Both the position numbers and the translations under genes were made by a program. Below, piece by piece: positions 1 to 64,000 of a stretch of 64,000 bases of DNA; the first letter of the stretch is position 1; every line of letters begins with the position of its first letter. A model generated the notes under the pieces. That model ran no database searches, was not told the DNA's origin, and saw only the letters and a program-made list of their open reading frames with translations. Source of the stretch: an uncultured bacterium (GTDB lineage Bacteria > Acidobacteriota > Thermoanaerobaculia > Multivoradales > JAHZIX01); NCBI GenBank assembly GCA_965368975.1, contig CBDUPA010000007.1:1-64000 (forward strand). The letters are read 5' to 3'.

Positions 1-53
1 TTCACCGGTCGGTTTCAATCGGAACGAGGGGTCGGATTCGGCCGGCGCAGGCA
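1..53. mobile_element. Possible terminal end of an IS21-family insertion sequence
   Basis: Two imperfect direct repeats 23 nt apart (GGTCGGTTTCAATCGG 7-22; GGTCGGATTCGGCCGG 30-45) followed by ...CGCAGGCA. This matches the multi-repeat, CA-terminated ends typical of the IS21 family. The transposase would lie outside the window. Confidence 0.45.
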
Positions 54-246
54 CCTGCGAGCCGCACTCCAAGACCTGCGCCAGCTTCAGGGCTACATCC
101 ATCACTTGGGTGCGGAGCCAGGCAGCGTCGATGATCCGGAGTTGGTAGAGCTGCATCTACTGGCTGTCGAGCTGTCCGAGCGCCTGGGCACGGAGGCTGC
201 CCAGCTCGAAGAGAAGCTGGGCACCGCCCCGGATCTGGAGAGCTGA
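54..246 (+). pseudogene. 3' fragment of a small hypothetical gene, possibly IS-interrupted
   Basis: Frame 1 is open from the window start to TGA at 244-246, is helical-looking (LRAALQDLRQLQGYIHHL...) and ends 3 nt before the next ATG. Confidence 0.3.
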
Positions 247-249
247 GCG

Positions 250-1239
250 ATGCCGGGCATGGACACCGGCACCGACATCGCTCGAGCGGAACAGGAGATT
301 GAGCGCTGCTGCGCTCAGCTCCTCGACCGCTTCGGCCCCGAGGTGGTGCGGGTTTCGCTACACGTGCACGTCAAGGGCATCTCACCCAGCGCGGCGCACG
401 AGGACGACGAGCAAGCTCAACCCCTGTGCGTGCCCGCGCATGCACTGACGGGCTCGACCTCCGAGGTCGTGGCCGCATTGCTGCATGCGATGGTGCACTG
501 GGTCAACGGTTTGCGCGGTCTCAAGGATTGCTGCCATCGCGGCTACCACAACCGGCGGTTTCGCGATCTCGCTCAGGAAGTCGGTTTCGAGATCGGTGAA
601 CGTGTTGCGCGCTTTGGCTGGGTCGATCTTCGGCCCGGCGTAGAGCTGGTGGCGGTGCTGGACCAGATCCAGCTCGACGATGGTGCGCTGGCTTCGCTGC
701 TTGCCACGCTGCCGGTGGACCGGAAGAAGCCTCGACCGTGTCGCGCAAATCTCCAACGGCGTCAACCGATTCGTCCAGCTTGGCCTGCCGAGTTGCCCTC
801 GCTGCCGGACCTGCCGCGTCTCCGCGTCGAGTTGGTACGCGAGTCGAAGGCACCGCTGCAGAACTATCCCCAGATCCGTGCTCACGGCGATGCCGCAGCG
901 CTACTTTGGCAGGTTCTGCGGACCTACGACCGCGAAGCCGTGGCCGTGCTCTTCCTCGACGGTGCGCGTCGCGTGATCGGCTGGGACGTGCCGTATATCG
1001 GAACGATGACGGCAACTCAGGCCGAGCCGCGCGGGATTCTCGCTCCCGCCTTGCTGGCCAATGCGCGCGCGATCGTCGTGGCACACAACCACCCCTCGGG
1101 CAACCCGAGGCCGAGCCGTCAGGACGAACGCTTCACGCACCGCCTCCGCGAAGCGGGCACGGTGCTCGGTGTCCATCTCTATGCCTCGATCACGATCGCG
1201 GACGCCGGGCAGTGGTGCCAAGTGCAGCCGGTGCGGTGA
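250..1239 (+). CDS. SprT-like zinc-protease-fold domain fused to a RadC-like JAB/MPN domain
   Basis: N-terminal LLHAMVH...YHNRRFRDLA resembles the MGE SprT-like family (HExxH here reads HAxxH). C-terminal DREAVAVLFLD...HNHPSGNPRPSRQD is the RadC JAB motif. Confidence 0.75.
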   Translation: MPGMDTGTDIARAEQEIERCCAQLLDRFGPEVVRVSLHVHVKGISPSAAHEDDEQAQPLCVPAHALTGSTSEVVAALLHAMVHWVNGLRGLKDCCHRGYHNRRFRDLAQEVGFEIGERVARFGWVDLRPGVELVAVLDQIQLDDGALASLLATLPVDRKKPRPCRANLQRRQPIRPAWPAELPSLPDLPRLRVELVRESKAPLQNYPQIRAHGDAAALLWQVLRTYDREAVAVLFLDGARRVIGWDVPYIGTMTATQAEPRGILAPALLANARAIVVAHNHPSGNPRPSRQDERFTHRLREAGTVLGVHLYASITIADAGQWCQVQPVR

Positions 1240-1247
1240 GGCAGGCG

Positions 1248-2039
1248 ATGCCAAAAGCTCACCTGACCCACCGTGCCATCGACACCTTCACCGCCGGGCG
1301 CTGGATGACTGACTACTGGGATGCGCAGTTGCCCGGCTTCGGGGTCCGCGTCTCGAAGAGCGGCCGCAAGACGTTCAACGTGCGCTGCAAGGGCACCAGC
1401 GGCAGTAAGCGCCGCTTGAACCTCGGCGTCTATCCGCTGATGAGTCTGGCCGAGGCCCGCGAGGAAGCGCGCGAGAAGCTCGCCGCGATTGCTAAAGGCG
1501 AGGATCCGCAGGTCGAGAAAGTAGCCGAGCGAGAAGCCGTGACCTTCGGGGACCTCGCCCAGGTGTACTTGGAGCGCCACGTCAAGATCAAGAAGCGCCG
1601 CTGGAAGGAAGACGAGCGCATCCTGCGCGTCGATCTGTTCCCGCAGTGGAGAAGCCGCAAGGCCAAGAGCATCGGGAGAAGGGAAGTGGGGGAGGTGCTC
1701 GACGCAATCGTGGCGCGCGGCGCGCCGATCATGGCCAACCGCGTCAAGGCGCTGGTCTCGAAGATCTACAACTTCGGGATCGGACGCGGCCTCGTCGAGC
1801 ACAACCCGTGTCTGCTGGTGCCGATGCCGGCGCGGGAGCGTCCGCGCGAACGCGTGCTCAGCGAGGAGGAGATCCGCCGGCTGTGGCGAGCCCTCGATGA
1901 CGAGCACGCAGTAATGGCGGCGACCTTCCGCATGCGACTTCTGACCGCACAGCGTGGCGTCGAGGTCTTGAAGATGCACTGGCAGTACATCGACGGGGGT
2001 ATTGTCACGTTGATCCTCGCGCAGCTAAGCGTGCCCTAG
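1248..2039 (+). pseudogene. Tyrosine recombinase/integrase (P4-like, arm-binding N-terminus), C-terminally truncated
   Basis: MPKAHLT...WDAQLPGFGVRVSKSGRKTF...LGVYPLMSLAEAREEA is an arm-DNA-binding domain, followed by R-box LLTAQRGVEV. The ORF then ends without the HxxR and catalytic Tyr. Confidence 0.85.
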
Positions 2040-2103
2040 CTCAGCCCTTTTCAGTCTCACCCGTCCAGGCTCACCTGGTGCCAAGCATCGAAAGCCTGCG
2101 AAC

Positions 2104-2238
2104 GGAGGACACGGCTCCGCCATCCTCTACAGCGTCATCGAGACCGCCAAGTTCAATGGCACCTCGCCAGCTGAACTGCTGATGACCGCGGCCAAAGTCG
2201 CCATCGACAGGCCGGGCGCTGTTCTGCTGCCTAACTGA
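2104..2238 (+). mobile_element. IS66-family transposase (TnpC) C-terminal remnant
   Basis: Translates as GGHGSAILYSVIETAKFNGTSPAELLMTAAKVAIDRPGAVLLPN*, resembling the IS66 TnpC tail motif (A..YS.IETAK.NG..P). Confidence 0.65.
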
Positions 2239-2277
2239 ACCGGGGCAGCGTAAATGGCGGCGGTAATCTGTTCTGAG

Positions 2278-2307
2278 ACAAGAAAGTGGCCGGCTCGAGA
2301 GCCGGCC
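2278..2307 (-). terminator. Intrinsic terminator of the pilin operon
   Basis: Inverted repeat GGCCGGCT-CGAG-AGCCGGCC (2288-2307) followed on the minus strand by ACTTTCTT, ~30 nt after the stop at 2337. Confidence 0.55.
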
Positions 2308-2336
2308 GAACTCAGCAGGTTCCCAAAGGTCAGCCT

Positions 2337-3143
2337 CTAAAGGCCGGCGCCCGAGGGTGTGGTTGGTGTCGCAGTCGAACTGTCAGATGGTTCTGTGCCT
2401 TCAGGTTGGCGAGCGTCGAAGGGTACACCGGTGAGATTGAACTCAGCTCGGTCAACGCCGAAGGTGTGCGACAGGAGCAACCGGAACTCACTTTGGTGTC
2501 CCGGTGGCAGAATCGGATTGGCCAGTCTGGCGTTGCGGGTGGTCATGAGCTCCCCATCCACACCGTAGACCAAGACGATGACTTCGATACTGGCGTAGAT
2601 TTCCTGCCCGTCATTGTGCACGGTGCCGATGATCTCGGTACCGGAAGTGTTCTCGACGTAGCGCCAGTCGTCGACAGACAGACCCTCGGGAGCCGGTCTG
2701 CGGTCCGCTGTCGGCTCGGAGCGGTCTTTCTGTGCGGCCTGCGTTTCCTGATCGAGGCCGGCAGAGGATGCCGCGCTGAAGGTGCCACCGACGCGGAGGT
2801 CGCCGAAGTCCAACAGGTTCTCGTCCGTCAATACCGCGATCGGTTCTTGGAGGACTCCTGCGGCTGGCTCACTGACGGCTGGCTCGCTGACTTCTGGCAC
2901 CACCGCTGCAGGCTGGTCACTCAGCTGACGGCTGGCTTCGAGATCGAGTAGGGACGCCCGTATCGAGGCCAAGGTGCCGTCCGGCCGGGTGAAGACGACC
3001 ATGCGCCCACGCTTTTCCCAAGAGCCCCGAGTTTCGAGCCGCTCCCCGCCAGCGGTGATCAGCCAATCACCGCTGACGGGTCCGGCTAGAGAGAGACCAA
3101 CGAGCAAAGATCCGAGGCTGAGGAGAGTCGACGAGCGGCGCAT
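2337..3143 (-). CDS. Secreted protein with C-terminal FxLYD-like domain
   Basis: Signal peptide MRRSSTLLSLGSLLVGLSLAGPVSG. GTVHNDG...IEVIVLVYGVDGELM...LPPG is FxLYD-like. The ATG overlaps the pilY1 TGA (TGATG). Confidence 0.65.
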   Translation of the reverse strand: MRRSSTLLSLGSLLVGLSLAGPVSGDWLITAGGERLETRGSWEKRGRMVVFTRPDGTLASIRASLLDLEASRQLSDQPAAVVPEVSEPAVSEPAAGVLQEPIAVLTDENLLDFGDLRVGGTFSAASSAGLDQETQAAQKDRSEPTADRRPAPEGLSVDDWRYVENTSGTEIIGTVHNDGQEIYASIEVIVLVYGVDGELMTTRNARLANPILPPGHQSEFRLLLSHTFGVDRAEFNLTGVPFDARQPEGTEPSDSSTATPTTPSGAGL

Positions 3144-6100
3144 CAGAACTCCTTCCAGTTGTGCTGGATCATGCACACCGGCACGGGGGCGATGCACTCG
3201 ATGCCCTCGCGGCTACGGCGGGTCAGAATGTTCTGGCTGAAGTTACCGAAGCTGCAGGAGTCCGGCAGTTGCTGTTTGAGGATTTCCTGGATGTCGGCGA
3301 CGTCGGCGGCATTGCAGGGCGAAACCGTCGGATCGTTCGGATCGCGCTTGTTCTTGGTGGTGCCCTCCTGGACGAACGGGCTGGTCACCAAGTCGGAAAC
3401 CTCGCGGTAGCGCACGCTGTTGCCAGAGCTGTCTTTCATGACGCCGTTGGCGTTGGTGGTGAACACTACGTACAGGCGACTCGACCCTGTGCGTCCGCAC
3501 ACTGCACCGCCTTCGCCAATGGCGTCGCCAGGCAGGTAGGTGCTGAACACGGTGATACCGCTGATGGCGAAGGGTGGTGTGATCAGGTGCTCGATCCGGC
3601 CACCATCGAGTTCCATGTACCAACCACCGGGACTGGTCAGCAGGAGGTTGGTCTCCATGGACAGGCTTGAACCCGGTGTGATCTTCGGGTAATCCGCCTC
3701 GATCCGCGGCGTCATGCCCGTCGCGAAGCCGTTGTCGACGATCATGTAGAAGCGGCCGTTGCCCGGGGTGTAGACCGAACTCCAAAGGTCCTCGCGGTCG
3801 CCGACGCCGAAAGCCAGAGCATAGTCGCCGGTTTCTGGGATGTAGATCACCGCCGGCGGATAGAAGATCGGCTGGCCGCCCGTGGTGAAGATCGGGAAGG
3901 GGTTCCAGGAGGCATCGGTGATCCGATCCACGCTGACCAGGGTGTTGGTGATGGCGTCCGGCACCTGCGTGCTGACGATCTTGACCGCCTTGCTGATGTC
4001 GGCCTTGTAGAGATAGCCCAAGGTGGTGCCGATATAGATGGTGTCCAGATAGCCGTCGCCGTCCGTGTCGACCGCCGCCGGCTCACTCGGAGCGGAACCG
4101 ATCAAGGGATACTTCCAGATCACCTGGCCGGTCTCGATGTCCAGCATGTAGATCCAGTTACCTTCTCGGTTGTTGCGGCCAGGGTCCATGCCGCCGCCGA
4201 AGATGGCGACGAAGCGATCTTCGATCACGGTACTGGCGTCTGCACTATTGCAGGTACCCGCGGTACAGATCCGGATGCGGCCGGTGTTCGGGCGCGACCA
4301 CGCATCGCCCAGATCGGTACCGCCGACACCGTCTTCGTCGAGCGGATCGGAGAACTCCCACAGTACGGCAGGGAAGGGCACCGGTCCGCAGTCTCCGCCG
4401 GCTGTGACGTCATAGCAAGTGGGGATCTCTTCGGCACTGGCCGTGATCTTCGCTTCGCCGACCTTGGTGGTGACGCCTCCAACCACCTGGAAGTCGATGA
4501 CATCCGGCTGCGTCACGTCGAGGGCGTAGTAGCTCTGCCCGCCCTCGCGCAGGCCGCCGATCATCAGGGTGCGCCACTCTCGCTCGCTGGCCGTGGGGGT
4601 GCCGGTGTGCGCCGGGTCGATATACACGTCGTCGACTCGAACCGTGCCGTCGACTGTGAACTCGTGTGCCGTCACGCCTGGCCGCGACAGAGCTTCGAGC
4701 GTCGGCTTGACGCCCCGTGGCACGAACGAGAAGAGCTCCTTGCCGTTGCCGTTGGAGTAGTCGCCGGTCAGATTGCCCAGGCTGTCCAGGCCGGCGCTGT
4801 AGGTACCGGCCTCGAAGACGTGCAACTGGCCGTCGTTGGAGCCCACCGCCAGCAGGCGGCGGCGTGTGCGGTGCTTGAGCACGTAGTCGCGGTAGCCGCC
4901 GTCGCCGTTGCTGTCGGCACCGATATCCTCGGTGAAGTACTGGAAGTTCGACGGGCTCGAAATCACTACTGGGTCCGAGTGGAAGATGTCGCCCATCACG
5001 AAGGGTAGTACGTCACCGTTCTGCGGATTCTTGATCACCTTCGGCATGATGGTGAAGCGCTGTGTTCGGCGTACGTCGTCGCGGGCATTCTGCCCTTGCG
5101 CCGTCGAGGCGTCGTAGCAGGGGTGCGTATCGCTGGCGAAGGTGCAGATCTCCAGGCTGCGAATCAGGTCACGCCAGAGTTCGTCACTGTTGGTCAGGGA
5201 GTTGACCGGCGGCAGGAAGAGGCGGGTCTCCGCTGGCACGGAGCCACTCATACCGTCCTGGCGCGCATAGAGCACGCGGCGCTTGCTGTCCGCCTTGCCC
5301 AACCAGGTCTCGAAGTCACTGTCGTCGTAGGCGGTGTCAGCGTAATCCAAGAAGTCGTCGAGTGCTGTCCGGATCGCCCCAACGGTGCTTTGGCTCAGGG
5401 CTGACTTGGCTCCGGTGGGAATCTGATCGAGCAGCGTATCGAGGTTGTCGACGTCGTTGACGTTCCATAGGTGACAGCTGCTTTCGTCGCCACCGGTGCA
5501 GGTGGCGGAAGGATCGGGAATCAGGTTGGGCTCGCCGTTCTCACCGATCACCTGCTTGAGCGGCAGAGGCCGCAAGTAGGCGTCGAGGCGGCCCGGCCAG
5601 ATGGAGCTATCCAGGGTCGGAATGAAGCTCGAGAGGTAGATCTTGTCCGCTTCCTCAGCCTGCACCGAAGGTACCGCCGCTGACGAGAAACTGCGTGTCT
5701 CGCTGGAGACCAACTGAATGATGTTCGAGAGGGCGTCGCGCAGCTCGGAGGCCGAAGCGGCAAAGAAGGGCTCCCGGCACACGGGCACAGTCTCGCCGGT
5801 TACCGGATGAGCGCGAGTTTGCAGGTTGGCTTGAGGACAGTCGTAGCACTGGCCATTGAGAGAGCCGCGGCACCGCGTGTCGTTATCGTCGACTTCGAGT
5901 GGAAAGAACCACGGCATGCAGTTCAGCGTTGTACTGTTTGCGAGGCCGTAGCCGACGACGAAGGTCTGGACATTCTGGTCGTCGAACAAGTCCCGGGTTT
6001 CATCGCATGGGCTGTTGCCACAGGTCTCCTCACCGTCGGTGAGCACGAGCAGGAACTTGCGTCGACAGCCAAAGCTCTGGTCCTCTCCTCCAGGAATCGT

Positions 6101-7462
6101 GATGGTACCGTCGGCTCGCTTTTTCCATTCTCGGTACCAAGCGTCGAAGTTGCGCACCGAGTGGCCTATGGGGGTAGCCCCGTTGGCCAGGATGGGGCGT
6201 TCGGCCTCGTCCTTGAGTACCAGCCGGCCGTTGCTTTCGCGGTCGACCAGGTAACGCGCACTGCCGAAGTCCGGGATGAAGTCCAGAGTCGCAGCCTCGC
6301 TGATCCGGTTGGGCGCTAGGCGGTCCAGAATCGTTTCGCGTTGATCGTCCAGCCAATCAAAAGGGACGACGTCGCCGACCTGGAACACAGTGCTGCCGCT
6401 GGGGACGTCTCGAAAGTCCGCAACGTCATTGGGAAAGCGCAAACGATAGCCGGCATAGACGTCGTCGTCGTTGTTCCCGACGAGCCCTCCGCTCCGTGCC
6501 ACGGGGAAGTTGGGGTCCCAGCCGTCGCAGGTTCCGCTGGCCCTATAATCGTGCTCCCAGGTATAGCCACGTTGCCGGGGCCCAACGCGCGCTCCGTTGT
6601 CCCAACTGAGGAACTCGGACGGTGCGTCGGGTGTGCCGTCGCCGTCCAGATCTGTGTGCACGAGGTCGAAGGGCACGACGACCGTCTTGTCGAAGCTGTT
6701 GACAAAAGCAGCTGGCTGGATGGTATAGCGGCGAATTCGTATCGAGATATGAACCGTGTCTGAGCCAACCCTTTCGTTGCCGTAGCCGCCAGCGTGCGAG
6801 TACTGTACGTAGTAGGTTCTGTTGTCCGTGTCGCGGACAAAGAAGCTGAGCCAAGTGTTGAGATCGTCGTTGAGCTTGGGTTGGCGCCACATGCGCTCCA
6901 ACTGCCATGCATCGTCCATCCTCGCGGGGTAGCGATAGTCACAGCCGATGACGCTGCCCGATCTACAGTTCGTAGTTGCACCGACAACCTCTGTCCACTC
7001 CTGCGCTCCGTTGGGAGCCATGAACCCCGGATCGGGATAGAAGTTGCCGCTGAGCAGTTCGATACCCGGCGTGCGTGGCTTGTAGAGCCAGTGTTTGTCG
7101 AGAATGCCCAGATCGTCCTGGTTGTAGGTCGCAAAGCCGAAGTGCACCCGCGTTGCCGCTTCGATGGTCTCGTACAGGACCTTCTTCGCTTGATAAAGCT
7201 TGGATACCGGGTCGTCGCCGTTGGCCCAGGCAAAGCAGTTGCCGGTCGTGCATAGCGGGCTGCACTCGCCGGCGTCGAAGGCCGCTTGCGAGCAAAACGG
7301 TGTCCAATGCATGGAACCCGAGGTGTCGAAGAGGACGAACACGTAGGGTTCCCCGCTCTGGGCATTGAGCAGAGCGCGGTCGTCGGCCATCGCCGGCAAC
7401 GCCAGTGATGCCAGAGCCGCCAAGCTGGCTAAGACAAGATGGGTGCGTCTAGGGACTATCAT
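3143..7462 (-). CDS. pilY1: PilY1/PilC type IV pilus tip adhesin (vWA + beta-propeller)
   Basis: 1439 aa with signal peptide, vWA MIDAS (DTSGSM; LTDGEETC), propeller motifs MGDIFHSDP, GSNDGQLH, FTVDG, GGLREGG, and Ca-loop DTDGDGYLD. AGGAG RBS; lies downstream of minor pilins. Confidence 0.9.
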   Translation of the reverse strand: MIVPRRTHLVLASLAALASLALPAMADDRALLNAQSGEPYVFVLFDTSGSMHWTPFCSQAAFDAGECSPLCTTGNCFAWANGDDPVSKLYQAKKVLYETIEAATRVHFGFATYNQDDLGILDKHWLYKPRTPGIELLSGNFYPDPGFMAPNGAQEWTEVVGATTNCRSGSVIGCDYRYPARMDDAWQLERMWRQPKLNDDLNTWLSFFVRDTDNRTYYVQYSHAGGYGNERVGSDTVHISIRIRRYTIQPAAFVNSFDKTVVVPFDLVHTDLDGDGTPDAPSEFLSWDNGARVGPRQRGYTWEHDYRASGTCDGWDPNFPVARSGGLVGNNDDDVYAGYRLRFPNDVADFRDVPSGSTVFQVGDVVPFDWLDDQRETILDRLAPNRISEAATLDFIPDFGSARYLVDRESNGRLVLKDEAERPILANGATPIGHSVRNFDAWYREWKKRADGTITIPGGEDQSFGCRRKFLLVLTDGEETCGNSPCDETRDLFDDQNVQTFVVGYGLANSTTLNCMPWFFPLEVDDNDTRCRGSLNGQCYDCPQANLQTRAHPVTGETVPVCREPFFAASASELRDALSNIIQLVSSETRSFSSAAVPSVQAEEADKIYLSSFIPTLDSSIWPGRLDAYLRPLPLKQVIGENGEPNLIPDPSATCTGGDESSCHLWNVNDVDNLDTLLDQIPTGAKSALSQSTVGAIRTALDDFLDYADTAYDDSDFETWLGKADSKRRVLYARQDGMSGSVPAETRLFLPPVNSLTNSDELWRDLIRSLEICTFASDTHPCYDASTAQGQNARDDVRRTQRFTIMPKVIKNPQNGDVLPFVMGDIFHSDPVVISSPSNFQYFTEDIGADSNGDGGYRDYVLKHRTRRRLLAVGSNDGQLHVFEAGTYSAGLDSLGNLTGDYSNGNGKELFSFVPRGVKPTLEALSRPGVTAHEFTVDGTVRVDDVYIDPAHTGTPTASEREWRTLMIGGLREGGQSYYALDVTQPDVIDFQVVGGVTTKVGEAKITASAEEIPTCYDVTAGGDCGPVPFPAVLWEFSDPLDEDGVGGTDLGDAWSRPNTGRIRICTAGTCNSADASTVIEDRFVAIFGGGMDPGRNNREGNWIYMLDIETGQVIWKYPLIGSAPSEPAAVDTDGDGYLDTIYIGTTLGYLYKADISKAVKIVSTQVPDAITNTLVSVDRITDASWNPFPIFTTGGQPIFYPPAVIYIPETGDYALAFGVGDREDLWSSVYTPGNGRFYMIVDNGFATGMTPRIEADYPKITPGSSLSMETNLLLTSPGGWYMELDGGRIEHLITPPFAISGITVFSTYLPGDAIGEGGAVCGRTGSSRLYVVFTTNANGVMKDSSGNSVRYREVSDLVTSPFVQEGTTKNKRDPNDPTVSPCNAADVADIQEILKQQLPDSCSFGNFSQNILTRRSREGIECIAPVPVCMIQHNWKEF

Positions 7463-7513
7463 GGTAGAACTCCTGCGCCGGCTCGGGGATTTCCGGCAGA
7501 GCGAGGGGGGCGG

Positions 7514-8128
7514 CTAGAACTTGTTGCTGAGTTCGTTGGTATCGATGGTGGCCAACGCTTGGGCATTGGGCGCCTGTAGCGGATCGGCCATGAACATCAC
7601 GCTCAGCTGCTTGGTGCTCTGGATCGGCGGCAGCCCTACCCCGTTCGGGCGTGGCAGGATGCGCGTCGACCGTGCTACGACGGCATGGTTGATGTTGTAG
7701 AAGAGAGAGCCTTGATTGATCATGCCCAGTGAGCTGCGGCTGTTGTTGATCGGATAGATGGCCGAGACATCGATGCGGGTCTCGATACCCATCTGCCGCA
7801 GGTTGCCGTCCAGATCGCGGGCCTGCACGATGCCCGAGCGGGTCACGCCGTCGACCATGACTGGCTCGACCGTGTCCAGGCGCAGCGGACGGTAGTCCTT
7901 GAGCGCCATGAACTTCATCAGGCCCAGGCGCAGCGCGGCGTCGGCCGAGTAGAAATTCCGTTCACCGGTACGCTCGTTGGCACCGATGCGCCGCTCGGTC
8001 TGCGTGGTCAGTACCAGGGTGATGCCGATCATGCTCAGCACGACGATCAAGAGCAGGACGGCGACGAAGGCGCTACCACGCTGCGGTTTCGACAACCGAC
8101 GCTGTTCGGAGGTGGAGGACACGCTCAT
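7514..8128 (-). CDS. pilX: PilX-like minor pilin
   Basis: QRG|SAFVAVLLLIVVL type III signal lacking Glu5, followed by ...FYSADAAL. Position between pilW and pilY1. GGAGA RBS before the ATG at 8128. Confidence 0.8.
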   Translation of the reverse strand: MSVSSTSEQRRLSKPQRGSAFVAVLLLIVVLSMIGITLVLTTQTERRIGANERTGERNFYSADAALRLGLMKFMALKDYRPLRLDTVEPVMVDGVTRSGIVQARDLDGNLRQMGIETRIDVSAIYPINNSRSSLGMINQGSLFYNINHAVVARSTRILPRPNGVGLPPIQSTKQLSVMFMADPLQAPNAQALATIDTNELSNKF

Positions 8129-8180
8129 TGGAGATTCTCCCTGCTGGTCAATCGGCCCGGCATGTCGGGCGTCTCGGTGC

Positions 8181-9575
8181 TCACAGTTGATTGCGCAGCT
8201 CGACGACGGTTTGCAGCTGCCGACGACGAAAGCGGGTTGCCGGCCAGTTGTTGAGATCGCGGCCGTCGTAGTCACTGTCTTCGAGATCATCGAGGTCGGG
8301 AGCGGTGTAGTAGGGATCGGCCCCCTCGGTGCGGCCGATCAAGCTGAGTCGGACCAGGTGCAGGTCCGGAGCATTGGCAGCCACACCGGCGCCGGTCTGC
8401 CAAACGGCATCTGTAGGATCGTCGCTGCTGCTGTTGAACAACCAGTCGTCGTCGTCACCGTCAGGGGATTCGTAGATCAGGTCATCCAGTCCCGTGTGGT
8501 CAATGTCGGCGTCGAATGAACAGTCGGTGCCGGGGCAGTTTCCGAGCAAGGTGTCGAAGCCCAGTGCTACCTGTAGATCCAGAATGTTGTCCGCGAAGAT
8601 TTGGGTGCTGTCCAGATCGCGTCGCCACAAGATCTCCGTGCCCGGGATCATGCGTGCTCGTTCGAGGTTGGCGGTACCTGTTGAGTCTTCCTGGAGGTAG
8701 TAGCGATACTCCTCGAGAATGCCGATCTGTACGGCGCTGCGCATGGTCGAAGGTAGCGTGGCCAGCGACGGATCGCTCGACAGCTGGCGGTAGGTATCGA
8801 GCTCCGCGGCGGCCGGATTCGAGGTGCCGGCGCGCCGGATGTAGAACTCGATGCGCACGCCGAGGCCGTTGTTGGCTCCGGGCGCCGGACAGACGGTCGG
8901 ATCGTTGAAGGCTACGGAGTCGGCCGAGCCGAAATTGGCTTCGACCACCACCATCTGGGATTGATTGACCCGGTTCACCAGCACCATCGGCTCCCTCTCA
9001 CTGTCGGCGATCAGCTGTGTGAGCGGTGTCAGTGTTTGCGCGATGCCGTCACCGTCGGCACAGACCGTCACGATGCCGCGCACCGCGTTCTCCGGCGCCA
9101 CGTCGGCCAGCGAATCGTCCTGCAGCACCAAGTCATGGCTCTGGCGGATCTGGTAGAGGGGAGTGTCAAAGACACCGCGCACGATCAGCATGTCACTTCC
9201 CTGCAGCGCGCTGGGCGCTCCGGCAGTCGAGGAAATCAGGCGCGGTGAGCCGTTGTCACCCAGGTTGGTGCGCAGCTCCAGTGCATCCAGATTGACTCCC
9301 CGGTAGCTCGTGGCGACCGGCAGTGCGCTGTTCAGCCGCGCTGCCAAGCCGCCGCGCCCCGCCATGCGCAGGTGGTGCACCAAGTCGGTTTGAGTTACCC
9401 GCAGGGTCTGTTGCACGTTGGAGACATTGGTCTGAACCCGTGTCAGCTTGTTCATGGCGTCGAACAGCCCCAGCGCACCGACCATCAACAGCACCGTCAT
9501 GGCGAGGGCGATCAGCACCTCGAAGAGAGTGAATCCGCTCTGGGGAGAGTTCAGGTTGGGGTACCGGCGCAACAT
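8181..9575 (-). CDS. pilW: PilW-like minor pilin
   Basis: QSG|FTLFEVLIALAM prepilin motif, LRMAG motif, ADNILDLQVALGFD, and a C-terminal ELRN. Confidence 0.85.
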   Translation of the reverse strand: MLRRYPNLNSPQSGFTLFEVLIALAMTVLLMVGALGLFDAMNKLTRVQTNVSNVQQTLRVTQTDLVHHLRMAGRGGLAARLNSALPVATSYRGVNLDALELRTNLGDNGSPRLISSTAGAPSALQGSDMLIVRGVFDTPLYQIRQSHDLVLQDDSLADVAPENAVRGIVTVCADGDGIAQTLTPLTQLIADSEREPMVLVNRVNQSQMVVVEANFGSADSVAFNDPTVCPAPGANNGLGVRIEFYIRRAGTSNPAAAELDTYRQLSSDPSLATLPSTMRSAVQIGILEEYRYYLQEDSTGTANLERARMIPGTEILWRRDLDSTQIFADNILDLQVALGFDTLLGNCPGTDCSFDADIDHTGLDDLIYESPDGDDDDWLFNSSSDDPTDAVWQTGAGVAANAPDLHLVRLSLIGRTEGADPYYTAPDLDDLEDSDYDGRDLNNWPATRFRRRQLQTVVELRNQL

Positions 9576-9590
9576 GCTCAGCCTCGGTTC

Positions 9591-10271
9591 TCAGAAGATC
9601 TTCAGGGTGTTGACGGTGAAGACACGACCGCCTAGCGATGTCCTCTCGAGTTGTAGGCGAGGGCCGGCGACCACGACTTCGAGCGTCTTCAAGTGGACGA
9701 ACTGAGCATCGTTGACGGCACCGCTGATGGGGTTGTCGAAACGTCCGTCGCGCGGGTCCGGATGGCCGCTGCGGCCGGCCAGATCCTCCAGGCCGTCGAT
9801 GATGTCGATGACACCGTCACTGTCGATGTCGCGCGCGCCATTGATGCTGAACTGCTGCACCCGAACCTGCCGGCTCCAGCGCAGGGAGCTGGCTGCACTG
9901 ACCAAATTGTTGCCGTCCACCCAGGTTCGGTTCTGGGCGTCCCACTGCTGCTCGACCATCAGCTCCGTTGCGCCCACGGGGATGTCGACGTCTTCGTGGG
10001 CGAAGTTCAGCTGCAGGAACTCCTCGACCGCTGCGCGCCCCCGGGCGGTCAGGCGCGTACTTTCTTCACCGTAGGAGTTGTTCACCATGGCGGTCATGAA
10101 CAGGGGGATCAAGCCCAGGGCGACGATGAGCAAGAGCAGGGCGGCGATGAGCACTTCGGGAATACTGAAGCCGGCCCGGCGGCCAGCAACTAGTTCGCCA
10201 GCAACTGGGTCGCCAGTAGTTGGGCTGTCAGCAACGTGGATGGGATGGCTGGCTGATCTGCGGCGCATCAT
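9591..10271 (-). CDS. pilV: PilV-like minor pilin
   Basis: RAG|FSIPEVLIAALLL prepilin motif; operon position; GGAGA RBS. Confidence 0.75.
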   Translation of the reverse strand: MMRRRSASHPIHVADSPTTGDPVAGELVAGRRAGFSIPEVLIAALLLLIVALGLIPLFMTAMVNNSYGEESTRLTARGRAAVEEFLQLNFAHEDVDIPVGATELMVEQQWDAQNRTWVDGNNLVSAASSLRWSRQVRVQQFSINGARDIDSDGVIDIIDGLEDLAGRSGHPDPRDGRFDNPISGAVNDAQFVHLKTLEVVVAGPRLQLERTSLGGRVFTVNTLKIF

Positions 10272-10291
10272 GGCTTTCTCCGGTCAGACGG

Positions 10292-11005
10292 TCAGTTGAT
10301 GACGGGCTTGGCGCGCTCGAAGGTCTCGGTTTCGCGGTTCCAGCGGTTCAGTACCAGGCGTCCGGTGGCTCGGATCTGCAGCCTCAGTTCGCGGTAGTCG
10401 AATCGCTCGACACGCGTCGAACCGTCCGTGAGCGTGAACGTCTTCTCGTTTTGGTGCGCCAGACGCCAGGCACCGACCTGCTCTACTGAACCGTCCGGCA
10501 GAAACACCATGCCGTCGGCCGACAGGGTCAGCGTGCCGTGCGGAGACTCCACCGCCGGCCAGGTCGAGGTATCGATCGGTACCAGGCCCACACTGGCAGC
10601 CGGACTCGCGGGTGGGCCTTCGAGATCGACGTTGGCGAGGTGGCGCAATTCCAACTGCAGCGGCGTGGCCACGTTGTCCGGAGCGATGGCCACCAGGTAA
10701 AGCTCCGGTGTCTCATTCGCGCCAGCTGGCGTGGTTTGCCCGGTCAGGACCATCACGCGGCTCTGATGCAGCACCGCGCCCTGGCGCGCACGGGCGGCTA
10801 CTAGTTGCACCGCACGGGTACCGCTGTCCAGCTGCGAGCGGTACAGTGTTTTTATGATCTCCGGTACCGCGATCACGGACAGGACCAGCATCAGCAGTAG
10901 GACCACCAGAAGCTCAATGAGCGTGAAGCCGGCATCGGTACGGTGCAAGAAAATCCCCGGCCCTGTTGGCCAGATAGGGCTCCTCTTGCCGGGCTCGAGC
11001 TGCAT
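10292..11005 (-). CDS. fimU: FimU/FimT (GspH-like) minor pilin
   Basis: DAG|FTLIELLVVLLL prepilin motif, ARARQGAV, and VFLPDG. First gene of the operon; GAGGAG RBS before the ATG at 11005. Confidence 0.75.
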   Translation of the reverse strand: MQLEPGKRSPIWPTGPGIFLHRTDAGFTLIELLVVLLLMLVLSVIAVPEIIKTLYRSQLDSGTRAVQLVAARARQGAVLHQSRVMVLTGQTTPAGANETPELYLVAIAPDNVATPLQLELRHLANVDLEGPPASPAASVGLVPIDTSTWPAVESPHGTLTLSADGMVFLPDGSVEQVGAWRLAHQNEKTFTLTDGSTRVERFDYRELRLQIRATGRLVLNRWNRETETFERAKPVIN

Positions 11006-11123
11006 GCGAATCTCCTCGCGTATAGTTGGGGGCGGCCCAAGTCTCAACCTCAACGCGAGAAGAGGCTGCAGATTTGCTCACGCTACTCTGAGGAGATTCA
11101 GGCTTTGATGACCGGAGACCAGG

Positions 11124-13031
11124 ATGCCAACCAAGGCTGACGGCATGACATCCGAAATAGAGCAGCGGCAACAGCAGCTCTTCGAGATCGTCCAGGAGGC
11201 GTTGCTGCGACCTCGCGCGGAGCGGACCGCTTTCATCGACTCTGCCTGCGCTCACGATTCGAAGTTGCTGGGTCGGGTCAAACTGCTCGTACCCGTCATG
11301 GAACAACCTGTGGGCACGAGCCAGCCGGACCAGCGCGGGGAAGACACCTGGGTCTATCGAGAACCCCAAGAGGCTCCGACGGAGATGCCGAAGACGGTCG
11401 GCCCCTATCGCCTGCTCGAGGTTCTAGGCGAAGGCGGTATGGGCAAGGTCTACCTGGCCGAGCAGACGAAGCCCATTCAACGCCACGTCGCGGTCAAGGT
11501 GGTGCGATCTCATCGGCACGGCCAGGGGCTGCGACTACGCTTCGAGTTGGAGCGGCGTACCCTGGCGCGCATGAGCCACCCCAACATCGCGCAGGTCTTC
11601 GAGGCCGGCGATCTACCCGACGGGCGCCCGTACCTGGTCATGGAACTGGTGGCCGGCATCCCACTGGATCGGTACTGTGATGAGTGGAAGTTGGACGTCG
11701 ATGCGCGCCTGGAGTTGTTTTTGCAAGTTTGTGCTGGGATCCATCATGCTCACCAGAAGGCCGTCGTGCACCGGGACATCAAGCCCCTGAATCTGCTGGT
11801 TAGCGAGGTGGATGAGCACCCGGTGGTCAAGATCCTCGACTTCGGCATTGCCAAAGACCTGGATGCTCCTCTGGGAGTGGATCAACAGACAGCAGGTGGC
11901 GTGCTCGGGACTCCCGCGTTCCTCAGCCCCGAGCTTCTCAGTCGGACGCCGGACAGCGGGGACGACAACATCGACATTCGTTCCGATGTCTTCTCGCTGG
12001 GTGTCTTGCTGTATCTCTTGCTGCTCGGTGAACTGCCCTACAGCACAGCTGATGTCAGTATGATCGACTACATCAAGCGCGTGGTGTCGAAGGATGCACC
12101 AACTCCCAGTCAACGTCTTGCTCAGCTAACCCTGCTCGAGCAGCGCGAGGTCAGTCGAGATCGAGGAACCACGCCTCAACGGCTGCTGAACCGGTTACGG
12201 GGTGACCTCGACCGGATCGTGCTCAAGGCAATCGCCCGAGATCGCATTCATCGCTACGGCTCTGCCGCCGAACTGGCCGACGACGTGAAGCGGTTTCTGG
12301 CCTTTGAGCCGGTACAGGCCCGGCCGCCGGGCAAGCTCTACGAGCTGGGCAAGTTCGTGCGTCGTAACCGAGCCGCGGTGGCGGCTTCGATCCTGGTCGT
12401 GCTGACCCTCATCGGTGGCTTGATCGCGCGAAGTTGGGAAGTTCGCGTTGCCCGTCAGGCCCAGGTCGAGGCTGAAGAGATCACGAGCGTCCTGCTCGAT
12501 CTGTTCGCTGACGCCCGCCCCCCGGGTTCAGTGGCTGAGCAAGTCACTCTGCCGCAAGCCCTCGACCGGGTTACCGAACGTATCGATGACCACTTCGCCG
12601 ACGAACCCGCCGTACGGGCGCGGTTGCTGGACACGATGGGTGGTGTCTACGTATCGCTGGGTGATTACGACCAAGTGCTAGAAGTCCTGGGGACCGCCGA
12701 GAAGCTGCAGCGGACTCTGCCGCCGGAACCCCCGGTTCAGCGCGCGCGCAGACTTCACTGGCTTGGGCAGGCGTTTCTGTTGCGGGCAAGGGACGAAGCG
12801 GGCGTCAGCGGCAGCGAGGAGGATCAGCGGCGGGCCATCGCCTACTGGCAGCAAGCTGTGCAGATCCTTCGACGGCACGATGAGCCGGGCAGCGAGGATC
12901 GCCGGGTGTTGCTGCGCCAGCTGGCTGGGTTGCACCGCGAACTTGGCGAAACACAACGAGCTCGAATGCTGGAGCAGGAACTCGCTGCCCTACCGCCGTT
13001 GCGTGGCCAGGATGAACTACCGATTCCATGA
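11124..13031 (+). CDS. Hanks-type Ser/Thr protein kinase with TM helix and short TPR region (ECF-associated type)
   Basis: GEGGMG, VAVK, HRDIKP, DFG and SPE motifs. N-terminal ERTAFIDSAC...LLGRVKLL helix; TM after KFVRRNR. Confidence 0.9.
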   Translation: MPTKADGMTSEIEQRQQQLFEIVQEALLRPRAERTAFIDSACAHDSKLLGRVKLLVPVMEQPVGTSQPDQRGEDTWVYREPQEAPTEMPKTVGPYRLLEVLGEGGMGKVYLAEQTKPIQRHVAVKVVRSHRHGQGLRLRFELERRTLARMSHPNIAQVFEAGDLPDGRPYLVMELVAGIPLDRYCDEWKLDVDARLELFLQVCAGIHHAHQKAVVHRDIKPLNLLVSEVDEHPVVKILDFGIAKDLDAPLGVDQQTAGGVLGTPAFLSPELLSRTPDSGDDNIDIRSDVFSLGVLLYLLLLGELPYSTADVSMIDYIKRVVSKDAPTPSQRLAQLTLLEQREVSRDRGTTPQRLLNRLRGDLDRIVLKAIARDRIHRYGSAAELADDVKRFLAFEPVQARPPGKLYELGKFVRRNRAAVAASILVVLTLIGGLIARSWEVRVARQAQVEAEEITSVLLDLFADARPPGSVAEQVTLPQALDRVTERIDDHFADEPAVRARLLDTMGGVYVSLGDYDQVLEVLGTAEKLQRTLPPEPPVQRARRLHWLGQAFLLRARDEAGVSGSEEDQRRAIAYWQQAVQILRRHDEPGSEDRRVLLRQLAGLHRELGETQRARMLEQELAALPPLRGQDELPIP

Positions 13032-13161
13032 CCGGTCGGAGATCTACGGGGCGAGGTCGAACCAGAATGAGCTCCCCGAGCCAGGCCGCCGCAGTGACCT
13101 CGGGAGGCATTCGTGCCCGGTCAGCCAGTTCTCCAGGCTCCAGTGCTAACAGGTGAGTGGT

Positions 13162-13198
13162 GAAACGGCCCTGACTCCGCAAGGAGCAGGGCCGTTTC
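13162..13198. terminator. Hairpin between convergent genes (probable terminator)
   Basis: GAAACGGCCCTG-A-CTCC-GCAA-GGAG-CAGGGCCGTTTC: 12-bp + 4-bp stem with a GCAA tetraloop. Confidence 0.7.
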
Positions 13199-13256
13199 GA
13201 TCGAGATCAGCGGCTCGCAGAGTACGACCCGGCGAGACGCTGTCAACGTTCGCTGA

Positions 13257-13556
13257 TCAACCGCAGACCGCTACCTTGTCGGAGCAGCAGTCGCCCCAGA
13301 AGGAGCAAGAGCTGTCGCACCAGCAACCACCCGAAGCTTGCCCGCCGCAGTTGCCGATGCAGGAGTCCGCTCCGCCACTGCCGGACGTCTCACACACATC
13401 GACACTCGAGGCCCAGCCGTAGTTGGCGCCGACGTTGCTGACACAGGTAGTACCACTGACGCACTCGCTGTTGCTGTCGCAGTCTCCCTCGCCGTCATCA
13501 CACGGGCAGGAGGCCGAGCAGTAGCTCCAGTCACCGTTGTTGCCGGAGTGGCAGCT
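13257..13556 (-). repeat. Shared ~300-nt C-terminal cassette, copy 1 of 3
   Basis: Near-identical peptide CH.G.NGDWSYCS.SCPCDDGEGDCDS.SEC...CGGQASGGCWCDSSCSFWGDCCSDKVA.CG also at 23881-24183 and 25567-25869. Confidence 0.9.
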
Positions 13557-14999
13557 GCCACCGCCGGTGCTCGGGTCGAGCCACTGTGAGACGCTGCCGT
13601 AGTAAGCGGCCAGCGCGCCGTCGTTCACGGCGTTGTCGGTGCTGTTGCAAACTTCAAGCGGATTCAGCCCGCAGGCACCGGTCAACTGACCGACCACGTG
13701 ACCAGTGGCCTTGAGCACGCCCGAGCCGGAACTGCCTCCCTCGGTGGCACCGTAGGTATGGCGGCTGTAGATCCAGGCCCCGCGGGGACGGGTGGTGCAG
13801 GTACCAGCGGAAGTGTCCACCACCTGTTCCGAGTAGGCCTGCGGTGAACCCTTCGGATGGCTCAGGCGATACAGCGGGGTGCCATTGGAGAAAGCTACCG
13901 CGGTACTGTCCCAACCCATCAGCACGCTGCCGGCCGGCAGTGAACCGGATAGCTGCAGCAGAGTGTAGTCGCTACTGCTGCCGGTGGCCAACAGCGTAGA
14001 GCCGTTGGTGCTCGGCACCGAGCCGCCGAGGGTGCAACTGCCGCCGCAGCTGGTGGTGTACTGGAAGAATACCTCCAGGGTGTTGGCGACGGTCTGCGTG
14101 CTCAGGCAGTGGTTGGCAGTCAGGAACAGCGGTACCGTGGTGGCACCATCAGTGTCGTTGAGCAAGCTACCGGAGCAGATGTAGCCTCCGCTGCCGATCA
14201 CGTACTGCATGTGCCCGACGCCGTTGGCGTTGGCCGCGATGGCTGCCGGTACTGACGAGCACGCCGCGTTCTCGACACAAGCAGCATTGGGTCCACCGGC
14301 GATAGTGCTCGGGCAGAAACTCTTGTCCGGGTCCTCCTGACCCAGGCGGCCGAGTTGGAAGCTCTCGCCCAGGTGCAGCACCTGCTCGATGGTCATCTGC
14401 TTGCGGGTGGCCCGGAAGGCGCCCTGCTCGAAGTGTAGCTGGAGACGCACCTCGTCACCGAAGATCGTGTTGGTCCACAGCTCACCGTTGTTCATCGGGC
14501 CGCTGCCCGTGTAGGGGCCGAAGGCGTGGCCATGACGGTTGTAGAGCCAAAGCTCGGCACCGTCGGGCAGGTTGAAGCCGGTGAGGTGCAGGCGCAGGGC
14601 GCTGGCGCCCGGAGACTGGATGACCCCCATCCAGACCTGGCCGCGCTGGTCGCTGCGCACACGGCCGAACATGTCCGGTTGGTTACTGGTGCGGATCGGC
14701 ACCCGAAGTTCCTTGGTGACACCCACCAACATCCGGCCTTGTTCGGTAGGAGCGTTGGCGAGACGCTGGCGGTCCGCATCAGTCAGTTCGACGACCACCG
14801 GCTCCAGGCGGGCGCGTCCTTCACGGCTGGACAGCCAGGCGGCCTGGCGCTCCTGCTCGGCGGCGCGAGCTCGCGCGTCATAGGTGCCTGTAACCGTCTC
14901 CGAATCCACCACGGCGATGGTTTGCTGGGCCGTGGTCGGGATTACGGAAAGGGCTATCAAAGCGATAGTTAGATTACTCACGATCGTACGCATAGACAT
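13257..14999 (-). CDS. Secreted S1 serine protease (lysyl-endopeptidase-like) with Cys-rich + somatomedin-B-like tail
   Basis: Signal peptide and API-like propeptide (SPGASALRLHL...GELW). Catalytic motifs TANHC, DYTLL, GGSSGS. C-terminal CWCDSSCSFWGDCCSD. Confidence 0.85.
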   Translation of the reverse strand: MSMRTIVSNLTIALIALSVIPTTAQQTIAVVDSETVTGTYDARARAAEQERQAAWLSSREGRARLEPVVVELTDADRQRLANAPTEQGRMLVGVTKELRVPIRTSNQPDMFGRVRSDQRGQVWMGVIQSPGASALRLHLTGFNLPDGAELWLYNRHGHAFGPYTGSGPMNNGELWTNTIFGDEVRLQLHFEQGAFRATRKQMTIEQVLHLGESFQLGRLGQEDPDKSFCPSTIAGGPNAACVENAACSSVPAAIAANANGVGHMQYVIGSGGYICSGSLLNDTDGATTVPLFLTANHCLSTQTVANTLEVFFQYTTSCGGSCTLGGSVPSTNGSTLLATGSSSDYTLLQLSGSLPAGSVLMGWDSTAVAFSNGTPLYRLSHPKGSPQAYSEQVVDTSAGTCTTRPRGAWIYSRHTYGATEGGSSGSGVLKATGHVVGQLTGACGLNPLEVCNSTDNAVNDGALAAYYGSVSQWLDPSTGGGSCHSGNNGDWSYCSASCPCDDGEGDCDSNSECVSGTTCVSNVGANYGWASSVDVCETSGSGGADSCIGNCGGQASGGCWCDSSCSFWGDCCSDKVAVCG

Positions 15000-15111
15000 A
15001 ACTCCAATTCCTCCTCATCCTTTGAGATTGAGGTTGTGATGTAGATGGACCCTGCGGTTCGCGGCAGAACGACCTGCTCTGAACCGAAACATGAGAGATG
15101 CAGGAACTGGT

Positions 15112-16068
15112 TCACGGGGTTTCATAGCTGGCCACCGGCTGGGGCAGGATGAACCGGAATGTGCTTCCCTTGCCGAGTTCGGATTCACACCAGACCCGTC
15201 CACCACAACGGCGTACCATCGTGCGCACGTAGGCCAACCCCACTCCCGCTCCTTGCGGTAGTTCGGGACCCAGTCGTCGAAACATCTCGAAGGCATGCTC
15301 TGCGCCCTTGGCATCCATTCCGCAACCGTTGTCCCGGACACTGAAGACCACGCCTTCTCCCTGCTGTAGTGCCCAGATTTCGATCTCCCCAGGTCGTTTC
15401 GGCTCGAGAAATTTCACGGCATTGCTGAGCAGGTTGCTCAAGATCAAGTCCAGTGCTGTCCGGTCAGCGACCACTCGAGGCAAGGTCTTCAGCTTGACTT
15501 GAATACCTTTCTGGTCGATCTGGTGGCGCAGTGATTGCACTACATCCTGGACCAAAGCTGCGGTATCAATGGGCTCTGGGCGAAGATCGATCTGGCTGAC
15601 GTGCAACAAGCTGGCCACCACGTTGAGAAGGTGCTCCATGTGCTGCGCCGCCGAACGAATGAACGCCAAGGTGTCAGGGATGCTTCGTTCCAGCATTGAG
15701 ACAAGTTGTTCTCGTTTGCCTGACTCCACTTCGGGCGACAGTTCCCGGACAAGGGGCAAAGCACGACTTCGCGTCGCCTCCAGTTCTTCGACAAAGCCCT
15801 GCAGGTTGACCAGCGGAGCTCGCAGGTCGTGCGAGATGACGGAGGCGAATCGGCGTGCTTCATCCCGGACTTCGTCCAATTCCACTGCCTGTTGCTGCAA
15901 GCGCTGCTTCAACGCTTTGTTGGTCCGCCGTAGGTGGGTGAAAAGGGCTTTGTACTTCTCGTCCCCGCTGCCTGGAGGTTCTGCCGGGGCGTCGGGAATT
16001 TCCGGCAGCTCCGACTTGATACTCTTCATTGGCTCCGTGAAGCCACTATTCTTCTTCTCTGTCACCAT
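15112..16068 (-). CDS. Soluble histidine kinase (coiled coil + HisKA + HATPase)
   Basis: SHDLRAPL H-box, NLLSNAVKF, DNGCGM, GAGVGLA. Start taken at MVTEKK (AAAGGA RBS); no TM or sensor domain seen. Confidence 0.85.
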   Translation of the reverse strand: MVTEKKNSGFTEPMKSIKSELPEIPDAPAEPPGSGDEKYKALFTHLRRTNKALKQRLQQQAVELDEVRDEARRFASVISHDLRAPLVNLQGFVEELEATRSRALPLVRELSPEVESGKREQLVSMLERSIPDTLAFIRSAAQHMEHLLNVVASLLHVSQIDLRPEPIDTAALVQDVVQSLRHQIDQKGIQVKLKTLPRVVADRTALDLILSNLLSNAVKFLEPKRPGEIEIWALQQGEGVVFSVRDNGCGMDAKGAEHAFEMFRRLGPELPQGAGVGLAYVRTMVRRCGGRVWCESELGKGSTFRFILPQPVASYETP

Positions 16069-16109
16069 AAGTCCTTTGTCATCAATCGTTGCTGTGGTCG
16101 AAGAGCCTG

Positions 16110-16149
16110 AAAAAGCGGGACCGTGCCGTGCAGTGGTGGCACGGCCCCG
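16110..16149 (-). terminator. Probable intrinsic terminator after the phosphoesterase
   Basis: CGGGACCGTGCC...GGCACGGCCCCG stem (one G-U pair on the minus strand) followed by CTTTTT on the minus strand. Confidence 0.5.
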
Positions 16150-16310
16150 GAGGGATGTACAACCGGAGCGTCTCCAGTTGTTCCAGCTGACAGATGAAGC
16201 TTCAAGAGAGTCAAACCATCGAGCACGAGGAAAAAGGCCTTCCCGCGACAGTGCGACTGCCGCGGGAAGGTGCGTAAGTCCTCGCCACGTGGTCGTGGAG
16301 AGTTTGGGAG

Positions 16311-18806
16311 TTATTGATCGACCGCGAATACGAGATCGTCGGTGTCGTCGTAGGAACCGGTGCCACAGGTACTCGCGCTTCCGCGGTAGCGGAAGTTGGC
16401 CCGCACCGCTTGCAGGCTGCCTGCAGGCAGCGTGTACTGGACGGTGAGCGTCTGCAGGCCACCAGAGGCCAGGTTGATCGTCTGGATCGGCTGCCAAGTT
16501 GGGTTGGTGGCATCGGCCGCGTAGTAGAGATCGAGATAGTCCTGCGTGCCGCTGGACCACGGGTAGACCGTGACGGCGACCTCTACCGTCTTGCCCGGCG
16601 CGAAGTCGGAGCCGTCCAGGGTGCGCACCACGACTTGGTCAATCGACTCGTCCTGGTGATAGCTACCGTTGGTGCCATCGGTGCAGGTGCCGAGCGTGTT
16701 CGGTTGGTTGGGTTCAGCGGGGTTGAGTGTGCCTCGGCTGTCGAGTAGAACGACCGAGTCGCACTCGCTGCCCGCAATGGCGCACTTGGGAGCGCCCAGA
16801 GCACTGTCATAGACGGCATCCTGAGGACCGTTGCCTCCCCCCGCGGCGCACGATGGGCTGGTGGCGCAATCGCTATCGTTGCAGTCGAACAGGCCGTCGC
16901 AGTCGTTGTCGATCCCGTCGCTGCAACTCGCCTCGGGGGTCTGGGTGACCACGCAGCTGCCGCCACCCTTGGTGATCTGGAAGCGGTCCCGGATGTCGCC
17001 ATCGTCTTCGAGGAAGCGCACATCGAGCTGCTGGTCGTTGAGATCCAGCACCAGCGATCCCATGTCGCGCAGCGAGTAGTACATCGCCGCGTGATTGAGA
17101 TTGCCGCTGCTGCTGACCTTGCCCGAACTGCCGGCCACCACGTACACCGCGCCCTGGTTGGCGCTCAGTCCGAGAGGTTTGTCGTAGGCACCACTGCCGG
17201 CCGGATTTCCGCTGCCGGAATCCACGACCATGGAACTATTGAGCGTATTGCTCTTACCGTAGTGGCCGTCGAGCAAGTACGAGCGTTCGTAGGCGTGACT
17301 GTGGCCGGAAAGCACGAGGTCCACGCCGTAACTCTCCAAGATCGGCAATGCCCGGCTGCGCATCTCGCTCATCCGAGTGTCCGAATCCGAGTCGTGTGAG
17401 CCCTTCGAATAAGGCGGGTGGTGCCAGAAGGCGATGACCCAGTCGGCGGTCGTGGCCTGCAGATCGGACTCGAGCCAGGTGAACATGTCTCCGCCGACGG
17501 AGCGATCCGTCTCGTAGGAGTCGAGGACGATGAAGTGCGCGTTGGCGTATTCGAAGGAGTAGTAGGCCTCGGTGCCGGAAGCCACACCGCCGGCTTCAGC
17601 GAGGCGCGGGAAGGTGAAGATGTCGTAGTACGGGCCGGTTTGCGTATCGGAGTCGGCTTGGTAGCCGTCGTGGTTGCCCAGGGTCGACCACACGACGGTC
17701 TGACGCAGCAGCTCCGGGTACATGTCGAACACCGCGGACTGATACTCGGCGTCGAAGCCGTCGTTGTAGGCGTTGTCGCCCAGCATCAGCAGCAGGTGCG
17801 TGTAGTCGGAGCCGGCGTAGCCGCGGTAGGCGTTATAGACGTTGGCCGCGTTGGAATTCGCGGTACCCGAATCGCCGATCACCCAGATTCGGGTGTTCTG
17901 GGTCGAGCCCACGGCAGGCGGAGTTTCGAAGAAGAAGCTGCTGCCGGTGGCATGGTCTTCGGACGACGAACCGACTGCATAGTAGTAGCGCGTGCCGCTC
18001 TGCAGGCCGGTCAGGCGTACCTCGTGCTCGGTGGTCACGGTACTGCTGGAAGCGCTTTGATGCAGGTTCGAAGCCTGGGTGCCATAGCGCACGCGACTGT
18101 TTCCCGCCGCGTCCGTGCGCCAGCGCAGGGTCACCGCGCTCGGCGTGGCCATCTGCAGGTAAGGACCTCGGGTCACGGTAACCGTGCTCGAGCCCAGCGT
18201 GCCGAGCAGTTGCAGGTCGAAGCTGATGTCCGAGCTGCCAGCACTACGCTGATGGATCTCCACGGCCAGCGTGTTCGTTCCCGCTTGCAGCAGAGTCGAC
18301 GAAATGCCCGTGGTGGTGTTCCAGGCATCCTCATCGGAGCCCGCAACGGAACCAGTGGAGTAGGTCAGATAGTTGACCGACCCACTAGGCATGTTGGAAC
18401 GCCAGATCTCGGTGCCGTTGAGATAGACAATGGCGCCATCGTCGCGGATCACCCGCAAGGTCAAGCTGCCGTAGTCGTTGGGGTCGGTTACCGAGAACTG
18501 CTTGCGGAAGTACGTGGTGGGATACTTGTTCGAGCTACTCGAGCCGTAAGAAACCACCGTAGCCTCGTCGTTGTCTCCGTAGCCCAGCTGTGCCGGCCCG
18601 GAGTCCCAAGAGCTGTCGTTGAACGACGTTCCCCGCCATGCGGTACCTTGATTCGAGCCGTTGTCCAGGTACTTCCAAGTCGAGCCGCCAGAGACGATGG
18701 TGTCCTGCGCGGCTGCCGGAATACCGATGATCAGGGCAAGGCATATCCCAATAGCGCCGTACAGCCATCTATACTTTCTTGTTGAAATCCGTTTCTTTTC
18801 CAGCAT
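16311..18806 (-). CDS. Secreted multidomain metallophosphoesterase (purple acid phosphatase family)
   Basis: Signal peptide; N-terminal WKYLDNG beta domain; PAP N-domain (RGPYLQ...HEVRLTGL). Metal motifs GDSG, GDNAY, GNHD, HHPPY, GHSH. Then a CSDGIDNDCDG motif and a C-terminal Cys domain. Confidence 0.9.
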   Translation of the reverse strand: MLEKKRISTRKYRWLYGAIGICLALIIGIPAAAQDTIVSGGSTWKYLDNGSNQGTAWRGTSFNDSSWDSGPAQLGYGDNDEATVVSYGSSSSNKYPTTYFRKQFSVTDPNDYGSLTLRVIRDDGAIVYLNGTEIWRSNMPSGSVNYLTYSTGSVAGSDEDAWNTTTGISSTLLQAGTNTLAVEIHQRSAGSSDISFDLQLLGTLGSSTVTVTRGPYLQMATPSAVTLRWRTDAAGNSRVRYGTQASNLHQSASSSTVTTEHEVRLTGLQSGTRYYYAVGSSSEDHATGSSFFFETPPAVGSTQNTRIWVIGDSGTANSNAANVYNAYRGYAGSDYTHLLLMLGDNAYNDGFDAEYQSAVFDMYPELLRQTVVWSTLGNHDGYQADSDTQTGPYYDIFTFPRLAEAGGVASGTEAYYSFEYANAHFIVLDSYETDRSVGGDMFTWLESDLQATTADWVIAFWHHPPYSKGSHDSDSDTRMSEMRSRALPILESYGVDLVLSGHSHAYERSYLLDGHYGKSNTLNSSMVVDSGSGNPAGSGAYDKPLGLSANQGAVYVVAGSSGKVSSSGNLNHAAMYYSLRDMGSLVLDLNDQQLDVRFLEDDGDIRDRFQITKGGGSCVVTQTPEASCSDGIDNDCDGLFDCNDSDCATSPSCAAGGGNGPQDAVYDSALGAPKCAIAGSECDSVVLLDSRGTLNPAEPNQPNTLGTCTDGTNGSYHQDESIDQVVVRTLDGSDFAPGKTVEVAVTVYPWSSGTQDYLDLYYAADATNPTWQPIQTINLASGGLQTLTVQYTLPAGSLQAVRANFRYRGSASTCGTGSYDDTDDLVFAVDQ

Positions 18807-18918
18807 GGTTGCTATCTCCTACCAATTTGACCGTGGAGGTCATTGAGGATCGGAGCCTCCGAAGTCCGGTGGCTCCAGGATCCGGCTCAGGCGAGCCGGT
18901 AAAGGAATTCAGCTTGTC

Positions 18919-19806
18919 TCAGTCCTTCGGTACGGTGAGATCTTGGAGGGCGGCTTCAGCGTGCTTGGTCAAGGCCTGCATTGCTGGCACCGAGCGGCGG
19001 TAAGGCGGTAGCGCCTGCAGCGCCTGCAGTGCCGCCTGGTAGGCTTGGCGTGCCGCTTCGGGCCTGCCGGTATGTCGCAGCAGGTCGCCTTGGTCCACGC
19101 GCCAGCGCGCCGGGTTCGGCGAGGTGGAGGCCAGGTTGTCCAGGCGGCTCAGTGCTTCCTCGACCTGGTTACTGCGGCTCAGTAGCTCGACGGCGCGAAC
19201 TTCCAGGCTGACGACCGAGCCGAGTTGCTCGATCCCCGCATCCAGGGCTCGCACGGCGTCGGAGATCCGACTGGCCGCCGCAAGTGCATCAGCGTGCGCC
19301 AAGTAATGTGCCGGCCGCGGACTGTCGGCCCAACTCAATGCCTGGTCGTAGGCCGAGGCGGCTTCGCCGTAACGACCAAGAGCCTGCAGTACGTCACCAC
19401 GCAGCATGCCGCCGCGGAAGCGCCCGCCGGGGTTGTCCGCCTCCAGACTGCGCAGGAAGTGGTTCACCGACGTCAGAGCCGCCTCGGGAATCGCCAGCGA
19501 CAGCCAGCCCTGTGCCAGGAAGTAGTGTGCTGAGCGCTCTTCGGGATTGACCCGTAGCGCCTGGTTCAGATCCTCGATCGCCTCGGTCCAATGGCGATCC
19601 TCCAGGTAGAGCCGGCCTCGCTTGAGCCACAGTTCGCTGTCGTCGGGAGCTGCTTCGAGTCGCTCACTGATCTCCACGATCTGCTCGTGGATGGCGCCGT
19701 GGGCCCACAGGCTGGAACTCGCGAAACTCAGGAGCAAAGCGAGGCTGAAGATCTGAGACCACTTCGGGGCGCGGCAAGGCTGGGGCACGTTGCTGACGGT
19801 GCACAT
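18919..19806 (-). CDS. Secreted tetratricopeptide-repeat protein
   Basis: Signal peptide ending LWA|HG; repeated TPR helices (AIEDLNQALRVNP; EAASAYDQAL). GGAGGAG RBS. Confidence 0.8.
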   Translation of the reverse strand: MCTVSNVPQPCRAPKWSQIFSLALLLSFASSSLWAHGAIHEQIVEISERLEAAPDDSELWLKRGRLYLEDRHWTEAIEDLNQALRVNPEERSAHYFLAQGWLSLAIPEAALTSVNHFLRSLEADNPGGRFRGGMLRGDVLQALGRYGEAASAYDQALSWADSPRPAHYLAHADALAAASRISDAVRALDAGIEQLGSVVSLEVRAVELLSRSNQVEEALSRLDNLASTSPNPARWRVDQGDLLRHTGRPEAARQAYQAALQALQALPPYRRSVPAMQALTKHAEAALQDLTVPKD

Positions 19807-19942
19807 GGCTCCTCCGGAGGAAGTGAGTAATGCGAGGTATCGGGGGAGAAGATGCAAGACGATTCGAAGTCGGAGTCGACACCCCGAGCCACCCCGGCAG
19901 GCATGAATGCCTACCGAGGTGAGTCGAGCGATGTCGCTGCGG

Positions 19943-21328
19943 TCACTTGCAGGTCTTGTTGCCGGGCTTGCCCTTGCACTTGTTCGAGCAGCACTCGCTG
20001 TCCGAGGTGCAGCTGGCCCCGACAGACAGGCAAGCAGGCGGTGGTGGCGGTGGTGGCGGTGGGGTCCCTGCCGTGGTGCCGCAGGCCGGCACGCTGCTGC
20101 CGACATCCGCGACGATCAAGTCCATCGCGACGCCGGTGTTGGTGCAGCCGCCACAGTCGTGCAGCGCGACAACCGCGTGGTCGCTGTAGGCCAGCACCGG
20201 CGATCCCGAGCTGCCACCCTGGGTATCGGCGTAGTAGCCGACATTGGAGCCGGACCGGCAACCGTTGTCGTTCAAGTTCTGGACCCGCGCGAAGCCATTG
20301 TCTGCGCTGTGCGAGGACTCGAACGAGATGCGCTTGCCCCAGCCCGCCGGGTGGCCGACGATGTAGATCTGCTCACCGAGCGCCGGCCCGCTCGAGCGCG
20401 CCTGCAGATAGCCGTAGGTGTTCGACAGGTTGCTGCCGGTACCAGGATCGATCAGCGCGTAGTCGAGGTTGTAGTCGCCAGCCAGGAAGGTTCCGCCGCT
20501 GGCTTCGATGACGCCGCCGCACGCCGCCCGGCTGGTGCAGTTGGTGCTGCAGGAACCGCCCTCGGCCATGAACTCGAAGTCCGAGTTGTCGAGTTCGGTC
20601 TGGTTGGCGATGCAGTGGTAGTTGGTCATGATCTGGCCGTCGCAGCCCCACAGCCAGGCGGTGCACCAGGTGACGCCGTTGAGCCAGTGGCGGGCCACGG
20701 CACGGCCGGCGTTGTAGACGTCCGGCTCAGTGCTCTGGTAGCACTTGGCTTCTCTTGAGTTGTCCGACCCACAGATGGACTTGTCGCTCTGCTGGAGCGG
20801 TCGCGGCAGGTTCATCGTTTCGCCCAGGCCCAGGCTCCAGAACATGTCGATCTCGGCCTCGGAATAGCCGCGGGCGTAGTAGTCGATGCTAAAGCCGTAC
20901 GGCGTCTCGCGACTGGTGCGGCCGCGGGTTCCACCGGCCGAATACAGTTCGACGACGACCTTGTCCCCCTTGATGTGGGTGGCGAAGAACCCGTCCTTGA
21001 CGCCCAGGTCGCGGCGGCCTTGCAGCTCGTACGTCCAGTACTGACTATTGTCCTCCGAACGCAGCACCAGGGTGTCTCCGGCCGGCAGGTTGATGTAGTC
21101 GAAGTGGGGGGCCAGGTAGGTGGCGCCCGGGTAGTAGATGAGGTCGGCCCAGACCAACTCCGCCTGGCCGTCGGCACGCTTCGGCGGCGCCGGGTAGTCC
21201 GTTCCCGGTCCGAAGGCCTCGTTGACGTACTCGCCTACGGTTACCTGTGCCATGGCCGGAACGGCCAGTGCGCAGCCCAGGAGCAGCAGGGCCAGGGCCT
21301 GCAACTTGATACTCTTCGCGAAATTCAT
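19943..21328 (-). CDS. Secreted S1 (trypsin-like) serine protease with poly-Pro linker and small Cys-rich tail
   Basis: Catalytic motifs TNYHC, LDYAL, DTQGGSSGSPV. Tail CLSVGASCTSDSECCSNKCKGKPGNKTCK. Start at MNFAKS. Confidence 0.85.
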   Translation of the reverse strand: MNFAKSIKLQALALLLLGCALAVPAMAQVTVGEYVNEAFGPGTDYPAPPKRADGQAELVWADLIYYPGATYLAPHFDYINLPAGDTLVLRSEDNSQYWTYELQGRRDLGVKDGFFATHIKGDKVVVELYSAGGTRGRTSRETPYGFSIDYYARGYSEAEIDMFWSLGLGETMNLPRPLQQSDKSICGSDNSREAKCYQSTEPDVYNAGRAVARHWLNGVTWCTAWLWGCDGQIMTNYHCIANQTELDNSDFEFMAEGGSCSTNCTSRAACGGVIEASGGTFLAGDYNLDYALIDPGTGSNLSNTYGYLQARSSGPALGEQIYIVGHPAGWGKRISFESSHSADNGFARVQNLNDNGCRSGSNVGYYADTQGGSSGSPVLAYSDHAVVALHDCGGCTNTGVAMDLIVADVGSSVPACGTTAGTPPPPPPPPPACLSVGASCTSDSECCSNKCKGKPGNKTCK

Positions 21329-21659
21329 CTCCAGAACTCCTCTCAGGGTTTGAAATGGCTGTATGACGAGCCCCGCGGCCGATCCGCTGGGCTGCCATCG
21401 AGCCTTGATAGAGCGTGCGAACGGACCCTGAAATGAGAGTGAAGAAGCGCCGCTTCCGTGTCTCCTTCGGTGACACGTGCCTTCTTCGATGACATCTGAT
21501 AAATGGTCGAGCACTACATCAGGCCGCCCGCAAAGGCGGTGTGTATTGTTGTCCTGACCCCAACGCGAGAACCTGGCGTAAATCTGCTCACGGCCGGAAC
21601 TCCAGAGTGAGCTCCAGAGTCGATTGATTTCGCCTTGGGTCAGCAGGTATCGGGACGAG

Positions 21660-21698
21660 AAAAAATAAGCCGGCCTTTCCCCGTCAGAAAGGCCGGCT
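21660..21698 (-). terminator. Rho-independent terminator
   Basis: 12-bp stem AGCCGGCCTTTC/GAAAGGCCGGCT followed by TATTTTTT on the minus strand, 30 nt after the stop at 21729. Confidence 0.8.
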
Positions 21699-21728
21699 GA
21701 ACACTAGGGTGAGAGACCCAGTCTCGCC

Positions 21729-22631
21729 TCAGAGGCTGGGCTTGTAGGTTGCGACCGAGTTCTGCATGCGCGTGGCCTGGTCCGCCGTGAAGTGGTCCAT
21801 GCAGGCGTCGTCGGTGTAGTCCATGAAGTTGAAGATCGGGTCGTCACCACCGCCGGAGCAGGTGTCGCGACCGACCGGGCAGCCGTAGGCCGGCGAGGCC
21901 TCGTACGGGGTGTCGGCGACGGAGTCGCCTGGGTTGTTACAGCCACCCTGGAAGGTGTGGTAAAGGCCCAGGTAGTGCCCGACCTCGTGAGGCAGGGTGT
22001 CACCCAGGTTGTACGGCGCAGCCGACCCACCGGGCAGGCTCGAGTGTAGGATGACAACGCCGTGCTGGTAGTTGTCTTCAGAGTACGACCACGGGAAGGT
22101 GGCACGGCCGAGCAGGCCGGAGGGGCTGCAGCTGTAGACGTTGAGCGTGTGGGCGGGATCTACGGCCAGGGATTGGCGGATCTTGCGCTCGGTACCCTTG
22201 CGGGCACAGGTGCTGAACCAGCGGCTGTCGTTGGTGCGCGTGGTCGTCAGGTGGGTGAAGGAGAAGCCGGTGCCGACGAAGCTGTTGTTGAGCACCTGCA
22301 TCTGGTTGGTGATCTGGGCGTCGGAGACGTTGCCCGTCGAACCGCTGTGGATCACGTGGAAAGCCACTGGGATGACCGTGTTGGCCTTCTCCGGTGCACC
22401 GTTCTCGGCGATGAATCGCTGAATGAACGTGTCGACGGCAGCGGCGGTGTGGGCGTCGACCTTGGGTGCGCCGCAACGAGTGCCTCGCACCAGCTCGCCC
22501 TGGGCGTCCAGGAAGTGGATGTCATGGGTGGCCTCGGGCGCGTCGGTACGGCTGACACGGTCGGCGGCCAGCGCCGTGAAGGCGCTACAGAGCAGGAAGG
22601 CTGCAGAGAGAATCGAGATCTGCTTTCGCAT
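21729..22631 (-). CDS. M43 (pappalysin/ulilysin-like) zinc metalloprotease
   Basis: HEVGHYLGLYHTF, Met-turn NFMDY, propeptide Cys (TRCG) and signal peptide. Confidence 0.9.
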   Translation of the reverse strand: MRKQISILSAAFLLCSAFTALAADRVSRTDAPEATHDIHFLDAQGELVRGTRCGAPKVDAHTAAAVDTFIQRFIAENGAPEKANTVIPVAFHVIHSGSTGNVSDAQITNQMQVLNNSFVGTGFSFTHLTTTRTNDSRWFSTCARKGTERKIRQSLAVDPAHTLNVYSCSPSGLLGRATFPWSYSEDNYQHGVVILHSSLPGGSAAPYNLGDTLPHEVGHYLGLYHTFQGGCNNPGDSVADTPYEASPAYGCPVGRDTCSGGGDDPIFNFMDYTDDACMDHFTADQATRMQNSVATYKPSL

Positions 22632-22832
22632 GAGAGGGTACTCCTCGGTGCCGGGGATGAGCTGCATCGAACGCCTGGAGACCACCCGGTTCGTTTAGGT
22701 GCTCCAGGACGAACGATGCAGCTCGAACCGGCATTTCCATGGGTTGTCGGATATCGGACCCGAAACTGAAAAGGGAATGGAAACCCCTGAAACTCGGGCG
22801 TGTGAGTTCAGGTGTGTGAGTGATGAGTCGTT

Positions 22833-23753
22833 TTACAGACTCGGCTTGTAGGTGGCGACCGAACTCTGCATGCGGCTGATCTGGCCCGCCGTGAACTCGT
22901 TCATGCAGTAGTTGTCGCTGTAGTCCATGTAGTTGGTGATTGGGTCCAGGCCGCTGGACGCGCAGCTGTCGCGACCGACCGGGCAACCGCTGGCGGGCGA
23001 GGCCTCGTAGGGAGTGTCGGCGACCGAGTCGCCGGGTGCCGAGCAGCCGCCCTGGAAGGTGTGGTAGAGGCCCAGGTAGTGGCCCGTCTCGTGCACCATC
23101 ACGTCGCCCTCGTTGTACGGTGCGGCGGTGCCGCTGGGCAGGGTCTGGTGGTGGACCAGCACGCCGTGGCGGTAGCTATCTTCCGGGTAGGACCAGGGGA
23201 ACGTAGCTCGGCCGAGCAGGCCGCCCGAGGGAGCACAGGAGTAGATATTGAAGTGCGTGGCCGGATCGACGGCCAGGGCCGAGCGCATCTGGTTCTCGTT
23301 GTTCGGCTGGTCGCAGCGGTCGAACCAACCACGGTTACTGGTGCGGTCGATGCTGGCAAGAGTGAACGAGAAGCCGGTGCCGGCAAACGCGGTGTTCATC
23401 CAGGCGATCTGGTCCTGAATGTCCTGATCACTCAGGTTTCCCTGGGTCTGGCCCCGGTGCGTCTTGGTGATCACGTGCCAGGCGACCTGAACGTTGACCG
23501 TGGCCTTGTCCGGGGCGCCGTTCTCGGCGACGTACTGCCGGATCAGCGTGTCGACGGCTTCCTGAGTGCGCGCATCCGGGGCGGGGACGCCGCACAGCTG
23601 GCCGCGGACGATGTCACCGTGGTCGTTGAGGAAGTGGATGTCCTGGGCGGCTCCGGACGCGTCGTTGTGACTGACGCGTTGGTCCGAAGCCTGCGTCGCC
23701 ACGGCGCCGCAGATCAAGAAGGCTGCACACAGAGTCGAGAGTTGCTTGCGCAT
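22833..23753 (-). CDS. M43 zinc metalloprotease (tandem paralogue)
   Basis: HETGHYLGLYHTF and NYMDY. Same C-terminus (SVATYKPSL) as the neighbour; start at MRKQLS. Confidence 0.9.
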   Translation of the reverse strand: MRKQLSTLCAAFLICGAVATQASDQRVSHNDASGAAQDIHFLNDHGDIVRGQLCGVPAPDARTQEAVDTLIRQYVAENGAPDKATVNVQVAWHVITKTHRGQTQGNLSDQDIQDQIAWMNTAFAGTGFSFTLASIDRTSNRGWFDRCDQPNNENQMRSALAVDPATHFNIYSCAPSGGLLGRATFPWSYPEDSYRHGVLVHHQTLPSGTAAPYNEGDVMVHETGHYLGLYHTFQGGCSAPGDSVADTPYEASPASGCPVGRDSCASSGLDPITNYMDYSDNYCMNEFTAGQISRMQSSVATYKPSL

Positions 23754-23880
23754 GAGTAAGGGTTCTCCATCTTGTAAGTTGAGTCGGACCCGAAACGAGA
23801 GCACATGGGAAGGAGAGACAAGGCGTGGGGACCGCAGGTGCGTGACTTCCGTTGGTCCCCACGCCTCGAGGAGGCTCGTA

Positions 23881-24183
23881 TCAGCCGCAGATAGCGACCT
23901 TGTCGGAGCAGCAGTCGCCCCAGAAGGAGCAGGAGCTGTCGCACCAGCAGCCACCCGACGCCTGACCGCCGCAGTTGCCGACGCAGGAGTCGGGGCCGCC
24001 GCCGCCGCTGGAGGTCTCGCAGACGTCGACACTGGAGGCCCAGCCGTAGTTGGCGCCGACGTTCGAAACACAGGTTGTGCCGCTGGAGCACTCGCTGTCG
24101 CTATCGCAGTCGCCTTCGCCGTCGTCACAGGGGCAGGAGGAGGAGCAGTAGCTCCAGTCACCGTTGCTGCCGGTGTGGCAGCT
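23881..24183 (-). repeat. Shared C-terminal cassette, copy 2 of 3
   Basis: Same peptide as copy 1, with mostly synonymous nucleotide differences. Confidence 0.9.
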
Positions 24184-25284
24184 GCTCGGGCCGCCGCTGC
24201 CGCCGTGCGTGCCGTCGACCAGGCCGCTACGGTATGCGTCGAGCGAGCAACGCATGCGGTTGGCCTGTTCAGAGGAGAACTCCCACATGCAGGTGTCCTG
24301 CGTGTAGTTCATGTAGTTGCGGATCGGGTTCGAGCTGCCGCACGAGCTGGAGCTGGTCGGGCAGTTGAACACCTGGCCGGATTGTGCGTTGGTGTCGGCG
24401 ATCAGGTCACCAGTGGTGTAGGGCGAACTGGCCGAGCCGCAGCCTCCCTGGAAGACGTGGAACAGACCCAGGTAGTGCCCGACCTCGTGGGTGCCGGTGC
24501 GGCCCTGGTTGTAGATGCCGCCCGGAGAGTTGCGGCCCACGGACGAGTGCAAGAGCACCACGCCGTCCTGGATCGTGCCCGCATCGGTGGCCGGGAAGGT
24601 GGCGTAGCCGAGGAAGCCGGCCGAGTCGTTGGTGTAGATGTTCAGGTAGTCGGTCGTGTCCCAGTTCAGAGCCTGCTTCATGTCGTTGAAGACGCCCGGA
24701 CCCGGGTCGGTGAAGTAGGCGTTGCTGGTCACGCGGTTGATGCCGGTGGTGGCGTTGCCGCTCGGGTCGGTGCTGGCGAGTACGAACTGGATCTTGGTGT
24801 CGTTACCGGGGGCGCCAGGGGTGCCCGAGAGGGCACGGAAGTCTTCGTTCAGGACGGCGATCTGGCTGTTGACGAAGCTATCCGCGATGTTACCGGTGCC
24901 GTCCGTCTTGCTGATGATGTGGAAGACTACCGGGATGGTCAGCACGGAGCCGCTGCCCGGGTTGAACGCCGACTGGATGGTGGTAGAGCTCATCGAGCAA
25001 TCCGCGGCCGCCTTGTCCCACAACGGAGGGTTGCTCAGGTTGGCGGTCAGCTGGCTGGCGCAACGGTGGCCGCCGTCCTTGAACTGGTCGGAATCCTGCC
25101 AGGCCTGGATGTCTTGGTACCAGAAGCCGTTGGCGGATACCGAACCGTCTTCGAGCACCTCGATGTCGTGATGCGGCTGATCCGCGCCGCGGTCGATGTG
25201 GGTGTTGCGCTGCGCGGTCGCCGGGACGACCACGATGGTGACAAGGAGCAAGCCCATGAGGGCAAGTGAGAAGACTGATCGCAT
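23881..25284 (-). CDS. M43 zinc metalloprotease with Cys-rich + somatomedin-B-like tail
   Basis: HEVGHYLGLFHVF and NYMNY; carries the shared ~100-aa C-terminal cassette. GGAGG RBS. Confidence 0.9.
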   Translation of the reverse strand: MRSVFSLALMGLLLVTIVVVPATAQRNTHIDRGADQPHHDIEVLEDGSVSANGFWYQDIQAWQDSDQFKDGGHRCASQLTANLSNPPLWDKAAADCSMSSTTIQSAFNPGSGSVLTIPVVFHIISKTDGTGNIADSFVNSQIAVLNEDFRALSGTPGAPGNDTKIQFVLASTDPSGNATTGINRVTSNAYFTDPGPGVFNDMKQALNWDTTDYLNIYTNDSAGFLGYATFPATDAGTIQDGVVLLHSSVGRNSPGGIYNQGRTGTHEVGHYLGLFHVFQGGCGSASSPYTTGDLIADTNAQSGQVFNCPTSSSSCGSSNPIRNYMNYTQDTCMWEFSSEQANRMRCSLDAYRSGLVDGTHGGSGGPSSCHTGSNGDWSYCSSSCPCDDGEGDCDSDSECSSGTTCVSNVGANYGWASSVDVCETSSGGGGPDSCVGNCGGQASGGCWCDSSCSFWGDCCSDKVAICG

Positions 25285-25566
25285 GTTTTGTTCCTCCCCT
25301 TCGGAACCACGGTTCCGAGGATCAAAGTGAGCAGTTCGGCTGTGCCGGGCTAGACGTCTAGGGCCCGCAAGTCACGCGTCACCGCTGGGATGAAAGTGGG
25401 CTCGATGCCCAGGGACCCAAATGAGTTGCAGCGAACAAGAAGACAGAACGACGCTGGTTCTCGGCTCCGCCTTGGGGGGGATGGCCCTGCCGCGCTGGCG
25501 GAGCAGGACCATCCCCTTCTGGCTCTGTGGAACTGGGACCGAGAACCACAGGATGGATTGCGGAAC

Positions 25567-25869
25567 TCAGCCGCAGACGGCGACCTTGTCGGAGCAGCAG
25601 TCGCCCCAGAAGGAGCAGGAGCTGTCGCACCAGCAGCCACCCGACGCCTGCCCGCCGCAGTTGCCGACGCAGGAGTCCGGCCCACCGCCGCCACTGGAGG
25701 TCTCACAGACATCGACACTGGACGCCCAGCCGTAGTTGGCGCCGACGTTCGCTACACAGGTGGTGCCACTGGAGCACTCACTGTCGCTGTCACAGTCACC
25801 TTCGCCGTCGTCGCACGGGCAGGAGGCCGAGCAGTAGCTCCAGTCGCCGTTGTTGCCAGTGTGGCAGTT
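25567..25869 (-). repeat. Shared C-terminal cassette, copy 3 of 3
   Basis: Same peptide as copy 1, with mostly synonymous nucleotide differences. Confidence 0.9.
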
Positions 25870-27186
25870 GGTCGGCGGCGGTGGCGGCGGAGTTCCCGTG
25901 GTTCCGCAGGAGGGTAGGTTGCTGCCCACGTCCGAGATGATCAGGTCCATCGCCACGCCGGTGTTGGTGCAGCCGCCACAATCGTGCAGGGCGACCACCG
26001 CGTTGTCGCTGTAGCCGAGCACCGGGGAGCCGGAGCTGCCGCCCTGGGTGTCCGCGTAGTAGTTGACCTTGGAGCCCGAACGGCAACCGGTGCTGTTCAG
26101 GCTGTGCACCTTGGGGTAGCCACCATCCGCGCTGTGGGAGGACTCCAGGGAGATTCGTTTGCCCCAACCTGCCGGGTGACCGACGATGTAGATCTGCTCA
26201 CCGAGTGTCGGGCCGCCGGAGCGCGCTTGCAGGTAGCCGTACGTAGTCGACAAGTTACTGCTCGTGCCCGGATCGATCAGTGCGTAGTCCAGGTTGTAGT
26301 CGCCGTCGATGAAAGTACCGCCACTGGCTGCGATGACGCCGCCGCAGGCCGCCCGGCTCTTACAGTTCGAGCTGCAGGAGCCGCCTTCGGCCATGAACTC
26401 GAAGTCCGAGTTGTCCAGCTGACTCTGATTGGCGATGCAGTGGTAGTTGGTCATGATCTCGCCGTCGCAACCCCACAGCCAGGCGGTGCACCACGTGACG
26501 CCGTTGAGCCAGTGCCGCGCAACCGCGCGCCCGGCATTGTAGGCTCCCGGCTCGCTGCTCTGGTAGCACTTGGCTTCCTTCGAATCGTCCGAGCCACAGA
26601 TCGACTTGTCGCTCTGGTTCAGCGGCTGCGGCAGGTTCATCGATTCACCCAGCCCCAGGCTCCAGTACATGTCGATCTCAGTCTCGGAGTAGCCCCGTCC
26701 GTAGTAGTCGATCTTGAAGCCGTATGCGTGCTCCTGGAGGTCCTGCCGATTTCGGTAGTCGCTCCGGCTGGTTCGCCCTGCCGACTCGCCGCCCGAGAAC
26801 AACTCGATGACGACCTTCTCGCCCTTGATGTGAGTGGCGAAGAACCCGCCACGGGTGCCGAGGTCTCGGCGACCTTGCAGCTCGTAGACCCAGTACTGAC
26901 TGCTGTCTTCGGAGCGCAGCACCAAGCGATCACCCGGCGGCAGGTTGATGTAGCTGAAGTGAGGCGCCAGGTAGGTAGCGCCCGGGTAGTAGATCAAGTC
27001 CGACCAAACCAGCTCCGCACGCCCATCAGCGCTCTTGGTCTGTGGCGGATAGTCGTCTATTCCGGGGCCGAAGCTCTCCTGAACGTATTCGCCCGCCGTC
27101 ACCTGTGCCGATGCTGGTAGCGCCAAGACGAGGCCAAGTAGGCCCAAGCCCATTCCCTGTAGCAGAGTCCTCCTCGCAAATCCCAT
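25567..27186 (-). CDS. Secreted S1 serine protease with Cys-rich + somatomedin-B-like tail
   Basis: Close paralogue of 19943-21328 (TNYHC, DTQGGSSGSPV) but with the shared cassette as tail. AAAGGAGA RBS before the ATG at 27186. Confidence 0.85.
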   Translation of the reverse strand: MGFARRTLLQGMGLGLLGLVLALPASAQVTAGEYVQESFGPGIDDYPPQTKSADGRAELVWSDLIYYPGATYLAPHFSYINLPPGDRLVLRSEDSSQYWVYELQGRRDLGTRGGFFATHIKGEKVVIELFSGGESAGRTSRSDYRNRQDLQEHAYGFKIDYYGRGYSETEIDMYWSLGLGESMNLPQPLNQSDKSICGSDDSKEAKCYQSSEPGAYNAGRAVARHWLNGVTWCTAWLWGCDGEIMTNYHCIANQSQLDNSDFEFMAEGGSCSSNCKSRAACGGVIAASGGTFIDGDYNLDYALIDPGTSSNLSTTYGYLQARSGGPTLGEQIYIVGHPAGWGKRISLESSHSADGGYPKVHSLNSTGCRSGSKVNYYADTQGGSSGSPVLGYSDNAVVALHDCGGCTNTGVAMDLIISDVGSNLPSCGTTGTPPPPPPTNCHTGNNGDWSYCSASCPCDDGEGDCDSDSECSSGTTCVANVGANYGWASSVDVCETSSGGGGPDSCVGNCGGQASGGCWCDSSCSFWGDCCSDKVAVCG

Positions 27187-27560
27187 CGCCAAATCTCCTT
27201 TCAAGTAGATACAGCAGCTGGTGAGCGCCACGACACCATGCCGCGGCGCCACCACCTAGCCAGAAGAGAAATGGACCGGAGAAAGCAAGTCAGGAAAGGC
27301 ATCCCCTGTCAAACCCCGACGACACCTTGAGACAGTCAAGGAAGGCAAGTAGGCCCGAGACTGATTTGAAGCTCCTCTCTATAGAGGAGCCAGAGGATTA
27401 CCTTTCACCTCAACGCGAGAAGGAGCTCGGGACTTGCTCACGATTTGCCAAGAAATCTGCCGGACGGGTTTTCGCCAAGGCACTGGGCAGGCTCCCGGTG
27501 CATGGGGAGTCCGAGTTCTGGCGCGCAGAGACCGGTCTGGCGCAGCGGTGGTGGCTGGCT

Positions 27561-28748
27561 TTAGCGTGAACTGATCGCGCGTCGGAGGAACTTGCCCAGC
27601 CGGTAGTGCCACGTTGGATTTCGGGCCTGCACGGGATACCCCGTCAGATAGCGCCGGATGTCGTCGGCAAGCTGCTCTACCGAGGGGTAGCGCAGCTCTG
27701 GCTTCTGAGACATGGCGGTCAGGACGAGGGCATCCAGGTCTCCACGAAGGTGGCGCTCGAGTTCCTTCGGACTCAACCCGACTCGCCCGAGGAACTCGTC
27801 AAATCCAGTTGCTGCCGCGGCCTCGACGACGCGGCTTGGTGCCAGCGGCTGCGATCTTGCGGTGCCTGTCTTGGTCGTGCCCGGGAAACTACCTTCTAGT
27901 CGATGTGGGTGGTGCCCACTGAGCAGCTGATAGAGCAAGATCCCGAGCGAGTAGACGTCACTGCGCATACCGATCAACAACCCTTGAATCTGTTCTGGAC
28001 TGGCGTACTGAGGCGTCATGGGGCGATACCAGTCGGACGTCGTGGAGACCGGCCACTCCACCGGCTTGGGCCGCAGGAGCTTGGCGATCCCGAAATCGAG
28101 CAGCTTGGGAACGCCCGAGGTGGTCACCAGGATGTTGCTCGGCTTGATGTCCCGGTGGATTACTTGCTGCTGGTGTACGTGCCCGACAGCGCTACAGACC
28201 TGGAGGAACAGATTCAGACGCGCGACCACGTCGAGCCGTCGGTGGTTGCAGAAGGCGTCGATCGACGTCCCGTCCACGTACTCCATTGCGAAGTAGGGTA
28301 GACCTTCCGGAGTGGTACCGTCTTCGAACAGTCTGGCGATATTCGGGTGATCCAGATTGGCCAGGACCTGGTGCTCGGCCAAGAACCGCCGTCGCAGGTT
28401 CGGACCGGTTCGGCGACGAAGAACCTTGATCGCTGCTTGGCTTTGATCGTCGCGGTGGACGGCCAGATAGACGCAGCCTGCTCCGCCTTTGCCGAGCAGT
28501 TTCAGCGGACGATAGGAGCCACACAGAGCTGGCATCGAGTCCGGATCTTCTTGCTCCATCTGGTCGAGCAGAGGAGCTTCCAGGAAGTCGCCCGCTTCGC
28601 GGGCAGCAGCGAGCAGTTCCTCGACGTTGACTCGCAGTTCCTCGTCCTTGCCACACATCTGGGTGAGGCGCTTGTCCCGGTCGTCGGGCTCTAGATCCAG
28701 AACCTGGTCGAAGATCTCCTGGATGCGCTGCCAGCGCTCAGTATCGAT
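27561..28748 (-). CDS. Ser/Thr protein kinase, cytoplasmic (no TM/TPR); apparent ATC start
   Basis: GKGGAG, AAIK, HRDIKP, DFG, YASPE. The frame extends 30 codons upstream of the ORF-track ATG (28658) as IDTERWQRIQEIFDQVLDL, preceded by AAGGAGAGG. Confidence 0.8.
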   Translation of the reverse strand: MDTERWQRIQEIFDQVLDLEPDDRDKRLTQMCGKDEELRVNVEELLAAAREAGDFLEAPLLDQMEQEDPDSMPALCGSYRPLKLLGKGGAGCVYLAVHRDDQSQAAIKVLRRRTGPNLRRRFLAEHQVLANLDHPNIARLFEDGTTPEGLPYFAMEYVDGTSIDAFCNHRRLDVVARLNLFLQVCSAVGHVHQQQVIHRDIKPSNILVTTSGVPKLLDFGIAKLLRPKPVEWPVSTTSDWYRPMTPQYASPEQIQGLLIGMRSDVYSLGILLYQLLSGHHPHRLEGSFPGTTKTGTARSQPLAPSRVVEAAAATGFDEFLGRVGLSPKELERHLRGDLDALVLTAMSQKPELRYPSVEQLADDIRRYLTGYPVQARNPTWHYRLGKFLRRAISSR

Positions 28749-28779
28749 GTCAGCCTCTCCTTGGCGGATGAACGCCGGC

Positions 28780-29346
28780 TCAGCTCAAGCGGCGATAGAG
28801 CCACGCCTTGGCGAGTTGCCACTTACGCGTCACCGTGGCGACGGAGATGTCCTCGGCGGCGGCAATCTCCTGCGCCGTCAGGCCTCCGAAGTACCTCATA
28901 TCGACGATCCGTGCCTGCTGCGGGTCCAACTCCGACAGTACTACCAGCGCTTCGTCCAGCGCCACCAGGTCCGGTGCCCGCTCGACCGCTGCCAGGATCG
29001 CAACATCCTCCAATGGAATGGGGGACAGACTGCCTCCGCGCTTGGCAAAGTGTCGGCGTCGCGCGTAGTCGACCAAAATTCTGCGCATCATCTGTGCCGC
29101 GGTACCCAAGAAGTGAGCCCGGTTGCGCCAACTCACGGCTTTCTGGTCGATCAAGCGCATGTAGGCCTCGTGGACCAGTGCCGAGGCCTCCAGCGTGTGA
29201 TCCAGGCGCTCATGCCGCAGGTAGCCTGAAGCGATACGGCTCAGCTCGTCGTAGACGCGCGCCATCAACGCACCTTGCACCGTCTCGTCGCCTTCGCACC
29301 AGGCGACCAGCATGCGGGTCGTTTCCGACTTGTTCTCCGTTGGCAT
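28780..29346 (-). CDS. ECF sigma factor, kinase-associated type (TIGR02999/ECF43-like)
   Basis: TRMLVAW..GD...VYDELSRIA...HTLEASALVHEAYMRL...RRILVDYAR..KRGG...LDEAL..RYFGGL...W..AKAWL. Confidence 0.9.
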   Translation of the reverse strand: MPTENKSETTRMLVAWCEGDETVQGALMARVYDELSRIASGYLRHERLDHTLEASALVHEAYMRLIDQKAVSWRNRAHFLGTAAQMMRRILVDYARRRHFAKRGGSLSPIPLEDVAILAAVERAPDLVALDEALVVLSELDPQQARIVDMRYFGGLTAQEIAAAEDISVATVTRKWQLAKAWLYRRLS

Positions 29347-29368
29347 TGTCAGGTCCACAGGGGCGATC

Positions 29369-31843
29369 TCACGATTCCGGCTCTCCCGGAACCTGGACGG
29401 CGTATTCTCCAGGCGCCTGCTCCTGGCCTGAGAACAAGGGCACGGATTCGAGTCTCTCTTCGAGTTGAGCGGCTCGACTCTCGTTCCCAACTTGATAGAG
29501 AAGCACAGTCAATCCTTCCAAAGTGGGTCTGAACCGTTCATGACCAGCAGGGAGATTCTGATCGAGAATCTCGAGTTCTCGCTCCAGATAGGCGATGGCA
29601 TCGTGTGGTTGCTGCCGAGCAGCTGCAAGACCAGCCAGATTGTTGAGACTCGATGTGAGTTCCAGGTGGTCCGAGCCTAGCGTCTCGCTCGCGATACTCA
29701 GGGCGCGTTCCAAGTGTAGTTGAGCCTCCTCGAGGCTGCCTGTCTGCCATAGAAAGACACCGAGGTTGTTGAGTGCTATGCCGACGAAGGGGTGATTGGC
29801 ATCGAGACCCCGTTCGGCGATCCCCAGGACGCGACGATGAAGCTCTTCAGCCTCCTCGACCCTGCCGAGCCCGGCCTCGATTCGGGCCAGAGCATCGAGA
29901 TCTGGAATCAGCTCCAAGTGGTCTGTTCCCATGATGGCTTGCTTCGCCGCTACGCACTCCTCGAGCAATGCCTGTGCCTCTTCGATCCGCCCTTGCTTCA
30001 GGTAGGCTCGACCCAATCCAGACAAGATCTCGAACTTCAGGATCGAGGGTACACTTGTTGGCTTCCCCTCCGAGGCCGCTAGCGCTTGCTCGAGAAGTGG
30101 AACAGCCTCCTTCGTTCGCCCAGCGTAATCCAGGCTGTTTGCCAGCGTAGTTCTGACTCTTAGGAGATCGAGGTCATCCGGTGGCAGATGCGCTTCGAGC
30201 ACTTGTACTGACTGCCGCGTTGCACGCTCAGCCTCCTCGATGCGGCCCAGGGCGAGATAGGAGTTTCCGAGTAGCACCAGACGCTGGGCGTGCTCGAGCG
30301 GAGTCTCGGCGACTGAGAGTTTCTGCCGTAGCTCTTCTGCCTCTTCGAGCAAGAGGCGAGCGGTCTCGTAGCTGCCGAGCGAGATGTAGACTTCACCCAT
30401 GGTCTCGGACAATCGAACGCGAACGGCCGGCTGGTCGGCGAAGTGGTCCTCGATGCGCGCAGTACCCCGGTCCAGCACATCGCGTAGGGTAACCTCGTCG
30501 GCCCGAGATCCGGGAGGCTTGGCGTCGGCGAAGAGGTCGAGCAGAAACTCGTTGACCTCCTGAGCGTCCTCTTGCGCCTGGCGGGCGACACGGGCTTCGT
30601 GGCTGCGTACGATCAGACCACCCACCAAGGCCAGGACTAGCAGGATCGTAGCGATCACGGTCGCACGATTGCGGCGGCCGAATTTGCCCAGGACGTAGAG
30701 CCCTCCTGGTGGCCGCGCCTGTACTGGCTCGAAAGCGAGGAACCGTTGCAGGTCGTCTGCCAGTTCGACGGCGGAGCCGTAGCGGTGCCGCCGTTCGCGG
30801 GCCAGTGCCTTGAGTACGATGCGGTCGAGGTCGCCCAGGAGCTGGCGCCGCAGACGGTGGACGGTGACATCGCGGCAATGGCTGACTTGGTACTGCCCAT
30901 CCGAGCTCAAGCGCCGAAGGCGTTCGCTGGGTGCTAGTGGCTCGTCTGCAGAGACCTTCTGAAGGTACTCGAGCAGGCTGAGGTTCGCTGCCTCGTGTGG
31001 CAGCTTACCGACCAGCAAGAGGTAGAGCAGCACACCCAGGCTGTAGACGTCGGAGCGAATGTCGATGGTGTCGTCAGTACGGTCGGGATCCCTGCCGGCG
31101 ACTTCCGGGCTGAAGAAGGCTGGTGTACCCGGCTGCGCGTTGGCCGTGAGCTGCTCGGCGTCCACTGGCGCGTCCAGTTCCTTGGCAATGCCGAAGTCCA
31201 GCACCTTGACCAGCGGCTGCTCGTCCGGCTCGCTGACCAGCAGGTTGGCGGGCTTGATGTCGCGGTGCAGCACGCCCTTCTGGTGGGCATGATGGATGCC
31301 CGCGCACACCTGCAGGAACAGGCTGATGCGTTCACGCACGTCGAGCCGGTGCTGGTCGCAGTAGTGATCCAACTGTACGCCCGGAACGTGTTCCATGACG
31401 AAGTACGGACGGCCGTCGCTCAACTCGCCGGCCTCGTAGACTTGCGCGATGTTGGGATGACTCATGCGCGCCAGCGCGCGCCGTTCCAGCTCGAAGCGCA
31501 AGTGTAGACGCGGGCTGTAGCGTTGGTGGCGCGTGACCTTGACCGCCACCTGGCGCTGGATGGGTTCCGTCTGCTCAGCCAGGTATACGGTCCCCATGCC
31601 GCCTTGGCCTAGCACCCTCAGCAGGCGATAGGGGCCGATGCTCTCCGGCGCCGGCGGCGGAGGTTCGCCCTCTGCTCCGTACAGTCGAGTCAGCGCCTGT
31701 ACACCCACCTTCGCCTCGGTTGCACCGCCAGGCTGGCTCGAGGCACAGATAGCCTCGTCCGCACTGGTGTGCGAAGTCTTCCCGGGCGGCGTTGCCTGCT
31801 GGCCCGTCGCTCCGAGCGGCGGCGGAGCTGGTTTTCTAGGCAT
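29369..31843 (-). CDS. Ser/Thr protein kinase with TM helix and TPR repeats
   Basis: GQGGMG, VAVK, HRDIKP, DFG; TM after RRNR; multiple TPRs (LNNLG, LNNLA). Paralogue of 11124-13031. Confidence 0.9.
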   Translation of the reverse strand: MPRKPAPPPLGATGQQATPPGKTSHTSADEAICASSQPGGATEAKVGVQALTRLYGAEGEPPPPAPESIGPYRLLRVLGQGGMGTVYLAEQTEPIQRQVAVKVTRHQRYSPRLHLRFELERRALARMSHPNIAQVYEAGELSDGRPYFVMEHVPGVQLDHYCDQHRLDVRERISLFLQVCAGIHHAHQKGVLHRDIKPANLLVSEPDEQPLVKVLDFGIAKELDAPVDAEQLTANAQPGTPAFFSPEVAGRDPDRTDDTIDIRSDVYSLGVLLYLLLVGKLPHEAANLSLLEYLQKVSADEPLAPSERLRRLSSDGQYQVSHCRDVTVHRLRRQLLGDLDRIVLKALARERRHRYGSAVELADDLQRFLAFEPVQARPPGGLYVLGKFGRRNRATVIATILLVLALVGGLIVRSHEARVARQAQEDAQEVNEFLLDLFADAKPPGSRADEVTLRDVLDRGTARIEDHFADQPAVRVRLSETMGEVYISLGSYETARLLLEEAEELRQKLSVAETPLEHAQRLVLLGNSYLALGRIEEAERATRQSVQVLEAHLPPDDLDLLRVRTTLANSLDYAGRTKEAVPLLEQALAASEGKPTSVPSILKFEILSGLGRAYLKQGRIEEAQALLEECVAAKQAIMGTDHLELIPDLDALARIEAGLGRVEEAEELHRRVLGIAERGLDANHPFVGIALNNLGVFLWQTGSLEEAQLHLERALSIASETLGSDHLELTSSLNNLAGLAAARQQPHDAIAYLERELEILDQNLPAGHERFRPTLEGLTVLLYQVGNESRAAQLEERLESVPLFSGQEQAPGEYAVQVPGEPES

Positions 31844-32077
31844 TCTTCATCTGCAGTCAGATCGTCATTGTGCCGCTCGTATGTGGCTGAGTCAATCCAG
31901 CTGGTGGAATCGTTGCGACGATCTGGACCCCACTCTCAGCGGCAGCGGTACCCCGCGTCGTTCGCACCTGCTTGTGATGGGGAAGGAATTCTCACTGTCG
32001 GTTTGCTAAGCTTTTGTGATGAAAGGTCGAAGCAAGTTTTCTTAGGCTGGGAAAGTGATGTTTTCGAGGAGGCGGAC

Positions 32078-32689
32078 ATGGTACTGAGCGGACGGCTCAA
32101 GAGTTGGGACGATGATCGTGGCTTCGGGTTCATCGAGCCCGACGGTGGTGGCAAGGATCTGTTCGTCCACGTCAGCGCCTTCCCGCGCCACATGCAGCGT
32201 CCGGCCGTGGGGGACTCGGTGACCTACGAAGCCGGGTTCGGCAGGGATGGTCGAGAGCGGGCAACGCGCGTCTATGGCGAAACTCCTCAGCTAGCCTCGC
32301 CAGAGCTTTTTCAAGACGAGCCAGCGCCTCTACGCCATGCCCAAGATGGAATACCGGCTCTTGCACCGAGAAGGGAGAGGTCATGCTTCCTCCCGGCCCT
32401 CGGTTTTCTGATCTTGCTAGGGGGTGGGTTTGTCTTGTTCGCAGATCAGGACCTGAGAGCCCGAGCCATGGGCTTGTGGTCAGAACTCCGCTCTCGCCTC
32501 GTGGCCCCTGAGAAACCGTTGACGATCCGGGAGCCGGATTTCGGCTTTTCGTGTGACGGGCGGGTTTACTGCTCGGAGATGAGTTCTTGTAGGGAAGCCA
32601 CGTTCTTTCTGAGGAACTGCCCGGGGACCAAGATGGACGGGGATAGGGATGGGGTTCCGTGTGAGAGCCAATGGTGCGGTGGGGGATAG
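32078..32689 (+). CDS. Cold-shock domain - TM - Excalibur Ca-binding domain protein
   Basis: GRLKSWDDDRGFGFI...LFVHVSAF (CSD), a TM segment, and CDGRVYCSEMSSCREA...MDGDRDGVPCESQWC. GAGGAGG RBS. Confidence 0.9.
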   Translation: MVLSGRLKSWDDDRGFGFIEPDGGGKDLFVHVSAFPRHMQRPAVGDSVTYEAGFGRDGRERATRVYGETPQLASPELFQDEPAPLRHAQDGIPALAPRRERSCFLPALGFLILLGGGFVLFADQDLRARAMGLWSELRSRLVAPEKPLTIREPDFGFSCDGRVYCSEMSSCREATFFLRNCPGTKMDGDRDGVPCESQWCGGG

Positions 32690-32787
32690 AGCATGAGTCA
32701 TGCAGTTGACGCCTTGACTCGAGGTTGAGCCCGAGCCGCGCTTTTCGTAGACTGCCTGGGAATTCTTTCACCGAATTTGGAGGCTAC

Positions 32788-33642
32788 TTGAAGAAGTCCT
32801 TGGCGGTCTCGACCACCACCGTGATCTTGGCTTTGGTTCTCGTTTCGCTTGATTCCGCGTCCGGCCAGGCGCGAGCTGCTGCTCCGGTCGGCTTCGTGCT
32901 GGAGGTGGAAGGGAACTGGTTGCTGGAGTCCGAGAGTCAGGCGCTGAGCACCGTCAAGGTCGGTCAAGCGCTTTCTGCCGATGGGCGACTCATAGCGGCG
33001 AGCGAACCCGTGCAGGCACGGATCGTCGTGGCCTACGCGGACGGCCGGCGAGCTGTCTACACTCGGCCTGGCACCTACACCGAGCCGATCGACCTGCGTC
33101 TCAAGGCTCCAAAATCTGTATCTGGCTTCGAACGGCTGCTGGCCGCCTGTGCCCGTCTGCTGCACGGCCAGCCCGAACAGTACGCGGCGACGCTCGCACG
33201 TGGAGAGAGTCGAGTTCAGCTGCAGGAAGCGGTTCTTGCTGCTAGTTCTGACGGCGTCGACCTTGCACTGCTGTTTACCGCGACCGTGGATGTCGGCTGT
33301 GCCTTGCGGCTTGAACAGCTGGTATCGACGACAGATTTGCAGTGGGAACTTCGTGGCCAAACTCCTGCGGACTCGGCGTGTCCGCCAGTCGTGGATCTGG
33401 GGCCCGGGCTCTACCGTGCCACTTGGTTGCAGGCCGACGAAGAGGCCTACAGCCGAGTCCTACGACCTACGCTGGTAGCGGCCTGGTTCGTGGTAGCCCC
33501 CGAGGCTCAGCAGCCGGACTTGTTGGAACGCTTCGAGTGGTTGCAGGCGCAGTTGGCCAAAGTCGAAGATGAGGCTATCAGCCGTAGCTGGTTGCGAGCA
33601 TCGCTGCGTCAGCTCTGGCAGGAGGCAGGCGCCCAGCGATGA
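32788..33642 (+). CDS. Secreted hypothetical protein, first gene of the CHASE2 operon
   Basis: GGAGG RBS then TTG. Signal peptide KKSLAVSTTTVILALVLV; stop overlaps the next ATG (ATGA). Confidence 0.65.
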   Translation: MKKSLAVSTTTVILALVLVSLDSASGQARAAAPVGFVLEVEGNWLLESESQALSTVKVGQALSADGRLIAASEPVQARIVVAYADGRRAVYTRPGTYTEPIDLRLKAPKSVSGFERLLAACARLLHGQPEQYAATLARGESRVQLQEAVLAASSDGVDLALLFTATVDVGCALRLEQLVSTTDLQWELRGQTPADSACPPVVDLGPGLYRATWLQADEEAYSRVLRPTLVAAWFVVAPEAQQPDLLERFEWLQAQLAKVEDEAISRSWLRASLRQLWQEAGAQR

Positions 33643-34832
33643 CTCTCTCGCTGCCGCAGCGTAGCCCGACGACCTGGCGCTACTGGCTCAAGATCACGCT
33701 GATTCTCCTGACGTTCAGCCTGGTAGTGACGGTACTGCAGTTCTTCGGCTGGCTGACACCCTTCGAGTCCACATCGCTCGACACCTTCTTCGCCCTCAAC
33801 AGCGTGCGCTCGCCGTCGCAAGACGTGGTACTCGTCGTGATCAACGACGGTGATTACACGGAGCTGTTCAACGGTACCAGCCCGCTGGCGCCGGCAGCGG
33901 TCCAGCGCTTGGTGGAACGGCTGGCGGCTGCCGGCCCGCGGGCGATCGGCGTGGACCTCGATACCTCGGCACCTGCCTGGGCCGGATACCAGCCAAGCCT
34001 CGACGTGCCGGTTGTCTGGGCGCGCGAGGCGACGTTTGTAGACGGTGAGATCGAGTTCCAGTTCCGCGTGCTGGGCCGCGACAACCCGGATGTCCCCCGG
34101 GGAATCGCCGCGGCCCCGGTCGACGCCGACGGCGTGATCCGGCGCTACAGCTGGTACTTCGATAGTGGCGGCACTCGCGCTCCTTCGTTTGCTGGCGCCA
34201 TCCTGGCGGCCGCTGGTGAGACACGGGCCGGCCAAGAGGCAACCCGGCTCAACTTCTTCGGCGACCGCTACGAGATCCCCCGTTTCAACGCTTCAGACGT
34301 TCTGGCGCTCGAGGCCGATGGCGACTGGCAGCGCTACTTGCAAGATCGAATCGTCCTGATCGGCGCAACCTTTCGAGCTTCTCGCGACGTCTACCGCGCG
34401 CCCTGGAGCGGCGAGGATCAGCAATGGTTCGGCGTCGAAGTGATGGCCAACGTGGTCGAGGCGGAACTCCGCGGCGCCGGCATCAGGCCGATCAGCTTCG
34501 TGTCGATGATGCTGATCGAACTCCTGGTTGGCCTGAGTATCGTCTGGATCTGTCATCACTTGTCTCTCGGTCCCGCGCTGCTTCTCAACATCGGCGTGGC
34601 CTCGATGGGAGCGCCGCTTGCCAGTCTGCTGGTGTTCTCGACCTTTGCCTACTGGGGGAGTTTCCTGCCTTTCCTGACCGCTACGCTTCTACAACAGCTG
34701 TACGAGCAAGCGATCGAGTACCGTGAGCTGTGGCGGCGGGCATTGGACGCTGGAGAGCGGGGTTCGGAATCTGATCTGGATCTACCGCCGCAATCAACGG
34801 AGCCGATCGAGCGAAAGGCCGACGATGCTTGA
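33639..34832 (+). CDS. CHASE2-domain membrane protein with no output domain
   Basis: DVVLVVIND, AIGVDL, DADGVIRR, DRIVLIG, GVEVMAN, followed by three TM segments and only a short tail. Confidence 0.85.
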   Translation: MTLSLPQRSPTTWRYWLKITLILLTFSLVVTVLQFFGWLTPFESTSLDTFFALNSVRSPSQDVVLVVINDGDYTELFNGTSPLAPAAVQRLVERLAAAGPRAIGVDLDTSAPAWAGYQPSLDVPVVWAREATFVDGEIEFQFRVLGRDNPDVPRGIAAAPVDADGVIRRYSWYFDSGGTRAPSFAGAILAAAGETRAGQEATRLNFFGDRYEIPRFNASDVLALEADGDWQRYLQDRIVLIGATFRASRDVYRAPWSGEDQQWFGVEVMANVVEAELRGAGIRPISFVSMMLIELLVGLSIVWICHHLSLGPALLLNIGVASMGAPLASLLVFSTFAYWGSFLPFLTATLLQQLYEQAIEYRELWRRALDAGERGSESDLDLPPQSTEPIERKADDA

Positions 34833-36909
34833 GGGGCGCCACAGTCTCCTGGTAGGACTCCTGCTCTGGACGCTCACGAGCACAGCCTTACCGGCTCAGC
34901 AGAGCGTGCAGAACCGGCGCACATCGATTGTCGACCCCAAAGGCGAGCAGGTTCTGCTTTATGAAGGCAGCTACGCCTTGGTCCTCGGTGTCAGTCGCTA
35001 CACGAACGGCTGGCGTTCTTTGCCGGGCGTGCGGGACGATGTCGACGCCGTGGCCGAGGTCTTGCGCGAACACGGTTTCGAGGTCACCGGGCCGGAGGTG
35101 GACCTGGATAGCCGTCAACTGAAGGCGGTGATCGAGTCCTTCGTCAACGGTCCTGGCGCCCAGCCCGGAGCCCGGCTACTGATCTACTTTGCCGGCCATG
35201 GGGCGACGCTGCGGAATGACTCTGGCGGCAGGCCCCTCGGCTAACTCGTTCCGGCGAACGCCCCGAAACCAGAGGCGGACCCGGCCATTTTCCGGAGCCG
35301 GGCGCTGTCCATGCTGGACATCGAAGTCTTCGCGCGCAAGATCCAGTCCCGGCACGCGCTGTTCGTCTTCGACAGCTGCTTTGCCGGCACCATCTTCGAG
35401 GTGATGCGCAGCGGCCAGGTGCCAGAGTACGTCAGCGACAGCACGGCGCGGCCCGTGCGGCAGTTCATCACTTCTGGCGAGGCGGGAGAGGAAGTCCCGG
35501 ATCGCAGCCGATTCGCCAGGGTCTTCGTCGAGGCGCTGCGCGGCGAAGTTCCCGAGGGTGACGGCTATCTCACCGGGCGAGAACTGGGCCAGCATCTCTA
35601 CAAGGTGGTGAGCGAGCAGACCCGCGGAGCCCAGCATCCGCAGCACGGAAAGCTGTTGGATGAAGTGCTCGGGCGAGGTGACTTCGTCTTCGAGCTGCCG
35701 CGGCAACCAGTGGCCCCGCCTCCGGACACGGACGTGCTGGATCTCGAAGATCTGAAAAGGCGAGGTGAGCGCGAAGCCGCGGAGGCCGAGTGGCAGTCGT
35801 GGCAAGCGCGGATGTTGCAGGACTTTCGCGAGGTCGAGGAGTTCGAGGGTTCGAATGTTTCGCCGCTGTTGAAGGCCCAGGCTTGGGAGCGCTTCCAGGC
35901 GTCCTACGAGGCTGACAATCCCTACTCTGAAGAAGATGACGCCAGCCGTCGTCGAGCCGCGGCGCGGGAAGCGCACTGGCGCAGCCTGGGCGCAGCCGCC
36001 GAAGAGCTGCCGCCCCCACCACCGCCGGTCTTGAGACCGGGTGCTGAGATGCCGGAGCCGCCCCTTCCGGGTATGAGTTTCCGCTACATTCCTCCTGGGA
36101 CCTTTCAGATGGGCAGCCCAGACGACGAGCCGGGGCGTGACAGCGACGAGACCCGCCACTCGGTGACGCTGACCCGCGGCTATTGGATGGGCGAGACGGA
36201 GGTTACGCAGGCGCAGTGGCAGGCGGTGATGGACAACAACCCTTCCTACTTCCAGAATTGCGGTGCGGCTTGTCCGGTGGAGCAAGTCACTTGGTTTGAC
36301 GCCGTGGTCTTTGCCAACGCACTGTCTCGCAAGGCGCGGCTAGATGAGTGCTACGAGTTGACGGGGTGTACCGGAGCGCCCCAGAAGTGTGATTCCGTGA
36401 CATTCCGGGGGTTGGATTGCCGAGGCTACCGCCTGCCGACCGAAGCGGAGTGGGAGCGGGCGGCCCGCTCGGGGACGGACACCGCCATCTACACGGGCAA
36501 CCTGACGCTTCGCGGGCGGAACAATGGTCCTGAGCTGGACCCGATCGCCTGGTATGGGGGCAACAGCGGCGTAACCTATTCCGGCGGTCTTGGCTGCTCT
36601 TCTTGGCCGGAAAAGCAGAAGGCAGCTGATACCTGCGGCACGCATCCGGCCGGCGAGAAGGCTGCGAATTCATGGGGCTTGCGGGACATGCTGGGCAATG
36701 TTTGGGAGTGGACATCAGATTGGTCAGCCGGTATCGAAAATGCGGCCGTGCGGGACCCGCTTGGCCCTGAAGAAGGCTCGTACCGGGTGCAGCGCGGTGG
36801 CAGCTGGTTCATCAACGCCAGGAACTGCCGCGCGGCGAATCGCTACTTCGGCTCGCCGGGCTACCGCGTCAGCTTCGTCGGTTTTCGTCTTGTGAGGACG
36901 GCCCCTTAG
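34825..36909 (+). pseudogene. Exported caspase-like (C14) + FGE-sulfatase/CLec protein, interrupted by an in-frame TAA at 35242-35244; putative DGR target
   Basis: Signal peptide; YALVLG...YFAGHG...G*LVP...FDSCFAG all in one frame. FGE domain: FQMGS, EVTQAQW, YRLPTEAEWE, DMLGNVWEW, RGGSW, GFRL. Confidence 0.85.
36775..36909 (+). repeat. Putative DGR variable region VR1
   Basis: 135 nt; differs from 38632-38766 at 15 positions in 10 codons, all non-synonymous, 9 of the 10 codons being NNC in both copies. Confidence 0.8.
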
Positions 36910-37053
36910 GCTTCGCGCTTTCACCCTCTTACGCTTCGTGGGTGGGGGCGCACCTTACTCGGAGCGCAGTGAGCGCAGGGGTAGAGCTAGAGCCCCTGGC
37001 GAGCGAAGCGTAGAGGAAGGTACGCTGCCAAGTTGCACTACACTATCCAGACA

Positions 37054-38766
37054 ATGACAGAGCAGATTCGGAATTCTCTCCGTGCTTTCTTGCAGGGTCG
37101 CTCCATCCTGAGTGGTCACAGGCGTTTTGCTGCAGTCCTGGTGGTCCTGCTGCAGCTCGTCGCGATCTCTGAGCCAACTGCTGCCCAGGTGGGGGCGAGT
37201 GACTCCGCCGCTCTTCCCCGCACCGCCCTCGTCATCGGCAATGCCGCCTACTCCGAAGCCCCTCTTCGTAACCCCGCCAACGACGCCAACGACGTGGCCT
37301 CCATGCTCACCGAACTGGGGTTCGACGTCACTCAGCACACCAACCTCGATCACAAGGCCATGGAAGACGCGATCCGTGCTTTCGGTTTGCGGTTGCGCCG
37401 AGGTGGTGTCGGGCTGTTCTACTACGCTGGGCATGCCGTGCAGGTCGATGGCCGCAACTACCTGCTGCCGCTCCGTTCCGGTATCAAGACGAGGACGGAC
37501 GTCAAGTACCATTCGGTGGATCTCGGGTTCCTGCTCGACGCGATGGGTGATGCCAACAACTCGATGAACCTGGTGATCCTGGACGCCTGTCGCAACAATC
37601 CCTTCCGCTGGTACCGGGGTGGCAACCGTGGTCTAGCTCAGACGCCGGCACCTATGGGGACGCTGATCGCCTTTTCAACCGCACCCGGATCCGTGGCCGC
37701 TGATGGGGATGCGCGCAACGGCGTCTTCACTCAGCATCTGCTCGATTCTCTACAGCTGCCGGGCCTGCAGATCGAAGAGGTGCTGAAGCGGACGCGCGCT
37801 GCGGTGATGACGGCGACGAGCAGGCGGCAGGTTCCGTGGGAGAATTCCTCGATCGTCGGAGAACTGGTTCTTCGCCCCGGTGCGATCAACCCGCCCCCGC
37901 CCCCACCACTGCGGGCGGGAGACGTCATGCCGAACCCGCCACCCGGTATGCGTTTCCGCTACATTCCTCCCGGGACCTTCCAGATGGGCAGCCCGTCCGA
38001 TGAATCCGGGCGAGATGACGATGAGACACGTCACTCGGTGATGCTGACCCGCGGCTACTGGATGAGCGAGACGGAAATCACGCAGGCGCAGTGGCAAGCG
38101 GTGATGGGCAACAATCCCGCCTATTTCCAGAACTGCGGTGAGACGTGCCCGGTGGAGCAAGTCAACTGGTTCGAAGCCGTGACCTTCGCTAACCGGCTTT
38201 CGGCCCAGGAGGGTTTGCAACCCTGTTACGTACTGGACGAATGTACCGGCGACCTTGGGGGCGGCTGTACGGGCGAGCGGAGCTGGTCGTGCACGGGTGA
38301 CTACGCGTGCAGCGGGGTCCGGCTCGGCAGCGCGACTTGCTCAGGCTATCGCTTGCCGACCGAGGCGGAGTGGGAACGGGCGGCCCGCTCGGGGACCGAG
38401 ACTGCAATCTACACTGGTGCACTGACGCTGGGCGACGGTGGCAAGGGACCCGAGCTGAAGACCATCGCCTGGTTCAGCGGGAACGCTGGTGGTAGTACGC
38501 ACCCTGTCGGTCAGAAAGCATCGAATGCCTGGGGCCTACGAGACATGCTGGGCAATGTCCGGGAGTGGACGTGGGACTGGTACGGTAGCTTGGGCAGTGT
38601 TGCGACGACCGATCCCCTGGGTCCCGTACAAGGCTCGCTCCGGGTGCGCCGCGGTGGCAGCTGGAACTTCAACGCCAGGTACTGCCGCGCGGCGAATCGC
38701 TTCTACGGCTCGCCGGGCTACCGCACCCGCAACGTCGGTTTTCGTCTTGTGAGGACGGCCCCTTAG
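37054..38766 (+). CDS. Exported caspase-like (C14) + FGE-sulfatase/CLec protein; putative DGR target
   Basis: ALVIGN..Y..PLRNP.NDA, YYAGHA, LDACRNNP, QVPW; poly-Pro linker; FGE domain motifs. Start uncertain (37033 or 37054). Confidence 0.9.
   Translation: MTEQIRNSLRAFLQGRSILSGHRRFAAVLVVLLQLVAISEPTAAQVGASDSAALPRTALVIGNAAYSEAPLRNPANDANDVASMLTELGFDVTQHTNLDHKAMEDAIRAFGLRLRRGGVGLFYYAGHAVQVDGRNYLLPLRSGIKTRTDVKYHSVDLGFLLDAMGDANNSMNLVILDACRNNPFRWYRGGNRGLAQTPAPMGTLIAFSTAPGSVAADGDARNGVFTQHLLDSLQLPGLQIEEVLKRTRAAVMTATSRRQVPWENSSIVGELVLRPGAINPPPPPPLRAGDVMPNPPPGMRFRYIPPGTFQMGSPSDESGRDDDETRHSVMLTRGYWMSETEITQAQWQAVMGNNPAYFQNCGETCPVEQVNWFEAVTFANRLSAQEGLQPCYVLDECTGDLGGGCTGERSWSCTGDYACSGVRLGSATCSGYRLPTEAEWERAARSGTETAIYTGALTLGDGGKGPELKTIAWFSGNAGGSTHPVGQKASNAWGLRDMLGNVREWTWDWYGSLGSVATTDPLGPVQGSLRVRRGGSWNFNARYCRAANRFYGSPGYRTRNVGFRLVRTAP
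38632..38766 (+). repeat. Putative DGR variable region VR2
   Basis: Partner of VR1; no synonymous differences between the two copies. Confidence 0.8.
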
Positions 38767-38973
38767 GCTTTGCGCTCTCACCCTCTTACTCTTTGCCGGG
38801 TGGGGGAGAGCCCCTGACCCGGAGCGCAGCGAGCAGAGGGCGAGCCAAGAGCCCTGGCGAGCGGAGCACAGGGCCAGGGGCTCGGCGGGTGGTCTTCTCT
38901 GGAGCGCCAGTCCAAGGGACCCGTCCCTCAGGAGTGAGTGAGGCCGTGCTGCCATGCCGAAATTGCCCCTCCC

Positions 38974-41424
38974 TCACTCTTGCCGCAACACCTCCACCGG
39001 ACTCACCGAAGTAGCCCGCCGCGCCGGCAAGTAGCACGCCGCCAACGCGACGCCGGCGAGCAGTAGCGGTACCGCGACGAACGTCACGAGATCCAGCGTC
39101 TCGACGCCAAAGACCATCGACGCCATCAGCTTGTGCAAGAAGGCGGCTGCGGCGATGCCGAGCACCAAGCCCATGCCAGCCAGCTTCATGCCCTGACCCA
39201 GCACCAGCTTCAAGATGTCCCCGTTCAGGGCACCTAGCGCCATCCGGATCCCCAGCTCCCTGCGACGCTCGGCGACCTGGATGGACAGCACGCCGTAGGT
39301 GCCGACAGCTGCAAGAATCAACGCCAGCACAGCGAACAAGCCGAACAGAAACGTCAGGAAGCGTGGCTCGGCCAGGGTGCCGCGGAAGGTTTCGGTCAAG
39401 GGACGCAGGCGCTGGACGGGCAGGGCCGGGTCGAGGTCGCGCAGGGTGGTGCGGACTTGGGTGGCGAGGCTGGACGCGGGGAGCGACGAGCGCAGGAGGA
39501 CGTGCATTTCCTTGGGCACGAAGACCGGCGGGACGCTCTGCGCGGCTTGCGGGTAGGGGATGAAGACTTCGGTGCCGGGGGCCTGGTCGAGGCCGGCTTG
39601 TTTCATGTCCTTGACCACACCGACGATGGTGCGCCAGGGGAAGGCGTCGCCGAGGTTGATTCTCAGGTTGCGTCCCAGCGGGCTCTCGTCGCCGTAGAAG
39701 GTGCGGGCGAGGCTTTCGTTGACTACCACGACTTGCGGCGCTTCGGCATCGTCTCCCGGTTCCAGGTAACGGCCTTCGACCAGGGGGATGCCGAGGGTTT
39801 CCAGGGCGCCGGGGCTGGCGTACTGCCAGTAGTCGATCGACCCGGGCGGGGTATCTTCGCCGCTCAGGTCGAGACCTTCGAACTGCGTGGTGTTGCCTTC
39901 GGCGTCGCGCTGCGGCGGCAGGCCGAAGAGGACGGCGACGCCTTCGACACCGGGGAGTGTTTCCAGGCGCGTTTGCAGGCGGCTGAAGAAGTCGATGGCT
40001 TCGGCGGGGCCGGGGTAGAGGTGGTCGGGCAAGGGCAGCTGGAAGCTGGACAGGGGGGCGGGGTCGAAGCCGGCGTCGACGTCCATGAGATTCCAGAAGC
40101 TGCGCAGCAGCAGGCCGGAGCTGATCACCAGCACGACGGCGAGCGCGATCTCGACGACGACGAGGGAGCGCTGCAGGACGTGCCGTGAGCTGCTGCCGCC
40201 GCGGCCGCCGCCTTCTTTGAGCGCACCGCTGAGGTTGCGGCGCAGGTGCAGGGCGGGGGCGAGGCCGAAGAGCAGGCCGGTACCGAGGCCGAGCAGCAGG
40301 GTGACGCCGAGGACGGTGGCGTCGAGACCGACTTCGCCGGAGCGGGGCAGGCCGTCGGGGTGGATGGCCAGCAGGGTCCGCAGGCCGATTCCGGCGAGGA
40401 CGAGGCCCAGGACGCCGCCGAGCAGACCGAGGACGGCGCCTTCGGTGAGGAACTGGCGGATCAGGCGTGCGCGTACGGCGCCGATGGCCGAGCGCATGGC
40501 GATTTCTTTGCGCCGGCTCTGCGCGCGCACCAGCTGCAGGTTGGCGACGTTGGCGCAGGCGATCAGCAGCACGCCGAGGACGGCGCCGAGAAGGAGCCAC
40601 AACTTGCTGCCCACGTCGCCCACGACGTCCTCGTGCAGGGTGTCGAACCGGAAGGGGTGGTTGCTGGCGTCGAGTTGGTGCTGCTCGCCGTTCTCGGCCC
40701 AGCGCGCGAGCAAGGTGTCGAGTTCGGCGTGCATCTGCTCCAGGCTGACGCCGTCGGCCAGGCGGCCGATCAGGTAGTAGCCGTGGGCGTGCCGCGGACC
40801 GGGGTTGCTGCGGTCGAGCGCGAGGGGTTGGTAGACGTCGAAGCGTTCGTTGCGGATCTGGAAGTTTTCGGGCATGACGCCGATGATGGTCACCGGGTTG
40901 CCGTCGATCTGGACGTTCTGGCTCAGGATGTCCGGGTTGCCGGCGAAGGCGCGCTGCCACAGGTCGTAGGACAGCACCACCACCGGCTCGCCGCCGGGCG
41001 CGTCCTCGGCGGCTTCGAAGGTGCGACCGAGGAGGGCGGGGCGCGCGAGGGCTTCGAACAGCTCGTGCGACACTTGAGCGGCGTCGACGCGCAGGGGACG
41101 ATCGCCACTGGTCAGGTTGACGGCGCCGGTGGTGTAGGCGCCGAGGGCGGCCCAGGAGGTGCTGTCGCGCTCGTAGTCGACCCACTCGGGGCCGGACACC
41201 CAGAACTTGTCGAAGCCGAGGCTTTCGATCTTGGTGGTCACCAGGACCAGGCGTTCGGCCTCGGGGAAGGGGAGGGGGCGCAGCATCACGTGGTAGACGA
41301 CGCTCCAGATGGCACTGGTGGCGCCGATTCCCACGGCCAGGGTCAGCAACGCGACGGCGGTGAAGCCGGGGTTGCGCATCAGGCTGCGCAGGCTATAGCG
41401 AAGGTCTTGCAGCAGGGTGCTCAT
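38974..41424 (-). CDS. ADOP-family duplicated ABC permease (MacB/FtsX-like)
   Basis: QDLRYSLRSL..NPGFT, LLIACANVANL, EIAMRSAIGA, VVVEIALAVVL, ELGIRMALGA, PARRAT. Confidence 0.9.
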   Translation of the reverse strand: MSTLLQDLRYSLRSLMRNPGFTAVALLTLAVGIGATSAIWSVVYHVMLRPLPFPEAERLVLVTTKIESLGFDKFWVSGPEWVDYERDSTSWAALGAYTTGAVNLTSGDRPLRVDAAQVSHELFEALARPALLGRTFEAAEDAPGGEPVVVLSYDLWQRAFAGNPDILSQNVQIDGNPVTIIGVMPENFQIRNERFDVYQPLALDRSNPGPRHAHGYYLIGRLADGVSLEQMHAELDTLLARWAENGEQHQLDASNHPFRFDTLHEDVVGDVGSKLWLLLGAVLGVLLIACANVANLQLVRAQSRRKEIAMRSAIGAVRARLIRQFLTEGAVLGLLGGVLGLVLAGIGLRTLLAIHPDGLPRSGEVGLDATVLGVTLLLGLGTGLLFGLAPALHLRRNLSGALKEGGGRGGSSSRHVLQRSLVVVEIALAVVLVISSGLLLRSFWNLMDVDAGFDPAPLSSFQLPLPDHLYPGPAEAIDFFSRLQTRLETLPGVEGVAVLFGLPPQRDAEGNTTQFEGLDLSGEDTPPGSIDYWQYASPGALETLGIPLVEGRYLEPGDDAEAPQVVVVNESLARTFYGDESPLGRNLRINLGDAFPWRTIVGVVKDMKQAGLDQAPGTEVFIPYPQAAQSVPPVFVPKEMHVLLRSSLPASSLATQVRTTLRDLDPALPVQRLRPLTETFRGTLAEPRFLTFLFGLFAVLALILAAVGTYGVLSIQVAERRRELGIRMALGALNGDILKLVLGQGMKLAGMGLVLGIAAAAFLHKLMASMVFGVETLDLVTFVAVPLLLAGVALAACYLPARRATSVSPVEVLRQE

Positions 41425-41576
41425 GCCTCTCTCCTCATCACGGGCCTATCTGATTCAGGACGGTCGAAAGCGTCGCAGTTTGTGCGCGTGAATGCAAGGG
41501 TTGGCGCCGTGGTGGCGGGAGGAGGCCGCCTTCCTTGATGAGGACCTTGCCGCGCGCGTAGAGTAGGAGACGGAGA

Positions 41577-60461
<18,885 letters not shown>

Positions 60462-60474
60462 GCCGAGAAATCCA

Positions 60475-63400
60475 ATGCCTAGCCAGAACCCTGATCTGAT
60501 CGACCCCTACGACGACGAAGGCCCCGAGGACAGCGGCCAACCCGAGGACGGAGCCGCCGACGGCATCGCGATCGTCGGCCTCGCCGGTCGCTTCCCGCAG
60601 GCGGCCGACGTCGCAACCTTCTGGCGCCAGCAACTCGACGGCTTCGAAGCCGTGCGCACGCTGACCCCCGAAGAGCTGAGCGCGGCGGGTGTCTCCACAG
60701 AGCAGCAGGCCGATCCGGCCTACGTGCCGGTCAAGGGCGTGATCGAAGACTACGCCGACTTCGACGCCGACTTCTTCGGCCTCAGTCCGCGCGAAGCCGA
60801 GATCATGGATCCGCAGCACCGCCTGTTCCTGGAGACCTGCTGGCAGGCCATCGAAGACGCCGGCTATGACCCCGCGCGTCTTCCTGGGCCCGACGGCGTC
60901 TCCGCGAGCGGCGGCCGCGGCGGCATCTTCGCCGGCTGCACGCTGAGCAGCTACCTGCTCTCCAACCTGCTCAGCCGTCCCGACGTCATCGCCCAGGTTG
61001 GACCGGTGGGCCTGCGTATCCACAACGACAACGACTCAGTCAGCACCTGGGTTGCCTACAAGCTCGGCCTCGAAGGCCCCAGCGTCACAGTCCAGACCGC
61101 TTGCTCGACCTCGCTCACCGCCGTCCACTTCGCCTGCCAAAGCCTGCTCAACGGCGAGTGCGACGTCGCCCTGGCCGGCGGCGTGTCGCTGACCTTCCCG
61201 ATGCATGCCGGGTATCCCTATCACGAGGGCGGCATCCAGAGTCAGGACGGCCGCTGCCGACCCTTCGACGCGCGCGCCAGCGGCACGGTTGGTGGTACCG
61301 GCGCCGGTGCCGTCGTGCTCAAGCGGCTCGACGATGCCCTGGCCGATGGCGACACCATCCGTGCCGTCGTGCGCGCCAGCGCCATCAGCAACGACGGTGC
61401 CCGTCGCGCCGGCTTCACCGCGCCCGGTGTCGAGGGGCAGGCACGTGCTATCGCCGAGGCACTCACTCTGGCGGATGTCGACCCGGGCACCGTCGCCTAC
61501 GTCGAGACCCACGGAAGCGCCACCAAGCTGGGCGACCCGATCGAGTTTCGCGCCCTGGTGCAAGCGTTTCAAGGCGTCGCCCGCCAGCTGGGCACGCCGG
61601 TACCTGTGTCCAGCTGTGCCCTCGGCTCGGCCAAGGCCAACGTCGGTCACCTGGACGCCGCGGCCGGCATCACCGGCTTCATCCGTGCCGCCAGCGCTGT
61701 CGAGAGCGGCCGGATTCCACCCTGCCTGCACTTCGAGACGGCCAATCCGGCGATCGAGCTGGACGGCAGCCCGTTCTACGTGCCGACCGCGGCCCGCGCC
61801 TGGCCCGAGCGCCAGGAGGACGGCCAGCCGGCACCGCGACGCGCGGGCGTCAGCTCGTTCGGACTCGGAGGCACCAACGTTCATGCGGTGCTCGAACAAG
61901 CGCCGCCGCCCGAGCCCCTGGATGGCGATGGCGAAGACGATGGCGACGCGCGTCCGTGGCAGTTGCTGCTGCTCTCGGCACGCAGCGATGCTGCCGCCGA
62001 CGCGGCTGCCGAGCGGTTGGCGGCACACCTGGAGGAGGGCAAGGCAGATGCGACATCGGCCGACCTCGCCGACACCGCCTACACCCTGCATGCCGGCCGC
62101 CGTCCCTTCCGTCGCCGTCGCGCCGTCGTGGTGCGCGCCGCCGCCGATGCCGTCGAGGTCCTGCGCGGCACGCCCGCTCACCGGCTGCTGCGTGGCGCGC
62201 TGCCCAAGGAGCAGGACAACCCGCCCGGCGTCGCCTTCCTCTTCCCCGGCCTGGGCGAGCACCATGCGGGCATGGCGCGTGAGCTCTACCGTCACGAACC
62301 CGCCTTCCGCGCCGCCCTCGACGCCTGTGCCGAGCACCTGCGTCGACGCGGCCCGGAGGAGGGTGGCCTCGACGTCGACCTGCTCGAATTGCTCTTCCCG
62401 CGCGAGCTCTTCCCGCACGGCAGCGACGCCGCGACCGCCAGCGAGAGCGAGCCCCCGGCGGTTCCGGGCGCCGGCCTGCGCCAGCTGCTGCAAGGGGAAG
62501 ACGAGGAGAAGACACCGGCGCAGGCGCGGCTCGACCGCACCCGCTATGCCCATCCCGCCACCTTCGCCGTCGAGTTCGCGCTGGCCCAGACGCTGATCAG
62601 CTGGGGCCTGCGGCCGAAGGCGCTGTGCGGCTACAGCCTGGGCGAATACGTCGCCGCTTGCGTCGCCGGAGTGTTCACCCTCGGCGATGCCCTCGACCTG
62701 GTGGTCGACCGCGCGCGCTGGGTCGACGAGTTGCCCGAGGGCGCCCTGCTCGCCGTGCCGCTATCCGAAGACGACGTGCGCAGCCACTTCGAGGCGCTGA
62801 GTCCGGAGATCGCGTCCGAACTGGCGATCGCCGCGGCCAACGGCGCTTCGCTGACCGTCGTCGGCGGCAGTCCCGACGCCGTTGATCGTCTGACGGACGG
62901 CCTCGACGCTGCCGGTATCGCCTGCCGCCGCATTCCCACCGTCCACGCCTTCCACACCCCGCGTCTCGAACCGCTGCGCTCCCGCCTCGCCGAGCGCGTC
63001 GCGTCCGTGCCGCGGCAGGCGCCGAAGATCCCGTTCCTGTCCAACCTCAGCGGTACCTGGATTCTTGACGACGAAGCGCAGAGTCCCGACTACTGGGCCG
63101 ACCACCTGGTGCGCCCCGTGCGTTTCACCGACGCGCTCGACACCCTGGTGCGCGACCCCGACCTGGCCCTGGTCGAGGTCGGTCCTGGCCAAGCCCTCGC
63201 CACCCTGGCGCGCCAGCACCCGTCGCGCGTCGCACGAGCGGACGGCAGCGCACAGACCGTCGTCACCACCCTCGGTGATCGCCGCGAGCCGACCTCCGAG
63301 CTAGCCCGCCTGCTGACGGCCGTCGGCCGCCTGTGGCTTGCCGGTGTCGAGCTACCCGAAGCCGCCTTCTACGCCGGCCAGGCTCGCCGTCGCGTGCCGC

Positions 63401-64000
63401 TACCGACCTACCCCTTCGAGCGCAAGCCGTACTTTGTGGAGCCGGGCACTGGCACTGGTACGGCCCTGGAAGCCGCTCCCAGCGCCAAGCCCGCCGACCT
63501 CGCCGACTGGGCCTGGCGCTGGACCTGGCAGCGCGACGATCCGACCGCCGAGTCACCACAGCAGCTCCCCGACGACCGCCAGGGAGAACCCTGCCTGCTC
63601 TTCGCGCCAGCATCCGGTCCCGGCAGTGAGCTGGCGGTGGCCCTGCAAGAACGGCTGGAAAGTGCCGGTGCCGCCGTCACCCTCGTCAGCGATACCGACC
63701 TACGAGCGGGTGATCGACCTGGCTACTCGAGGCTGCTGGCGTCGCTCACCGAACGGGACGCTCTACCGCATCAGATCGTGTGGCTGCGGCCGCTCGACCT
63801 AGATGTCGCGCTCGACGAGGCACAGGATCGTGCCTTCTACGGCCTGCTCTTCCTGGCGCAGGCTCTCGGCGAGCAGATGCTGCACCACGACGTGCGCATC
63901 ACCGTCGTCACCGATCGGCTGCACGACGTTACGGGCGACGAGGACGCCACTGACTTGCCCCTGGCGGCGCTGGCCTTAGGGCCCGTCCAAGTGTTGCCGC
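60475..64000 (+). CDS. Type I PKS module (hybrid-type KS, AT, start of probable KR region); runs off the window end
   Basis: Not in the ORF track because it has no stop. Reads MPSQNPD...IAIVGLAGRFP, MDPQHRLFLE, VQTACSTS, HGSATKLGD, NVGHL, SSFGLGGTN; AT motifs GYSLG and HAFH (malonyl-type). Confidence 0.9.
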   Translation, partial: MPSQNPDLIDPYDDEGPEDSGQPEDGAADGIAIVGLAGRFPQAADVATFWRQQLDGFEAVRTLTPEELSAAGVSTEQQADPAYVPVKGVIEDYADFDADFFGLSPREAEIMDPQHRLFLETCWQAIEDAGYDPARLPGPDGVSASGGRGGIFAGCTLSSYLLSNLLSRPDVIAQVGPVGLRIHNDNDSVSTWVAYKLGLEGPSVTVQTACSTSLTAVHFACQSLLNGECDVALAGGVSLTFPMHAGYPYHEGGIQSQDGRCRPFDARASGTVGGTGAGAVVLKRLDDALADGDTIRAVVRASAISNDGARRAGFTAPGVEGQARAIAEALTLADVDPGTVAYVETHGSATKLGDPIEFRALVQAFQGVARQLGTPVPVSSCALGSAKANVGHLDAAAGITGFIRAASAVESGRIPPCLHFETANPAIELDGSPFYVPTAARAWPERQEDGQPAPRRAGVSSFGLGGTNVHAVLEQAPPPEPLDGDGEDDGDARPWQLLLLSARSDAAADAAAERLAAHLEEGKADATSADLADTAYTLHAGRRPFRRRRAVVVRAAADAVEVLRGTPAHRLLRGALPKEQDNPPGVAFLFPGLGEHHAGMARELYRHEPAFRAALDACAEHLRRRGPEEGGLDVDLLELLFPRELFPHGSDAATASESEPPAVPGAGLRQLLQGEDEEKTPAQARLDRTRYAHPATFAVEFALAQTLISWGLRPKALCGYSLGEYVAACVAGVFTLGDALDLVVDRARWVDELPEGALLAVPLSEDDVRSHFEALSPEIASELAIAAANGASLTVVGGSPDAVDRLTDGLDAAGIACRRIPTVHAFHTPRLEPLRSRLAERVASVPRQAPKIPFLSNLSGTWILDDEAQSPDYWADHLVRPVRFTDALDTLVRDPDLALVEVGPGQALATLARQHPSRVARADGSAQTVVTTLGDRREPTSELARLLTAVGRLWLAGVELPEAAFYAGQARRRVPLPTYPFERKPYFVEPGTGTGTALEAAPSAKPADLADWAWRWTWQRDDPTAESPQQLPDDRQGEPCLLFAPASGPGSELAVALQERLESAGAAVTLVSDTDLRAGDRPGYSRLLASLTERDALPHQIVWLRPLDLDVALDEAQDRAFYGLLFLAQALGEQMLHHDVRITVVTDRLHDVTGDEDATDLPLAALALGPVQVLP

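Follow-up and report, generated by a model that had tools for sequence, protein, structure and literature searches.

Paired caspase-lectin genes with 3' ends apparently written by a diversity-generating retroelement and probably orphaned in an Acidobacteriota-like genome

Two adjacent caspase-lectin genes in the DNA stretch analysed here (64,000 nt in length, hereafter the window) end in variable regions (VRs) that carry the footprint of a diversity-generating retroelement (DGR), a known targeted mutator, and their cognate template (TR), Avd and reverse transcriptase (RT) are absent from the genome assembly. We infer a shared template, its loss and present inactivity: judging from sequence comparison, both 3' ends were probably written by a DGR from one template, and the VRs are most likely orphaned and frozen since the core of their lineage is missing from the assembled genome. 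Fusions of a caspase to a lectin whose tip can be rewritten are regarded as sensor-effector proteins of bacterial conflict systems, and the present pair extends them to an Acidobacteriota-like genome.

The features of the locus are listed in Table 1. Gene 1 encodes an N-terminal hydrophobic (signal-like) segment, a Peptidase_C14 caspase, a linker and an FGE/C-type-lectin domain, with Pfam E-values of 1.2e-10 for Peptidase_C14 in the N-terminal piece and 8.2e-48 for FGE-sulfatase in the C-terminal piece. Its caspase domain is divided between the His and Cys halves by an in-frame TAA that the earlier sequence-only reading does not mention. On visual comparison this TAA sits at the Tyr of a caspase motif retained by gene 2 (GRNYLLP); it may be a true nonsense mutation or an artefact of assembly. 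The intact gene 2, whose ORF opens at a TTG and whose likely start is the ATG at 37054, matches Peptidase_C14 over profile positions 2-228 of 233 (E 1.1e-36) and FGE-sulfatase at E 4.9e-46. The AGH and DAC motifs seen by eye in its translation form a predicted His/Cys catalytic dyad. The FGE-sulfatase match reaches the last residue in both genes, and the best solved relative of the gene 2 lectin domain is the DGR protein TvpA (PDB 2Y3C; E 1.2e-47, residues 33-273), whereas true FGE enzymes match this domain at only about 1e-15. As an N-terminal hydrophobic segment, judged by eye, is also present in gene 2, the caspase bearing the lectin tip is apparently exported. The end of the upstream CHASE2-domain gene overlaps the likely ATG of gene 1, and the two genes therefore probably form one operon.

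Table 1. Position, strand and basis of the features discussed (window coordinates)
Feature	Position	Strand	Basis or remark
CHASE2-domain gene	33639..34832	+	ORF list; Pfam CHASE2 E 5.8e-32; directly 5' of gene 1
Gene 1, caspase-FGE/lectin, TAA-broken	34825..36909	+	Translation, Pfam
In-frame TAA in gene 1	35242..35244	+	Translations of both genes compared by eye
Variable region 1 (VR1), gene 1 3' end	~36773..36913	+	Pairwise alignment
Conserved 3' box, copy 1, CTTTCACCCTCTTAC	36918..36932	+	8 nt after gene 1 stop
Gene 2, intact caspase-FGE/lectin gene	37033..38766	+	ORF list, Pfam
Variable region 2 (VR2), gene 2 3' end	38630..38770	+	Pairwise alignment
Conserved 3' box, copy 2, CTCTCACCCTCTTAC	38775..38789	+	3' of gene 2

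VR1 and VR2 are identical outside 15 sites in 10 codons, and VR1 closes with the invariant IMH-like GTCGGTTTTCGTCTTGTGAGGAC and the stop codon at 36907-36909. The sequence-only reading had listed these 15 nucleotide differences within the last 135 nt, and pairwise alignment with codon-aware comparison reproduced the list exactly (tac/ctc, cag/cgc, ttc/aac, atc/ttc, aac/tac, tac/ttc, ttc/tac, gtc/acc, agc/cgc, ttc/aac). Its further statements on the pattern of change were confirmed as well. All 10 changed codons are non-synonymous; 14/15 differences lie at codon positions 1-2, compared with 89/186 upstream (p=7e-4); and silent changes are absent from the tract (0/34 same-residue codons) yet present upstream (59/145; Fisher p=2.7e-7), the upstream set consisting of 213 aligned FGE codons, 145 of them same-residue. 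The changes affect 10 of the 44 codons of the tract, five of them at two bases, and are distributed as 7, 7 and 1 over codon positions 1, 2 and 3. One copy has an A at 12/15 differing sites, compared with 74/186 upstream (p=0.005), and this A is in gene 1 at six sites, in gene 2 at six and in neither at three. The 6/6/3 split rules out that one VR templated the other, and self-templating without a TR is likewise ruled out, as A is enriched (12/30 bases at variable sites) and not depleted. Identity between the genes is ~60% in the 75 nt 5' of the tract and 77% in the 117 nt 3' of the stop. The varied residues fall in a C-terminal segment that is hypervariable across homologues. The lack of silent change also indicates that rewriting last took place recently compared with the divergence of the paralogues, which speaks against frozen VRs, as an active element would also fit.

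An independent four-copy family in another genome (G304) has 13 variable codons with 24 variable sites, all 24 at codon positions 1-2 and 20 of them including A. The 10 variable codons of the window all lie within these 13 (41 codons, p=2.6e-7).

Both window genes terminate in GTGAGGAC, the stop and then a 15-nt box, with the invariant end ...GGTTTTCGTCTTGTGAGGAC plus box in both copies. The box is made up of two to four CCTYTTAC-like repeats and occurs, within one mismatch, at two places only in its own genome. Copy 1 falls in the 5' arm of a DNA hairpin predicted at 36915-36951, and the single-sequence hairpin is strong 3' of gene 1 (z -2.8) but not 3' of gene 2 (z -0.5). RNAalifold, run on sets of 10 and 41 VR flanks, detected no helix with covariation; the sole pairing, GAGG/CCYC, was invariant, no pair having changed at both positions, and a structured element is therefore unproven. 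An Rfam scan of 36600-39100 yielded no match at E<=1.

In the genome contig collection, 57 stretches contained a GTGAGG...box pattern, with 58 matches overall, and 42 distinct matches lie after an FGE-type ...GFRLVR end, in other genomes and other phyla. Box matches in three genomes were rejected as lineage members for not being beside FGE genes (that in G123 on inspection, those in G093 and G383 judged from the matched string alone) and were treated as chance or another element; a reversed-pattern control gave 2 matches in 401 genomes. Five box loci are complete cassettes in the order box, RT, TR, with an Avd gene detected in three of them, between RT and TR. The TR-VR mismatches of these five loci fall at TR adenines in 17/18, 15/16, 16/19, 25/28 and 20/25 cases, and of the 15 columns that vary in the window, 10, 11, 13, 13 and 14 are A in the respective TRs. 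A conserved RNA motif flanks the TR in the complete loci. In all five, the homology between TR and VR does not extend past GTGAG and stops short of the box, which is on the VR only, and the invariant end differs slightly between VR (GTGAGGAC) and TR (GTGAG(T/C)AC) in related loci. An RT is present in 6/57 box-bearing stretches, for each of which <=8 kb of DNA was fetched. Two further genomes (G148 and G160) have box-tagged kinase-FGE genes and neither a DGR-type RT nor a strong Avd, and their paralogues show ordinary silent divergence. These comparisons suggest that the window VRs belong to a cross-phylum DGR lineage with the box after its VRs and not after its TRs, which makes the box a candidate for the discrimination of target from template in this lineage. 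Taken together, the footprint, the overlap with the G304 family and the TR adenines in the five loci support the earlier proposal of DGR-type variable regions derived from one adenine-bearing template.

The same proposal placed that template elsewhere in the genome, acting in trans. The assembly (7.13 Mb, 59 contigs, 99.3% complete) yielded no cognate TR by blastn, AAC-codon scan, TR profile or TR-flank profile; in particular, blastn of the VRs against the whole genome did not return the anticipated copy with A at the variable sites beside a DGR RT or avd. No convincing cassette remnants were found around the window genes, and the assembly contains no Avd besides the sole bAvd at C16 and no RT in the RT-then-TR layout of the box lineage. 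The five RT matches in the genome comprise two long ones (637-663 aa), taken to be group II intron-type, and three of DGR type (C16, C15 and C9). DNA searches of 60 relatives and 400 phylum genomes found no TR; the best matches were 68-73% identical, and the seven of nine matches outside the own genome that were aligned are all ordinary FGE C-termini, not A-rich templates. Exact TR and variant VR patterns (N at the variable sites) had 0 matches in public genome, metagenome and viral contig collections, the viral collection being scanned with two exact patterns. With three resident DGRs that do not match and no other TR found, a template acting in trans from within this genome is not supported, and on present data the claim of current rewriting in trans fails by the refuting condition that the sequence-only reading itself had set, as neither the genome nor its close relatives yielded a TR. 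The part of the earlier reading that has the tips written by a DGR stands.

The three DGR-type RTs lie in cassettes with adjacent NACHT-lectin targets and with either a TR different from the window or none. The C16 cassette has the order avd-TR-RT and VR flanks without the box, and its RT is 36-43% identical to box-lineage RTs. The C15 and C9 cassettes include an HTH gene, and C9 is without the ~350 nt which hold the TR in its C15 paralogue. Besides, a gutted cassette at C2:345976-346690 has lost the TR and most of the RT, leaving HTH residues 1-70 and RT residues 260-337, and lies between two VRs with an equally clean footprint (none of their 16 differences is silent). The decay at C2 and C9 was counted in favour of core loss. 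The genome shows every stage of DGR turnover, i.e., intact cassette, TR-less cassette, gutted cassette and orphan targets. Contig ends fall in repeated RadC/integrase islands, one of them within 2 kb of the C15 cassette, so that in the 59-contig assembly a cassette could be unassembled or unbinned, a point against frozen VRs.

We hypothesize that the shared TR carried adenines, mostly in AAC codons, at the 15 now-differing sites. Error-prone reverse transcription of the template RNA would have placed random bases opposite these adenines, and the cDNA would have taken the place of the terminal ~140 nt of both genes, as far as the invariant end. Ten residues would thereby have been recoded within the hypervariable segment of DGR lectins. 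With the RT/TR core of the lineage absent from the assembled genome, the VRs would be frozen orphans, and the locus would be in decay, as marked by the nonsense codon of gene 1. A clean VR footprint between paralogues is no proof of current activity.

On the other hand, the two genes might be live remote targets, rewritten in trans by an avd-RT-TR core in unassembled or unbinned DNA (e.g., a multi-copy mobile island) or in some cells, a possibility that we regard as real but doubtful. The perfect homogenisation of the scaffold would fit it, as would the assembly breaks at repeated islands close to the C15 DGR, and the low proportion of box stretches with an RT nearby suggests that box-tagged genes remote from their core may be common. 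Moreover, the available part of PMC10907252 describes Thiohalocapsa PB-PSB1 targets without a reference TR match that had intact RT and TR in long-read structural variants. However, three other DGR cassettes, TRs included, are well assembled, the nearly complete assembly contains no further Avd, DGR-type RT, TR or TR-flank motif, gene 1 has a stop codon, and the dead C2 cassette indicates that an orphaned pair can look equally clean. It is unlikely that the box is a target-recognition tag of a cross-phylum DGR lineage and the window pair its still-live remote targets, served by an RT-TR core on an unassembled mobile island or in part of the population. If so, any lectin gene with GTGAGGAC and the box would be rewritable in trans, and this portable address label would explain the reach of a single DGR to dispersed caspase-, kinase- and NACHT-lectin sensors.

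Explanations that dispense with a DGR of the box lineage fare worse. That no retroelement was involved, gene conversion having homogenised the tandem 3' ends while the ten codon differences were maintained or produced by diversifying selection at residues that contact the ligand, is suggested by the adjacency of the paralogues, by homology running 117 nt beyond the stop and by the hypervariability of the C-terminal segment, but we consider it very improbable: a conversion tract would copy the interspersed variable codons too, identity drops to 77% in the flank immediately beyond the tract, half of the changed codons have two substituted bases although silent changes are absent from the other 34, and neither the adenine bias (12/15 vs 74/186) nor the coincidence of the differences with TR adenines of homologous complete DGRs fits it. 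Rewriting in trans by a resident DGR (C16, C15 or C9) is hardly credible, although the genome has three DGR-type RTs, a bAvd at C16 and, at the same locus, an RT related to those of the box lineage. For a template to rewrite a target, the two scaffolds must agree wherever the template is not adenine, and the resident TRs depart from the window scaffold at many such sites; blastn of the window VRs against the genome gave no match to any resident TR, and C16 has neither the RT-then-TR order nor the box. This option is thus refuted as far as sequence tells, and orphaned VRs of a lost core are the reading that we retain.

Treponema denticola TvpA (2Y3C) shares with the window genes a C-type-lectin fold of the FGE type and a VR within the final ~45 residues, and differs in having no caspase domain. 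Seven non-adjacent targets of the Treponema DGR are reported in the part of PMC5758913 available to us; they match a TR in their genome, whereas the window VRs are without one in the assembly. The cyanobacterial orthocaspase-CLec proteins, as presented in the accessible sections of Vallota-Eastman et al. 2020 (PMC7517822), show the same graft, with a caspase-type peptidase N-terminal to a DGR-type CLec and a 3' VR. The same sections describe 'remote VPs', i.e., paralogues dispersed away from the RT, which belong to a different phylum and were assigned by TR identity, while no TR was found for the window genes.

In Thiohalocapsa PB-PSB1, according to the available text of Dore et al. 2024 (PMC10907252), many DGRs diversify CLec sensors whose fusion partners are NACHT/STAND, kinase, TIR and caspase-like domains; some DGR loci are incomplete and some targets have no reference TR match. 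The NACHT-FGE, SIR2-NACHT-FGE, Mrr-NACHT-FGE and SEFIR/TIR-kinase-FGE genes also encoded in our genome mirror this sensor range. The PB-PSB1 reads in that text revealed ongoing diversification and variants with intact cassettes, whereas the window pair was read from an assembly; the string 'Acidobacteri' has 0 occurrences in the main text of that article.

The DGR of Bordetella phage BPP-1 (mtd VR, avd, TR, brt), as outlined in the same available part of PMC5758913, follows the same logic of adenine-specific rewriting of a 3' VR, with another lectin subtype and in a phage context. It shares an IMH-like invariant end that differs slightly between VR and TR, plus a VR-only element just downstream. 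In the window this downstream element is a T-rich box of CCTYTTAC-like repeats and not simply a GC-rich inverted repeat of the BPP-1 type.

The 3' tracts of two neighbouring caspase-lectin genes, gene 1 and gene 2, differ at 15 nucleotides in 10 of 44 codons, with a distribution of 7/7/1 over codon positions. The sequence-only reading had described these differences as free of silent changes, which do occur upstream, and pairwise and codon comparisons confirmed its description in all details. Silent changes affect none of the 34 same-residue codons in the tract but 59/145 upstream (p=2.7e-7), 14/15 differences in the tract versus 89/186 upstream lie at codon positions 1-2 (p=7e-4), and adenine is present in one copy at 12/15 versus 74/186 sites (p=0.005). 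The rest of the tract is identical, from ~36773 to 36913 in the gene 1 copy; on its 5' side the genes share ~60% identity, and the 117 nt past the stop codon, with no other occurrence in the genome, share 77%. Because the adenines at differing sites split 6/6/3 between the copies, neither variable region (VR) can be the template of the other.

Both genes belong to a group of four co-oriented genes at 32.7-38.8 kb, and their proteins carry, as judged by eye, an N-terminal hydrophobic segment. Gene 1 is split by an in-frame TAA (35242-35244) that separates the His half of its caspase domain from the Cys half and, when translations are compared by eye, aligns with a Tyr of the caspase motif kept in gene 2; either it is a nonsense mutation that makes gene 1 a pseudogene, or the assembly is wrong here. 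Downstream, an 816-aa minus-strand ORF (38974-41424) resembles by eye a MacB/ADOP-type permease, and a single open frame of 6294 codons (41577-60461), in which condensation, adenylation and carrier-like sequence recurs, looks by eye like a giant non-ribosomal peptide synthetase. The assembly comprises 7.13 Mb in 59 contigs (completeness 99.3%). The start of the contig (250-2036) encodes a RadC-like JAB protein and a phage-type integrase with Arm DNA-binding and central domains. Relatives of these, 75-84% identical, occur on 12 or more further contigs, often at their ends, an indication that integrative elements present in several copies interrupted the assembly.

Features at the window locus and related DGR loci (G000, the genome holding the window; C, its contigs)
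Feature	Position	Content
ORF	32.7-38.8 kb region	Unassigned; first of the four co-oriented genes
CHASE2 gene	33639-34832	
Gene 1	34825-36909	Peptidase_C14 and FGE-sulfatase across its two pieces (Pfam)
Gene 2	37033-38766, likely start ATG 37054	Peptidase_C14 and FGE-sulfatase (Pfam)
Box	36918-36932 and 38775-38789	CTYTYACCCTYTTAC, part of two to four CCTYTTAC-like repeats
Complete DGR	G000:C16:89226-97259	NACHT-FGE, bAvd, TR (92586-92716), RT, second NACHT-FGE
DGR locus	G000:C15:2002-11523	Mrr-NACHT-FGE, RT, TR/HTH, SIR2-NACHT-FGE
C15 paralogue locus	G000:C9:135426-144607	About 81% identical; target domains annotated on C15 only
Dead DGR cassette	G000:C2:345304-347370	Two convergent FGE genes, 345.3-347.4 kb
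Third TR-less VR-like pair, clean	G000:C13:178221-178868 and G000:C1:68898-69689	
Older TR-less VR-like set	G000:C12:230305-231057, C12:233505-234257, C14:31584-32336	

The proposal that both tracts are VRs of a diversity-generating retroelement (DGR) is well supported by three independent lines of evidence, namely the fold, the variable codons of an unrelated genome in the phylum (G304) and a flank common to complete DGRs. Among solved structures the lectin domain is closest to the DGR variable protein TvpA (E 1.2e-47), ahead of true formylglycine-generating enzymes, which match at E about 1e-15. In G304 a homologous 123-nt tract occurs four times (contigs C53, C79, C305 and C318), each time in an FGE gene tagged by the 15-nt box that also follows the window genes. 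All 24 variable sites of these copies fall at codon positions 1-2, with adenine among the bases at 20, and the codons variable in the window are all (10/10) among the 13 of 41 that vary in G304 (p=2.6e-7). The 470-contig G304 assembly contains no template repeat (TR) matching this scaffold. Its sole DGR-type RT, on contig C182, is paired with a different TR/VR.

Both window genes end in GTGAGGAC and the stop codon, with the box CT[T/C]TCACCCTCTTAC 8 nt on; nowhere else in the genome does the box occur. Searching one genome per species for GTGAGG followed after 15-35 nt by the box returned 58 matches in 57 stretches. Judged by their record titles, these belong to Acidobacteriota, Bdellovibrionota-type, Moduliflexus-type, Verrucomicrobiota, Bacteroidota, Chloroflexota and other MAGs, and 42 distinct matches directly follow an FGE-type ...GFRLVR end. 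Six stretches include a DGR-type RT, four of them with bAvd, an accessory gene, and in five of the six a TR was located downstream of the RT. These five complete loci share the order target-VR-box, RT, TR; three of them showed an Avd gene separating box and RT. Their TR-VR mismatches lie mostly at TR adenines (17/18, 15/16, 16/19, 25/28 and 20/25). Homology between TR and VR ends at GTGAG: VRs have GTGAGGAC at this point, TRs GTGAG(T/C)AC. At the 15 window-variable columns these TRs carry adenine at 10, 11, 13, 13 and 14. The window tracts are thus typical VRs of the DGRs with a box after the VR (the box lineage), their varying sites being that lineage's template-adenine sites. The box is conserved behind VRs in several phyla and lacking from the five TRs; on sequence comparison it is a candidate for a cis element specific to the VR. 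It matched no Rfam family and showed no covarying helix, only an invariant GAGG/CCYC pairing, and single-sequence prediction gave a strong hairpin after gene 1 only.

The further proposal, of a template acting in trans from elsewhere in the genome, was not borne out by blastn, AAC scan, TR profile or TR-flank profile: the assembly lacks the cognate template. Searched against the genome by blastn, the window VRs returned only each other and FGE paralogues at 61-67%, and the sole match of an AAC-rich frame scan was the C16 TR. A profile of the five box-lineage TRs ranked the C16 TR first, followed by both window VRs and after them other VRs; one of the conserved TR 3' flank had no match. No template was found in relatives, phylum genomes or public collections, nor any DGR cassette remnant near the window. 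The genome has one bAvd and five RT matches, three DGR-type and two long (637-663 aa), the latter taken to be putative group II intron-type. No TR at the three DGR-type RT loci matches the window scaffold. Among 5.8 billion protein sequences no relative comes closer than 55-56% identity, which leaves the source organism otherwise unsampled in that collection.

The other DGR loci of the genome differ in preservation. Mismatches fall at TR adenines in 22/27 cases for the first C16 VR (VRa), in 22/37 for the more diverged VRb, and in 10/11 at C15. In the C9 cassette the RT is intact, but the ~350 nt containing the TR at C15 are missing, leaving its VRs without a local template. At C2, where the minus-strand gene is annotated Metallophos-NACHT-FGE, the 715 intergenic nt retain remnants of HTH residues 1-70 and RT residues 260-337 only; its VR pair, with 16 differences (codon positions 10/6/0) and 0/33 silent, is as clean as the window pair. 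The C13/C1 pair differs at 16 sites over 132 nt, none of them silent and 11/16 with an adenine, and the C12/C14 trio, including a SEFIR/TIR-kinase-FGE and a kinase-FGE gene on C12, has 20-33 differences with 3-6 silent.

The window VRs are orphan targets in this assembly, which lacks their cognate core (RT and TR). We lean towards loss of the core: cassettes have decayed in this genome, as in C9 without its TR and the gutted C2, and since the C2 and C13/C1 pairs are clean without a TR, perfect-scaffold pairs evidently persist here once orphaned, which, together with the gene 1 stop codon, favours this reading. That the core instead exists, either left out of assembly or binning or polymorphic within the population, seems less likely; in its favour, contigs end within repeated RadC/integrase islands, one adjoining the C15 DGR, and PB-PSB1 is a precedent for reference genomes lacking cores that some cells keep (PMC10907252).

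By position, the box matches the VR-only element downstream of the IMH in BPP-1 (PMC5758913). The passages of that study on VR-only elements do not mention the box; they describe a GC-rich inverted repeat as VR-only element in 127/372 DGRs. Orthocaspase-CLec DGR targets and remote targets have already been published (PMC7517822), as have multi-DGR genomes in which lectin sensors of NACHT, kinase, TIR and caspase type are diversified and some loci are incomplete (PMC10907252). The orphan pair is therefore a further case of a known type.
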